Assembly: GCA_963701095.1 (NCBI GenBank)
Contig: OY969564.1
Coordinates: 1,600,001 to 1,664,000 of the forward strand
Direction: 5' to 3'
From: an uncultured Methanoregulaceae archaeon
GTDB taxonomy: Archaea; Halobacteriota; Methanomicrobia; Methanomicrobiales; Methanospirillaceae
Length of the DNA stretch: 64,000 nucleotides
The notes under the pieces were generated by a model, which saw only the letters and a list, made by a program, of their open reading frames with translations, made no database searches and was not told the origin of the DNA. Positions 1 through 64,000 of this stretch are shown piece after piece. The position numbers and the translations under genes were made by a program. Position 1 is the stretch's first letter. Every line of letters begins with the position of its first letter.

Positions 1-324
1 TAGCCGTTCATATGCGGCTATAACGTCCTGTTGCTTCTTTGCAAAATCGGGATTAATGCCCATTTCCTGCCACCTGCTCCGTGGCATACCAATAGGGTTG
101 AGTACTGCCGGGACAACTGCTTTTGCGTTTAGACTGCTAAGCCAGTCAAGGCCATATTTACCGATCGTTTTATAGGAAGCCCCGCTAACTTGGGCACTTC
201 TGATTGGAACCAGTCGCTCTGCGCCAAAAACTTTTCCGAGCGCAACAAGCAGCTCGAGCATCTTCCGCCGGGTCTCGCCCTGCTCACCGGCAAGGATCTG
301 CTCGTCTTCCGGATCAAGCTCCAT
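1..324 (-). CDS. Aconitase X catalytic subunit (DUF521); probable phosphomevalonate dehydratase large subunit. 5' part only, runs off the window edge
   Basis: Not in the ORF track. Manual translation from ATG 324 gives MELDPEDEQILAGEQGETRRKMLELLVALGKVFGAERLVPIRSAQVSGASYKTIG..., a typical AcnX N-terminus. Lies directly downstream of UbiD. Confidence 0.85.
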   Translation of the reverse strand, partial: MELDPEDEQILAGEQGETRRKMLELLVALGKVFGAERLVPIRSAQVSGASYKTIGKYGLDWLSSLNAKAVVPAVLNPIGMPRSRWQEMGINPDFAKKQQDVIAAYERL

Positions 325-329
325 GCGGC

Positions 330-1567
330 TCACCACGTAGCACGCCGGAACTCATTCTCACGGCCCAGCACCAATGTCGCATCGATACCGATTTTCACGT
401 TGGTTCCATCATCTTTCTGGCAGGGATCAAGTGATGACCCACGGACACCGGTTATCACCATGACATCCAGATCCCCGCTCACTCTTGTGGCAATTGCATA
501 TTCTACCTCGGTGGGATCCGAAGGATCGATATCCTCATCAATTACAACCACATGCTTGAGCGAGGTATGAGCAGCAAATGCAGCCATGATTGCATTCTTT
601 CCATCACCCTGCGTGCTTTTCTTTATCTGGATCACTGCATGGAGATACCCACATCCCCCTTTAGTTAGTATTACATTTTTCACTTCGGTTACACCGGCTA
701 CAGCGCGATATATTTTAGGCTCGTAAGGACATCCCATGAGGATCTTGTGCTCGTCACCACCGGGAAGGATACTATGATAGATAAAATCCGGTTTGGTATA
801 CATACCAGTGAATTCAATCACCGGTTGTCTTCTGACCGGGTCATAGGTCCCTGTGATGTCGACAAAGGGACCTTCATCTGTCACTTCAGCGCCAATATAA
901 CCTTCAAGGACTATCTCCGCATCTGCAGGAACGCGAACGCCGTTGCTACATTCCTTTACCTTAAGTGATCCTCCCCTAAGTTCAGCTGCATAGGAGAGTT
1001 CTTTTCCGGCGGTACACGGGTACAGCTTGCAAATGTCACTGCCGGGTGCACACCTATAACCACTGCAACAGGAAGGCGTTCACCACAAGCAAGAGTCTTT
1101 TTTAGCATCACGTGGGTATGCCGTCCTTCTACGAGCCTGGCTACAACACGGTGATCGTCAAGAACCAGCATACGATGAATGGATGCATTCTCAACCTCAC
1201 CCCATTTAGAGAAGACAATACCAGCGGTGAAATAGTTACCGGCATCCTTGGGGAAAAAATGCATGACCGGTATTTTGGAAAGGTCCGGCTTTTTCATTGC
1301 AAATTTTCCGTCGTCGACAATATTTCCTTCAAATGTCGCATCGGCGAGTTTTTGCACCATTTCTTTTTCGTTCAAGCCAAGAGAACATGCAAGCACATTC
1401 CGGCTCGCGGTCAGATTCATGACTGCACGTGATCCCCCAAGGTTATGGAAGAACAGGATTTTATCTGTGCCGGCCGCCATCTTTGCTGCCTCAATATCAG
1501 GAGAGATGGGCTCTGTGACATCGATAACGAGTCCCTCTTTCCGCATCTTTTCGATGAATTCACGCAT
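330..1567 (-). CDS. UbiD-family prFMN-dependent decarboxylase (probable anhydromevalonate phosphate decarboxylase); one-base frameshift near 1010
   Basis: N-half [12 protein letters not shown]...NASIHRM (tail of ORF 956..2206) joins C-half [20 protein letters not shown]...GIDAT (ORF 330..884) if one base is added near 1010. Confidence 0.88.
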
Positions 1568-2113
1568 GATAACCAGTCCAGCGATCTGAAAGTGAATGGG
1601 AGACGCCAAGATGATCAAGCACTCGGGCAACGACCATATCCACAAGATCATCGATTTTTTCGGGATTGTTGTAGAACCCCGGCAGGCCGGCATGATTGTC
1701 GCACCGGCTTCATGTGCACCAAGCATATTTTTTAAGTGGATTTGCGAAAGCGGCATCTCGCGGGTGACAAGGATGCATTTCCGGCGTTCCTTTAAGCAGA
1801 CATCAGCGGTTCGTGTAATAAGATTGTCCGCATAGCCGGAAGCGATCGCTGAAAGGGTTTTTGCGCTGCAGGGGATAATTACCATCCCGTCATGTTTGTG
1901 TGACCCGCTGGCAATCTCTGCACTGATCGCATTGATATCATGATAGGTTGCACCAAACCCCGAAAGGTCAACTTTCTCATGCTGGGCAAGCTCCTTTGCG
2001 ATATCAGATATGATGAGATGCACATTGGCATCCTGACACAGAATTTCGAGCAGGCGCCGGGCATAACAGATCCCGCTTGCGCCGGTTACTCCGATTACGT
2101 ATTCCTTTTTCAT
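1560..2113 (-). CDS. ubiX: UbiX flavin prenyltransferase; one-base frameshift near 1680
   Basis: Motifs [38 protein letters not shown]. Restoring one C gives PACPGFYNNP...[12 protein letters not shown], stop at 1560. Confidence 0.9.
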
Positions 2114-2210
2114 CTTCGCCTCCGCGCATTCCTGTGATACCAATGTCGGAGCCTCAAGGTAAAAAGCATTTATACAAAAAACAGTGAAAAAATGCTTAAG
2201 AACCAAGGAG

Positions 2211-2663
2211 TTATTTCCGTACAGGAGAGAAAAAACGGTATCTTACCTGAGACTCTTCTACCCGGCGTGCATGAATGGGGTTGAGATCCCGGCGTGCTTC
2301 GATGACGAGAGTGTTGAGGATATTGTGGAGTCTGAGTGTGTCAAAATCCTTGTCCTTGTGTTCGTTGAGGAAATCCAAGAGATCACTGACGCTCTTGAGG
2401 ACACCTGAACTTCCGACGAGGTTGAGTCGGTTGAGGGTAAGTGCCAGGTTCTTTTTTGCTATATCCATTTTGTAGCTGTCCCCGTGTGCGAGGTTAATTT
2501 CAGTGACTGCATTGAGCATATCCGTATATGCTCTCAGTTTATAGCTGCTCTCCTGCATCCTGCGTTCAGCAGAGCGAAGCCTGATGAAGGTGATCGCAAG
2601 AACAACAATAACGATGACGACACCGCATGTAATAACCAATAAATCGCCGGTAATATCAGCCAT
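2211..2663 (-). CDS. Hypothetical protein with N-terminal transmembrane helix
   Basis: 150-aa ORF with hydrophobic N-terminus, co-oriented and tightly packed with its neighbour. Confidence 0.7.
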   Translation of the reverse strand: MADITGDLLVITCGVVIVIVVLAITFIRLRSAERRMQESSYKLRAYTDMLNAVTEINLAHGDSYKMDIAKKNLALTLNRLNLVGSSGVLKSVSDLLDFLNEHKDKDFDTLRLHNILNTLVIEARRDLNPIHARRVEESQVRYRFFSPVRK

Positions 2664-2674
2664 ATTATTTCACC

Positions 2675-3157
2675 TTAAGGAAGTCGCTTTGCCACATCCA
2701 GTTTTACGAGGACAAGATTCCCGGTCATGTCTATCTGATAGGAACCCGTCGTATACATGGGATATTGTTGGAATGTATCATTAAGATATGTCCAGGAAAA
2801 GGTCTGGTTTGCATGGGTATCGAGATTTGTAATCTTCATTTCAAACCAGCAGTCCTGTATATTGTAACTAAGAGGGGTAATATTGAATTCGATGGCCCAT
2901 GAAGGGTCTGCAATCCGGATCTGTTCAGTGACACGATCGCTTTGGTTTACAAAAGAATAAGAGTTCTGAAGATACTGATTCCCGAGGGAAAGGATCGGCG
3001 GGGTTACAGTCAGCGCCTCATTCGGTGCAGTTGCCAAGGGTACGGGGGTTTGGTTGATCGTGATTACTTCGCTAGCCGGACTGCTACCTTGAATGCATCC
3101 CGTACATAAAACCCCAAGAATAAGCAGGAGTGCACAGGCAAAGAGGATGTAATTCAT
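2675..3157 (-). CDS. Hypothetical secreted lipoprotein
   Basis: Signal peptide ending in a lipobox-like LCTGC, followed by a T/P-rich linker. Confidence 0.7.
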   Translation of the reverse strand: MNYILFACALLLILGVLCTGCIQGSSPASEVITINQTPVPLATAPNEALTVTPPILSLGNQYLQNSYSFVNQSDRVTEQIRIADPSWAIEFNITPLSYNIQDCWFEMKITNLDTHANQTFSWTYLNDTFQQYPMYTTGSYQIDMTGNLVLVKLDVAKRLP

Positions 3158-3248
3158 TATAGATAGTATTGCAAAAAACCACTATTTGAGCTTATTATTT
3201 TAGTACGGGACTTCATGGGTAGTTCTCCTAACTCCGAAAGACGAATAA

Positions 3249-4454
3249 TCAGAAAAGCGTATCCTGCCGAGTCGGCTTTTTGATGTGAAGTATCTCAGCT
3301 GCGGCATCGGCAACAACCTCGCGATACTTCGGGAGCGTATACACACCAAGCCGCCACTGTTCTTGTCGAGTCTGGTTGAGTGTCTGCAATCTGGGAGAAA
3401 TTTCGGAAAAACCTACGAGTGTGTGCCGATTTTTCACTTGAACCTCAAGCGACATGTTACCAGGGATAGGGGGAATATCAACGAGAACTTCTGCCGCTTG
3501 ACACCCAGCCATTTCGGCAATTTCACCGGCAATCTTTCTCGCTCGTTCAATCGACCACCCGGTCTGGAATGCTGCCACATTGACCTGATCTTGTCCGGCG
3601 TACACTGCGCGTTTATAGAGCTGCCTGCTGTAAAGCCGGCCGGCCATCTCGCGTGCGTGGGGGCTTTTTGAATTTTTAAGTTCATGCATGCATTCTCCGT
3701 CATCGCACGTAGAAATGCGCTCAAACCCGCCGGCCGGTTCCGTTGACAAGTGATCGAGTACCGAAAGCTGGAACATGCACTCACCTATCCGGCTTACATG
3801 GTGATAATAGACTGAAGGCCGCATTAGTGTCCTCGCGATAAGCAACGATTCTGCTGCATTAATGCCGTTCTCATCAAGCACAACGCCTTCCGCAGTCATG
3901 TGAATATTCCGGATGAGGCGATGTGCATCCACGGTTCCATACGGGGCACCTGTATAATATGCATCCCGGAGCAGGTAGTCCATCCGGTCAACATCAAGAT
4001 CACCGTGGATTATTCCCGAGAGAGGGTGACTGCCCTTGACCACCGCGCACACATCAGAAGGGCTTATTCCCAATGGCTCAAGTAACGTCCCGAATTGTGC
4101 TTCAACAATCCCGGCAATATCATCGTGGATCCGGCCAAAGTATGCCTCAATGAGTGGCTCACTTGCGTGTGAGAATGGCCCGTGTCCTATGTCATGGATA
4201 AGAGCGGCAATAAGCACAAGCCTGCAGTCTTCTTTTGAGAGACCGAATTGCCTGCATGCAATTCCAGCCAAATGCATTGTTCCCACAGAATGCTCAAAAC
4301 GTGTATGGTTAGCTCCAGGATACACCAAATACGAAAAACCCAGCTGCCGGATATAGCGTAAACGCTGCATCGCCGGTGAATCAAGAAGCGGCAGGATTTC
4401 TTCATCTACTTCTACATAGCCATGGACAGGATCCTTGATGATCTTGGGATTCAC
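3249..4454 (-). CDS. HD-domain phosphohydrolase (SAMHD1/dNTP triphosphohydrolase-like)
   Basis: Motifs IKDPVHG, QRLRYIRQLG, HTRFEHSVG, HDIGHGPFSH, DVDRMDYLLRD. Confidence 0.9.
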   Translation of the reverse strand: MNPKIIKDPVHGYVEVDEEILPLLDSPAMQRLRYIRQLGFSYLVYPGANHTRFEHSVGTMHLAGIACRQFGLSKEDCRLVLIAALIHDIGHGPFSHASEPLIEAYFGRIHDDIAGIVEAQFGTLLEPLGISPSDVCAVVKGSHPLSGIIHGDLDVDRMDYLLRDAYYTGAPYGTVDAHRLIRNIHMTAEGVVLDENGINAAESLLIARTLMRPSVYYHHVSRIGECMFQLSVLDHLSTEPAGGFERISTCDDGECMHELKNSKSPHAREMAGRLYSRQLYKRAVYAGQDQVNVAAFQTGWSIERARKIAGEIAEMAGCQAAEVLVDIPPIPGNMSLEVQVKNRHTLVGFSEISPRLQTLNQTRQEQWRLGVYTLPKYREVVADAAAEILHIKKPTRQDTLF

Positions 4455-4493
4455 TAAAGAATTTTCATATACATCGCATAAAAGTATTGAGTA

Positions 4494-5396
4494 ATGATTA
4501 CGTTCCTATCTGGTGGGACAGGCACCCCTAAGCTCTTAAGGGGGGTGCAAAAAGTAATGGACCGGCATGAAATATCAGTAGTAGTAAACACTGCCGAGGA
4601 TATTTGGATCTCCGGCAACCATATTTCGCCGGATGTTGATACGGTTATGTATCTCTTTGCAGGTGTCCTCAACACCGACACATGGTGGGGGATTAGGAAT
4701 GACACGTTCACAACTCACGATGAAATCATCAATATGGGTCACGGAGAGTTTATTGCGATCGGCGACCGGGACAGGGCTGTCCATATTGCCAGGGGAAACA
4801 TGCTCCGTGAAGGAATGAGACTCACAAATGTCACTCGTACCCTTTGTGATCGTTTCGGTGTCAGGGAAAACGTCCTGCCAATGTCTGACACCGATGTCAC
4901 GACTAGGGTAAAAACGGAATTGGGCCTGATCCACTATCAGGAGTACTGGATCCGGTCCAAAGGTCAGATCCGGATCGAGAAAGTCGTACGCTGTTCAAAG
5001 ACCCCCCCTGAAAGTTCTGAAGAGGTGATCCAAGCCGTTGAGGCAAGCGATGTTGTCGTTATAGGTCCGTCAAACCCTATCACAAGTATCACACCCATTC
5101 TCGAATGTGGTGGCCTCAAAGACGCCCTTATGGAAAAATTTGTAATTGCAATAAGCCCGTTTATTGGGAATGCACCGGTGAGCGGCCCGGCAGCTGCTCT
5201 TATGGAGGCTTCTGGTTTTGAACCGACTTCGGCAGGCACTGCAAAGTGCTATCAAGATCTCGTTGATCTTTTTGTTCAGGATATCAGGGATCCTGTCGAA
5301 GTAAAAGATTCGATCCGCCTCGATACACTGATGACCGGGGAAGAGAAAAGTATAGAACTGGCAAAAAATGTTTTGTCCCTTGCGAAACGGACATGA
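4494..5396 (+). CDS. cofD: 2-phospho-L-lactate transferase (F420 biosynthesis)
   Basis: Motifs [42 protein letters not shown]. Confidence 0.95.
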
Positions 5397-5507
5397 AACT
5401 CTCATTTTTAGTAATGGCATGCAGATTCCTGTTATTCTGACCTGAAACCATTGCACAAGTATTTTAATTCATAATTATGATAACCTCATCAGTATAAGGG
5501 AAATGGA

Positions 5508-6443
5508 ATGAAACGGCTTCTCATAATTTTAACTTTAATTATCTGTGTCCTAATCACCGGATGCACATCGACACAGCCAGCGGGAAAAAATACTCTCCAG
5601 TTTTCAAGCACTCCTGAAGGCGCCCAGATATATCTCGACAACCAATATGAGGGTACCACGCCCAGCACTCTTTCCGGAGTACTAGCCGGGGCACATACCA
5701 TTGAGTTCCGTAATTCCGGCTACCAAAATGCATTCAATAATATTTCGGTCACATCAGCGACGGCAACCTATTATGTTTCTGCTGTCCTGATTCCGCTTAC
5801 TTCCCAGAATCTCCAACCAACAATAGTGCCGGTAGTGACTACCGCACAGGAACAAGAAACCACCAACGGACCGTTACCTACCATTACTATCCAGCAGAGC
5901 CAGACAATTATGACTGTCGGCAGCTTACAAACATTTTCCGGTACCTGTTTGGGAAGTGGCTCTGTAATACTCATGCTGTACGGTCCAGGCACCTACATAA
6001 ATGGTGTGGAGATAGCCCAGGTACCTGTCAGCGCGACTAATTCATGGAGTTATACGTGGAACCCCGGGAATTCTGTGATTTCCGGGTCATATTCCATAGT
6101 TGCATATTCCTCGCAAAAAATAACATCAGCTACTGCTGCATTCTCTATCGTTGGCGGCGGTCAGGTTTCTATAATAGCAACCCCACCCACAACGTATGCA
6201 GGAAGAACGGTAACATTTTCCGGACTATGTACAACAGGAGCGACAAGCGTTAGTCTTACTTTATATCCGCCTCATCAAATTCCTGAGTTTGTCGCAACCC
6301 TGCCCCTGAACACAAATAATGGCTGGTCGTATCAGTATCAGTTTGCCTTATCAAGACCCTCAGGAACCTACACTATGGTCGTGACCGATGCGCAAAATAC
6401 AGCATCAAGTTCAGTAATAATCACGTTAAACAATGGTAGTTAA
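5508..6443 (+). CDS. Secreted lipoprotein with a PEGA domain and two Ig-like repeats
   Basis: Lipobox ITGC; PEGA signature SSTPEGAQIYLD..GTTP; two repeats TFSG.C..G..SV.L.LY...WSY. Confidence 0.8.
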   Translation: MKRLLIILTLIICVLITGCTSTQPAGKNTLQFSSTPEGAQIYLDNQYEGTTPSTLSGVLAGAHTIEFRNSGYQNAFNNISVTSATATYYVSAVLIPLTSQNLQPTIVPVVTTAQEQETTNGPLPTITIQQSQTIMTVGSLQTFSGTCLGSGSVILMLYGPGTYINGVEIAQVPVSATNSWSYTWNPGNSVISGSYSIVAYSSQKITSATAAFSIVGGGQVSIIATPPTTYAGRTVTFSGLCTTGATSVSLTLYPPHQIPEFVATLPLNTNNGWSYQYQFALSRPSGTYTMVVTDAQNTASSSVIITLNNGS

Positions 6444-6620
6444 GTCGATCACGGAAAAACTGATAAATCATCTGTTTTTTTTAGAGAGAAAAAATTACAA
6501 TAATTCGATAAAGCAAAACCGGGCCGTTTATTTTACGGATTTCGAGTTCCGGCAGCATCGCGGGCATCCGATACCTATTTGAATGATTTTATACAAACAA
6601 TGAACCTATGGAGAAAATCC

Positions 6621-7808
6621 ATGGCGATCATAAAAAAAATTCTCAACATATTTAAGTCCGGGAATCGCGAGGAAGAGGAGGCCCGGCTGCGCACCCAGCG
6701 GGAACGCTATGAAAACTTTCTTCGGGCACTGACAAGCGGCGATCTTGATACACGCTGGAATGCCGTAAGATCCGTTGGGGATCTTGGCGAGCCTTTTATT
6801 GAGCCGCTCATTAACGGCCTAAAAGACGAGTTCTGGATCATCCGGCGAGGCTCTGCCGACACTTTGGGAAAAATCGGTGCCCCTGCAGTAGTTCCACTAA
6901 TTGGCGCACTCTCAGAGACAGGTGAAGATGTCCGGCAGGAAACTATCCGGGCACTCCAACTCGTTGGTGATCCCGCAATCAACCCCCTTATCCAATCCCT
7001 CAAGCATAACCACCCGTCAATACGCCGAGGAGCTGCACAAGCTCTTGGAATTATAGGTGAGGTTCGCGCAGTTCCAAACCTGGTTGAAGCTCTTAAGGAT
7101 GCAGATCCGTGGGTCCGCCATGAGGCTGCCGTAGCATTTGGCAGGATTGGCGATCAGCGTGCAGTAGTTCCACTGATAGAGAGCCTTAACGATCCTGTGG
7201 AACATGTTCGGATGGCAGCTATGGCAACACTTTGCTCTCTGGGCCAGCCCTCGATCGCGCCTCTTATACAATCTCTTGTCGATAAAAATGAGGATGTTTC
7301 CCGCCGTGCAGCACTTGCGTTAACTACTATCGGCGAACAGTCGGTTGAGCCACTGATTGCCGCCCTTTCAAACCAGAATCCGGGCATCCGCAAAGAAGCA
7401 GCATCCGTTCTTGGCCAGATTGGAAATACAATTGCTATACCCGCTCTCATTGAAACACTCGCAGATCCCGACCGGGCCGTAAGAATAGACGTTGTCAAGG
7501 CACTGGCGGCACTCGGTGTTCCAGCTATAGCCCCGCTTATGCAGGTCTTCCGTGAGGGCGATGTGCGTACAAGAACTGGTGCAATGGAGGCGCTGTGGAT
7601 GCTTGGCCAGCCAGCAACAACCCCGCTTATTATGGTCCTCAAAGATGACCAGAGTGATGTACGGAAACGCGCCGCTCTTCTCCTTGGTGAGATTGGTGAC
7701 CAGAAAGCAGCGGATCATCTTTCCGGCCTCTTATCCGATGAGAACGTCTCCGTGAGAAGGGAAGCCTTCGAAGCGCTCGAAATGATTAAGAAACGGACCC
7801 CCCAGTAA
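6621..7808 (+). CDS. HEAT/PBS-lyase repeat protein
   Basis: Many repeats of LI.ALKD....VR..AA.ALG.IG; start placed at MAIIKK. Confidence 0.9.
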   Translation: MAIIKKILNIFKSGNREEEEARLRTQRERYENFLRALTSGDLDTRWNAVRSVGDLGEPFIEPLINGLKDEFWIIRRGSADTLGKIGAPAVVPLIGALSETGEDVRQETIRALQLVGDPAINPLIQSLKHNHPSIRRGAAQALGIIGEVRAVPNLVEALKDADPWVRHEAAVAFGRIGDQRAVVPLIESLNDPVEHVRMAAMATLCSLGQPSIAPLIQSLVDKNEDVSRRAALALTTIGEQSVEPLIAALSNQNPGIRKEAASVLGQIGNTIAIPALIETLADPDRAVRIDVVKALAALGVPAIAPLMQVFREGDVRTRTGAMEALWMLGQPATTPLIMVLKDDQSDVRKRAALLLGEIGDQKAADHLSGLLSDENVSVRREAFEALEMIKKRTPQ

Positions 7809-8004
7809 CCACTTATATTTCTTTTTTAGTACAGTTGAATCTCCTTACCAGTATTGCGTGGGAATCAAATTCTTTGTTCATACTCATTTCATGGGATACG
7901 AACAAAATAATGTCAGAAAACCAAATCTGATCATTTTGAGGGAATGAAAATCAAAAGAAAACAAGTAAAATATACAAAAATCCACGTATTGAGTAAGGCA
8001 TAAG

Positions 8005-8670
8005 ATGGGTTCAGAAGAAGAAATATTGGATAATACCTTGATCTCGAAGGGCCGGCTTGAGGCACTGGTCGATGGCGTATTTGCTTTTGCTATGACCCTC
8101 CTTGTAGTAAGCTTAAACGTACCAACTATCCCCAAAGCGGAGGCTGCAATCGAATTGCCAGCATATCTGGCCATGATGTTTCCGCAGTTTCTCAGTTTCC
8201 TTATCGCATTTTTTATTTTAGCAAGTCTCTGGATCGTCCACCACGAACATTTCCATTTCCTCAGTTCTGTCGACAAGATCGTTCTCTGGCTCAACGTTTT
8301 GATCCTTATCTTTGTGGTACTTGTCCCATTTTCCACCAACCTATCCGGGGCTTATTCGCATGTACCAATCGCTCCTCTTATCTTTCATGCAAATATGCTG
8401 ATCCTCAGTTGTCTGTTCTTAGTCCAGTGGCAGTACATCATCCACCGACCGACACTTCTCACCGGGCCAATTCACCCCGATCGTGTTATGGATGCTTTCA
8501 TGGATCGAGTTCCTATCATCTTTGCCGCTGTCACCGGAATGGCGCTGGTCATTTTTAATGCACCGTTCTCCTCTATGTACATGTATATGATCTTCCCTCT
8601 CCTGATGAGGATTCTGATGTGGCAGATACGCTCCAAACGTACCATAAAAAATATCCAGTCTGCTTCATAA
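8005..8670 (+). CDS. TMEM175-family (DUF1211) potassium channel-like protein
   Basis: GRLEALVDGVFAFAMTLLV and W..HH motifs; about six hydrophobic helices. Confidence 0.85.
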   Translation: MGSEEEILDNTLISKGRLEALVDGVFAFAMTLLVVSLNVPTIPKAEAAIELPAYLAMMFPQFLSFLIAFFILASLWIVHHEHFHFLSSVDKIVLWLNVLILIFVVLVPFSTNLSGAYSHVPIAPLIFHANMLILSCLFLVQWQYIIHRPTLLTGPIHPDRVMDAFMDRVPIIFAAVTGMALVIFNAPFSSMYMYMIFPLLMRILMWQIRSKRTIKNIQSAS

Positions 8671-8775
8671 GACACTTCAATTTTTTTAGAATATTTTTCT
8701 TGCCCGGCCTCAAATTTCGAATTTTTTGAAAGATTTGACTTAAGGAAACAGGAATCTCTTTCAGAACAGCGTTTT

Positions 8776-9768
8776 CTAGGAATGGTTTAATTTAAGATGT
8801 GCAAGGGCCGCAGAAGTTGTCTCTCTTCCCTGCGAAGTGCGTTTCACAAACCCGATCTGAATTAGGTAAGGTTCATAGACCTCCTCTATTGTCCTGACCT
8901 CTTCCCCGACTGAGATCGCTATCGTTTTTACGCCTACAGGACCACCACCAAAATTATCTGCAATAACCGATAAGATCCGGCGGTCGATATCGTCAAGACC
9001 GAGGTCATCGATCTGGAATAATGAAAGCCCATCGTTTGCAATCTCTTTCGTGATCGTCCCATCACCTTTAACAACCGCATAATCCCGCACCCGGCGGAGG
9101 AGACGGTTGCCAATTCTCGGTGTTCCCCGGCTACGGGCTGCGATCACTGTTGCACCTTCCTGAGTGATAGGAATCCTGAGGATTGCGGCACTTCGTTTTA
9201 CGATCTCAACGAGATCCTCAGAGGAATACAGATTCAGGCGCACGATAATCCCAAATCTGTCCCGGAACGGCGAACTCAGAAGACCCTGACGGGTTGTCGC
9301 TCCTATAAGGGTGAAGTGTTCAAGGGTCAGTTTTATCGATCGGGCGCTCGGCCCTTCACCAATCATCACATCAATAAAAAAATCCTCCATTGCAGGGTAA
9401 AGGATCTCTTCGACGACAGGGTTCATGCGGTGTATCTCATCGATGAAAAGCACATCGCCTCTCTGGAGTGCAGTAACAAGCGCTGCAATATCCCCTGGTT
9501 TTTCAAGCACCGGACCTGTCGTGGTTCGTATTGCTGCTCCCATCTCTCGTGCAATGATGTGTGCGAGCGTGGTCTTTCCAAGTCCGGGAGGTCCGGCAAA
9601 CAAGATATGATCGATAGGCTCGCCTCGCTGCTGGGCCGCTCTAATTGCAATCATCAACGCATTTTTTGCCGGTATCTGTCCCACGAAGGCATCGAGGGTT
9701 GCCGGTCGTAATGTGATCTCGTCAGCATCGTCCGTGACGGGGTCCGGGGATATGATCCTTTCGCTCAC
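8776..9768 (-). CDS. ruvB: Holliday junction branch migration helicase RuvB
   Basis: [36 protein letters not shown]. Confidence 0.97.
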
Positions 9769-10370
9769 CTCTTTTCAGCCTCCTTGAGCAGTTTAAGTGC
9801 CGTTTTGATAACATCCTGTACTGAGGGGGACACTTTTCCTTTTGCTGCTGCTTTTACCGCATCATACGCTGCATTCTCAGAAAACCCAAGTGAGACAAGG
9901 GCACTTGCTGCATCCCGGGTGACTGATTCCGGTTTTCCTACCATGAGAGGGGTCATAGTGCTCTGGACTTTTTTTATCTTATCCCTAAGTTCGAGAATAA
10001 GCCTTTGTGCGCTCTTTGAACCTATGCCAGATATTCTTACCAGACTTTTTTCATCACCGGAAAGGATGGCGATAACGAAATCTTCCAAGGATATCTGAGA
10101 CAGAATGTTAAGGGCTATTTGCGGTCCAATACCTGAGACCCCGATAAGAACCGTAAATAACTCGAGCTCACTCTCGTAGACAAAACCGTAGAGAGTAATC
10201 GCATCCTCGCGAACTGCCATATAGGTGTAAAGTTTTACGTTCCCGGAATTTTGGGTTAATTCGCGTGTAACGGGTTCTGGAACGTGTACTCGGTAGCCGA
10301 TACCGTTTACATCGAGAACCACCCACCGGTCGCCAGTCGCGGCCAGAGTTCCGTTCAGATACGCGATCAT
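9765..10370 (-). CDS. ruvA: Holliday junction binding protein RuvA
   Basis: [24 protein letters not shown] HhH, ALVSLGF C-terminal domain. Confidence 0.96.
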
Positions 10371-10374
10371 AATA

Positions 10375-10845
10375 CTATCTCATGACGTGGCTATGACATA
10401 AGGCAATCGAAAGGGCGTCCGCAACATCGTCCGGTTGTGGCACTTCATCAAGATGGAGAAGCCGGGTGATCATCTGTTGGACCTGATTTTTATCCGCCCG
10501 ACCAGATCCTGTAACTGCCTGCTTGACTTGGTTGGGAGTATATTCAGTTACCGGGATCTGATGTTGCTCAGCAGCAAGGAGAACAACCCCTCGTACCTCG
10601 CTGACTCCCATCGCAGAAGTAATATTTTTTGAGAAAAAGAGTTTCTCCATCGCAAGTTCTTCCGGGGGATACCGATCGAAAAGGGAGGAGATTCCGTTGT
10701 AGATTTCCAACAGGCGCTCTGCCGGCCTGATCCCTGCAAGCGTTTCCATACAACCATAACAGACCGGTGCTGTAATATCCCGATCCACCCTGATAACGCC
10801 ATAACCCAGCCGAGCAAGGCCAGGATCGATTCCTATTATTATCAT
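10375..10845 (-). CDS. ruvC: Crossover junction endodeoxyribonuclease RuvC
   Basis: IGIDPG, EKLFFSKN, EYTPNQVKQAVTGSGRADK, DDVADALSIA. Confidence 0.96.
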   Translation of the reverse strand: MIIIGIDPGLARLGYGVIRVDRDITAPVCYGCMETLAGIRPAERLLEIYNGISSLFDRYPPEELAMEKLFFSKNITSAMGVSEVRGVVLLAAEQHQIPVTEYTPNQVKQAVTGSGRADKNQVQQMITRLLHLDEVPQPDDVADALSIALCHSHVMR

Positions 10846-10980
10846 GGATTGTACAGACTCCCGAACCTACCTAGTAATTACGATCCGAGTCCATAAAATC
10901 CTCTGTTTTGCGGGAATACATAATGACAGAAGGATAAATTCTATTTAGAGGAGATGATAATAGTTGGATAGTGATTGTTT

Positions 10981-11573
10981 ATGAAGAATGTCAGACGTCC
11001 GACGTATTCATTCCTTATCCTTGTTATCGGGCTTATCATCATCAACACTCTCCTGGCATGGTTTTCCATTTTTATTTCCCACATAGCGAGCCCTTCTCTT
11101 CCCACTGGTATCGCAGTGATCTCCATCGCAGCTGCTTTCATGGTGATCTTTACGCTCTGGTTTGGCATGTATGGAGCAATAGCAGCATATATAGGAGGAT
11201 TCTTCGGGGCAGGACTCTTCTTTGGCATGCCGCCGACCGGAGTGGTCTATTTATCATTTGCAGATCTTTGGATGGTGCTTATTCCGCTTGTGGCATTCCG
11301 TATTTTTGATGTGAACGTAGGAATCGAATCCCGTCGGGATCTCTTCCATCTCGTCCTGTTTGGCGTTATTATCAACAATGTTGTTGCGGCGACATGGGGT
11401 TCGCTATCGCTTGCGATAGGAGGTGTCATTGCGTGGAACCAGGTAATGGCGGCGTTTTTACCATGGTTTGTCGGAAACGCGATTACAACGATAATCATCG
11501 TTCCGCTGGTGCTCCATCGCTATACAGACGGGTCTCTCGATCCAAGATTTTTGTAAAGATGTACTGGTACTAA
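10981..11573 (+). CDS. Multi-pass membrane protein (MASE1-like); possible frameshift near 11529
   Basis: About six hydrophobic segments. As sequenced it ends at 11556; adding one C (GAC CGG) gives ...RVSRSKIFVKMYWY ending at 11573. Confidence 0.7.
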
Positions 11574-11650
11574 AGATCATTCTTTTAGAACCTGACTTTG
11601 AAGTAAACCTTGTTGAGGAATGAGGAAAAAGAGGGAGATAAGCAGAAAAT

Positions 11651-12565
11651 ATGGAAGTCAACGGACCGAAAGTCAGTAGGTATTTAGAAAAGTTCATTGC
11701 CGGGCCTGATAAAAAGATCCGGCTAAAAAAATACGATACCAGCTGGGTTCAGCACGAGTCGCTCAAAAATAGAAGCGAAGAAGAGGCAAACGAATTCCTT
11801 AAAGACATTCTTGCAAAGGATCATAGAGAGCTTGCCGAGGTACAAGAGATATTAGCAGCATCTTGCAGACGCAGTATCCTAATCGTTATCCAAGGGATGG
11901 ATACCGCAGGAAAGGACGGTACAATCAAGCACGTAATGTCTGGTTTAAACCCTCAGGGCTGTGAAGTCCATTCGTTCAAAGTTCCCGGTACTGAGGATCA
12001 TGCGCATGATTTTTTGTGGAGATACGAAAAAGTGCTCCCGGAGCGTGGGATGATTGGCATATTTAACCGCTCCTATTACGAGGATGTACTCGTTGTCCAT
12101 GTGCATCCAGAGCGAATGGAAGATCTCCCTACGGAGATAGGACCTGGCGCGAAAGGGTTCTGGGAGGGAAGGTACAAAGATATCAACTCCTTTGAAAAAC
12201 ACCTTGTCAGGAATGGCACGGTTGTTCTGAAGTTTTTCCTCCATATCTCAAAGGATGAACAGAAACAACGCCTGATCGAAAGACTCAGCCAAAAAGAAAA
12301 ATACTGGAAGTTTTCTTTCTCGGATATTGCAGAAAGAAAGTACTGGGACCAGTACATGGCGGTCTATGAGGAGATGCTTGAGGCCACATCAACTGAGTTC
12401 GCCCCCTGGTTTATTGTTCCTGCAGATCACAAGTGGGCGGCCCGCACTTTAGTTGCCGAAGCGATCACTTCGGCTATTGCGGGACTGAACCTTTCGTATC
12501 CAGAATTCTCAGAGAATCAGATACGGTACTTTGCAGAAGCGAAAAAGCAACTTGAAGAAGAATAA
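11651..12565 (+). CDS. ppk2: Polyphosphate kinase 2 family protein
   Basis: Walker A GMDTAGKDG, HDFLWR, FNRSYYEDVL, LKFFLHISK, WK...D..ER. Confidence 0.93.
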   Translation: MEVNGPKVSRYLEKFIAGPDKKIRLKKYDTSWVQHESLKNRSEEEANEFLKDILAKDHRELAEVQEILAASCRRSILIVIQGMDTAGKDGTIKHVMSGLNPQGCEVHSFKVPGTEDHAHDFLWRYEKVLPERGMIGIFNRSYYEDVLVVHVHPERMEDLPTEIGPGAKGFWEGRYKDINSFEKHLVRNGTVVLKFFLHISKDEQKQRLIERLSQKEKYWKFSFSDIAERKYWDQYMAVYEEMLEATSTEFAPWFIVPADHKWAARTLVAEAITSAIAGLNLSYPEFSENQIRYFAEAKKQLEEE

Positions 12566-13089
12566 TTCGGCTCTGTAGAGACGCACATAATTCGAAGACT
12601 CATGCATGCATGATTAAAAAAAGTGGTGCCTTCACTGTAATTCCCAGTCACAGATCATGATGAGGATTGAGTCCCTGATCATACCAGACGATAATTCAAC
12701 AAACCTGATATGCCTATTTTTCAACATTATTGTGTTCTTCATTGTCTGTTTACATAAAATGGTAATGAGACGCAGTAATTTAGCTCTTTATGATGTTAGT
12801 ACGACCTTTTTAGATAGGTCTTCTCCAGAGCCCGAATTTCGCCTGTCCATTTGAAAGATTTACAACTGCCTGCAGGCATTTATCCGCTTAACGTAAAAGA
12901 TATGGATATACTCCAAATACTTGTTCAATACCACCCCATTGATTTTTGTCAAAGTTTCAAAACTGCATCTTTCATTTTCAAAAAAGAAAATACCGGCTCC
13001 AAGTTAAGGAAATCAGGGTTAATGTAATCTTCTGTAACCTCTCAAGATTCACGATGTCTTTTGTTATTCTGATTGTGGAAATCGGCATT

Positions 13090-13355
13090 TTAGATGGGTA
13101 TGCCAAAAACCGAGATCGTTGCATGCCGCGTGCTGAGGATCCGGATCTGATCCACAACAAGCAGCCCGCAGTATCCACATTCATCAATGATGACTGATCC
13201 ATTGTGCGCAATCTCCGCGATTTGGCTGTCACCGATTGCGACCGTATTTCCGTTCGGAGATTTCAAGCAAAGTGCGAGTGCCATCGTGAAGATCAGGATC
13301 GCTGTAGAGCCAAGGATCAAAAAGAGAGATCGCGAATACCTCCCATAAAATCCAT
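13090..13355 (-). CDS. Possible small membrane-anchored hypothetical protein; start uncertain
   Basis: Open frame with a hydrophobic stretch LFLILGSTAILIFTMALALC. The ATG at 13355 is out of frame by one base, so the start may be frameshifted. Confidence 0.4.
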
Positions 13356-13387
13356 TACCCTCCCCGTACCATTGTAATAGGATTTTG

Positions 13388-14680
13388 ATGCGTATTGCCA
13401 TACAATCAGTCACACCTGATACCGGTCACGCGGAAATATGCGGATGGGTTCACGAGGTCAGGGACCTTGGAGGACTCGCATTTTTTCTAATCCGTGACAG
13501 AACCGGGATCATCCAGGTGACTATACCGAAAAAGAAGGCATCCGAGGCAGTTCTTGCTTCTGCAAAGAAAGTTTCTCGGGAATCTGTTGTTAGGATTTCC
13601 GGAACAATAAAAGGCATGGAGAAGGCACCTGGCGGAAGAGAGATGGTTCCGGACACTTTTGAGATTATCAATCTTGCCGAAACGCCTCTCCCCCTTGACG
13701 TCTCTGAGAAAGTTAGTGCCGAACTCGATACACGTCTTGACGCGAGGTTTCTTGATGTCCGCCGGCCCCGTGTTGCTGCGGTCTTCCAGATTCGTAGCGC
13801 CGCGATGTACGCAGTCAGTACCTTTTTCCATAGAGAGGGATTCATTAGTATAACTACCCCAAAAGTTGTCGCCGCTGCGACTGAAGGCGGAACTGAACTT
13901 TTTCCTATTGCCTATTTTGATAAGGAGGCATTTCTTAACCAGAGTCCGCAGTTATACAAACAAATGATGATGGCGGGGGGGTTTGAAAAGGTCTGCGAGA
14001 TCGGTCCGATCTTCAGAGCTGAGGAGCACAACACTACCAAGCACCTCAACGAAGCCACAAGTATAGATATTGAGGTTTCGTACGCGGATCATTATGAAGT
14101 TATGGAAATTCTTGAGAACCTGATTGTCAAGACCTATGAATATGTGAAAAGGAGCTGTAGTGATCAGTTGGCAAACCTCGAATGCACTGATTTTGTGGTG
14201 CCCAAAACCCCATTTACCCGGTTGCCTTATCGAGATGCGATCGAAATTGCCCAGAAAAAAAGCAGCGAATCCATCAGGTTCGGCGATGACATTAGTGCTG
14301 CAGCAGAACATGCAATTGGTGACGAAATGGGAAGTCACTACTTTATCACAGACTGGCCAACCGAGATCCGCCCATACTATGCGATGCCATATGAAGACGA
14401 CCCCACTATCTGCAAAGCATTCGATCTGATGCATCCTAGAATGGAGCTCTCAAGCGGTGCCCAGCGGATCCACCAGTACGATCTTCTCGTTAGGCAAATC
14501 CAAAAGAAGGGCCTGAACCCAGATAGTTTTGAGTTCTACCTCCGACCGTTCAGGTACGGGATGCCACCACACGCCGGATGGGGGCTTGGCGCAGACCGGT
14601 TGATCATGACAATGCTCGGACTTTCAAATGTCCGTGAAGCCGTTCTGTTCCCACGTGACATGCATAGGCTTGTTCCATGA
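13388..14680 (+). CDS. aspS: Archaeal aspartate--tRNA ligase, likely non-discriminating (Asp/Asn)
   Basis: OB-fold [16 protein letters not shown] loop, [27 protein letters not shown]. Confidence 0.96.
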
Positions 14681-15579
14681 AGGCATATTTCATAAACAAA
14701 GTTCTTGCTACTACGGTCGTCGGGAGTTATCCCGTTGTTAAAGGAACCGGTATTAAATCTTTTTTTGATCCTTTCGGACCTTCAGTTGAAACTGCAGTCT
14801 CCGATCAGATTTCTGCAGGTATCGACATTATTTCAGATGGTCAGGTCAGAGGAGACATGATCGGCGTATTTTCCGGCAAACTTCCGGGGATCAAGGGCCA
14901 GGACGTCATCGGAAAGATCGAATCAGCATCCAGGCCCATCACCGTCGCAGATACAAAATACGCACGATCAAAGTCACTGTACGTCAAGGGAATTATCACC
15001 GGTCCATCCACGCTTGCTCATGGACTCCATATCAGCTCATCAATGTACCGGAACCGGGAGGAACTTGTTCCGGATTTAGCAGCTGCACTAGCCACGGAAG
15101 CCCGTTATCTTGAGGCTGTCGGAATAACGCTCCTCCAGATTGATGAGCCTATTTTCTCAACAGGAATTGCCGACCTCGCTATTGGAAAACAGGCAATCGA
15201 GCTAATAACCAGCTCTCTTAAAATCCCCAGCTGCATGCATGTCTGCGGTAACCTCGCAAACACTATCGACGATATCCTCAAGATTAACGTAAACGTGCTT
15301 GATTTCGAGTTTTCGAAAAATCCCGCAAACCTCGAACTTTTCGGGTCCCGGGATCTTGCCGGCCGTATGATTGGGTATGGCTGTATCGATTCGAGTGCAG
15401 AAAAAGTTGAATCAACAAATGAAATTAAGAAGCGGATTGAGAAAGGAGTCGATGTTTTCGGAGCACGGGCGATGCTCGTCGATCCCGATTGCGGTCTGCG
15501 GATGCGATCGCGGGAATCCGCATTTTGGAAACTCAAAAACATGGCGGAGGCAGCAAAAGAAGTCCGGCTCGCGCTATAA
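14677..15579 (+). CDS. Core (single-barrel) methionine synthase, MesA/MetE C-terminal type
   Basis: TTVVGSYP, SDGQ, QIDEP, Zn ligands HVC and PDCG; 300 aa only. Confidence 0.88.
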   Translation: MKAYFINKVLATTVVGSYPVVKGTGIKSFFDPFGPSVETAVSDQISAGIDIISDGQVRGDMIGVFSGKLPGIKGQDVIGKIESASRPITVADTKYARSKSLYVKGIITGPSTLAHGLHISSSMYRNREELVPDLAAALATEARYLEAVGITLLQIDEPIFSTGIADLAIGKQAIELITSSLKIPSCMHVCGNLANTIDDILKINVNVLDFEFSKNPANLELFGSRDLAGRMIGYGCIDSSAEKVESTNEIKKRIEKGVDVFGARAMLVDPDCGLRMRSRESAFWKLKNMAEAAKEVRLAL

Positions 15580-15610
15580 GATTATGACAAAATAAAAAAA
15601 AAGATCTTTT

Positions 15611-16231
15611 CTATACGACTCTTGATGTTGTCGATGCTTCAATTCCGCGATCTGTGATAATAAAGGGCAGAAGACGCTGGGGAGCAGCAGAATCACGTAT
15701 CTTGTGCACGGCAAGCGTCCGCTCGATCTCACTCTGGTGAATTTCCGTTTTGAGTTCAAGCACAATATCGGAGGCACGCATGATCCGTGTCATTTCGACC
15801 GGTGAATGGACATTGGTATAGACAATAACCATAAGATTGGAACTGCGTTCCTTCATCAGTTCGCGTGCATTCCGTAGAAATTTAAGCGCGACGTCTATCC
15901 CATATTTTATGATGATTGTCGAAAGTGAATCGATAACGATTCTTCCCCCAACCATCTGGGGAAGATACATTTCAGGGTGTATTTCTGACACATCCTGCAT
16001 GCCGTTTTCAACATCCCCGTCATTCATAAGGTAGGTACCTTCTTCTCCTTCAACCTTCCAGAACTGAACTGCCGCAAGATCAACCCCTGCAAGCGGCGAA
16101 CCATATACCATTATAACAGAGCCCGTAGGAAATCCACCATCTAAAAGAAGGTTGAGCCCGACTATACCGGTAGACCTCTTCTTGGGCTTGCCGCTTATCG
16201 GAATATCAACGATTTGGCTTTTTGTATCCAC
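15611..16231 (-). CDS. RAD55/KaiC-like RecA-superfamily protein with degenerate Walker A
   Basis: STGIVGLNLLLDGGFP, GSPLAGVD at the P-loop position, RIVIDSLS, FIITDRGI. Confidence 0.82.
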   Translation of the reverse strand: MDTKSQIVDIPISGKPKKRSTGIVGLNLLLDGGFPTGSVIMVYGSPLAGVDLAAVQFWKVEGEEGTYLMNDGDVENGMQDVSEIHPEMYLPQMVGGRIVIDSLSTIIIKYGIDVALKFLRNARELMKERSSNLMVIVYTNVHSPVEMTRIMRASDIVLELKTEIHQSEIERTLAVHKIRDSAAPQRLLPFIITDRGIEASTTSRVV

Positions 16232-16319
16232 GATTATATGCTCCGTTTAATATCATTAAGAAAACATTAAAAGGTTTTCGGGAATGATTCGATTTTCTCG
16301 CAGAATATTCGCGTCACCC

Positions 16320-17873
16320 TCATTCGGCAGTTATCTGGTTGAATTTTTCACGCAGTGTGCGGCGCAGGAGCTTCCAACCATGCACCCGGGGAAGATCATC
16401 AACGATGATGAGTCTTCGCGGGACCTTGTAGCCTGCAAGGTGTCTGCCGCAGAATGATTCAAACTCTGTTTCAGAGAGCGTAGTGCCGACTTTTAAGACA
16501 ACAGCAGCAACGGGGGATTCTCCTTTTCTTTCATCGGGAATGCCAAATACTGCGACATCTGCAACAGCCGGGTGCTGAACAATTACGTTTTCCACCTCGG
16601 TCGGGTAAATTTTCCATCCCGACATTATGATCATGTCTTTTTTCCGGTCGGTGATATAGAGAATACCATCCTTATCCATGTAACCTATATCGCCGGTCAA
16701 AAACCACCCATCGTTTCTGAACACTGCGTCGGTCGCTTCGGGTAAATTCCAATATCCCTTGGCAACAGATGGGCCCCGAAGTGCTATTTCTCCAATTTGC
16801 TCAAAAGAAAGCTCTTTTTCCGGATCGTCTGCATCTACAATCCTAACTTCAGTGTATCCCACTGCGACACCAACGCTTTGGTAGTTCCGGGTAAGTGCCG
16901 GGTATTCAGGTAATGTGGTTGTTCCTGATCCGATTACGATTGTCTCTGAGAGTCCGTACGAGTTTGCAACCGGTATATGGTACCGCTTATCGAACGCTTC
17001 CCAGACCGAAGGCAGAAGCTGACCACCTCCCGATATGATAACCCGTACCGTGCGGAGGAACTTTTCTGTTCCCGGATCACTATGGGTGAGCGTGTGAATG
17101 ACCGGTGGCATAGCGGCAAGAACGGTCACCTTGAACTTTTCTGCAAATTGGAGGTATTCCCGCGCATTGAAACGCTCCATCATTACAAAAGTTCCTCCGG
17201 CACGCAGGATCGCAAGTCCCCATGACAACCCCACATGCCCCATAGGGTAAATACCGAGATACACATCGTCCGGCCTAAGCCGGAGGGCTTCACGCTCGGC
17301 ATCAAGTGCGGTCATCCAATTCCCATGGCTGAGCATAGCACCTTTTGGTTTTCCGGTAGTCCCAGCTGTGTATTGGATGTGACAAAGGTCGTCGAACGCG
17401 CAATTGGCAGCTCTCATCGATGCAGGGGCCGGGGGAAATGCCCACCATGCAACTACTCCGTGTCCGGGGTCGGTTCCTTCATCGGCCACACAAATGACGG
17501 TCTCAAGGACCGCAGCTTTTTGTACTTCTGTTACGACATTTATCCCTCGAATATCGGTAATAATAGCACGAGCCCCGGCATCGCTTACCGCATGGTGCAG
17601 TTCATCTGCCCGGTATACGATGTTCGTGGGGACAGCAACAGCACCGATCCGCCAGATTGCAAAGTAGCTGATAAGGTATTCAGGCGAACTATCGAGGTAA
17701 ATACAGACACGATCCCCTTTTCCTATGCCAAGACAGGACAGCCCGTATCCAATGCGATTCGTCTCCGAACGAAGTTCTTTAAAACTATAGGTCTTGTCAC
17801 GGGATGGGCAGACAAGCGCCGCTTTTGCCTCAGGTACACTTTTTGCATCAAGGAGCGTGGTAACGTTGGACAT
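16320..17873 (-). CDS. Class I adenylate-forming enzyme (long-chain acyl-CoA ligase-like)
   Basis: YTAGTTGKPKG, YGLSET, GWFLTGDIG, DRKKDMII, LAGYKVPR. Confidence 0.9.
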   Translation of the reverse strand: MSNVTTLLDAKSVPEAKAALVCPSRDKTYSFKELRSETNRIGYGLSCLGIGKGDRVCIYLDSSPEYLISYFAIWRIGAVAVPTNIVYRADELHHAVSDAGARAIITDIRGINVVTEVQKAAVLETVICVADEGTDPGHGVVAWWAFPPAPASMRAANCAFDDLCHIQYTAGTTGKPKGAMLSHGNWMTALDAEREALRLRPDDVYLGIYPMGHVGLSWGLAILRAGGTFVMMERFNAREYLQFAEKFKVTVLAAMPPVIHTLTHSDPGTEKFLRTVRVIISGGGQLLPSVWEAFDKRYHIPVANSYGLSETIVIGSGTTTLPEYPALTRNYQSVGVAVGYTEVRIVDADDPEKELSFEQIGEIALRGPSVAKGYWNLPEATDAVFRNDGWFLTGDIGYMDKDGILYITDRKKDMIIMSGWKIYPTEVENVIVQHPAVADVAVFGIPDERKGESPVAAVVLKVGTTLSETEFESFCGRHLAGYKVPRRLIIVDDLPRVHGWKLLRRTLREKFNQITAE

Positions 17874-18027
17874 ATCTGACAGAATGATCTGATGATACGA
17901 ATGAGACCTTGATGTATTTAGGTGTTGATTTGTTGTACCGGTCATGTAATAGTGGAAGACACCCGGTGCACACCGCAATTTTGTAATAATTGTTCACCTA
18001 ATGTAATCGTAGTGGACGAGTGCAAAT

Positions 18028-18588
18028 ATGGCGGACATTCGGAATTTTATCGGATTTGCGCAGAATGAGACTTTAATCAAGGAATATGATGGCCTACGGA
18101 TGTACTATCCGGTGAGGGCCAAGATTGGCCTTGCCGCCACAAGCAAACGATTTATTGCATATTCGACAGTAAAAAGTTTCTTCGATATACGAACAGAATC
18201 ACTCTACCAGCAAGTAAATATCTCAGACATCAGGGGTATAGGTGTTGTACAATCCAAGCGATATCGCACCATACCGTTTGTTTTAGGATTTATTCTTATG
18301 CTGGCTGGCATCCTCCTCGCGGTTTTCGGTCTCGCCGGGAACATCTTTCTTGAGGCTGCAGGTGTTGCGTGCGTCGTTGCCGGAATTATATTGATTCTGA
18401 TCGGGTTTCTCTGGAAGAAGAACTTGTTCCGTTTCGAGATCTGGGGTAATGCCTGGATTCTCTCTCTTGGTGAATTCGATACTATCCGGCCTAAAACCAT
18501 TGCGGGCCCTGACCTTCTCAAAGTTGTCGAGGAATTGGGGGCAATAATTATAGAGATTCAGGAAGGTACTCTTTACGGGGGAGCGTAG
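18028..18588 (+). CDS. Hypothetical membrane protein with two TM helices
   Basis: 186-aa ORF with a central hydrophobic hairpin. Confidence 0.7.
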   Translation: MADIRNFIGFAQNETLIKEYDGLRMYYPVRAKIGLAATSKRFIAYSTVKSFFDIRTESLYQQVNISDIRGIGVVQSKRYRTIPFVLGFILMLAGILLAVFGLAGNIFLEAAGVACVVAGIILILIGFLWKKNLFRFEIWGNAWILSLGEFDTIRPKTIAGPDLLKVVEELGAIIIEIQEGTLYGGA

Positions 18589-18693
18589 ACTCAATATCTT
18601 GTCAAAGGGATTCTCCTAGAAAATGAGGGAGACTATTCCGGGCAGCAAACAATAAGTTTTTCTGCATTCTGACATGTATGATAACTGATATCT

Positions 18694-18957
18694 ATGGCTG
18701 AGGAAACGCATCAGGAACAACCTCCCCGCCAGCATAATGATGGGGATACCAATCATCGGAACATACGGGAGCACCATAACCAGCGTCCAGTGCAGGAGCA
18801 GCGACCGCAGGAACTTCCCGGTGAAAATCTTGATGCTGCTGAAGATGAAGAAGAACGCGGAGAGTCTCGGCGTCGGTCACATAGCGGGGGTCATCGCGGA
18901 GGCAGGCCGGTGAAAAAAGTATATGAAGAATGGGCAAATGATCCCTATTGCGAATAA
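18694..18957 (+). CDS. Small hydrophilic low-complexity protein
   Basis: 87-aa ORF filling the intergenic gap; Q/E/H/R-rich with the tail KKVYEEWANDPYCE. Confidence 0.65.
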   Translation: MAEETHQEQPPRQHNDGDTNHRNIREHHNQRPVQEQRPQELPGENLDAAEDEEERGESRRRSHSGGHRGGRPVKKVYEEWANDPYCE

Positions 18958-18983
18958 CCGATAAATAATAACCTTTCTCCCGT

Positions 18984-19394
18984 TTATTCCGGTCTTATAA
19001 AATTCCTGATAACTTTCTCCCGGATCGCTTCCTTAGGATATGCCCCAATCACCCGGTCGACCATCTTCCCATGAGAAAAGAAAACAATATTCGGGATCGC
19101 TGATATATTGAGTTGCATTGCCAGTTGCTGGTTCTCATCTGTATTACATTTTCCAAACGTAACCTTACCGGCAAATTCCTGAGCAAGTTCCTCTATCACA
19201 GGTCCTACTCTCCGGCAAGGACCGCACCATTCAGCCCAGAAATCAATGATAAGTGCCTGATGGGTACGGAGAATATCATTGATGTGTTGTTCGTCGATTT
19301 GGATAACACTTCCCGAAACGCCTTGGTGCTCCATCTTCTCTTTAAGTGCAGCCATTCGTTTCTCGCGGATTTCGTTGAGTTCATTATCGTCCAT
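18984..19394 (-). CDS. trxA: Thioredoxin
   Basis: DFWAEWCGPC, IP cis-Pro loop, archaeal N-terminal extension ELNEIREKRM. Confidence 0.93.
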   Translation of the reverse strand: MDDNELNEIREKRMAALKEKMEHQGVSGSVIQIDEQHINDILRTHQALIIDFWAEWCGPCRRVGPVIEELAQEFAGKVTFGKCNTDENQQLAMQLNISAIPNIVFFSHGKMVDRVIGAYPKEAIREKVIRNFIRPE

Positions 19395-19487
19395 AGTTGT
19401 GAATAATGCATCACTGCTAATTGAAGATAGCGAACAGCACAGATTTCCGGCCTATCCTTTGAGTAAAGTTTATCTGCGGGTGTCGTC

Positions 19488-19494
19488 TATATAA
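19488..19494 (+). promoter_or_regulatory. TATA box for the tRNA gene
   Basis: TATATAA about 19-25 nt upstream of the mature tRNA 5' end. Confidence 0.6.
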
Positions 19495-19512
19495 TTACCC
19501 TGATTAACCAGC

Positions 19513-19587
19513 AGCGAGGTAGGGTAGTCAGGATATCCCGACGGGCTCATAACCCGTAGATCGATGGTTCAAATCCATCCCTCGCTA
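19513..19587 (+). tRNA. Initiator tRNA-Met (CAT)
   Basis: Acceptor AGCGAGG/CCTCGCT (A1:U72); anticodon stem ACGGG/CCCGT with three G-C pairs; loop CTCATAA; T-arm GATGG-TTCAAAT-CCATC; CCA not encoded; pyrimidine-rich tract follows. Confidence 0.96.
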
Positions 19588-19731
19588 CTTCTTCTTTTCA
19601 ATCGATACCTTCATGAAATTCCAGTATTGTACCGGATTCGATCAACCCTCAGTTCTTAAAACTACAAAAAATAAACCACCGAAATTGATTTTGATCGATT
19701 CCGGTTGGGAATCTAATATCCTGACCCCTTG

Positions 19732-20409
19732 TCAGACTTTTCGAGCTACGGTTACAATAAAAGTCCGGTTCTTATAGATGACGTCCACATCAGAAAAACC
19801 GGCTTCATGAAGCCATGCTAGCTGGACTGAGAGCTTCTCGTTTTTGTCGAGTGCATCCCGGCGTTTCAGGATTTCCATCTGTTCGATGAGAGTAAGTGGC
19901 CCGGTCCTCAGGAAATCATCCCAGTAATCACGACACATTTCAGTAAAATATGGCGTTTCTCCTTCGGCCTGGTCAGCATTGACAAAGATTCCACCAGGTG
20001 AGAGAGCTTCGTAGATCCGCCCAAAGAGCCGGCGCTTGTCACCTGAATCAAGGTGATGAATCGAGAGCGAGGAGCAGATCAGATCGTAATGACCACCCAA
20101 TTCCACCTGTGAATAATCCCCGATCTGGAAGAAAACATTTTTCCTGCTTTTAAACCGCTCCCTTGCAACGGCAAGCATTTTTTCCGAAATATCGAGAAGG
20201 GTGATCGTGGAGGCAGGATATTTTTCAAGAAGGAGGGCGCTCAAAAGGCCAGTTCCTGCCCCGATGTCGAGGATTGCAGGGACATTCCGCGGGCTCTCTG
20301 CCGCCCAGACTGCAGCATCGTAATAGTCCCGCATATCGGGGATGATGAACTCTCGCTGTGAATCGTACACTGTCGCAACTGCATCAAAAGCTTTTCTGAT
20401 ATGTTCCAT
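19732..20409 (-). CDS. Class I SAM-dependent methyltransferase
   Basis: ILDIGAGTG, LDIS, YDLICSSLSIHHL, L.PGG.F. Confidence 0.9.
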   Translation of the reverse strand: MEHIRKAFDAVATVYDSQREFIIPDMRDYYDAAVWAAESPRNVPAILDIGAGTGLLSALLLEKYPASTITLLDISEKMLAVARERFKSRKNVFFQIGDYSQVELGGHYDLICSSLSIHHLDSGDKRRLFGRIYEALSPGGIFVNADQAEGETPYFTEMCRDYWDDFLRTGPLTLIEQMEILKRRDALDKNEKLSVQLAWLHEAGFSDVDVIYKNRTFIVTVARKV

Positions 20410-20537
20410 GATCCCCCTAGTACAAACCTGTCAGCACATGATATTAGGTAATATACACCGGATTTGCCGGTACTGGTAAAAAAGTACGGTGCTGCGACAT
20501 GAATTGAACTGAAAGAGGAGAGGGAAACAAATCCTTA

Positions 20538-21968
20538 TTAAGTAGTCTCTGCCTCAAACGATTCGAGGCGGGACTGGAACGTTCCATCCAAAAAATCAAT
20601 ATGCCGGGGGTTCGCAGTTTCGCCATCTATGGGCAATGGATAGCAGCCGGTAAGGCATCCTGTGCATAGATCACCGCGATCAAACCCGATTGCTTTTACA
20701 AGAGCATCCAATGAAATGTGGTGGAGTGATGTTGCCGTAATTGACCGGCGGACATCGTCTTCCACTTTATCACTTGCAATCAGCTCCTTTCTTGTCGGCA
20801 TATCTACCCCAAGATAACAGGGGGATTTAATCGCTGGAGATCCTATCCGCATATGAACCTCCCTGGCACCTGCATCCCTCATCATTTCGATAATTCGTTT
20901 TGAGGTTGTACCACGAACGATACTATCATCGACAAGGACAACCGATTTTCCCCGTAGATGAGCAGGGATGGGATTAAGTTTGATTCTGACTGCTCGTTCT
21001 CGTTCTTTTTGCGTGGGCATGATGAATGTCCGGCCCATGTAACGATTCTTCATGAGACTTTCGACGAATGGGATCCGGGATCCTTCAGCGTAACCGATTG
21101 CATACGCTGTACCGGAATCAGGCACTGAACAGACCGAATCCGCAGCAACTGGTGCCTCCTCATGAAGTTTCTGGCCGATGATCCGTCGTACATCATACAC
21201 AAGTACCCCATCGATGATCGCATCTGCCCGGGCAAAATAGATGTATTCGAAAATACAATGGGCGCGGCGACCGGCAACGGCTACTTGCGTACACCGGACC
21301 CCATCGTTATCCATCCGGATCAATTCGCCGGGCTTAACATCCCGCAGGAATCGTCCGCCAAGTGCATCAATTGCGACACTTTCTGAGGCCACGATATACC
21401 CGTTCTCGATCTTTCCAAGACAGAATGGCTTTATGCCGAGAGGATCGCGGAATGCGTAAATGACGCCATCGATCATAATAACGACCGAGTAAGAACCCTC
21501 CATCCGCTTCATGCAGAGGTGAACAGCATCTTCCACGCTGCCTGATACGCTGATCTCTCCGATTAAAATCTTCGCAATAATTTCTGTATCGGTAGTTGTA
21601 GTAAAAATCTGGCCTGCCTCTTCGTACTCCCGCCTGAGTTCGGAGGTGTTAACCAGATTCCCGTTGTGGGCAACCGAGATAAAATGATTCTGAAACTGGA
21701 AGTTGAGGGGCTGAATGTTTTCCGGAAGATTTGCACCTGTCGTTGGATAACGTACATGACCAATACCTGCTGTTCCTTTAAGATCTTTTAAAATAGCGGG
21801 GGAGAAAACGTCTGCAACAAGTCCCTGTCCTTTGAATTTACAGAGACTTGTCCCGTCAAACGTTGATATACCGGCGCTCTCTTGGCCACGATGCTGGAGA
21901 GCATACATGGCATAATAGAGCTGGATGGACACACCGCCAGCATCGACGATGCCAACGATACCACACAT
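20538..21968 (-). CDS. purF: Amidophosphoribosyltransferase
   Basis: N-terminal MCGIVG, LQHRGQESAG, GHVRY, HNGNL, LVDDSIVRGTT, Fe-S cysteines. Confidence 0.97.
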   Translation of the reverse strand: MCGIVGIVDAGGVSIQLYYAMYALQHRGQESAGISTFDGTSLCKFKGQGLVADVFSPAILKDLKGTAGIGHVRYPTTGANLPENIQPLNFQFQNHFISVAHNGNLVNTSELRREYEEAGQIFTTTTDTEIIAKILIGEISVSGSVEDAVHLCMKRMEGSYSVVIMIDGVIYAFRDPLGIKPFCLGKIENGYIVASESVAIDALGGRFLRDVKPGELIRMDNDGVRCTQVAVAGRRAHCIFEYIYFARADAIIDGVLVYDVRRIIGQKLHEEAPVAADSVCSVPDSGTAYAIGYAEGSRIPFVESLMKNRYMGRTFIMPTQKERERAVRIKLNPIPAHLRGKSVVLVDDSIVRGTTSKRIIEMMRDAGAREVHMRIGSPAIKSPCYLGVDMPTRKELIASDKVEDDVRRSITATSLHHISLDALVKAIGFDRGDLCTGCLTGCYPLPIDGETANPRHIDFLDGTFQSRLESFEAETT

Positions 21969-21977
21969 GGTACTACT

Positions 21978-22160
21978 CTAATGCGTCGGGATTTTTGGTC
22001 GCTTGGTGTGCCACTTGAAACTTTGCATCTTAGTACTTCTGCCGAACCCACAGGCAGAGCAGACTTTTTTCTGGGCATGGAACGAGATCTTACCACAGCG
22101 CCGGCAGGCGATATGGGTCATCTTGTTCATCTTTCCCATTGACGGAGTGCCTTTTGACAT
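21978..22160 (-). CDS. rpl37e: 50S ribosomal protein L37e
   Basis: [17 protein letters not shown]...CSACGFG. Confidence 0.96.
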
Positions 22161-22171
22161 AGTATTTCACC

Positions 22172-22576
<405 letters not shown>

Positions 22577-22610
22577 TTAGTCGTTGCCCGAGAGATTGTA
22601 AAAATGAAGC

Positions 22611-23108
22611 ATGAAAAAAATTATCGTAAAAAAACGTCATTCTATCCGGAAAAGCCAGGCCCAGGATTTGCTGGACAAGCTCGCTCTCCAGATCGGCGCG
22701 TCAACGAAACTCTTCCATACCGAAACAATTGAAATCCTGGAAACAAATGCTGATGTCACCGTTTTCCTGGTGAACAAAAAACCACTTTTGATGGACACGG
22801 GTACATGGGTTTTTCCCACATTACGGGGAGCGGTCCAGTGCCCGTTTCCAGAACGTATGATCACCGTCGATGCCGGTGCAATCCCGTTTGTCGTGAACGG
22901 GGCAGACGTAATGCGGCCGGGAATCGTAGCAGTCAGTGATGATGTAATCGCGGGGGGGCCTGTTCAGATTGTCGATGAACGACACAAAAAGCCTCTCGCC
23001 ATCGGAGTTGCACTTATGGATGGGGCTAAAATCCGGATGAGCGCAGCCGGTAAAATGTGCAAGAATTTTCATCACGTCGGCGATGAGCTCTGGAATCTTG
23101 AACTTTAA
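22611..23108 (+). CDS. PUA-domain RNA-binding protein (MCT-1/Tma20-like)
   Basis: VFPTL, VDAGAIPFVVNGADVMRPGI, HHVGDELW. Confidence 0.92.
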   Translation: MKKIIVKKRHSIRKSQAQDLLDKLALQIGASTKLFHTETIEILETNADVTVFLVNKKPLLMDTGTWVFPTLRGAVQCPFPERMITVDAGAIPFVVNGADVMRPGIVAVSDDVIAGGPVQIVDERHKKPLAIGVALMDGAKIRMSAAGKMCKNFHHVGDELWNLEL

Positions 23109-23200
23109 TATTTCTGAAATGAAAAACAAAGATAGAAAAACAGGCCATTTCTGCCACACTCATCGATACTATTAAATAAGTTTCTTCGTACAGTTTTTTT

Positions 23201-23565
23201 ATGGTTAAGATCATAGACACACTTTTAGGAAAAAATTCTACCAGTTCCGATGATGAATACATGGATCTGGATCTTAGTTCCTACGAGGAACACGGCAAGG
23301 ATTCTCCGGCGCTTCTGGTAAAAATTGCAACAATCGCAGATCTCAAGGATACCCCCCGGTCAAAGATGAAGTTTACAACGGAAACATCGTAATCGTCGAT
23401 ATCTCACGCTTAAAGATGGACAAGATCTCCTACGAGCGGGTCTTAAAGGACTTAAAAGAAGTTGCAAAGGACGTTAATGGGGACATTATTGGTCTTGGCG
23501 ACCAGAGATATGTCGTTCTGACACCGATGTCTGTCAAGATCTCACGCGACAAGATCGGGGCATAA
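23201..23565 (+). CDS. sepF: Archaeal cell division protein SepF; frameshift near 23358
   Basis: Adding one G (CCC CGG GTC) gives VKDEVYNGNIVIVDIS...DVNGDIIGLG..YVVLTP..VKISR, stop at 23565. Confidence 0.88.
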
Positions 23566-23569
23566 AGCG

Positions 23570-24108
23570 GTGCGCACTGTCGTCCCAGGACCGTGTCCAT
23601 ACTGTAATACTGAGATAGAATATATCTACAAAACAGAAAATATACCCTTTTTCTCTGATATTCTTATCATCTCTGCGGTCTGCCCTTCCTGCGGATACCG
23701 ATACGTGGATACGCAACTTCTTAAAAATGCAGATCCGGTTCGGTATGAGATGCCAATAACGACACGCGACGATCTCGATGTGCGCGTGGTACGAAGCATG
23801 ACTGCAAGCCTTGAAATACCTGAGCTCGGGTCCGGATCGATCCTGGCCCTGCTTGTGAAGGGTTTGTGTCAAATGTTGAAGGAGTACTCAACAGAATCGC
23901 ACAAGCCATAAAAACTGCGATTAGAGATGGCGATGATGTTGAACAGGAAAACGGGCGGGTGCTTCTTGAAAAGATAGCAAGCATCTCTGCAGGTGAAACA
24001 CCGGCGACCCTCATCATCCAAGATCCGATGGGAAATAGCGCACTCGTATCAGATAACGCTAAAAAGACCGCTTTTATACCTGATGATCCGTATACCTGTG
24101 AGGGGTGA
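23570..24108 (+). CDS. ZPR1 zinc-finger protein; frameshift near 23830
   Basis: CPYC...IPFF...CPSCGY, VRVVRS, IPELG(V)RIDPGP..EGFVSNVEGVL, DPMGNS. Confidence 0.9.
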
Positions 24109-24179
24109 TATCACTTTATTTAGAGATCATGCGGCGCCTCCCATCAATCCCGCAATCTATAATAGCACAATGGCGTTAA

Positions 24180-24614
24180 TTATGAATGACGGTCTTTTTT
24201 TTCTGAAAGGAATGCTCCGACACTAAACCTATTGGGGTCATGAGTCTTTGTGACATTTGATCCTTCATAAGTCCTGTCAGCTTTTTGTAAAAGTGCCCTC
24301 AATGCTTTTTTCAATTTATCCGAGCGTTTTGCTGTCATTGATCGCAAAGATGATTTCAGAATTTTACCCTCACGTGCCTGGAGAGCATGTTCCTCGCAAA
24401 GAACAATAAGAATTTTCATGGGATCTTCATCGAGCCGTTGAGGATTATGAGACAGCATCCCAATCTGATGGATTTCAAGTGACTCCGGATCGTTTACTGT
24501 TTCGCAGTGCTCGCATTTGCCGACAAGTTCCTTAATCTGTTTCTTGGTTTTTGAAGAGAGGGCGATACGGCTTCGTGGAGGAGTGTTAAGACTTGACTTG
24601 AAATCAACGGTCAC
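24180..24614 (-). CDS. Hypothetical protein with an HNH-like zinc-binding signature
   Basis: KCEHC...LEIHQI...LIVLCEEH pattern. Confidence 0.6.
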   Translation of the reverse strand: MTVDFKSSLNTPPRSRIALSSKTKKQIKELVGKCEHCETVNDPESLEIHQIGMLSHNPQRLDEDPMKILIVLCEEHALQAREGKILKSSLRSMTAKRSDKLKKALRALLQKADRTYEGSNVTKTHDPNRFSVGAFLSEKKDRHS

Positions 24615-24680
24615 GCATATCAGCCCTCTTTAATCTGCTATTTTTAGTTTCCCTGCCATGGTTTAGGAACGGGACCGGAT

Positions 24681-25673
24681 TCAGGTAACCTGATAATCGC
24701 CGAGCCATGCCCCGGGTTTTTCTATAACTTCTCCAACAACCTGTGTGCCTTTCACTTTTTTAATCAAGATATCCACCGATTCCGGAGGAACCACATAGGA
24801 ATATCCCATCCCCATATTAAATGTGCGATACATTTCGTTCTCGGAGATTGCCCCCATTTCTTGTATCCACCGGAAGATCTCCGGTGGTGTGATGGGATTA
24901 TCGAACCGAAAACCAAACGAGCTCAGTCTCAGGAAATTCAATAATCCTCCTCCGGTGACATGGCACATGCCGTGTATCATGCACGTATCAGCGACCTGGA
25001 GACTTTCATGGTAGATCCGTGTAGGCGTGAGAAGTTCGCTACCAAGTGTTTTGCCGTTTCTAAGTTTTTCATCGTAATCAGCATATTTCTCCACGATCAT
25101 CCTTGCAAGTGAGAGTCCGTTACTATGGATGCCGGTTGAGGGGACACCCACGATCACGTCACCCGGCCGGATCTTCTCACCGGTTACTATCCGGTCTTTT
25201 TCCTGTACCCCGACGCAGGTTCCGGCAAGGTCCAGACCATTCACAAGACCCTTAAGCGACGCGGTTTCCCCTCCAACAATATCGATATTCGCAAGCCGAG
25301 CCCCTTCATTAAGACCGATGCCGATCTGGGCCATTTTTTCGGCCGACAATATATCAGTCGCAATATAATCAACAAATGCAATCGGTTCCATATGCATTAC
25401 GTAAAGATCGTTTACATTCATCGCTATGCAATCGATCCCTACCGTAGACCAGTCCTTCATCCTGTCAGCTACAAGCATCTTGGTTCCAACGCCGTCGGTT
25501 GTGAGGGCGAGGGCCGACGATCCAAAATCGATTAGGCCGGCAAAATGCCCGACATTACCGAGCATTGTGTGTTTACCTTTCCTTTTGAATGTAAGATTTT
25601 TAATAAGGGCCTTAATTGCAGCTGCCTCAAGATCAATATCCACGCCCGCGTCGCTATACGCGTTCCCGGTCAA
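24681..25673 (-). CDS. purM: Phosphoribosylformylglycinamidine cyclo-ligase (AIR synthetase)
   Basis: YSDAGVDID, TDGVGTK, AMNVND, GGETA, GIHSNG, RTFNMGMG. Confidence 0.96.
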   Translation of the reverse strand: MTGNAYSDAGVDIDLEAAAIKALIKNLTFKRKGKHTMLGNVGHFAGLIDFGSSALALTTDGVGTKMLVADRMKDWSTVGIDCIAMNVNDLYVMHMEPIAFVDYIATDILSAEKMAQIGIGLNEGARLANIDIVGGETASLKGLVNGLDLAGTCVGVQEKDRIVTGEKIRPGDVIVGVPSTGIHSNGLSLARMIVEKYADYDEKLRNGKTLGSELLTPTRIYHESLQVADTCMIHGMCHVTGGGLLNFLRLSSFGFRFDNPITPPEIFRWIQEMGAISENEMYRTFNMGMGYSYVVPPESVDILIKKVKGTQVVGEVIEKPGAWLGDYQVT

Positions 25674-27067
25674 TTACATTCCTCCGAAAGCTGGAATTCA
25701 TCATGTAGTATCCGTACAGATCGCGGACCGTCCTGCTGCCGGACCACAAACGAGATATTCGCCTCACTTGATCCCTGAGAGATTATCATGACATTTACAC
25801 CGGCTTTTCCAAGGGCAGTAAAGATCCGGCCTCCAGTTCCAGCGGCACCTGCCATACCAGCTCCTACTACAGCCACTGCACACACATCCCGGTTATGCGT
25901 TATTTCCCGTACGATTCCATCTGTTACAAGCGGTTTAAGAGCGTCAACAGCGGATTCAAGATGAGATTCGTCTACGATGAGGGAGATATTGGCTTCCGAT
26001 GACCCCTGTGAGATCATCATGATATTCACTTCCCGGTCAGCGAGCGCGGAAAAGATTGCCTTTGCAACGCCAGGCCTTCCAATCATTTGAGCGCCGTTGA
26101 TATTGATGGAAGCGACTTTCTCAATATAGGTTAGCGCTTTAACAATGCGGCTGTCGCGATGACCGTTTCTTACGATGAGGGTTCCAGGAGCGGTGGGATT
26201 GAAGGTGTTTTTCACCCGGACAAGGATATTTTTTCTCATGGCAGGGTCTATTGAACGTGGATGCATGACTTTTGCGCCGAAGTACGAAAGTTCCATAACT
26301 TCGATATATGACACGCTTTTTAGAACGCGGGCATCGTTAATAACCCGTGGATCGGATGTCATGATCCCATCTACATCTGTCCATATCCAGATCTCATCTG
26401 CATCGATCCCAGCACCAATTATGGATGCCGAATAATCCGAACCACTCCTCCCAAGAGTTGTTATTATCCCGTTCTCGGTACAACCCATGAAACCCATGAC
26501 AACCGGGATCTCCTTTTTTAAGAGAGATCCAATTTTCTTTTTGATTATCTCATCACTTCGGGAAAGAGCGGTTGCCTCGCCATGCTGGGCGGTAGTAAGG
26601 ATACCCGCTTCACATCCATCAAACACAATCGAAGGGATGCCGCGCTGGCGGAGAGCTGCACCCATGACCGGGGCAAGCAACCGCTCCCCGTACGAAATGA
26701 CGTAATCTTTCGACCGGGGAGTAAGTTCTCTGAGATTATAGATCGCAAAAAGAATATGCTGGAGGCTCGCGAGGCGTTTTTCAATAATCTCCTCAACTTC
26801 CCTGACGTAATCCGGTGCTGCCCCTTTAAGTGTAGCCATGTGTCGTTCACGGAGATGAGCGATGAGCGGCGGGACTTCAGAGCAGTCTTTTGCCACGGGC
26901 AGCTTTTCTGCAATAGCAATGAGCTGATCAGTCACACCCCTTTGAGCGGAGACGACGACCGCCACTTCATCTCCTGCTTTATGGTGTCCTTCAAGGATGT
27001 CCACTACACGCTTTATACATTGTGCATCAGCAACTGACGTCCCGCCAAATTTCATCAGAAATCTCAT
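25670..27067 (-). CDS. lysC: Aspartate kinase with two ACT domains
   Basis: KFGGTSV, VVVSA, TTLGRSGSDYSA, IWTDVDG, two ISQGSSE ACT repeats. Confidence 0.95.
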   Translation of the reverse strand: MRFLMKFGGTSVADAQCIKRVVDILEGHHKAGDEVAVVVSAQRGVTDQLIAIAEKLPVAKDCSEVPPLIAHLRERHMATLKGAAPDYVREVEEIIEKRLASLQHILFAIYNLRELTPRSKDYVISYGERLLAPVMGAALRQRGIPSIVFDGCEAGILTTAQHGEATALSRSDEIIKKKIGSLLKKEIPVVMGFMGCTENGIITTLGRSGSDYSASIIGAGIDADEIWIWTDVDGIMTSDPRVINDARVLKSVSYIEVMELSYFGAKVMHPRSIDPAMRKNILVRVKNTFNPTAPGTLIVRNGHRDSRIVKALTYIEKVASININGAQMIGRPGVAKAIFSALADREVNIMMISQGSSEANISLIVDESHLESAVDALKPLVTDGIVREITHNRDVCAVAVVGAGMAGAAGTGGRIFTALGKAGVNVMIISQGSSEANISFVVRQQDGPRSVRILHDEFQLSEECN

Positions 27068-27126
27068 TTCGTTTCACTCGGCTGTACCATTTATTTATGT
27101 AACTATACGACGCACAGAATTATAAT

Positions 27127-28753
27127 ATGCGTGCAGATGACGTGGTTGACTGCCACGTGCTAGTGATTGGTAGCGGCGGCGCAGGTGTACGTGCAGCAAT
27201 TGAGGCGGCCCGGTACGGGGACACCCTGCTCGTTTCAAAAACGATCGCCGGAAAGGGCGGTTGCACTACCATGGCAGAAGGAGGCTACAATGCGGTACTA
27301 CGCCAAGAAGATTCCTACGATATCCATTACGATGATACGCTAAGAGGAGGGGCATACCTCAATGACCCTGACTCGTAAAAATCCTCGTACAGGAAGCACC
27401 CCAACGCATTAACGATCTTATCCATTGGGGCGCAGTTTTTGATTTCACCAACGAATGCGAGATTGCCCAACGTCCATTTGGCGGCCAACGATTCCCCCGG
27501 ACTTGTTATGCAGGGGATCGTACCGGCCATGAGATGATGATGACCCTCATGGAACGTTTCGATACTTCTGGTGCCACAAAAATGGAGGAAATCGCAGTTA
27601 TTGACCTCCTTAAACAGGACGATAGTGTCATTGGCGCCGTTGCTCTTAACGAGAACGGGGAGATGGTCATAATAACCGCAGATAGCACCATCCTTGCCAC
27701 CGGAGGAGGTGCACGGGTTTACGATATTTCGACGAATTCTTCAAGTGGCACGGGTGACGGCTTTGCTATGGGATACCGCGCGGGAGCTGAGCTTATTGAT
27801 ATGGAAATGGTGCAGTTTCATCCAACCGGTGCGGTCTACCCATATGATGCACGTGGCAGGCTCATAACGGAAGCCGTGCGGGGTGAGGGAGGGATCTTGA
27901 AAAATATCCTCGGTGAACGTTTTATGGAAAAGTACGATCCCGTACGTAAGGAGCTCTCGACCGGGATGTTGTTTCTCGGGCGATTGCAACCGAGATCGCA
28001 AACGGCCGGGGGACACCACACGGGGGAGTGTTCCTCGATGTTACTCACCTCCCAAAAGAGCAAATCGAAACTCGTCTGCCAGTGATGCTCGAACAGTTCC
28101 TGACATTTGGTGTGGATATCCGAACAAATGCAATGGAGGTCGCCCCTACTGCCCATCATATAATGGGCGGCTTAAAGATCACATCAAAATGTGAAACTAC
28201 GGTTCCCGGCCTCTTTGCCTGCGGCGAAACAGCAGGTGGTGTTCAGGGGGCAAACAGGCTGGGAGGGAATGCCCTTGCCGAGACACAAGTATTCGGCAAA
28301 AGGGCCGGAGAGTTTGCCGGGCAGGAAAGAAACCGGGTAAAAAAAATCAATCCAGCACAAGCGTCCAACGTGCAGAAATGTATCGATACTTTCTTTTCCG
28401 GGTGCGAAAACCCTGCACGGGTTCGAAAGGAGCTCCAGTGCGCTATGTGGCAGGGAGCGGGTATTTTCCGCGATGAGACAGGGCTCAGGCGGGCACTTGC
28501 TACCTCAGAACGCCTGCTCCAAGCTCCACTAAAAGCAGTTGGCCCCTCAGGTCCTGCGGAATGCTTTACTATTCGGAATATGTGTCTTACTTCGGTTCTC
28601 ATCTGCCGTTCGGCCCTTATCCGTCCCGAATCCAGAGGTGCAGATATGCGAGTGGATCTATTGCAGGACTGGGAGGCTGAACACTCTCCTTTCGGACACA
28701 CGTACATCTCCAGGGAGAGGGAAGGCATTATCAGGCACGGGGCAACTTCATGA
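27127..28753 (+). CDS. tfrA: Thiol:fumarate reductase (CoM/CoB) flavoprotein subunit; frameshifts near 27371 and 27961
   Basis: VIGSGGAG, TTMAEGG, QRPFGG, QFHPTG, TEAVRGEGG, PTAHHIMGG, GANRLGGN, ESRG, spread over three frame segments. Confidence 0.9.
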
Positions 28754-30222
28754 AAGAGCTCAACGTGATGATCCAACGATTTAACCCGAAAACAGATCTG
28801 CAGCCTCACTTCGAATCATATACCGTGCAGGTAAATGAAGGGGCCAGGGTCCTTCATGTCCTTCATGCAATCCACGACGAGATAGATCCTACGCTGTCTT
28901 ACAGGTACTGCTGCGGATCCGGGCAGTGCGGAAGCTGTGCCCTCCGGGTAGATGGTGAACCTGTCCTCGCATGTATGGAGGAGGCGACTGACGGTATCAC
29001 CATTACCCCTTTGAATCTTCCCATTAAAATAGACCTGATGGTAGATCTCATCCCGAAAATTGAGGCTATTGCATCGCTTATTCCAGCGCCCGATAACATG
29101 TTTCACCTGCCAGCCAAAGCGCAAATTGATGAGATGAAACCGCTCCGGGACTGCATCGAATGCCTCGCATGTGTTTCAGTCTGCCCGGCAATGGAGGTAA
29201 CAAATTTCCTTGGGCCTACTGCGATGCGGCAGGAAATGAGGCTTGCACTTGATCCCCGGGACACCGGCACTCGTGTAACGGATGCAGTTCGGGACGGCCT
29301 GTATACCTGCACAAGCTGTCAGGCCTGCTTTCTATCCTGCCCGAAAAAGATTAAAATCCCGGCAAAAGCGATCGAAAAACTCAGGGCGCTTGCAAACATT
29401 CAAGGGTTCACTCTTCCCCGACATCTTGAAGTTGCCGCACTGATTGAAAAAACAGGCAGAAGTGTCCCTCGCACTGCTGAGTCGTTCCTTGAAAAGATGG
29501 ATGAGGTCATCGAACCACACGGACCGATAAAAGCAACGGTTGGTTTCTTCGTAGGTTGCATGTACAACCTGCGCCAGCAACAGTCAGCACTTGATGCAAT
29601 GGAAGTACTGCGCCGGAACGGTATTCGTGTAATCATCCCCAAGGAACAAGTCTGCTGCGGTTCACCTCTTATCCGTACAGGCCAGCTGGCTATTACCGAG
29701 ACGCTTAAACGACGAAATATTGATACGTTCCGATGCCGGGGGATAGACACAGTGATGACGATGTGTGCAGGGTGTGGCTCGACGCTTAAACACGATTACA
29801 TAACGCCCTTTAAGGTTATGGACATCAACGAGGTGCTCACCCAGTTCGGTATTGAACCCCCAGCGCGTCTTTCCGTAAAAGCGACCTATCATGATCCCTG
29901 TCACTTAATGCGGGGACAAGGCGTTAAGGAGGAGCCTCGCCAGATCATTCGCCAGGTAGTCGATCTTGTTGAGATGCCTGCCATTTGTTGTGGATCCGGA
30001 GGCGGGGTTAAGTCAGGTATGCCTGATGAGGCAGCAGCACTTGGCCGGCGAAGAGGGGAGGAAATAAAAAAGACCGGAGCTGATATCGTCATTACCTCAT
30101 GCCCTTTCTGTGAATACCATATTGCAAGCCACACTAAAAAACCAGTAAAAAACGTCATGACCGTTTTGCTTGAGGGGTACCAGGAAAAAGATCGGCAGGA
30201 AAAGAAAGCAGAATCTTCTTAG
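28750..30222 (+). CDS. tfrB: Thiol:fumarate reductase Fe-S / CCG-domain subunit
   Basis: 2Fe-2S motif CGSGQCGSC, two 4Fe-4S motifs, two CCG domains (HdrD-like). Confidence 0.93.
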   Translation: MKELNVMIQRFNPKTDLQPHFESYTVQVNEGARVLHVLHAIHDEIDPTLSYRYCCGSGQCGSCALRVDGEPVLACMEEATDGITITPLNLPIKIDLMVDLIPKIEAIASLIPAPDNMFHLPAKAQIDEMKPLRDCIECLACVSVCPAMEVTNFLGPTAMRQEMRLALDPRDTGTRVTDAVRDGLYTCTSCQACFLSCPKKIKIPAKAIEKLRALANIQGFTLPRHLEVAALIEKTGRSVPRTAESFLEKMDEVIEPHGPIKATVGFFVGCMYNLRQQQSALDAMEVLRRNGIRVIIPKEQVCCGSPLIRTGQLAITETLKRRNIDTFRCRGIDTVMTMCAGCGSTLKHDYITPFKVMDINEVLTQFGIEPPARLSVKATYHDPCHLMRGQGVKEEPRQIIRQVVDLVEMPAICCGSGGGVKSGMPDEAAALGRRRGEEIKKTGADIVITSCPFCEYHIASHTKKPVKNVMTVLLEGYQEKDRQEKKAESS

Positions 30223-30264
30223 CCTTTATCACCCTTTTGAATAATTGTCACCGAAAAAACAGAC

Positions 30265-31416
30265 TTAATCTTGTTTCAACAGGTATTCGTATGCTTCGAG
30301 AGCCGCTTTCGCCCCTTCACCGGCGGCAATTACGATCTGCTTACTTTTGATCGAAGTAACATCCCCCGCGGCAAAGACCCCGGCGCGGCTTGTACAGCAG
30401 TTTACATCCACGATGATCTCCTTATCGTTATTGAGGTCTACCAAGCCCTCGGTAATATCTGTATTTGGCAACCAACCGACCTCAATAAAAACGGCGTCAA
30501 CATCGATGCTCTGCTCACCTTTACTTTCGGTTGTCAATGTGATGCGCTCAAGAAAACGATCGCCGCTTAAATTGGAGATCTGCGAATGAAGATGTATGGT
30601 GATATTTTTAATCCCTTCGAGTTTCTTAATAAAAACCGGATCGGCTTTTATCGTGCTACGAACGATCAGGCTCACTGATGCTGCGATGCTGCTCATTTCA
30701 AGCGCTGTCTGGATACCGGAATTTCCACCACCGACGACTGCAACCCTTTTACCTTTGTAAAGCGGACCATCACACGTCGAACAGAGAGACAGTCCCCGTC
30801 CAATATATTTGTCCTCGTCCTGCACACCGAGTTTCCTAGGCTTCTTTCCCTGCGTTAGAATCAGGCTTTTTGCTTTCACTGCAATCCCGGAAGCGGTTGA
30901 TACTGTGAAAAGTTCCTGCTCTGGGGTTATTTTGCTAACACGGTCAATTTCAAGTCGTACATCGAAGATGCGCACCTGATCTTCGAATTTTTTCATAAGA
31001 TCTTCTCCGGTTATCATCCGGTAACCCATATAATTTTCGATTGCCCACGATTCTAGTGCCTGGCCACCGATATTTTCAGAAACAATAAGGGTCTTTAAAA
31101 ACTTGCGGGCGCAGTATACCCCTGCGGTAAGGCCAGCCGGTCCTGCACCTATGATTACAACGTCGTAAATTTCATCTGATAGATGAGAGCCGAATAATTC
31201 ATTGAGACGCTGAGAGTCGTAGCCAACAATAACCTCTTCGTCAACAGTTATAACTGGCACGCCACGCTGGCCGGAAAGCGCTATCATTTTTTGCGCTGCA
31301 GCAGCATCGACCCCAACATCAATCGATATATATTGGACGCCCTGTTTCTCAAGGAAAGCCTTTGCCATACGGCAGTATGGGCAGTTCTTGGTGGAATATA
31401 CAGTGACCGTGCTCAT
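30265..31416 (-). CDS. Glutaredoxin/NrdH-like domain fused to a thioredoxin-reductase-like flavoprotein
   Basis: N-terminal CPYC...GVPV; then GAGPAG, CSTCDG, VVGGGNSG, GVFAAGD. Confidence 0.9.
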   Translation of the reverse strand: MSTVTVYSTKNCPYCRMAKAFLEKQGVQYISIDVGVDAAAAQKMIALSGQRGVPVITVDEEVIVGYDSQRLNELFGSHLSDEIYDVVIIGAGPAGLTAGVYCARKFLKTLIVSENIGGQALESWAIENYMGYRMITGEDLMKKFEDQVRIFDVRLEIDRVSKITPEQELFTVSTASGIAVKAKSLILTQGKKPRKLGVQDEDKYIGRGLSLCSTCDGPLYKGKRVAVVGGGNSGIQTALEMSSIAASVSLIVRSTIKADPVFIKKLEGIKNITIHLHSQISNLSGDRFLERITLTTESKGEQSIDVDAVFIEVGWLPNTDITEGLVDLNNDKEIIVDVNCCTSRAGVFAAGDVTSIKSKQIVIAAGEGAKAALEAYEYLLKQD

Positions 31417-31538
31417 CAATGCGAAGAGGTCTGCGGAAAATATAAAGATTATGTACCTGACAGAAAACTGTGAAATTAAGCGCAAATTTCTTTTCCAGAA
31501 AACCCCTATCCCTTCATACAAAGAAACAGGATCCAACT

Positions 31539-32833
31539 ATGCGTAGAAACACCGGCGGTAATCTCGTATGGGGTATTGTCTTTGGGATTGCAATCGGGTT
31601 GCTGATGAGTACATCCTTTGCTGCCGCTGCAACCGGAACAACTCCTGCCTCCGGGGGTCCTGTGGTGTATCTTAATTTCAACGAAGGCAGTGGCAATCTG
31701 GCACTGGATGCATCCGGTAATGGGAATACCGGGACAATTCATGGTAACGCGTACCGGGTCGATAATGATGGATGTGTTAAGGCACTGGTGCTTGATGGTA
31801 ATGGGAGTTACGTGTCAATTCCTTATACCCCAGAGAACCACCCCACAGATACTATCACGGTGTCGCTCTGGTTTTATGTGAACAATACATTCCCCCAGAC
31901 TCTGGTATCGACCTACACAGATGGAGGGGGGTACAGGCTCGGGTTTGATGAAGGAAATGATCTCTGGTGGACACTTGCTCTCGAAAACCCGCAGGGAAGC
32001 GTTTCTGTAGTTATTCCAAATGAGGATATTGTTACTGGGCAATGGCACCAGATAACCGGATCCTATGACGGCCAGAAAATCAAAATCTACCTTGATGGGA
32101 TCCTCAGAAGCCAGGTGAATGCATCCGGTTCAATTTATTATGCGGATGACAACGATGTCCTGATCGGTGCCAACGCAGGGCCCGGCGTTTATCCCGACCA
32201 GAATTCGCCGGAATATCTCAATGGAGCTGTTGATGAAGTCAGGATCTACGATAGGGCAATTCAATACAGTGAGGAGATTGAAGACCGGTACGAATGTTCC
32301 GCAGCAATTGGAACTGGGATTCTCTCACTTACCCCAAGCACACCTCCGGTATTTTTTACGTCCGGCTCCCTGAAACTGAGATCCGGAGAGATTGTTGAAA
32401 AGCGTTTGATGTTTTCAAACCAGACAGAACAGGGTATCTGGCAGGTGATAGTTCCTCCCGGCTCAAAGCTGTCTGTCGATGCGACGGACACCTACGCCAA
32501 TATCTACGGTGACGAATGGTACGTAGAGATCGGAGACCAGAACACCCGGCTCACGCGTATTGTTGCTTTCCCCGTCACGAACAATGCCCCGGCAACCGGC
32601 ATTATTGAGTCAGGAAACGCGACAGTCCTTGTCCATTATTTCGGTGGCCCGGGCCGTTCCCGGCAAGTGTAGTTTTGACGTTTGACTGTACGACACCGGA
32701 AACGCAAGCACCTTCCATGCCAAAAGCAATCCTTGAAAACCCTATCATTGTAATTTATTCTGCATCATGGGCAACACTGATCGCTCTTATTGTTGTAATC
32801 GTTTGGGCCCATACGAGACGCAATAAAAAATAG
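31539..32833 (+). CDS. LamG/concanavalin-like cell-surface protein with a C-terminal TM anchor; frameshift near 32657
   Basis: Signal peptide; FNEGSG..ALDASGNGN, WHQI.GSYDG, GAVDEVRIYDRA. Restoring one base gives a TM helix plus basic tail HTRRNKK. Confidence 0.82.
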
Positions 32834-32867
32834 ATTCCTTTTCGCTCACTATAAAAACATAAAAAAA

Positions 32868-33371
32868 TCAGAGAGTAATTTCTCGGAACTGTTTCCCAAA
32901 TACGCCGCAGATGGGGCACTTATCGGGAGCTTTACCTGTCTCAATGTTACCACAGACCGGGCAGAGAAAGATCTTTTCCCTGCTGATATCATGACCGGCT
33001 TTGAGAGCGGCAAGCGCTTTTTTATACAGTCCTGCGTGAACCTCTTCTGCCTTCATGGCATGCGTAAACGCAAGTACTGCTTCGCTTTTCTTCTCAGATT
33101 CAGCCTCTTTGATAAACCCGGGATACATGGATGTGTACTCATGTGTTTCCCCGGCAATGCTTCCCTCAAGATTTTTCTCGGTTTCGCCAATTGCATCGAG
33201 CACTTTCAAGAGTTTCTTTGCATGAATTGCTTCAGCCTCAGATGCGGCTTTGTAAAGGGTGGCGATATTCGTGAAACCTTCAGCAACAGCTTTTTCGGAA
33301 AACGCTGAATATTTCCTGTTAGCCTGGGATTCTCCGGCAAATGCCTCCATTGCATTTTTTTGGGTTGTCAT
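32868..33371 (-). CDS. Rubrerythrin
   Basis: AFAGESQA, EAIHA, ETHEYTSMYP, EEVH, C-terminal CPVCG...CPICG. Confidence 0.95.
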   Translation of the reverse strand: MTTQKNAMEAFAGESQANRKYSAFSEKAVAEGFTNIATLYKAASEAEAIHAKKLLKVLDAIGETEKNLEGSIAGETHEYTSMYPGFIKEAESEKKSEAVLAFTHAMKAEEVHAGLYKKALAALKAGHDISREKIFLCPVCGNIETGKAPDKCPICGVFGKQFREITL

Positions 33372-33548
33372 ACGGGAACTATAGGTTAGATTTTACTTAA
33401 AGATTTTTCATGAGGCAGAGCATTTGAAATCTGGACCTTGAGCCTTTCCGAAGTGAAATGAAAGCAATTATAGTTGAGGGAACACTACGCATAGTGATAC
33501 GAGGGAATATACCGGTTTACAGGTATTTTGACCCGGCCGGGTAATACC

Positions 33549-34211
33549 ATGAAAAAAATGAAGGATGTCCCCGAAGGCGACCGACCGAGAGAAAAAATCG
33601 CAAAAAGGGGGGTTAATACCCTTACCGATACAGAACTCATCGAAGCGATCTTAGGAAGAGGCGTGCAGAACCGGGATGTCCGGGTAATTGCGCGTGATAT
33701 CACGGCGATGCTTCAGGATCCTGATCACCAGATCCGATATGAAGATCTTTTATCTGTCAATGGGACAGGACCAACAAAAGCGGCCCAGATTATGGCTTGT
33801 CTCGAACTGGGGCGTCGAAGGTACGAACCTACAGGAGTTATAAGGATTCAAAAACCAGAGGATGTTCTGCAGCTGGTCAGTTCCTACCGGGAAAAGCCTC
33901 AGGAATATTTCATTTGTATCTCACTGACGGGAGCTGGAGAGGTTATCCGGAGTCGCGTGGTTACTATTGGAATCCTCAACCACAGCCTTGTCCACCCCCG
34001 GGAGGTATTTGCTGGGGCAATTACCGACCGGGCAGCATCCGTCATATGTGTGCACAACCATCCTTCAGGAACCCTCGAAGCAAGCCCGCAGGATATAGCA
34101 ATCACAAAACAACTTCATGAAGCAGGAGTACTTCTCGGTATCCAGCTCCTCGATCATCTCATCATAACGCGGACCGGCTTTTCCAGTATGAAGGAAAAAG
34201 GGTTGGTCTGA
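33549..34211 (+). CDS. radC: RadC-family JAB-domain protein
   Basis: RPREK, TELIEAILG, VHPREVF, HNHPSG..S..D, LLDHLII. Confidence 0.93.
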   Translation: MKKMKDVPEGDRPREKIAKRGVNTLTDTELIEAILGRGVQNRDVRVIARDITAMLQDPDHQIRYEDLLSVNGTGPTKAAQIMACLELGRRRYEPTGVIRIQKPEDVLQLVSSYREKPQEYFICISLTGAGEVIRSRVVTIGILNHSLVHPREVFAGAITDRAASVICVHNHPSGTLEASPQDIAITKQLHEAGVLLGIQLLDHLIITRTGFSSMKEKGLV

Positions 34212-34258
34212 GTAATAATCAGTAGAAAAGAGGGATACTTCCCGTTTTACCGGAAGAC

Positions 34259-34852
34259 TTACTGGGAAAAAGACTTTCCGAATGCAAATCCCTTTTTATA
34301 GGCCGCATCAAGGAGATCCGGCCGCGTCGTAATATCCCTGATTTTATCCATATCACTGATCAGCAGTTCATCCTGGAACCGGCAATCGATAATATCAAAA
34401 AATGCCTGCGTCGTAAGTTTTGCACCCACAAACACTTCGGGAATGTCCATCCCGGAGATACAGATGAATATACCGGCACGCCTTTTTTTTTGGTCCGATG
34501 GGACAAGAGATTGTTTCCGTTGGTATTTGGCCATGAAAAAGACCTGGAACCTGTCCATAAACGATTTGAGTGTCCCGGGGATTCCCATAGTCATCACCGG
34601 TGTGGCAAGGATCAGACCATCCACATCCACAAATTTCGGATACATCTGTTGCATGTCATCATCAAGGACGCAGGTCTCGTGTTCACGGCAGAAAAACATT
34701 TCCTGACATCCCTGAAAATCAAGATTCGTGACGGTGATGAGTTCCACCGTGCATCCGGCTTCCCTGGCACCCCGCACTGCCTGTGCCAATAATTGTGCAG
34801 TATTACCCTCATGGAGGGGGCTGCCGAGGAGAGCGATTACCTTTGGTGCCAT
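34259..34852 (-). CDS. Flavodoxin-fold iron-sulfur flavoprotein (Isf-like)
   Basis: LGSP..GNT, CQEMFFC.....C, ATPV, LKSFMDR. Confidence 0.88.
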   Translation of the reverse strand: MAPKVIALLGSPLHEGNTAQLLAQAVRGAREAGCTVELITVTNLDFQGCQEMFFCREHETCVLDDDMQQMYPKFVDVDGLILATPVMTMGIPGTLKSFMDRFQVFFMAKYQRKQSLVPSDQKKRRAGIFICISGMDIPEVFVGAKLTTQAFFDIIDCRFQDELLISDMDKIRDITTRPDLLDAAYKKGFAFGKSFSQ

Positions 34853-34976
34853 ACCTGCATTAGGGGGAAAAAACCGATATAGTTTTGCATAGAAGATCAT
34901 AACCGATGGCGGATTGTAGTATAGACGGACGTACGAACACAACTGATAAATATCATTGATTTAAAAGTGAAGTCTG

Positions 34977-35216
34977 GTGGTAAGTCTGACCGAACAAAAA
35001 ACATATACGGCAGGCCAGAAGGTCGGGCCGGGAAAATATGTATGCATTGATTGTGGTAAGGAACTCACGCTTGATAAGAGCGAACAGGATCTTAGGAAAT
35101 GCCCGGCATGCTCATGCGAGGAATACCAGTGTTTCCCGATGACCCATATCCGGCCAGACATCAAGACTCCTGAAGATGCCAAAAACCCGCCAAAACGAGG
35201 CAAGAGTTTCCAGTAA
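34977..35216 (+). CDS. Small zinc-ribbon/rubredoxin-like protein
   Basis: AGQKVGPGKYVCIDCG...CPAC. Confidence 0.75.
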   Translation: MVSLTEQKTYTAGQKVGPGKYVCIDCGKELTLDKSEQDLRKCPACSCEEYQCFPMTHIRPDIKTPEDAKNPPKRGKSFQ

Positions 35217-35335
35217 TTTCTTATTTTTCCTGCAATGGTACTGCCCAATCGTGAATGCCCAGAACAGCCATTCCAAGGTCTGTTTCTGGGGCAGAGATTG
35301 TCACAGGACAAAACTGCGAAAGGAGAAAATAACGT

Positions 35336-35464
35336 ATGGTGAACGTATCTGCAGTGGGACAGGTCTTTAAGTGTGAGATCTGTGGAAATGTTGTTGTAGT
35401 AAAAGAATCCGGCGGCGGAGAACTGATCTGCTGTGGTGAACCGATGATACTGGAGAGTGGATGA
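35336..35464 (+). CDS. Desulforedoxin (stand-alone desulfoferrodoxin FeS4 domain), 42 aa
   Basis: Not in the ORF track. [47 protein letters not shown] upstream. Confidence 0.88.
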
Positions 35465-35466
35465 TT

Positions 35467-35844
35467 ATGGTTGCAAAAAAGGTTGTTAATAAAAGCAAAA
35501 CTGCAAAAGAACTCAAAGGATTGGAAAAGAAAATCGGAAAAGTTCCCAAATTCTTCCAGGAACTGACGGTAAACGATCCAGAAATGTACAATCTTGTCAT
35601 CAAGATGGAAGATCATATATGGGACGATGGCAAGCTCACGAGGAAGACTAAGAAACTCATTGCCATTGCAATTGCAGCAGCATTGCGTGACCCGCATGCT
35701 GTCCATGCCCAGCTTATAGGTGCTGCAAACCTTGGTGTCACAAAAGCTGAGGTTGAAGAAGCACTACGGGTTACATTCCTTCTCTCAGGCATGCCGGCAT
35801 ATGTATACGGCAAAGCCCAGCTCGATGAAGTAATGAAAAAGTAA
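35467..35844 (+). CDS. Carboxymuconolactone decarboxylase (CMD/AhpD)-family protein
   Basis: DGKLTRKTKKLIAIAIA...GVTKAEVEEAL....GMP. Confidence 0.85.
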   Translation: MVAKKVVNKSKTAKELKGLEKKIGKVPKFFQELTVNDPEMYNLVIKMEDHIWDDGKLTRKTKKLIAIAIAAALRDPHAVHAQLIGAANLGVTKAEVEEALRVTFLLSGMPAYVYGKAQLDEVMKK

Positions 35845-35946
35845 TCGCGTGAAATTAGGATTCCTCATTTTTCTGGAATAGCCGGATATTTTTCTTTATA
35901 ATGTTGTATCCAATTCTTTTTCACTAACTATATCCAAGCATCATCT

Positions 35947-36573
35947 ATGCCTGTAAAAGTCCTTGCGTTTGCCGGAAGTCCACGCAGATTTGGTAATTCG
36001 GAAACGCTGCTCGACTGGACTCTTGCATCTATGGCAGAAGAGCAGGACGTTATTATTGAAAAGGTCCCACTCACTGATGCGAATGTCAATCCTTGCCGGG
36101 GATGCAACGCGTGTGAAAAACTCAACAAATGTGTCCAGCGAGACGGGATGGACATCTTGCACAACAAGATTATCGAAGCGGATTGCATCGTCCTTTCATC
36201 CCCGATTTTCTGTATGGGGCTGTGCTCGCAGGTTAAAGCCCTTGTTGACCGTGCACAGGTTTTCCGGTCACGGAAATATGTGCTCAAACTGCCGGTGGTC
36301 CCCGCTGAGAGGCTTGGTAAACGTATGGGGGTCTTCATTTCGACAGCTGGACAAACATGGCCACATGTTTTTGACGCAGCCGTTCCTTCGGTCAAATGCT
36401 TCTATCATGTGATCGAAATCAGGGATGTAGACATACGATATCTTATGATCAACGGAGTCGATGAGAAAGGGGCGATTGAGCATCACCCAGCTGCCCGGTT
36501 AGACGCCGAAAAACTGGGAAAATCCGTCATCGCTGATTTAAAAAAGCGGTTAGAAGAGGAACCGATACCATGA
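35947..36573 (+). CDS. Iron-sulfur flavoprotein (flavodoxin family)
   Basis: GSPRRFGNS, CRGCNAC.....C, SPIF, KALVDR. Confidence 0.9.
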   Translation: MPVKVLAFAGSPRRFGNSETLLDWTLASMAEEQDVIIEKVPLTDANVNPCRGCNACEKLNKCVQRDGMDILHNKIIEADCIVLSSPIFCMGLCSQVKALVDRAQVFRSRKYVLKLPVVPAERLGKRMGVFISTAGQTWPHVFDAAVPSVKCFYHVIEIRDVDIRYLMINGVDEKGAIEHHPAARLDAEKLGKSVIADLKKRLEEEPIP

Positions 36574-37178
36574 CCGTCAAGGTACTTGGTATATCGGGTA
36601 GTCCCCGCCGGCATGGAAATACTGAGACCTTGCTTGACAGTTTCCTCGAAGGGGCTAAAGCAGCGGGGGCGTCTGTGGAAAAAGTTGTGCTTAAAGAGAT
36701 CGATTATTCTCCCTGTCGGGGGTGTAATGCATGCCACAGGACCGGCGAATGCATTGTTAATGACGATGCTCCGGGCCTCTATGAAAAAATATTGGCAGTC
36801 GACTGTCTGGCAGTAGCCTCCCCCATCTACAGCATGGGGATTACCGCCCAGCTTAAGGGGTTTATTGACCGGGCGCAATATCTCTGGGCGCGAAAATTCA
36901 TCCTCAAAACCCTTGAATTTTCAGAAGAACATATCAAACAGCATAAAGGCGTCTTTATTTCCACCGCCGGACAAAATCTTGCCAATGTGTTTGATGCAGC
37001 GTTCCCGGCGATCACTGCCCTCTTTCATGGCACAGGGTTCGATTATTCTCTAAACATCGTTGCCAACAATATGGATCAATATAACGGGATTAAGAACCAT
37101 CCGACAGCTTTGAAAGAGGCATACGAGCAGGGAAAGCAGATTGTAGGTAATCTGGAGAAGGTTATTGCACCCTTGTAA
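36570..37178 (+). CDS. Iron-sulfur flavoprotein (flavodoxin family), tandem paralog
   Basis: GSPRRHGNT, CRGCNAC.....C, SPIY, KGFIDR. Confidence 0.9.
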   Translation: MTVKVLGISGSPRRHGNTETLLDSFLEGAKAAGASVEKVVLKEIDYSPCRGCNACHRTGECIVNDDAPGLYEKILAVDCLAVASPIYSMGITAQLKGFIDRAQYLWARKFILKTLEFSEEHIKQHKGVFISTAGQNLANVFDAAFPAITALFHGTGFDYSLNIVANNMDQYNGIKNHPTALKEAYEQGKQIVGNLEKVIAPL

Positions 37179-37189
37179 AAATGAGATTC

Positions 37190-37855
37190 TCAAAAAAGTA
37201 TCAGAGAATATAGAAGGAGCTGAATCAGCACGCCGAATGAGGCCACAATCAAAAGGATAAATACGGCTATATTCCAGGATAAAACTTTGTTCCCATCGAG
37301 AATGCTGATGGGGAGCATATTGAACGTGGCGATCATGGCATTTATCTGAACCCCGAATAAACCGATCTGGGCAAGCAGGTTTCCCGATGCAAGGGACGAG
37401 ACCCCGCCAACCAAGAGGAGACCGGCAAATGGTATACAGAGAAGGAGATTGGTAAGCGGGCCGGCTGCCGAGATTTTGCCATTTTCTTCACGACTAATTG
37501 TCCTGCCGTCAAGCCTAACGTTGTAGATAACAGTCGCGCCGGGGGCGGCAAAGACAAAACCCACCAATGCAGTTAGTGCAACTGCGACAAGGAGCATAAA
37601 ATTATTTTTTCTGAATTCAGCCCAGAATCCGAATTTTATCGCAGCAAATTTATGCGCCAGTTCGTGCAGAACGAGCCCAATACCTGCAGTAAGGAGCGCA
37701 ATTACAAAATAGGTCAGGGCTTCTGTCGGACCTACGGGCGATATATAACCAAGAATACCATAGGGTGCCAGTTTAATGATGGCAAAGGAAAGAGATATTG
37801 CCAACCATGCGGCAAAAAGATCATATTCCTCGCGCCGTGTGATTTTTTCGAGCAT
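37190..37855 (-). CDS. M50/site-2 protease family membrane metalloprotease
   Basis: HELAH, AAGPLTN, FNMLP...LDG. Confidence 0.9.
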   Translation of the reverse strand: MLEKITRREEYDLFAAWLAISLSFAIIKLAPYGILGYISPVGPTEALTYFVIALLTAGIGLVLHELAHKFAAIKFGFWAEFRKNNFMLLVAVALTALVGFVFAAPGATVIYNVRLDGRTISREENGKISAAGPLTNLLLCIPFAGLLLVGGVSSLASGNLLAQIGLFGVQINAMIATFNMLPISILDGNKVLSWNIAVFILLIVASFGVLIQLLLYSLILF

Positions 37856-37938
37856 GATACTACCGGATCAGATAGGTTGTTTCTGTCTTATTTGTCTTCG
37901 CGTCATGTTTATCACTTTTTCCTGCGATGTACATTCCT

Positions 37939-38238
37939 ATGAGTATTGAAGAAGTAAGGTCGGAGATAACTCAGATCGACGAAGAAATCATCCACCTCAT
38001 CGCACAACGGCAGGCCCTTGCCGGGAAAATTGCCGTCATTAAGCAGGAACGAGAGATTCCCATACATGACAACCAACGCAAAATTGACGTTCTGGATTAT
38101 GTGACAAAACTTGCAAAAGCAAACCATATCGATCCGGTCCCGGTGAAGGGAATCTTCGAGACACTTATAGGTATGAATGAGAAAGCACAACGGGCGGCTT
38201 TGGAAAAACCCGTCCCGAAAAAAAGATCCCATAAATAA
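37939..38238 (+). CDS. Chorismate mutase (AroQ type)
   Basis: IEEVRSEITQIDEEIIHLIAQR...IAVIK....PIHD..R. Confidence 0.82.
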   Translation: MSIEEVRSEITQIDEEIIHLIAQRQALAGKIAVIKQEREIPIHDNQRKIDVLDYVTKLAKANHIDPVPVKGIFETLIGMNEKAQRAALEKPVPKKRSHK

Positions 38239-38295
38239 TTTTTATTCCAGATTTTAGCATTATTTTATAAAAAATAAGGATTTCTCACACGACCT

Positions 38296-39387
38296 TCACA
38301 GAAGTCGAGGCCCAAAGATAATGAAAATCCCTACAAGAATCATTGCGAGGCCGATAACAACCCGGAGCTTCCGGCGATGATCCACCCTCCATGCATTGAC
38401 CCGTTCCGGCGGAATTCCAATTACAACTGCGAGAAGGATGATTATGAGCGGGAGAATGAAAATAACGTTGTAGAGAAGCAGGTAAGGAATCCCTTCTGAG
38501 AGCGTCATTGTGCTGCTCATCAGGCTGAGGATGGTCAGGTAGATTCCCCCAGTGCAGGGAAGTTCGAAAATTCCCACAAGAACCCCCAGAATAAATGCAG
38601 CAGGAAGCGTTGCTGTAACAATATATAGTTCGATGATCTCTTTTTTCGAAGCAGGGATGGCAAGGATAAATCCCTCCTTCTTTACGGCGGCGTCAATAAT
38701 ATAGATCAAACCAAGAACGATGGCGATAAGTGCCGCTGCCGTCGATATCAGACTCGAAACCCCGGATACCTGCACAAAAGAGAGAACCCCTATACCGGAG
38801 AGGAAATAAAACAAAAAGACGGCTGCGATATAGGTAAAGCCTACCATCAGGACCTGCCGGCGCGTCTGGAGCGCTATAATGGAAAGGAGGAGGATGACAA
38901 GAACCGAAAACGCACACGGATTAATACTATCAATCCCGGCGCAGAATATGACCAGTGGAATGGTCAGAGCTGTGAAGGTGCCAGGACAGTTTTTCGTCGC
39001 GGTTACATTCACCTTCCCGTATGAAACGTTCGAAGGAGAAGCCATATCTTCCTGGATTACCTGTTCGAGCTGGTCTCTGATCTGATCTTCACCTACAAGA
39101 GCCTGATCACCAATGATGACAGTAGGAACTCCTGCTGACGTGATACCCAGTTTTTGATCCATCGCAAGGAAAAATGCCTGGTTGGTGGCATTATGGTAGA
39201 CCTCGAGCTGTTCAAGTTCAAGATCCGGGTACCGGGCCTGTATTTGTAAGATGAACGGTTTTATGTCGTCGCAATGACTGCACCCCTCACCGTAGAAAAA
39301 ATATCCAATTATCGTAAGGTTTGGAGCAGCTGTTTCGAGAGAAGAGGGGGAAGATTGGGATATTGAACCTGACAAATCCGTTGTTAC
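38296..39387 (-). CDS. Thioredoxin-like (CSHC) domain plus CcdA/DsbD-type transmembrane domain; no convincing start of its own, probably the 3' part of a fused gene
   Basis: FFYGEGCSHC, GVP, DSINPCA and ELPCTGG (the paired TM cysteines). Frame is open from the A10 run onward; TTG at 39375 is the only near start. Confidence 0.85.
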   Translation of the reverse strand, partial: VTTDLSGSISQSSPSSLETAAPNLTIIGYFFYGEGCSHCDDIKPFILQIQARYPDLELEQLEVYHNATNQAFFLAMDQKLGITSAGVPTVIIGDQALVGEDQIRDQLEQVIQEDMASPSNVSYGKVNVTATKNCPGTFTALTIPLVIFCAGIDSINPCAFSVLVILLLSIIALQTRRQVLMVGFTYIAAVFLFYFLSGIGVLSFVQVSGVSSLISTAAALIAIVLGLIYIIDAAVKKEGFILAIPASKKEIIELYIVTATLPAAFILGVLVGIFELPCTGGIYLTILSLMSSTMTLSEGIPYLLLYNVIFILPLIIILLAVVIGIPPERVNAWRVDHRRKLRVVIGLAMILVGIFIIFGPRLL

Positions 39388-39788
39388 TTTTTTTTTTCAA
39401 TGACCCGAAGGTATGCCTCGAGTTTATTCGGTATATCCTGATCCCCGACCAGTACCGTTTTGCCAATAACAATTTCAGGTACACCGGGGGGAGTGGAAAT
39501 ACCGGCCTGGGCGTTTACCTGTGTATAGATCTGCTGGTTTGTCTGGTTATACCAGACCTCGAGCATCCGGATATCCACATCAGGATACTCTTTTGTCATA
39601 TTTTCCATAAACGGTTCGACTTTAGCACAGTGGGGACATCCCTGGCCATAGAAATAATAGACTATACTATCGTTTACGGGTAATGAGACGTTCGTCGGTG
39701 CTGACGGTGCAAAGAAAACAAGGTATGCCACACTCCCTGCAGCAACGACGATAAACAATGCAATAATAAATTGTATGATTTTATCCAT
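39384..39788 (-). CDS. Membrane-anchored thioredoxin/glutaredoxin-like protein (CPHC)
   Basis: N-terminal TM helix, YFYGQGCPHC, EVWYNQTN, GVP; ends EKKK-stop on an A10 run. Confidence 0.85.
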   Translation of the reverse strand: MDKIIQFIIALFIVVAAGSVAYLVFFAPSAPTNVSLPVNDSIVYYFYGQGCPHCAKVEPFMENMTKEYPDVDIRMLEVWYNQTNQQIYTQVNAQAGISTPPGVPEIVIGKTVLVGDQDIPNKLEAYLRVIEKKK

Positions 39789-39866
39789 AGGGTAACCTCT
39801 GCCCGCTTTCTGTTTCGGGAGCACGGGTTATTGCAGGTAAATATTACCATGGCTTGGCAAAAAAAC

Positions 39867-40743
39867 CTACTGGAGGGAGATCATTGTCCCCACTCCATCG
39901 CGAGTGAAGAGTTCGAGAATGAGGTTATGCTCTACGTTGCCGTTGATAATATGAGCGAACCTGACACCGTTTTCGACAGACTTTAATGACAGAAGTCACT
40001 TTCGGGATCATTCCCTCCCCTATGGCCCCAGAAGAAAGGAGAGAATCTGCTTCGCTGACAGAGAGTTTGCGGAAGATATGGGTTCGTTTCGCATCCATCA
40101 CGCCGTCAACGTCTGTCATATTGATCAACTTGTATGCCTTGAGTGCTACGGCAATGTCACCTGCAGCAGTATCTGCATTTATGTTAAGGTTACCTCCGAA
40201 CCTATCAATGGCAATAGGTGAGATGACCGGGATATAGCCCTCTCCAAGGAGTGTATTAAGAAGTGCAGGATCGATCCATTCGATTTCGCCGACACGCCCG
40301 AGATCTACTTCCTGTTCCACGCCTTCTACTTTGACTTTCTGGAGATCCATCTTCTTTGCGAGAATGATATTCCCGTCGCTTCCTGAAAGCCCCACACCCC
40401 TGGCTCCGCATTTTGCAATAAGGGAGATGATTCCCTTGTTGATCTTGCCGACAAGTACCATCTGGGCAATCTCAAGTGTTTCCGGATCCGTTACGCGCAA
40501 ACCCCCGACAAAGACCGACTCTTTCCCGAGTGCCTTCATCTTCTCGGTAATCTCAGGACCTCCGCCATGGACTAATACAACCCGGATCCCCACGTAGTGA
40601 AGGAGCACAGCGTCCTTTATGGCGTTTTCAAGGACAACCGGATCGACCATAGCATGCCCACCAAGCTTGATCACGATCGTTTTACCGTGAAACTGCTGGA
40701 TATAGGGAAGTGCTTCCATCAGCACATCTTCGCGTTTCATCAT
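39867..40743 (-). CDS. argB: Acetylglutamate kinase; extra base near 39982
   Basis: [29 protein letters not shown]. Corrected tail [30 protein letters not shown]. Confidence 0.93.
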
Positions 40744-41898
40744 GTTGTGTACTTCCCGTTGATTTCAACATATTTTTCGGTGAGGTCACAACCCCACGCT
40801 GTAGCTTCTTCTTTTCCCGCTCCAAGATCGAGCTCGAAGATAACCTTGTCTCCGCGCATAGCTGCCTTCAGCTTTAGTCAGGTCGGCAATAATCTCCCCG
40901 GATTTCACCAGGGGGTACTTGTTATTTCCGTCGCTAATCCAGAGCGAGACAGCGTTCGGATCGAATTTCACGCCCGCACGACCGGCAGCTGCGATGACAC
41001 GGCCCCAATTGGGATCCTCCCCGTAAACCGCTGTCTTCACCAGCGGCGATTCGATAACGACCCGGGCAACTTTTGCGGCAGCAGCCTCTTTTGTGGCGCC
41101 TCTGACGGTGACTTCGAGCAGCTTGCTTGCCCCTTCGCCATCGGCGGCAATCTGTTGCGCGAGTGATCGGCAGCACGTCTCGAGTATACCTGAGAATTCC
41201 CGGGGATTTACCTTCCCGGATTCCCCGGTTGCAATGCAAAGTGCAATGTCGTTTGTGCTCATATCGCCGTCTACAACCACCCGGTTAAATGTTCGGGTCG
41301 TAGCGAGCTTGAGCGCCTCTTTAAGGGACTTTTCATCAATCGATGCATCGGTGCAGATAAACGCAATCATGGTCCCCATATTAGGTGCGATCATGCCGCT
41401 TCCCTTAGCGATGGCCCCGATGGTGAAATCTTCACTTTCGACAAGAGCATGCTTTGGCTTGAGATCGGTAGTCATGATCGCACGGACTGTACTATCCTCG
41501 GCATCGGGTGTTGAAGTGAGGTTCAGAGCAACATCTGCACACTGGCGCCGGATAAGGGGCATGTCAAGGTACCGGCCAATAACCCCGGTGCTTGCTACCC
41601 CTACCGAATTACTGTCCACGCCAAGGGCTGAACCGGCATATTCCGTCATTGTGACAGCATCTTCGTATCCCTTCGTACCGGTATATGCATTCGCGCAGCC
41701 GCTGTTTGCGATGATCGCATCCAGTCTGCCTTTTTTTATCTGCTTTCGCATCAGTTCAATCGGTGCCGCCTTGGCAAGATTGGCAGTAAATACGCCAGCG
41801 GCCGTTCCGCTCGCCCGGATGAGGGCGAGACCGAACTTTCCTTCCTTTACACCGTTTGCGGTGACTCCTTTTACTGCACAGAGACTCTTAAAGGACAT
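40740..41898 (-). CDS. argJ: Ornithine acetyltransferase ArgJ; extra base near 40870
   Basis: [41 protein letters not shown]. Corrected tail [19 protein letters not shown]. Confidence 0.93.
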
Positions 41899-41943
41899 AT
41901 GTGTCGTTCCTCCGATAATGGCCGTTATTGATCATCAGATGTA

Positions 41944-42420
41944 TCAGGCTGGACGGGACGCACCGACCGCTTCCACGATATCGGCACGCGTAAGTATGCC
42001 AACCAGTCTCTGCCCGTCAACCACCGGGAGCCGCGCTATTCCCTCCTTTAGCATAAGCGCTGCAGCAGCTTCAATATCCATATCCCCGGTTGCTGTGACT
42101 ACACGGTGGGTCATCACTTTTTTTACCTGTGTTTCCCCGATATTGCGAAGGGCATCCTTAGTCTTTTCCCAATTGATGTATTCCCGTATCGGAATTTCGA
42201 TAATCTCAAGCGGGGACGGGAGCCAGAGATCATCTGAAAGCTTCTTCGTCTCCAATTGTGCTATTACATCGGATTCCGTTATAATGCCGGCAAGCATGTC
42301 CCCCTCCATCACCGGTAATCCACCGATATGGTGTTTTCGTAGGATTGCAACTGCATCGCGGAGGGGCGTATCAACTGTGCAGGTCAACGGATTTTTCGTC
42401 ATGGCTTCTGAAACAAGCAT
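41944..42420 (-). CDS. CBS-domain pair protein
   Basis: Two CBS repeats (GGLPVM...GIITESD; RLPVVD...GILTRAD). Confidence 0.9.
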   Translation of the reverse strand: MLVSEAMTKNPLTCTVDTPLRDAVAILRKHHIGGLPVMEGDMLAGIITESDVIAQLETKKLSDDLWLPSPLEIIEIPIREYINWEKTKDALRNIGETQVKKVMTHRVVTATGDMDIEAAAALMLKEGIARLPVVDGQRLVGILTRADIVEAVGASRPA

Positions 42421-42434
42421 GGTAGTATCACCCT

Positions 42435-43422
42435 TTAGGGCAGCATCCCTGCTGCATCAAGGCCGTCATTTTCCTTAAACCCGCACATGATGTTCATGTT
42501 CTGGATAGCCTGTCCGCTTGCCCCTTTGACAAGATTGTCGATGGCAGAAATCGCCACAACCCGGAGGCCCTCACTTTCGACCATGATATCACAAAAGTTG
42601 CTGCCCCGGACTGCCGCGAGGGTTGGCTTCTGGTACCTGTACAAAAAACTCGCCTTTATAGTAATCACGGTAAAGTTTCTCGACCTCTTTTGTGTCCATG
42701 GGTTCGTTTAAGAGGATATGGGCAGTCGTGAGAATACCGCGATTGACCGGTACGAGATGGGGCGTGAAGTAACATAACGCCGAAGAGCCAAGACCCTTCA
42801 GTTCCTGTTTCATCTCAGCAAGGTGGCGGTGACTGGTCCACTTATATGGATTGACATTGTCTCCGACATTGGGGTAATGCGTTGTTGCAGAGGGGTTATC
42901 CCCGGCTCCGCTCACACCGGTCTTTGAGTCAAAGATAATAGTATGCGCAAAACCGGCAAGCGGCGCAGCGGCTAATGTTGCCCCGGTCGGGAAACATCCG
43001 GGATTTGAAATAAATTTCGCATTCGTACATTCCTTCCTGTGCAGCTCAGGAATCCCATACGGGGCTTTGAAATAATCCGTATGCGGAACCTCGTATACTT
43101 TCTCGAATACCTCCTTCGGGAGACGGTAATCTGCACTCAGGTCTACAACCCGGATTCCCCGCGAAAGCAATTTCCCTGCGATGGTCATTGCAGCCGTGTG
43201 CGGAACCGCAAGAAAGGCAACATCCACATCTATTGCGTCGGGGGCGGGATTCTCGAACTTAAGATGTGAAAATCCCTTGAGCTGGGGATGTACTTCATCA
43301 AGCGGTGTCCCTGTGAGAGAACGTGATGTAACGCACACGACTTCCGCGGAAGAATGATGGTACAGGAGACGGACCAGCTCGCCACCGGCGTACCCGGATG
43401 CACCAACAATCGCAACTTTCAT
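42435..43422 (-). CDS. argC: N-acetyl-gamma-glutamyl-phosphate reductase; extra base near 42640
   Basis: [30 protein letters not shown]-terminal [17 protein letters not shown] in the adjacent frame. Confidence 0.93.
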
Positions 43423-43538
43423 ACCGGGATCTTTTCATTCCTGAAAACTTAACCTTTTGCGGGAATCCTTCGCAAAAAATATGCATTTGTAAAAAAATAT
43501 CAAAAAAATCAGTTTTTGCCAGGTGCTGATTTAGCATA

Positions 43539-44450
43539 TCAGTTTTCAAGTTTCCGGGTATAAATATCAAAAATCCGCTGACCGAGAATCTCAATACGCT
43601 GACGATCCTCAAGACCTGAAAGAAGATCTTCCGGGATTGCAACGGCCCCTTTCCGCGCCCCAAGATAGGCCCCACACAGAAAACCGATCGTATCGGTATT
43701 TCCTCCCACATGTGCAGCAACGGTCAGGAGATCTGAAGGGCGATCGTACCTGCTGATCAGGAAAAATGCTATGGGAAGCGTCTGGTACAAAGATACATCA
43801 TTACCTATCTTGAGAACCGCGGTTTCAGTCTCAACACCTTCCTTTTCGAGGTTGAGTGCAGTATGGATTTTACCTCCTAACAAATCATCCTCATTCTGAG
43901 CCTGCAAAAATGCCATTTTCAGAGGGTCCGGATTATCATGGATGGCGTGATACAACAACGTGACAAATGTCGAGACCGCCGCATGAGCTGCCGGGTGGGT
44001 ATGGGTTACCGAACACGCCCGCACGGCCCGTTCAATTCCTTCGTTGACGTTAGGGTAAACAAGTGCAAAAGGAAGCGTCGGGGGAAGACACCCCGCAGTT
44101 GTTGATTTCACACCGCTGGAAAGCGTCTTTCCTGAAATCATATGCTCACATGCCGCCGTTACCGAACCGTCTGGGAATCTCAGTATTTCCCGGGTATAGA
44201 GTTCCTTTAAGGCAAGACCGTATCTTTCATCGGTGTATCTGCCGTCGGCAAGCAGTGTTGCCACAAGAAGCATCATCTGTGTATCATCAGTATACTGACC
44301 GGGTGCTAGGGTGTCATTCGGATGTCCTTTGTATGCTTTACGAAAACCGTACCGCATCTTGGAAAGGCTTGGCATTGTGCTCTCGTTTGGCATGCCAAGG
44401 GCATCACCAACCGCCGCCCCAAGCATGCACCCCTTAATTCGTTCCAGCAT
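43539..44450 (-). CDS. ADP-ribosylglycohydrolase (DraG/ARH) family protein
   Basis: GAAVGDALG, GQYTDDTQM, TH.HP, GGNTDTIG..GA..GA. Confidence 0.9.
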   Translation of the reverse strand: MLERIKGCMLGAAVGDALGMPNESTMPSLSKMRYGFRKAYKGHPNDTLAPGQYTDDTQMMLLVATLLADGRYTDERYGLALKELYTREILRFPDGSVTAACEHMISGKTLSSGVKSTTAGCLPPTLPFALVYPNVNEGIERAVRACSVTHTHPAAHAAVSTFVTLLYHAIHDNPDPLKMAFLQAQNEDDLLGGKIHTALNLEKEGVETETAVLKIGNDVSLYQTLPIAFFLISRYDRPSDLLTVAAHVGGNTDTIGFLCGAYLGARKGAVAIPEDLLSGLEDRQRIEILGQRIFDIYTRKLEN

Positions 44451-44626
44451 TAATAAACTATTGAAAGACTCCGATAGATAATGATTCTTGTACTTTTCTT
44501 TTTAATTGAAGGTCTGGATGATTCCGATTGAAAAATCGGCAGTATGCAAAATTATAATATATTGTCAGGAAAATTCCGATTCGTAAACATTTATATAGAG
44601 ATTTAACATGATTAAATATGTAAAAT

Positions 44627-46542
44627 ATGGAGGGAAAAGAGTTTGTGACCAATGAATTTGATGTCAAACTCGTCGAGAACGCAAAGTACTATACCCCTGA
44701 CGCGGGGTACAAGCGTTCTTCATGGATAGGGGATTATCAGGACACCTACCGGAAGTTTCTTTCGGATCCTGATGATTTCTGGGAAAAGATTGCAAAGGAG
44801 CTTGCATGGATCCGCCCTTGGGACCAGGTCTGTGAATGGAAGTATCCCTATGCCAGGTGGTTTGTTAATGCACAGCTTAACATTACCGCCAATTGCCTCG
44901 ATCGCCATGTTGCAGGAGATCGTCGCAATAAGGTAGCCCTTATCTGGCGAGGTGAAGGAGAAAAGGAACGGGTATATTCCTACCAGCGTCTCTTGGGCGA
45001 AGTCTGCAGATTTGCAAACGGCCTTAAAAAGCTCGGCGTGAAGAAAGGAGACCGGGTCTCTATCTACATGCCGCTGGTGCCCGAACAGCTGATTGCCATG
45101 CTTGCCTGCGCCCGTATTGGGGCTGTCCACAGTGTCGTCTTTGCCGGTTTTGGCACAACGGCACTGAATCTCCGGATCAAGGAGGCAGAAGCAAAAGTAG
45201 TGATTACCGCAGATATCTCCATCCGGCGGGGAAAGGCTATCCCTTTGATCACTATCGTTCAAGAGGCTATCATCCATGCACCTTCCGTAGAACATGTCAT
45301 CATCTACCGGAGACGAAAAGAGCCACCTGTCGAGATTCGACCGGGACGGGAACACGATTTCTATGGCATTATGGATGATGTGCCAGCGGAATGCCCCCCT
45401 GAGATCATGGACGCGGAAGATCCTCTCTTTATCCTTTACACAAGTGGATCGACGGGTACCCCTAAGGGCGTCGTTCATACTTGTGGGGGGTACATGGTAG
45501 GGACCTATTATACCACAAAGATGGTCTTTGATCTCAAAGAGCGGGACATCTTCTGGTGTACCGCGGATCCGGGCTGGATTACCGGCCACTCATATATTGT
45601 GTATGGACCGCTTGCCGTTGGTGCAACCGTGTTCATCTCTGAAATTACCCCGGATTATCCGGACCGGGCTCCTGGTGGAAATTGATCCAGGAACAGCAGA
45701 TTTCGGTGTTTTACACGGCACCAACTGCGATCCGGACGTTCATGAAAGTCGGCGAGGCATGGCCCAACAAATACAACCTCAACTCCCTGCGTATTATCGG
45801 GTCCGTTGGCGAGCCGCTCAATCCCGAGGCGTTCGAGTGGTATTACAAAACGATCGGGAAAGGCAGATGCCCGGTCGTGGATACCTGGTGGCAGACGGAG
45901 ACCGGTATGCAGATGATAACTACCATGGTTGGCGAGCCGATGAGGCCGGGATTTGTGGGAAAAGCGATTCCGGGTGTCGAGGTGGATGTGACCGACAGAA
46001 ACGGCAATCCGACACCGCCGGGAAAAGGAGGATTCCTTGTCATCAAAAAGCCGTGGCCGTCCATGTTCCGCACAGTATACAAAAATGACGAACGGTACCG
46101 GAAATATTGGGAAACCATCAAAGGGGTATACTCAGCGGAAGATCTTGCCGTGAAAGGTGAGGATGGATATATTATGGTGATAGGTCGGGCCGATGACATC
46201 ATCATTGTCTCCGGCCATAACATCGGCACCGCAGAAGTGGAAAGCGCACTTGTCTCCCACCATGCAGTGGCAGAATCTGCCGTGATCGGAAAACCCGATG
46301 TGATCAAAGGGAACGCGATAAAGGCGTTTGTTATCCTCCGTGTTGGCAACACGCCAAGCGAGAAGCTTACCCAGGACCTGTTATATCACGTACGTATGAC
46401 GTTAGGTCCTATCGCAGTGCCGCATGAGATTGAGTATGTCGACAAACTGCCCAAGACCCGCAGCGGCAAAATTATGCGCCGGGTCCTGAAGGCTAAAGAG
46501 CTTGGGATGGACCCCGGGGATGTATCGACGCTTGAAGAATAA
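44627..46542 (+). CDS. acs: Acetate--CoA ligase (AMP-forming); frameshift near 45665
   Basis: [50 protein letters not shown]; one C is missing in CCG GAC CCG GGC. Confidence 0.95.
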
Positions 46543-46597
46543 AGGGTAGAATATACCGTATAAATCAAAATAGAGTTCAAACTACGGAGATGAGACT

Positions 46598-47203
46598 ATG
46601 CAAAATGAATCGTCACAACCTGCAACAAATGTGAAAAATCTGGATATAACTGCAAACCCGGCACCTCTTGGGCTGCTCGGTTTTGGCATGACCACTGTGC
46701 TCCTGAACCTGCATAATGCAGGTTTCTTTGCCTTTGGATCCATGATCCTCGCGATGGGGATCTTCTACGGAGGTCTTGCGCAAATCATCGCAGGTATCGA
46801 AGAATGGAAAAAGAACAATACCTTCGGTGCAACCGCGTTTACCTCTTATGGTGCGTTCTGGCTGACGCTCGTCGCCCTTTTGGTTCTTCCGAAGATGGGC
46901 CTTGCTGATACCCCGGATGCACCTTCGATGGCTGCGTACCTTGCAATGTGGGGGATCTTCACGCTGGTTATGTTCGTTGGAACGCTCCGGGCGAACCTTG
47001 CCCTTCAGTTGGTATTCGGGACCCTTGCAATCCTGTTTTTCCTGCTCGCAATCGGCGAAATAACCGGTAATGGTACTGTGACGGTGGTGGGAGGCTATAT
47101 CGGCATCCTCTGCGGATTCTTCGCAATCTATACCGGTCTCGCCCAGGTTCTCAATGAAATGTACAAAAAAACTGTTGCACCGCTTGGTAAAACCATACTT
47201 TAA
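46598..47203 (+). CDS. satP: Acetate uptake channel (GPR1/FUN34/YaaH, SatP family)
   Basis: [37 protein letters not shown]. Confidence 0.92.
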
Positions 47204-47208
47204 TTTTT

Positions 47209-48309
47209 TTACGAACCTGACTGTGAGATTTTCTTGCGCTGTGCAATCCGGTAACCGGAAATAACCTGAATGGATCGCCCGAATTCATGGTCGAGTGTTG
47301 GATCGCCCGAATCGATGTACAAAAAAGGCGTTTCCCGGAGTTTGTGGGGGGTGGCGACCACTATCAGATTGTTTATGCCAACTTTCCTGACTACGGCAGC
47401 GCTGATCTGCTGGTTGCCCCGACCAAGGATAAAACCCTGTGCTCCAATAGGGCTGAGTATAATCCTTGTTTCGGGATAATGCCCGGCCACATCAAGAAGG
47501 GTTTGTTCATCTGCATCCTCCGCAACAATTTGACTGTCCATGACTGCGTCTACGCCGAGCAGCGTTTTTTTGATTCCCAGTCTTTTAGCGATTGCTTCTG
47601 TAGTAGTCCCTGCCCCGATAATGTAAAGTACACCGGGGAGCATGACTTCCTGCATGAACCGGGCGATCTCCTCTTTTGCCCGGTCCTCGTTCGCTTCTTC
47701 AAATACCTGTTTTGAAGCCTGGGTCATATGGGCACGAGCTGGCACGCGAGCAATACCAAACAGCCGGGTGTCAAGCACTCCATTCCGGTACGCATCTTCA
47801 TTTACATCCATCACCTCGGCATCCTTGAGATTAAATGGCCCGGAAACGAGCGCGGCTGCAGCTGCTGGATCAAGTGCAAATACTGCAGAATACATCTTTA
47901 CTCCTGCCGGGATTCCGAGGACAGCAACTTTCTGCTGTACAACTTCAAAGACATCCCGTGCAGTTCCATCACCACCACAGAAAAGCAGAAGATCGATACC
48001 TTCCTTGAGGAATGCAGATACTGCCTTTTTGGTATCTTCTGCCGAACTGGTCCCTGGGAGCGTGTAAACAACCTTAAAATTAGGTATCCCGGATTCCTGG
48101 AGAGCCGATGCTCCCATCTCCCCGGAACTGGTGATAAAAAGCATATTTGTGCGAAGCGAAAGGAGACGAAGAGTTATTGCCGCCCGTTCCTGTGCCCGGG
48201 GTTTTGCACCCCGGCGGCGTGCCTCATCTACGTTCCCATCAGTGCCTTTGAGGCCGACAGATCCTCCCATACCGGCAACAGGGTTGATAAGAAAACCGAT
48301 GCGAAGCAT
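47209..48309 (-). CDS. ATP-NAD kinase family protein
   Basis: INPVAGMGGSVGLKGTDG, GGDGTARD, GIPAGVKMYS, GRGNQQ. Confidence 0.88.
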   Translation of the reverse strand: MLRIGFLINPVAGMGGSVGLKGTDGNVDEARRRGAKPRAQERAAITLRLLSLRTNMLFITSSGEMGASALQESGIPNFKVVYTLPGTSSAEDTKKAVSAFLKEGIDLLLFCGGDGTARDVFEVVQQKVAVLGIPAGVKMYSAVFALDPAAAAALVSGPFNLKDAEVMDVNEDAYRNGVLDTRLFGIARVPARAHMTQASKQVFEEANEDRAKEEIARFMQEVMLPGVLYIIGAGTTTEAIAKRLGIKKTLLGVDAVMDSQIVAEDADEQTLLDVAGHYPETRIILSPIGAQGFILGRGNQQISAAVVRKVGINNLIVVATPHKLRETPFLYIDSGDPTLDHEFGRSIQVISGYRIAQRKKISQSGS

Positions 48310-48327
48310 AAAAATGGAGAGGAGAGA

Positions 48328-49683
48328 TCAAACTTTCGGGATCCGTCCTATAGCCTCTCGGATCAATTGATCCGGATACTCGTAGTCAACCAGCTCGCCG
48401 CTATAGAATGCATCGTACGCGGTCATATCAAAGTTCCCGTGACCTGAGCAGTTGAAGAGGATCGTCTTGTCCTCGCCCGATTTTTTGCAGGCCAGTGCTT
48501 CATCAATTGCACACTTCACGGCATGGGACGTCTCTGGGGCAACGATGATGCCTTCAGTGCGGGCAAAGGTCTGGGCTGCCTCGAATACCTCGCTTTGGTG
48601 GTAGGCAACTGCCCGCATCACGCCATCGTGAACGAGGCGAGAAACGATCGGTGAATCTCCGTGATAGCGAAGACCACCGGCATGCATGGATGGCGGAACG
48701 AAATCGTGGCCGAGCGTGAACATCTTGAGAAGTGGCGTGAGTCCTGCAACATCCCCGAAATCGTAGGTATACAACCCTTTTGTAAGTGTCGGACAGGATG
48801 CGGGTTCAGCGCCAATGATATCGGTGTCCTTGTGTTTTCCTTTCATTTTATCCCCGGCAAACGGGAACGAAATACCGGCAAAATTGGAACCGCCACCCAC
48901 ACATCCGATCACGACATCCGGATAATCGTCAACCATGGCGAACTGCTCCTGACACTCAAGGCCGATTACAGTCTGGTGAAGACATACATGGTTCAGCACC
49001 GAACCCAGTGCATAATTGGTATTCTCATGGGTTGCTGCATCTTCAACCGCTTCAGAAATAGTTATCCCAAGTGCCCCCGGGGTATCAGGATCCTTTTCCA
49101 ATACAGCCCGCCCTGAATTTGTCTTTGTGCTGGGGCTTGGAATACATTCTGCACCCCAGACATGCATCATGGATTTTCGGTATGGTTTCTGGGTATAACT
49201 GGAGCGGACCATGTAAATGGTGCATTCCAGATCGTAGAGCATAGTTGCAAAAGCAAGTGCTGAGCCCCACTGCCCCGCACCGGTTTCTGTGGCAATCCGT
49301 TCGATACCGGCCTTCATGTTATAGTATGCCTGGGGGACAGATGTATTGGTCTTGTGGCTCCCGGCCGGGCTGACACCTTCCCACTTGTAATAAATCTTCG
49401 CCGGAGTCTTGAGGAATTTTTCAAGCCTGTGAGCACGGTACAGGGGACTTGGTCTCCAGAGCCTGAGTACATCCCGTACATCCTCCGGGATGTCTATATA
49501 CCGGTCAGTCGTTACTTCCTGACGGATTAGCTCCATAGGGAATATCGCTTTTAGGTCATCCGGGCCGACCGGCTTGTGCGTAACGGGATGGAGTGGAGGG
49601 TCGAGAGGCGAGGGGAGATCCGCTTGAACATTGTACCATTTCTTTGGGATCTGCTCCTCATCAAGAAGGATCTTTGTCTTCAT
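48328..49683 (-). CDS. trpB2: TrpB2 (stand-alone tryptophan synthase beta-type PLP enzyme)
   Basis: [42 protein letters not shown]. Confidence 0.93.
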
Positions 49684-49811
49684 ATCCGGATAGTTTGTTT
49701 TTGTACAAATATATACATTGTGGAACACTTTTGTTATTTGGTGCTCCCAAGTATACGTTGAATCGTGTTCAGGGCATATTACTATTACCGGCCGGGTATA
49801 TCTTTTCCTGT

Positions 49812-50670
49812 ATGGCGGGGTCAATTATTCCCATTGCATGCAGCGACGTAGATTGGAACGAGGTCTGGAAGGCACAGCAGGCACGTCACGACGCCACCCG
49901 AATAAGAGAGGACACCTCACATGATTGGGATAAAAAGGAAAACGCAGACCGGTACGCGGCAGGCTCTGATGGAGAGTTCCAGAAGCGTATTCGGATAACC
50001 CTTGAAGGGCTTTCCGTCAACAGAACAACAAGGGTGCTGGATATTGGCGCCGGGCCGGGACGCTTGCAATCCCCCTTGCATCTAAGGTAAAAGAGGTCAC
50101 TGCGATCGAGCCGGGGCAGGGATGATAGCGGCTCTCGAAGAGCGGGTAAGAAAAGAAAGGATCACCAACATTACCTGTGTCAGGAAAACGTGGGAGGACG
50201 TGGATCCTGGCCGCGACCTTTCCGGGCCCTATGATCTAGTGATTGCCTCTCTTTCTCTCACGATGCATGATATCCGGGAAGCGGTGCAAAAAATGGATCG
50301 AGTCTCGTGTGGCGAGGTCTGCCTGTACTGGTTTGTGGACCTGCCATTCTGGGAACGTATGTATGCCGACCTGATCCTGCCGCTTCATGGAACCACATAT
50401 TGTCCAGGACCAAAAGCCGACTGCCTCTGGAACGTACTGTACCAGTCCGGGATCTATGCAAATGTCGAGATGCTCCCGCTCGATAAGGAGTACCGGTTCA
50501 CCTCACGCCGTGAAATGACAGGTTTTTTCCAGAAAAGGTTTGATACAAAAACCCCGGATCAGAAAAGAATGGTCGATACCTACTTGTCGCCACTCATTCA
50601 TGCCGATGGGGACGATGTAGTTATCTCCGGTGAATCTACGTTTGCCAAGATCTGGTGGAAAAAAGTCTAA
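49812..50670 (+). CDS. Class I SAM-dependent methyltransferase; frameshifts near 50057 and 50113
   Basis: [16 protein letters not shown](TLAIPLA...VTAIEP..GM), WED, YDLVIAS, across three frame segments. Confidence 0.85.
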
Positions 50671-50696
50671 CTCCTATTAAAATGGTCTTAAATGGT

Positions 50697-52109
50697 TCAG
50701 GGAGCCGATTCACGAATCTCATGACCCCGCATCCAGGACAATGCCCCGGCAATACCGATAATGATAATCGAGGCCAAAAGAGCACCATCGATACCTTTTA
50801 TGAATGCGTCTGAGACTCCACCAACAAGATTGGTAGTGCCGATAAAAACCTCAAATGCCACATCCCGGGGTATGGATGCTGCGGATACCGTTATAGCAAT
50901 AACAAAACTTCCCAGTATCCCAATGTTCTGTACGGTCCTGAGGATCCCAGAGACACCGCCGTAAGATCCCTGCGGTGCGTTTGCCATGACCGCACTATTG
51001 TTGGATGGGAAAAACATCGCCGTCCCAAGACCGGAGACTCCTGAGGCTACCAGGACTTCCCAAAGCGGGGTGTCGACACGGAATGTAATGTAGATAAATG
51101 TCGCCAGGATAAGCATTGCCGCGCCGGAAGTAGCAAGAAACCTCGCCCCGTACCTGTCGGAGAGCCGGCCCATATAGGGTGAAAGAAAACTGCCCACCAC
51201 ATATCCCGGGGCAAGGAGAAGCGCCGCATCAAGCGGCGACAGGTCACGTATACCCTGCAGGTACATCGTGATGAGGAAAACAACCGCAAGATATCCAAGA
51301 CTCAGGAAGAATGCGGCCAGCATGGAAAACCTGAGTACCCGGTTGCGTAATGCGGCAAAATCGATGATTGGCCGTGTGGTACTCCGCTCGAAAAGCGCGA
51401 AAAGGACAAGGAGGCCAAGACCCAGGAAAAATGCGGCAATATTTGTTGCTGCAGTTCCCTGAGTGGCAAAATCAACACCGGCAAAAGAAAGCGAAGTAAG
51501 TGCTGCTCCGAGTAGTACCATGCCCACGATATCCAGCTTTGCCTGTACCCGGGGATTATCCGTAAGATACCGGATACCGACGATCGTGGCTACAATACCG
51601 ATGGGAACGTTGATGAAGAAAATATACTCCCACCCAAAATACGTCGTGATGATACCGCCAAGCACAATCCCAAGCATTGCGCCACTTGTCCAGCCAAGGG
51701 AAATATAGCCAAATGCCGTCCCCCGGACGTTGGGGGGAAATGCGTCAGCGACAATAGCCCCGCTGTTTGCCTGCATCAGCGCTCCTCCGACACCCTGGAC
51801 GACGCGGGAGACAATTAACAGGTTTATACCGGAGGAGATACCGCAGAAAAGGGATCCCACCGTAAAAATCCCAAACCCGGCATTGAACATCCGGCTCCGG
51901 CCGTAGATATCGCCTATCCTTCCGAGCTGGGTGGTGCAGACTGCAACAACCAGGAGATAGATCAGGATTACCCAAAGCGTGGAAATAAAACTCGCGTGCA
52001 GGGAATCCGAAATAGTGGGAAAGGCGAGGATAACAATCGTAGAGTCGATCGATCCCATGAGCGTGCCGAGCATAAGAATCGCAATAATGATCTTCTGCTT
52101 CGCGTCCAT
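50697..52109 (-). CDS. MFS transporter (DHA2/EmrB-like)
   Basis: IDSTIV.LAFP, GRIGDIYGR, WEYIFFINVPIG, GRLSDRYG; about 14 TM segments. Confidence 0.92.
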   Translation of the reverse strand: MDAKQKIIIAILMLGTLMGSIDSTIVILAFPTISDSLHASFISTLWVILIYLLVVAVCTTQLGRIGDIYGRSRMFNAGFGIFTVGSLFCGISSGINLLIVSRVVQGVGGALMQANSGAIVADAFPPNVRGTAFGYISLGWTSGAMLGIVLGGIITTYFGWEYIFFINVPIGIVATIVGIRYLTDNPRVQAKLDIVGMVLLGAALTSLSFAGVDFATQGTAATNIAAFFLGLGLLVLFALFERSTTRPIIDFAALRNRVLRFSMLAAFFLSLGYLAVVFLITMYLQGIRDLSPLDAALLLAPGYVVGSFLSPYMGRLSDRYGARFLATSGAAMLILATFIYITFRVDTPLWEVLVASGVSGLGTAMFFPSNNSAVMANAPQGSYGGVSGILRTVQNIGILGSFVIAITVSAASIPRDVAFEVFIGTTNLVGGVSDAFIKGIDGALLASIIIIGIAGALSWMRGHEIRESAP

Positions 52110-52320
52110 GCAAATGTCCTTTGAAAGATTATTTTGACCGGTTAATGTACCTGTCGAATTGTATAAACACCTTTTTTTCGGTAATAGTTTAACCCGAAAC
52201 TGCTCCAGGTACATAAAGAATGATGCGAAAGATAACGATAACGGGGATATTATGCCGTAAGGGATATCCGTTATTCTTTTTTTGGAAAAATCTTTTATCG
52301 GGCTTTCAATTCATAACATT

Positions 52321-54687
52321 TCAGGTTATTTTTGAATAATTGAGACTAATCTTTGTAAATTGATGCGAGATGTTGCTCAAATCAGTGAGAATAATTTGAT
52401 CTGGGGACATCGTATACAAGGTATCGTTGATATAAATCGCACGTTCAACCTGAGGTTCTGAATAACTGTTCTCGCCATGTATCACGGTTCCTTTATTTGT
52501 GAAACCCTGAACAGGATCGACACCGAAAACGCTCGCTCCGGTCATCGTACCATTTTGCATGAACGTGACATTCGAATCCTGTGTTTTCCAAAGGGTCATG
52601 GGAAGGCCGCCGAGGAAAACCGGTAAAACGAGGAGATTCTTCTGACGGTCAAACAAAAATGCTTTGGGATCGGTGAATACCTCCGATGAACTCCCCGCAC
52701 CCCCGAGTACAATGCTGTTGATTAAGGTAGGTTTTGTCACCTCGGATACATTGAAAAGCGAGAGCTTGATTCCGCCAGAAACATTGCCATCCCCCCTGGA
52801 ATTCGGGAGTGTATCCTGACCAATACCGATTATATGAGTGTCGTCAAACGGGTGCAGGTAGTCGGAAAAACCCGGGAGTTTGAGTTCCCCGAGGATTTTG
52901 GGGTTTACAGGATCGGACAAATTAATTACGAAAAACGGGTCGAGTTGTTGAAAGGTCACCATATAGAGACGATCTCCCATAAACCGGGTGGAATGCATCA
53001 TCTCATCCGGGGCGATATGTTCCACTCTTCCCGTGACATTCAGCTGGTCATCAAAGATAAAGACATTACTATACCGGTGTACCGGGTATCCTGGTAGCCT
53101 CACATTCGTCGCTACCCTTAGATTCCCATTATATTCGTCAAGTGAATACTGGTTTATCAGACTGCCATTTACGGTGCCTGATGCTTTGTACTGTATAGTT
53201 TCATTATCGAGCGAAAAGGCATACAGGTTGGTTTTATCGGCATATCCGTTCATGTCTGGCGCGGACACACCGAGGTACAGGTTCTGTGGGGAGACATAGA
53301 CAATACTGTCACTTCCTGTCAGGAATGTGATCGCTGTCGCGGGGGTCTCATCAGAGATGTCGACAGCTCCGGCCATATCGTATGAGAACTTGGTATTATT
53401 CTGTCCGAAATTGTATACTTCGGGCGTAATCATCTGGTTCTCTTCCAGTAGTGAAGGAAAAGTGATATTACCGGATAAATAATTTACCGGCTTTGTCGTG
53501 ATAAAATAGAGAAACTGCCCGATCAACCGGGAATTCAGGTAATCCCCGTCAGCATCGATTTCCCGCCTTAGCATGGGATGAGAGGGATCAGTGATTGAAT
53601 AGATGAGAATCCGGGTTCTTTTATAAGAGTCACCTGTTCCTGCATATTCGCAGATATCCTCAAGACCCACCGATTCGGTCACAAACAAAACCAACTGATC
53701 GTTATCCACATACATATCGATAGGAGTACCGTTCGTAGTAAGTGTTGTAATGAGACGGGCATCCTGAGCAGGATAGGCACGCAGGATGTAAACGGTGTTT
53801 CCTGAAATAGCGTAAATATTTGTTCCATCAGTTTTGATAATGTCTGCTTCATCCACCCCCGCGACCTGGTTATTCGTAGTGGAATATTCTGGTACTGCTG
53901 CTGAGCCGGAACTTGCCGTAGTCGCAGAGGCACCACTGAACTCTCCGCTGTCCGACTTGTCGGTGGGCTGAAATGATGCTGAATACACCTGCACAAGGAT
54001 ATCCTCACCAGGGGGAACGTTGGTCGATCCGGTAATAGTGACCATCTCCCCAACGTACCGGTCTCCAACAGGATCGATCGTGATATAATAGTCCTCACCG
54101 GGACCTGGTACATATTTCGTTCTTTTCGTGATTGGTATTTTTTCAGTCCGTACTCCGCTGAGTATATTGAAAATTGCGGTTCCGGTAGCATTTCTAGTAA
54201 CAGCAGATGCCGTTACCAGATACTCATCCGGTCTGAAAGTTGATGTGTCCAAGGTATAACTCCAGATCCGGGTCGTGTTGCAATCAGTAACACGAATAGT
54301 TCCCGATGATCCGGAAAAAGAGTATCGTGAAAAAGAGGGATACGCATTGTACGGCACAGTGTGGTTTTTCAGAAACCCCTGAACCTCTTCTGGTGATGGG
54401 AAAGAAGGCAGGCATGTATTACCTTGAGATACCAGGGTTTGATTATTGTAACCCGGGGATGCGATATAACCACTTCCATTCGTAAGATTTTCAAACGATA
54501 TTTGATCTGTCGATAATGACGCAATTTTGTCATTCGTATCGTTTGAGGTAATATTATGTCCTATGTCCAGGTAATTCGCGGAAAAGAGGGAAACAAGCGG
54601 ATGAAGCACTACCATACAAAATATAAAGATTCCTGTGATCGCACAAAGTAATATCAGCAATTTGTTGTTTTTTAAGGGTAGGTTCAT
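52321..54687 (-). CDS. Secreted beta-propeller domain protein with an N-terminal S-layer-like module
   Basis: N-terminal TM; YSTTNNQVAGVDEADIIKTDG, INQYSLDEY, RFMGDRLYMVTF..DPFF, LKLPGFSDYLHP. Confidence 0.88.
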   Translation of the reverse strand: MNLPLKNNKLLILLCAITGIFIFCMVVLHPLVSLFSANYLDIGHNITSNDTNDKIASLSTDQISFENLTNGSGYIASPGYNNQTLVSQGNTCLPSFPSPEEVQGFLKNHTVPYNAYPSFSRYSFSGSSGTIRVTDCNTTRIWSYTLDTSTFRPDEYLVTASAVTRNATGTAIFNILSGVRTEKIPITKRTKYVPGPGEDYYITIDPVGDRYVGEMVTITGSTNVPPGEDILVQVYSASFQPTDKSDSGEFSGASATTASSGSAAVPEYSTTNNQVAGVDEADIIKTDGTNIYAISGNTVYILRAYPAQDARLITTLTTNGTPIDMYVDNDQLVLFVTESVGLEDICEYAGTGDSYKRTRILIYSITDPSHPMLRREIDADGDYLNSRLIGQFLYFITTKPVNYLSGNITFPSLLEENQMITPEVYNFGQNNTKFSYDMAGAVDISDETPATAITFLTGSDSIVYVSPQNLYLGVSAPDMNGYADKTNLYAFSLDNETIQYKASGTVNGSLINQYSLDEYNGNLRVATNVRLPGYPVHRYSNVFIFDDQLNVTGRVEHIAPDEMMHSTRFMGDRLYMVTFQQLDPFFVINLSDPVNPKILGELKLPGFSDYLHPFDDTHIIGIGQDTLPNSRGDGNVSGGIKLSLFNVSEVTKPTLINSIVLGGAGSSSEVFTDPKAFLFDRQKNLLVLPVFLGGLPMTLWKTQDSNVTFMQNGTMTGASVFGVDPVQGFTNKGTVIHGENSYSEPQVERAIYINDTLYTMSPDQIILTDLSNISHQFTKISLNYSKIT

Positions 54688-54966
54688 TAACAAAACACCA
54701 GATGTTACTGTAATGTCAGTTATTTTTATGTAATGAATGCAGAGAGAATTTTCGTTTCATTTTTACAGAAATTATTACTACATTTCTTGTATGTTTGGCA
54801 TAAATCAAGCTAATAGTTTCATTTTTTGAAACATTTCAAGGGAGGATTAATAGTAAAAAATTTGTTTGGCTTATTAAATCATTTAGGGTGAAAAAATGAA
54901 TTTAAACAAAACACTAGTAACAAAAATATTATTTTTTAAAGGAAAAAATTATGACAACGGTGGATC

Positions 54967-56106
54967 TTAGTTCCCACCAACATCTCTGATCCGTTCCATT
55001 GCTTCCCTGAGCCGGTCCATGGAAGCCGCATACGAAAGGCGGATCCAGCCGGGTGCATCGAAAGCACTGCCCGGTGTTGCAGCCACATGGCCTTTTTCAA
55101 GCCACCGGCTTGCAATCGCCATATCGTCGCCTTCGACTTTTACAAAAGCATAGAACGCGCCATCTGCCGGAGCAGTCTCGTAGCCCATCCGGCTCAGTTC
55201 TTTCATTATATAAATACGCCGGCGGTCAAATTCGGCTCGCATCTCTTCAACACAGTGCTGATCGCCTTTTAAAGCCGCAACTGCCCCCCACATGGCAAAG
55301 GTAGTTGCCTGGGAGACCGAGTGCTGCTGCACCTTCGACATCTCGTTGATAATCTCTTTTGGTGCTACTGCGTACCCGAGCCGCCAGCCGGTCATCGCGT
55401 ACGCTTTGGAAAAACCGTTTATTGTTATTGTCCGGTGAGCCATATCCCCGATACTGGCAAGCGAGATATGCCCTTTTCCGTATACCAGTTTCTCGTAGAT
55501 CTCATCAGACATTGCATAGAGATCGTGATCCTGGCAGAGATCTGCAATAAGGTTCATCGATTTCTTGTCAAACACCGCCCCGGATGGATTCGACGGTGAG
55601 TTGACCACGATCATTTTGGTGCTGGTGGTAACCCGTTCGAGAAGGGAATCGTCAAGCTGGAAAGTCTTCTGGTTGACTGCGTGTTTTACGATCTTCCCGC
55701 CAGCCATCTGGACACAGGGTTCGTACGATACCCAGGCAGGCGTGAGCAGGAGGACTTCGTCGCCGGGGTTCAGGACTGCTTCCATACCTTCATAGATGGC
55801 GTCCTTTGCCCCGCAGGCCACAATTACCTGATCCGGTTTACAGGAGAAATTATTCTCGCCCGTTATTTTTTCACTGATCGCACTCAGCAGCTCAGGAATC
55901 CCATTGCTGGGAGCATAATGCGTCTCTCCCCGGTTCAGGGCATCGATGCAGGCATCCCTGATATGTTTAGGAGTGTCGAAATCGGGCTCCCCAATCGAGA
56001 GGCTGATAACATCGATCCCCTCCCGCTGCATCTTCTTTGCCCGGTTGGAAATCTCGATAGTCGCGGATGGCACGATCGCCGCAACTTTCTTGGAAAGTGG
56101 CTTCAT
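54967..56106 (-). CDS. Class I/II PLP aminotransferase (aspartate aminotransferase-like)
   Basis: [42 protein letters not shown]. Confidence 0.93.
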
Positions 56107-56522
56107 TGCAATCGCTTGCACATCTTTACGGCAGACTCAACAGCGCGTTTCGCATAGTCTATCCGCTCATTTGCCTCAAGCCGGCTCATCCCGGGTCCGG
56201 ATATTCCAAGGGCCACGGGCTTACCGAACTCTAAGGAGAGATCGATAATCTTTCGGGCTGCATGTTGCACGACAATTTCATCGTGCTGGGTCGCCCCTTC
56301 GATTACACAACCTACCGTCACAACTGCATCGACTTTTCCTGCCGAAAGCATCTTTTTTATGGCAAGCGGCATATCAAAAGCCCCTGGCACATAGAGGCAG
56401 TCAGTCACTTCTGCTCCAAGGAACGCGGCATGTTCCCGTGCTTCGATCTCCATCATGTACGTAATGTCACGGTTGAATTCCGCAACGACAAATCCCAGTT
56501 TTATCGGTTTTGTGTCACACAT
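56103..56522 (-). CDS. ribH: 6,7-dimethyl-8-ribityllumazine synthase
   Basis: [32 protein letters not shown]. Confidence 0.95.
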
Positions 56523-56564
56523 AGTTGATCATCTCGCTGGTATCCAACATAAACCTGTAGATCC

Positions 56565-58153
<1,589 letters not shown>

Positions 58154-58209
58154 GTGGATCTGTCAATAGTATTTTTATATAGACTGGATATAAGTTTGGA
58201 TGGCTTTTT

Positions 58210-58602
58210 ATGGCTGACGTAAGCATAATTTGCGGATCGGCATCCGACGCCGCGGTTGCCGACAAGGCAAAGAAAGTGCTCGATGATAACGGAATCTCCT
58301 GGGACTACGAGGTGATCTCAGCCCACCGTGCCCCGGACAAGCTGGATGCATATATCAAAAATTCCCCGTGTAAGGTCTATATCGCCATCGCCGGGCTCTC
58401 TGCGGCACTGCCCGGGGTTATCGCTTCAAAAACCGATAAGCCGGTCATTGGTGTGCCGGTCAGTGGGACCCTGAACGGTTTTGATGCCCTTCTTTCGATT
58501 GTCCAGATGCCAAAGGGAGTTCCGGTTGCATGCGTCGGCGTCGATAACGGCGACAATGCAGCACACCTCGCGATCCGGATCCTTAAACTGTCAGTGAAGT
58601 GA
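58210..58602 (+). CDS. purE: N5-CAIR mutase / AIR carboxylase
   Basis: [35 protein letters not shown]. Confidence 0.95.
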
Positions 58603-58642
58603 GCGGACAGGATTATCACCCCATCAGTTTAATGTTCGTACG

Positions 58643-59071
58643 ATGCCGATCCTGTCCGATCCTATAGTTACTCTTGAAGGTATATCGCTCCGTAACGTTT
58701 CGCTTTCGACCCTTGAGATTGATTTAGCAATCCGGGTAGAGAACCCTAACCCGGTGGGTGCTGACTTACAGGAATGCCCATTCACCGTCATGTACAAAAA
58801 GGGGGACACCGGCAGCCGGTTAGCGACTGGAAATACCGGAAACGCAAAGATCCCCGGTAATACCTCGACTGTACTCAAAGTCCCGGTCACCTCGCACAAC
58901 AAGGCTCTCGCCGGTGCATTTGCCACTTTTATCCTCAAAGGAGGAATGGAGGTGACCATTGAAGGGGTTGCAGTGATAAAATTCCTCGTCATCAAAAAAT
59001 CAGTACCATTCAGCCGGACTATATCGGTAACCACGGCAGATATTACCGGGATCGTGACCGGAAAGGGATAA
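58643..59071 (+). CDS. LEA type 2 (WHy) domain protein
   Basis: P.V.L..I......L..L...IRVENPNP motif. Confidence 0.78.
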   Translation: MPILSDPIVTLEGISLRNVSLSTLEIDLAIRVENPNPVGADLQECPFTVMYKKGDTGSRLATGNTGNAKIPGNTSTVLKVPVTSHNKALAGAFATFILKGGMEVTIEGVAVIKFLVIKKSVPFSRTISVTTADITGIVTGKG

Positions 59072-59102
59072 AATTGTCAATAAAAATCAATAAACGCAGA
59101 TA

Positions 59103-60383
59103 TTACGTTCTTTTCTCTTCTTTTTCTTCAAATAATTCCCTGACCATTTTAATTGCACAAAGGTCCCCACACATCGAGCAGGTATCGGTTTCACCGTCGC
59201 GGCAGTGAATCTTCTGTGCATGATCGCCATACAGGGCAAGACGGAACTGTGAGTCCCAGTCGAGCCGGTGCCGGGCCTCCGCCATCTGCACTTCCCGTTC
59301 CATTTTGAATCCTTCGTGGCGCCGTACTATATCCCCTACATGCGCCGCGATCTTCGCAACCCTGGTCCCCTCGATAATATCTTCAACGTCCGGGAGAGCA
59401 AGGTGTTCGCTTGGTGAAACCATGCAGAGGAAATCAGCCCCGTTCCGGCAGGCTTCTGCACCGCCTATTGCAGCGACAACGTGGTCGTAGCCCGGCGCAA
59501 TGTCCGTCACAATTGGTCCAAGCAGGTACAGGGGTGCATGATCGGTAATTTCCTTGATCATCCGCACATTGTAGCCCACCTGGTCAAACGGCATATGCCC
59601 CGGCCCTTCGATCATCCGCTGGACACCCCGGGAAAGCGCACGTTTTGCTAGCACCCCGAGTGTCACGTATTCAACCGATTTTGCCAGTTTACCTGCGTCC
59701 TGCAGGCAGCCGGGCCGCATTCCGTCACCGAGACTGATAGTAACGTCATGTTCAGCAAGAATCTCCAGAAGATAGTCAAACTCGGAAAAAAGGGGGTTTT
59801 CCTCATCCCGGAGCATCATCATTGCACAATGGAACGTCCCACCCCGGCTTACCACACCCATCAATCGTGGGTCACTCCGGAGGGCATCAAGCACCTGACG
59901 GTTCACCCCGCAGTGAAGCGTTAAGAAATCAACACCTTGTTCGCAATGTTCCCGGATTACTTTAAAAAGCAGGTCGGCATCCACATCTGCTGCGTTTCCC
60001 GCCCTGCGGACAGCCTCATAGACCGGTACGGTTCCAACAGTCGTGTCGAGCGCGAGCATTTTCTTCCGGATTCTAACAAGATCGCCACCCGTGGAAAGGT
60101 CCATGATTGCATCGGCACCGTTGTCAAGGGCTGCCCGGGCCTTTTTTTCTTCAAGTGCATAGTCGCACCGGGTACCGGAAGTCCCGACATTTACGTTCAC
60201 CTTGACCGAGCATCCCTGACCAATGGCACAGTGATGGTGCCGGCGTTTTGCGTTTACCGGGATCACAATCCGCCCGGCAGCTATTCTCCGGGCCATGCGT
60301 TCAGCGTCCATGCCTTCAACCCGGGCCGCTTCTCCAACAGTATCAGGGACACAGGAAGAGCAGCTGCGGACCAGCACATCCAT
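59103..60383 (-). CDS. thiC: ThiC-family radical SAM enzyme (HMP-P synthase, or its paralog hydroxybenzimidazole synthase)
   Basis: KVNVNVGTS, MDLSTGG, GTVPVY, SRGG, SLGDGMRPG, EGPGH, APGYDH, CSMCGDLC. Confidence 0.88.
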   Translation of the reverse strand: MDVLVRSCSSCVPDTVGEAARVEGMDAERMARRIAAGRIVIPVNAKRRHHHCAIGQGCSVKVNVNVGTSGTRCDYALEEKKARAALDNGADAIMDLSTGGDLVRIRKKMLALDTTVGTVPVYEAVRRAGNAADVDADLLFKVIREHCEQGVDFLTLHCGVNRQVLDALRSDPRLMGVVSRGGTFHCAMMMLRDEENPLFSEFDYLLEILAEHDVTISLGDGMRPGCLQDAGKLAKSVEYVTLGVLAKRALSRGVQRMIEGPGHMPFDQVGYNVRMIKEITDHAPLYLLGPIVTDIAPGYDHVVAAIGGAEACRNGADFLCMVSPSEHLALPDVEDIIEGTRVAKIAAHVGDIVRRHEGFKMEREVQMAEARHRLDWDSQFRLALYGDHAQKIHCRDGETDTCSMCGDLCAIKMVRELFEEKEEKRT

Positions 60384-60417
60384 AACAAACATCTGTTTGG
60401 ATGCTTTATTATTGTGC

Positions 60418-61019
60418 ATGAAGGTCAGGTGGATTCCCGAACAGGGTGCATTTGCTAACTCGTACATTTTCGGTACCGTTCTTGTAGACGCCGGTCTCCT
60501 TCCCATGGCAATCCGGGAGTACAAGGACGGGATCGACACCATCGTCCTGACTCATTGCCATTTCGACCATATCGCCCATGTAAAAGAGATCGCCCATATG
60601 TGCAAGGCGAAAGTGGCCATCCACCGGGAAGATGCCGCAGGGCTTGTGGATGATTCACGGAGCCTCTCGATGCATTTTTGCGCCCGTTCGCCCGGAATGA
60701 TACCGGATATCATACTCAATGAGGGCGACACCATTGGCGGCCTCCAGGTCATCCATACACCCGGCCATACCCCGGGTAGCATCTGCCTTTATTCAGCACC
60801 GGATAAGGTGCTTATCAGCGGGGATACTGTCTTTACCGATGGCGCTTTTGGCCGCTATGATTTCCCCGGGGGAAGCAGGCAGTCGCTTGCGCATTCTCTC
60901 GACCGGCTGGGGAGCTCGATGTGGAGGGGCTGTATCCCGGGCATGGTCAGCCGGTGGACTGCGGCGGGAAACGGCACATCGAAGCGGCACGACAGCTCAT
61001 GAAGGCCGGGTATGGATAA
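60418..61019 (+). CDS. Metallo-beta-lactamase fold hydrolase; frameshift near 60910
   Basis: THCHFDH, HTPGHTPGS, ISGDT, GRYDFPGG; corrected tail LYPGHG. Confidence 0.88.
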
Positions 61020-61473
61020 AGGAATTTACTGCCTTGTTTTAAAAAACCCGGCCTGCAAACTGCGGGTCGGGGCTCTCGGGATCCTTTCGTTTGCAGCCGG
61101 CTGGCACTGCTATGTCGGTTCAGCCCTTGGCCCCGGAGGCCTTGTCCGGCTCGAACGACATCTCCGTATCAAAGGACATCAGGATCAGCGCCCGCAATGG
61201 CATATCGATTACCTTCTCATGGATCCGCGGTTTGGGGTTGCTTATGCTGTAAGTGCCCCCACCACCGAACGCCTGGAATGCCGGTTAGCTGCGATTCTTG
61301 CCCGGGAGGGTACTGGAGTACAAAAGTTCGGGTGCAGTGACTGCGACTGCCTGTCCCACCTCCTGTTCTGGAACAGGGATCCAAGAGACACGATAGTCGC
61401 TGCATTTTCTGACCTTGGCCTTCGTTCCGGGATCAAAACTATCATTACCCCAAAAAGACAGGGTATCGTATGA
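61012..61473 (+). CDS. GIY-YIG nuclease family protein (DUF123-like)
   Basis: KGIYCL, YVGSA, R..RH, WHIDYL, FGCSDC.C.SHL. Confidence 0.88.
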   Translation: MDKGIYCLVLKNPACKLRVGALGILSFAAGWHCYVGSALGPGGLVRLERHLRIKGHQDQRPQWHIDYLLMDPRFGVAYAVSAPTTERLECRLAAILAREGTGVQKFGCSDCDCLSHLLFWNRDPRDTIVAAFSDLGLRSGIKTIITPKRQGIV

Positions 61474-62023
61474 AAGTTCTGGGGATATCAGGCAGTATGA
61501 GAAAGGAGGGAAACACTGCACAGCTGATACAGGTGATCCTCGGGCAGTGCAGGGATGCCGGGATCCAAACGGAATTTATCTCCCTCGCCGGCAAGAAGAT
61601 CCTTCCCTGTCTTGGCTGTGGGAAATGCATCGAGAAGAAATGGTGCATTAACGAGACTGATGACTGGGGTGGCATTGCTGAAAAGATGCTGGCATGCGAG
61701 GTCCTCGTGATAGGATCGCCTACGTATTATTATGATGTCAACGGCCACCTCAAGAATTTCATCGACCGCACGTACTCCCTTTTCCATGACCGCAAGCTTC
61801 CGGCCGAAAAGGGATCGCTGTCGCGGTCCATGCATCGGCAGGTGCGGAACGCACAGTAAAGACCATCGAAGGGTTCCTCAATGCCCATGAATTTGCATCC
61901 CTGGGATCAGTCACCGGGATTGGAACGGACGAAGGCGATATTATGAACGATGCAAAAGCCATTGCCCAGGCAAAAAAGACCGGCGACAAAATAGTCCGGT
62001 TGCTGCTCCCTCACCACGATTAA
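61470..62023 (+). CDS. Iron-sulfur flavoprotein (flavodoxin family); frameshift near 61800
   Basis: GSMRKEGNT, CLGCGKC.....C, GSPTYY, KNFIDR; corrected frame ends at 62023. Confidence 0.87.
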
Positions 62024-62311
62024 GTCGTTGAATTATAATCCTGATCTTTTTTATAATTCTTTAACCCGGGCATTTTTCCGGGCTTTCGACAGAGGGCCCC
62101 GAATTGTAAGATCCCAAACTTTTCAGCAGAGCTCGATTTTTGTCTGTCCATATGAGCGCTTCACGGATTTATCTATCAGATGTTAAAGAGACAGACGGAT
62201 ACTAATTACTTGTTTAATTCAACGCCGGTGATTTTTGTCAGCCTTTCCAAAAAACGTCGTTCGGCGGGATCGCATATCGTTGTTGATGGAGAAAATGATA
62301 AATACAATTAA

Positions 62312-62334
62312 TCGTACAAATATGATTTGTATGA
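62312..62334. promoter_or_regulatory. Palindromic operator-like site upstream of the AbrB-family gene
   Basis: TCGTACAAAT-ATG-ATTTGTATGA: 10-bp arms with one mismatch. Confidence 0.55.
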
Positions 62335-62372
62335 AAAATAAGAATTGTCAGAGTGATGATCTGGTCAGCGAT

Positions 62373-62603
62373 ATGATCGCCCCCCGGAAAGAGAAAACCA
62401 AACACCTCTTTGGGAGCGTCAAGGTTGGCGAGCGCGGGCAGATTGTTATTCCTAAGGAAGCCCGGGAGATCTTTGACATCAAGCAGGGGGATATCCTGCT
62501 GGTGCTCGGTGACGTAGAACGCGGGATTGCGCTGGTCAAGGCTGATGCGCTCCAGGAATTTGCGCGCCAGATACTGGATAAAGCAAGCAAACCTGATGAG
62601 TAA
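62373..62603 (+). CDS. AbrB/MazE/SpoVT-family DNA-binding protein
   Basis: FGSVKVGERGQIVIPKEAREIFDIKQGD; alternative start at 62331. Confidence 0.88.
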   Translation: MIAPRKEKTKHLFGSVKVGERGQIVIPKEAREIFDIKQGDILLVLGDVERGIALVKADALQEFARQILDKASKPDE

Positions 62604-62636
62604 CTGCTCAGGAGTTGTGGTAAGGAGGACAAAAAT

Positions 62637-64000
62637 ATGGAAATTGTCGTATTGAACGGAAGCCCGAAGGGTGACGTCAGTGTCACGATGCAGTATATTG
62701 CGTATATCCGTAAAAAATTCCCGGACCAGACCTATACAATACTCAATGTTGCAGCAGATATCAAAAAAATAGAGAGGGACACGGCTACCTGGAACAAAAT
62801 GCTTGAAACTATCCGGTCCGCTGACCTGGTCCTCTGGGCATTTCCCCTCTATTATCTTGTCGTCAGTTCCCAGTACAAGCGGTTTATCGAACTCATCTTT
62901 GAACGAAAGGCACAGGATGCATTTGCCGGAACCTATTCCGCATCACTCTCGACATCGATCCATTTCTTTGACCAGACTGCCCATGCCTACATCCAGGCTA
63001 TTAGTGACGACCTTGGGATGAAGTATCTGGGGTTTTATTCTGCGGAAATGAGGGATCTCCTCAAAGAAGAAGAACGACAGCGCCTGGAGAAATTTACCTC
63101 GCTTCTCATCTCCGCCGTCCGGGAAAAGATAGCAGTCCAGCAGGAGAACGCTCCTTTAGTATGGCCGGTACTCGCGTACGTTCCGGGCACGCAGCAAAAA
63201 ACAACCAGGACAAGTACCAAAAAAGTTGTCATGCTTACTGATTCTGACGGCAGTTCTCCTAATCTTTCTGCGATGACTGACCGGCTTTTCCGGAATTTTG
63301 CCGGTTCAGTAGAGATCATCAATCTTCATGATCTGAAGGTAAAAGGCGGCTGTCTCGGCTGCTGCCAGTGCGGCTATGACAACACCTGCGTCTATACCGA
63401 CGATTACATTGACTTTTACAAAAACAAACTCATGCCCGCCGATATCATTATCATGGCAGGCTCGGTGCACGACCGGTACCTATCATCGACGTGGAAACAG
63501 TTTTTCGACCGGAGTTTCTTCAAAGGTCATGTCCCCGGACTCAAAGGTAAACAAATCGGGTTTGTGATTGCAGGTCCCTTCCACCAGATCCCGAACCTGA
63601 GAGAGGCACTGGCCGCATGGGCGGATAACGGCGGGTGTTATGCGCAGTTTGTTACTGACGAGGTATCGGGTTCACAAGAACTTGATGCCCTTCTTGATAC
63701 TTTGGCCGCTCGTCTCGTTGAATGTGCAGAAAAAGGGTACATCCCCCCGCACACGTTCTATGCGGTCGGCGGCCACAAAATATTCCGGGATAATATTTAC
63801 GCTGGCATGAGGCTCCCGTTCCAGGCAGATTACCGGTATTTCCGGGAACACGGTATGTTTGATTTTCCCCAGGCTGATCTGAAGACCCGGTGTTTCAATG
63901 CTATACTTATCCCTTTAACGAAAATCCCCGGTTTCCGGAAAAAAGTGTTTGCTGACATTAAACACCATATGATCCGGCCGTTCGAAAGCGTGCTCCGGAA
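62637..64000 (+). CDS. Tandem flavodoxin-domain NAD(P)H-dependent oxidoreductase, truncated by the window end
   Basis: Not in the ORF track. AGGAGG then MEIVVLNGSPKG...FPLYY...KRFIE; second domain has GGCLGCCQCGYDNTC; no stop seen before 64000. Confidence 0.85.
   Translation, partial: MEIVVLNGSPKGDVSVTMQYIAYIRKKFPDQTYTILNVAADIKKIERDTATWNKMLETIRSADLVLWAFPLYYLVVSSQYKRFIELIFERKAQDAFAGTYSASLSTSIHFFDQTAHAYIQAISDDLGMKYLGFYSAEMRDLLKEEERQRLEKFTSLLISAVREKIAVQQENAPLVWPVLAYVPGTQQKTTRTSTKKVVMLTDSDGSSPNLSAMTDRLFRNFAGSVEIINLHDLKVKGGCLGCCQCGYDNTCVYTDDYIDFYKNKLMPADIIIMAGSVHDRYLSSTWKQFFDRSFFKGHVPGLKGKQIGFVIAGPFHQIPNLREALAAWADNGGCYAQFVTDEVSGSQELDALLDTLAARLVECAEKGYIPPHTFYAVGGHKIFRDNIYAGMRLPFQADYRYFREHGMFDFPQADLKTRCFNAILIPLTKIPGFRKKVFADIKHHMIRPFESVLR

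Follow-up and report, generated by a model that had tools for sequence, protein, structure and literature searches.

In methanogens of the genus Methanoregula, cells very probably slip at a long run of adenines within a single locus, making both a short thioredoxin and a long protein in which two thioredoxin domains are fused to a CcdA-like membrane transporter. Recoding at the A-run as a source of two products from one locus had been put forward in an initial annotation of the 64,000-nt stretch of DNA analysed here (hereafter the window), and is supported by the conserved -1 junctions of related loci. In all likelihood, the locus is expressed as a single unit and contains a programmed recoding site, at which the fusion would be made by non-standard decoding of a -1 genotype. 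From the anatomy of the locus and its evolutionary pattern, we infer the slippage itself, its level, the ratio of the products, and the electron path that they would form.

Under standard decoding, the locus would produce a membrane-anchored, extracytoplasmic thioredoxin of 134 aa (Trx1), ending at the stop that adjoins the A-run. Part of the expression would cross this run, which is A9 to A11 in length, into the -1 frame and give a protein of ca. 500 aa, in which the anchor and Trx1 would be followed by a linker, a second thioredoxin domain (Trx2), and a six-helix CcdA-like thiol-disulfide transporter. The likeliest route would be the addition of one extra A to the transcript by RNA polymerase, and some ribosomal -1 slippage at the same run may add to the fusion. 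The transcript with one extra A would specify a Trx-Trx-CcdA electron conduit, and one promoter would set the ratio of the free partner to the transporter.

Anatomy of the locus and domains of its predicted products

The features previously read from the minus strand, namely the end of ORF1 (ATT GAA AAA AAA AAG TAA), the A10 run with its in-phase A-AAA-AAG heptamer, and the open -1 frame, all hold in the sequence (Table 1). The run has a G on either side, and ORF2 can be read only if the frame shifts by -1 or the mRNA gains one A. Its reading begins KKKVTTDLSGSISQSSPSSLETAAPNL and proceeds through a linker and the CSHC thioredoxin domain to a CcdA-like membrane domain of six helices, with no hydrophobic segment ahead of the CSHC site. 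The Ser/Pro/Thr linker is indeed devoid of a signal peptide, and a TTG at 39375 is the only possible start before CSHC. The hydrophobic stretch near the N-terminus of ORF1 is the sole export or anchor segment 5' of either thioredoxin domain; it probably acts as a membrane anchor, judging from its sequence and from homologs with such a segment right before their Trx-CcdA. As ORF2 has neither a start codon nor an export segment of its own, the shift would be the only way to make it and insert it into the membrane.

Table 1. Features of the putatively recoded thioredoxin locus, with positions in the window
Feature	Positions	Strand	Remarks
ORF1, 134 aa	39384..39788	-	ATG at 39788; anchor and CPHC thioredoxin; protein ends ...VIEKKK before the stop
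N-terminal hydrophobic anchor (putative) FIIALFIVVAAGSVAYLVFF	39711..39770	-	From translation
Trx1 active site CPHC	39627..39638	-	From translation
A10 run, proposed slippage site	39388..39397	-	GAA AAA AAA AAG in the ORF1 frame
ORF1 zero-frame stop TAA	39384..39386	-	Adjoins the A-run
ORF2, -1 frame, 366 codons	38296..39396	-	Open from inside the run; stop at 38298-38296
Ser/Pro/Thr-rich linker VTTDLSGSISQSSPSSLETAAPNL	39316..39387	-	From translation; no hydrophobic segment
Linker-region segment VTTDLSGSISQSSPSS		-	Mostly upstream of TTG 39375
TTG, sole conceivable ORF2 start 5' of the active site	39373..39375	-	Not conserved
Hairpin proposed in the initial annotation	39358..39379	-	Present; unsupported as a signal
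Trx2 active site CSHC	39271..39282	-	From translation
CcdA/DsbD-like membrane domain	38299..38964	-	Invariant Cys in NPC (38916-38914) and PCTGG (38556-38554)

The two thioredoxin domains are paralogs, as had been noted, judging from the match of residues 44-124 of protein P0001 to the Trx2 region (42% identity, E 3.9e-24). Against the Pfam Thioredoxin profile (PF00085), ORF1 scored 25.1 bits (cutoff 23.5) and ORF2 16.4 bits, under the cutoff, and the C..C columns of Trx2 are invariant across 35 homologs. Residues 25-121 of the AlphaFold2 model aligned with the thioredoxins 7q3j (Z 11.5, rmsd 1.5 Å, 81 aligned) and 2e0q (Z 11.2, rmsd 2.4 Å, 85 aligned). The CxxC sites, the ORF1 profile match, and the modelled fold are those of a thioredoxin fold.

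For the membrane domain, the name "cytochrome c biogenesis protein CcdA" comes from the source annotation of homologs. With the Pfam profile SfLAP (PF11139), matched by 34 of the 35 homologs, the domain reached 34.7 bits for a cutoff of 35; the window protein had no match to DsbD_TM (PF02683), which two of the 35 homologs match (best E 1.3e-4), and it scored 15 bits (E 0.006; cutoff 330) with the NCBIfam DsbD model. In the transmembrane domain of CcdA/DsbD, two different helices each contribute a conserved cysteine, placed in a Pro-Cys motif. Such a conserved pair is found here: N159, P160, C161, C281, G283, and G284 are invariant and P280 nearly so among 35 homologs, all in predicted helices. 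Modelled alone (pLDDT 70.9), the domain gave designed helical proteins as its best fold matches (Z 7.6, rmsd 4.5 Å, 91 aligned), with no CcdA among the matches listed. Nearly all matches of the whole model with Foldseek and VIA-align were thioredoxins, and sequence and profile searches of the PDB returned Trx-fold chains plus two chance-level matches (E 0.65 and 0.83), with no CcdA or DsbD membrane chain among them.

In the three-domain relay of DsbD, and in CcdA with ResA or CcmG, a membrane domain is coupled to external thioredoxin-fold partners. External thioredoxin partners of CcdA are also described in the CcdA-Etrx-MsrAB system of streptococci (PMC3914529). The locus resembles DsbD/CcdA in that two membrane helices carry a Cys each and the thioredoxin-fold domains are extracytoplasmic, fused or separately anchored, and differs in that its membrane domain is weakly similar by profile and both Trx domains are N-terminal. 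From the cytoplasm, electrons would reach the membrane Cys pair and then Trx2, which would hand them on to Trx1, fused or free, and so to substrates. Methanomicrobiales are considered to lack cytochromes, which makes participation in cytochrome c maturation unlikely, and we know of no DsbD/CcdA-type system in which the ratio of partner to transporter is set by recoding.

Conservation of the -1 junction among relatives

The pooled set comprised 102 related junctions, 86 of them distinct, from 14 loci of the same genus, 43 metagenome contigs, and 45 species-representative genomes; these are phylogenetically related, and the counts therefore overstate independence. The second ORF lies in the -1 frame in every one of the 102, as it does in two further same-genus loci, which likewise have a run of A9-A11 and a zero-frame stop soon after it. 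By source, all 16 tight junctions in genomes of the same genus are -1 breaks at an A-run of at least nine, 43 of 50 double-Trx metagenome loci are in the -1 frame and none in +1, and 45 of 48 tight two-Trx loci of species-representative genomes are -1 with the run, one further locus having the -1 junction and another indel downstream. A comparison of orthologs had been set beforehand as a check on the proposal; they are neither always in-frame fusions nor always two genes, and the -1 break is kept at all pooled junctions.

A run of at least nine As at the frame junction, pointed out earlier as a trait of transcriptional slippage sites, is present throughout. Among the 86 distinct junctions, 57 have A9, 26 have A10, as in the window, and three have A11, with none below nine. 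The run is conserved among orthologs though synonymous codons could break it; elsewhere in the junction genes, 62% of Lys codons are AAA (114 to 70). A zero-frame stop occurs within six codons of the run in 85 of the 86 unique junctions, the remaining one being a frame-assignment artefact with its real stop 5 nt past the run. ORF2 is intact in all related loci, at protein identities down to ca. 40%.

The spacing between the Trx1 and Trx2 motifs takes 15 values, every one of them 2 mod 3 (85/85), and all three frame relations occur among five two-gene loci. This constancy indicates that the two ORFs are read as one. It argues against two ordinary genes, with ORF2 translated by reinitiation or from a weak start (TTG 39375 here) into an anchor-less Trx2-CcdA, since such an arrangement would leave without a role both the run and a fixed -1 relation whose spacing moves only in threes. 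An ATG, GTG, or TTG does occur between the run and the second CxxC in 23 of the 86 distinct junctions, and in one sublineage a TTG overlaps the TGA stop (A9 GAA TTG AGT GA), as expression of two genes would have it. However, the other 63 have no such codon, and Trx2, which the positive-inside rule predicts to lie outside the membrane, would be left without an export segment. Genuine two-gene relatives show a first gene ending in ELKKRS or ELEKRT without a run, a spacer of 100-130 nt, and a second gene with its own ATG and anchor. On this evidence, separate expression of the two ORFs is highly improbable.

By itself, the A-run is within chance expectation for the window, where A9 has four overlapping matches against 1.8 expected, with at least four in 18 of 100 shuffles; its significance comes from conservation among relatives. 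The same comparison bears on the possibility of an artefact or of decay, in which the true run would be A11 or the gene a pseudogene of recent origin. The caveat of assembly indels, raised at the outset, is real, since the neighbouring argB is frameshifted versus its ortholog in this assembly, a single 2.6-Mb contig with an estimated completeness of 86%. Yet the same break recurs in 86 distinct sequences that stem from many studies and assemblies, complete and short-read ones among them, and errors would scatter both ways rather than coincide with the loss of a start codon and an anchor. The A10 call agrees with a zero-difference contig from an independent study (X6), which extends just 5 bases beyond the run. 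Contigs of the possible source run match throughout but do not count as independent. Pieces from X5 and X9 belong to 90-95% relatives and have their break (joint 39303 to 39383) inside the variable linker; they are uninformative on the run. The frame break is not an assembly error, as shown above all by the same break in the relatives. A miscalled A11, which the initial annotation held to be equally consistent with the data, is very unlikely; artefact or decay is the least credible of the explanations weighed here, and for the whole family it is effectively refuted.

Likely level of the proposed slippage and comparison with known systems

With modest confidence, we place the main level of slippage at transcription. 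This reading is favoured over a programmed -1 ribosomal frameshift, in which tRNA-Lys on A-AAA-AAA/G/C/T would slip back one base to give the same products and which we consider possible but rather unlikely. All 86 distinct junctions contain an in-phase heptamer of the X-XXY-YYZ type (A-AAA-AAN), so ribosomal frameshifting also fits the anatomy, and the zero-frame stop immediately 3' is seen in many frameshift cassettes. Moreover, -1 frameshifting on an A-rich heptamer, as in fucA1 of S. solfataricus, is according to a review the only form of recoding demonstrated in a cellular gene of an archaeon (PMC8211752). Nevertheless, a run of 7 nt would do for the ribosome and none of the 86 is shorter than nine. 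Neither the codon phase in which the run begins (all three occur) nor the base after it (G, C, or T) is constant, a variation that also speaks against ribosomal frameshifting. So does the tRNA complement, the genome encoding both tRNA-Lys(CUU) and tRNA-Lys(UUU): the presence of tRNA-Lys(CUU) removes the reason for the high slipperiness of A-AAA-AAG in E. coli.

Stop codons provide a further signal. In 80% of 81 junction types, compared with 3% for random positions, each of the two other frames has a stop no more than six codons past the run; the frames of L059, L113, and L153 were mis-assigned in this count, and the zero-frame stops of L059 and L113 actually lie near the run. Such early stops in both frames are expected if transcripts one A shorter are also made, whereas those in the +1 frame have no role in ribosomal frameshifting. 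The window is an exception, its third-frame stop coming late, after 33 codons. With slippage at transcription, the early stops in two frames would mean that every non-productive transcript still yields the one short, anchored thioredoxin.

The junction had also been likened to the dnaX/IS3-type -1 signal, of which the in-phase heptamer is present but a stimulatory downstream structure is not. The hairpin proposed for this role exists, but at -3.6 kcal/mol it is weaker than random sequence (z +0.74 versus shuffles), and it is not conserved. Folding without pseudoknot modelling revealed no downstream RNA structure above chance in 84 related junctions, the 60 nt 3' of the run having a mean fold z of -0.35 versus 0.06 in control segments, which again counts against a ribosomal event; the 60 nt upstream of the run had a mean fold z of -0.54. 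Long open frames of this genome are poor in A/T runs of nine (0.40 lie inside them, versus 0.895 of the genome, a crude figure), with about 20 runs of nine or more located there, and selection against A-runs is reported to be evident from length nine in many bacteria (PMC1088944). For one Methanoregula genome, poly(A)/(T) tracts of 8-9 are described as over-represented in coding genes (PMC2831843), which is hard to square with this crude figure.

The locus resembles Thermus dnaX and Shigella mxiE, cellular genes in which an A-run of at least nine gives two product lengths, and it shares with mxiE the need for a slipped transcript to make the longer product (PMC1088944). Transcriptional slippage in Thermus thermophilus dnaX takes place on an A9 run, the templated length giving the full-length product and the slipped one the shorter, which is the reverse of the locus here (PMC1088944). 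Furthermore, dnaX and mxiE are bacterial and experimentally shown, whereas the present case is predicted from DNA, comes from an archaeon with another type of RNA polymerase, and concerns an unrelated family. S. solfataricus fucA1 is, like the present locus, an archaeal cellular gene with 0/-1 ORFs, an A-rich slippery site, and a full-length product that needs recoding, and -1 frameshifting on its A-rich heptamer was ca. 10% in vitro (PMC8211752). Its break is described in two S. solfataricus strains, other Sulfolobales homologs being full length with an A stretch one base shorter, whereas the break here is the majority state across the genus; in fucA1, rare codons and a putative stem-loop also accompany the heptamer, in contrast to a run of at least nine and no structure here (PMC8211752).

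A third parallel is found in the poly-A overlaps of magnesium chelatase genes in Pseudomonas and Delftia, and in the archaeal Methanocaldococcus and Methanococcus (PMC3711429, PMC5009743). Chelatase cassettes in E. coli had efficiencies of 10% with 7 As, 40% with 9 As, and 63% with 11 As (PMC3711429, PMC5009743), and longer A-runs raised frameshifting in E. coli reporters, in which the levels were not told apart (PMC3711429). These genes differ in belonging to another protein family, and tests of the archaeal ones were confined to a heterologous host; stops soon after the run in both other frames, seen here, are unreported for them in the available parts of both papers (PMC3711429, PMC5009743). 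Programmed transcriptional slippage by an archaeal RNA polymerase was not found in the literature searched, nor was a description of the locus, for which a GeneTack cluster is possible in the supplements of PMC3711429, covered in part.

Evolutionary states of the locus and their significance

In-frame double- and triple-Trx-CcdA proteins are present in the protein collection, which shows that such a fusion is viable. Among in-frame relatives, the run is A7 or absent, save in four metagenome contigs with A10. The in-frame contigs L041-L043 and L050 and protein P0006 have a run one A longer than their out-of-frame sisters, and the flanks of the out-of-frame sister L045 are nearly identical to those of the in-frame, longer-run forms. 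These in-frame forms mean that either a length change at the DNA level occurs or they are mis-assembled. A hypermutable run could accordingly underlie phase variation, with most cells OFF for Trx2-CcdA, rare A(n+1) cells ON, and no slippage of polymerase or ribosome. It would explain why L041-L043 are in frame beside the out-of-frame L045, L048, and L052, and likewise L050, as single tips in the tree; the early stops in both other frames fit as well, and poly-A runs are known to slip in replication too (PMC1088944, PMC3711429). However, the assemblies show nearly one state (102 in -1, four in frame with the run, and none in +1 at the junction), whereas free switching should give all three, and a gene OFF in nearly all populations would not stay intact over ca. 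40% protein divergence. In addition, the run has decayed to A7 where the frame was restored and fixed (L111, L123, and L148). Phase variation is thus improbable, if less so than separate expression of the two ORFs.

In the trees, the widespread recoded form encloses the split and in-frame ones, and within its clade the "single-Trx" label is unreliable (L062, L070, L084, and L089, for example, are contigs cut inside ORF2). The recoded form is probably the ancestral state, and the in-frame and two-gene forms are, by this nesting, derived minorities that lost the long run. Taken jointly with slippage, there is about an even chance that the family keeps a series leading from the recoded form to an in-frame form with the run and then to one with a decayed run, next to a separate two-gene split. 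The one-frame ORFs of other families of the order, which might be taken for Trx-Trx-CcdA, have a single Trx.

Recoding is an uncommon mode of expression in archaea, where frameshifting in cellular genes has, according to reviews, a single demonstrated case, fucA1, and a single candidate tested in a heterologous host, magnesium chelatase (PMC8211752, PMC5009743). The present locus is a much better-conserved case, with 86 distinct natural variants and with fused, split, and run-decayed relatives as built-in controls. Methanoregula has cultured species, and the locus would permit a direct test of productive slippage of an archaeal RNA polymerase on A-runs. It could, in a judgement that is evenly balanced, represent the first genus-wide, long-maintained programmed transcriptional slippage in Archaea, with transcripts of several lengths. 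Gene callers start the homologous second ORF at an internal ATG, which gives products of 286-292 aa without the Trx active site; owing to these misplaced starts, the methanogen protein set would miss an extracytoplasmic thiol-reducing machine of ca. 500 aa. In functional terms, the locus may indicate that this methanogen genus has a route devoted to carrying electrons outward for the reduction of thiols.

Organization of the locus and reliability of the assembly

The initial annotation had proposed that -1 recoding yields both a short thioredoxin and a long Trx-Trx-CcdA fusion from two minus-strand frames, here designated ORF1 (a membrane anchor and a CPHC thioredoxin, Trx1) and ORF2 (a linker, a CSHC thioredoxin, Trx2, and a CcdA-like membrane domain). 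Re-reading of the sequence recovered the end of ORF1, the run of ten A's (A10) and the open -1 frame as claimed, and the two thioredoxins are indeed paralogs (42% identity, E 3.9e-24). The hairpin described past the run exists, but at -3.6 kcal/mol it is weaker than shuffled sequence (z +0.74) and does not stand as a stable signal. The A9 pattern has 4 matches in the window against 1.8 expected, which is not rare enough for significance on its own. Other elements of the window include two further A/T9 runs and, by eye, a small chorismate mutase-like protein with no evident functional link to the locus.

Features of the Trx/Trx-CcdA locus and its surroundings (window coordinates)
Feature	Position	Strand	Description
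ORF1	starts ATG 39788	minus	134 aa, CPHC thioredoxin domain; 3' end ATT GAA AAA AAA AAG TAA
Hydrophobic N-terminal segment of ORF1		minus	FIIALFIVVAAGSVAYLVFF (translation)
A10 run	39397-39388	minus	At 3' end of ORF1
ORF2, -1 frame	open from within A10 run to 38296	minus	KKKVTTDLSGSISQSSPSSLETAAPNL, CSHC thioredoxin, polytopic membrane domain, in that order
TTG	39375	minus	Sole ATG/GTG/TTG ahead of second CxxC
argB 3' end	39925-40020	minus	Conserved tail in next frame
argJ-like ORF	40786-41898	minus	Last ~30 residues unlike remainder
ORF overlapping argJ-like ORF	40934-41239		Arg-rich
A/T9 run	34483-34491		Within long open frames of both strands
A/T9 run	15594-15602
Chorismate mutase-like small protein	37927-38238	plus	MYIPMSIEEVRSEITQIDEEIIHLIAQRQALAGKIAVIKQ...; opposite-strand neighbour of ORF2

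ORF1 passed the Pfam thioredoxin threshold (25.1 bits, threshold 23.5), and residues 25-121 of the ORF2 model (pLDDT 71.5) matched the thioredoxin folds 7q3j (Z 11.5, rmsd 1.5 A, 81 aligned) and 2e0q (Z 11.2, rmsd 2.4 A, 85 aligned). The membrane domain scored 34.7 bits against PF11139 (cutoff 35), DsbD_TM was matched by 2 of 35 homologs, NCBIfam DsbD gave E 0.006, and solved CcdA gave no match by sequence, profile or fold. CcdA is the name given to the homologs by their sources, and two invariant Pro-Cys motifs fit the hallmark of that family; the domain is loosely placed and is described here as CcdA-like rather than as a member of the family.

The caution that this assembly contains indels was justified, as the neighbouring argB is frameshifted relative to its ortholog, which is continuous in the related locus L002. 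This break, away from any long homopolymer, is probably an assembly indel, and the argJ-like ORF may harbour another. With such an indel-prone assembly (single contig, 86% completeness), the window by itself cannot settle the frame break, whereas relatives can. The A10 length is matched by a zero-difference contig of the same species from an independent study, although this contig stops 5 bases beyond the run.

Conservation of the frame break and probable translation of ORF2

Across a sample of 24 genomes of the same genus, ORF2 was in the -1 frame at an A9 or A10 run in 14 of 14 tight Trx/Trx-CcdA junctions, plus L034 and L035. A scan of metagenome contigs returned 80 loci, comprising 30 with one Trx (some being contigs ending early) and 50 with two, and the latter were -1 with A9-A11 in 43 cases, in frame in 7 and +1 in none. 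Species representatives provided 80 loci titled Methanoregula, Methanoregulaceae or Methanomicrobiales, save three binned as Pacearchaeota or Woesearchaeota. These included 45 -1 junctions with A9-A11 (16 repeating loci from the earlier sets), two in-frame junctions with A7 only, two in-frame triple-Trx loci without a run, five wide two-gene arrangements and 25 single-Trx loci. One species-representative MAG (L131) was automatically classified as +1, a label explained by a second break: its junction is -1 at A9, with another indel ~120 nt downstream at a T9 run within the Trx2 motif, where ISAFFF|YGDGCSHC would need T8; that assembly probably has the homopolymer length wrong.

When pooled, the 102 -1 junctions represented 86 distinct contexts (A9 in 57, A10 in 26, A11 in 3). 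Breaks that always run in one direction, across 86 distinct sequences and many assemblies, cannot be explained by sequencing error. Frame break and A-run are conserved among relatives, and the alternative of an A11 miscalled as A10 is very unlikely in the light of these relatives and of the independent contig that agrees with A10.

ORF2 was intact in every locus, down to ~40% protein identity. Among 35 homologs the Trx2 motif F-Y-G-x-G-C-x-H-C does not vary, nor do the two membrane cysteines. The distance from the Trx1 to the Trx2 motif took 15 values from 278 to 368 nt, all 2 mod 3 (85 of 85 measured), so that indels between the motifs, linker included, always comprise multiples of three and preserve the -1 relation; in the five two-gene loci, -1, +1 and 0 relations are all represented. 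From the run to the first active-site Cys, 63 of the 86 distinct junctions lack any ORF2-frame ATG, GTG or TTG, the remaining 23 offering TTG (17), GTG (9) or ATG (2). Arg/Lys-rich loops of the membrane domain alternate with uncharged ones, which, read by the positive-inside rule, would place its N-terminus, and hence Trx2, outside the cell. Trx2 would then require an export or anchor segment, of which ORF1 is the sole provider. On the model of DsbD and CcdA systems, electrons would pass from the cytoplasm through the membrane cysteines to Trx2, then to Trx1 or free Trx1, and on to substrates.

In one sublineage (L044-L048, L052, L118, L120, L121, L122), the zero-frame TGA overlaps an ORF2-frame TTG (A9 GAA TTG AGT GA), a classic 4-nt stop-start overlap at which reinitiation could supplement slippage. 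Gene calls for ORF2 often begin at an internal ATG ~78 codons past the run (286-292 aa, Trx2 active site lost), including the window's own (P0009, 288 aa), while others start from a TTG (~360 aa); the locus is therefore systematically mis-annotated.

Candidate mechanisms of the probable recoding

The conserved feature of the run is its length, which is at least nine in every junction, while its start falls at all three codon positions and the next base is G, C or T. Ribosomal -1 frameshifting fits these sequences, in which an in-phase A-AAA-AAN heptamer is always present; yet 7 A's would suffice for it and no run is shorter than nine, and the 60 nt 3' of the run fold no better than shuffled sequence (mean z -0.35 across 84 junctions; control segments 0.06). 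In E. coli, the special slipperiness of A-AAA-AAG is credited to the absence of tRNA-Lys(CUU); tRNA-Lys(CUU) and tRNA-Lys(UUU) are both present in this genome.

Several features fit transcriptional slippage better. RNA polymerase slipping on the run would also make transcripts with n-1 and n+2 A's, all giving nearly the same short protein; if such transcripts arise, early stops in the two remaining frames have a ready explanation. Of 81 distinct post-run sequences, 99% have a zero-frame stop within six codons (24% at randomly chosen positions in these genes), 81% a +1-frame stop (17%) and 80% both (3%); typical motifs are GCAGTAACTGA, GAATTGAGTGA and GTAACCCCTGA. Many bacterial genomes show selection against A/T runs from length nine, and the run in Thermus dnaX is an A9 (PMC1088944). 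In the present genome, 0.80 of A/T 6-mers but 0.40 of 9-mers lie in long open frames, against 0.895 for the genome as a whole, by a crude measure without annotation. Against transcription, the window lacks an early +1-frame stop (it arrives after 33 codons), and two papers report that apparent frameshifting in E. coli reporters also rises with longer runs (PMC3711429) and that coding genes of a Methanoregula genome are enriched in 8-9-mers (PMC2831843). Genome-wide, 49 A/T runs of at least nine were counted, ~20 of them in long open frames, representing candidate slippage sites or assembly errors.

A tract freely switching its length at the DNA level is argued against by the distribution of states (-1 in 102, in frame with a run in 4, +1 in none), although such switching, or mis-assembly, occurs in a few contigs.

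Evolutionary history and significance

Natural controls exist. In three genomes of the same genus, the second gene starts at an ATG of its own and carries its own anchor (MEKTHKIFLILLAA...) after a spacer of 100-130 nt, and ORF1 ends in ELKKRS*, ELEKRT* or ELKKTGTDG... with a broken run (GAATTAAAGAAACGC). In-frame fusions among database proteins (490-502 aa; triple-Trx forms 636-638 aa) have junctions such as LDRKSKSG, EQRGNLTG or LDKKRLNN, with A7 or no run. Four in-frame contigs carry A10 (L041-L043, L050), their related sequences being A9 and -1; flanks of L043 (A10, in frame) and L045 (A9, -1) are nearly identical. P0006, a protein sequence only, reads through IEKKKV in the A10 lineage. 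Triple tandem Trx ahead of the CcdA-like domain in one frame was seen in P0017, P0020, P0055, P0095, P0113, L157 and L190 (636-638 aa and one 571-aa partial), with a Lys-rich N-terminal extension.

In an IQ-TREE phylogeny of 31 sequences, recoded sequences (ORF2 in the -1 frame at A9-A11) form a paraphyletic grade in a 20-row clade (97/95); the two-gene forms, and some single-gene ones, branch from deep inside it (98/96). A quick, midpoint-rooted FastTree of 153 sequences, in which some single-Trx labels are contigs ending early, agrees: 79 recoded rows spread across both halves of a 123-row clade, in-frame run-less forms and L050 form a small nested clade, and A10 in-frame contigs are isolated tips. 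Most simply, these trees suggest an old recoded state in this clade that has been resolved on a few occasions, through fixation of one extra A and subsequent run decay or through acquisition of a separate start and anchor by the second gene. Pairs of A9 out-of-frame and A10 in-frame relatives (L041-L043 versus L045, L048, L052, L118), and the small clade with in-frame A10 (L050) beside a run decayed to A7 plus G (L111, L123), resemble successive evolutionary steps from a recoded to a hard-wired fusion.

Poly-A recoding of this kind is known from the cellular genes Thermus dnaX and Shigella mxiE, from magnesium chelatase candidates and from S. solfataricus fucA1. Searches of the literature, including term searches in key papers on recoding (one supplement file of PMC3711429 aside), found no description of the Trx/Trx-CcdA locus. 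As far as these searches show, neither the gene family, nor the archaeal order, nor conservation of such breadth has a precedent. The junction would be of high interest to research on recoding, and cultured strains allow a direct test.
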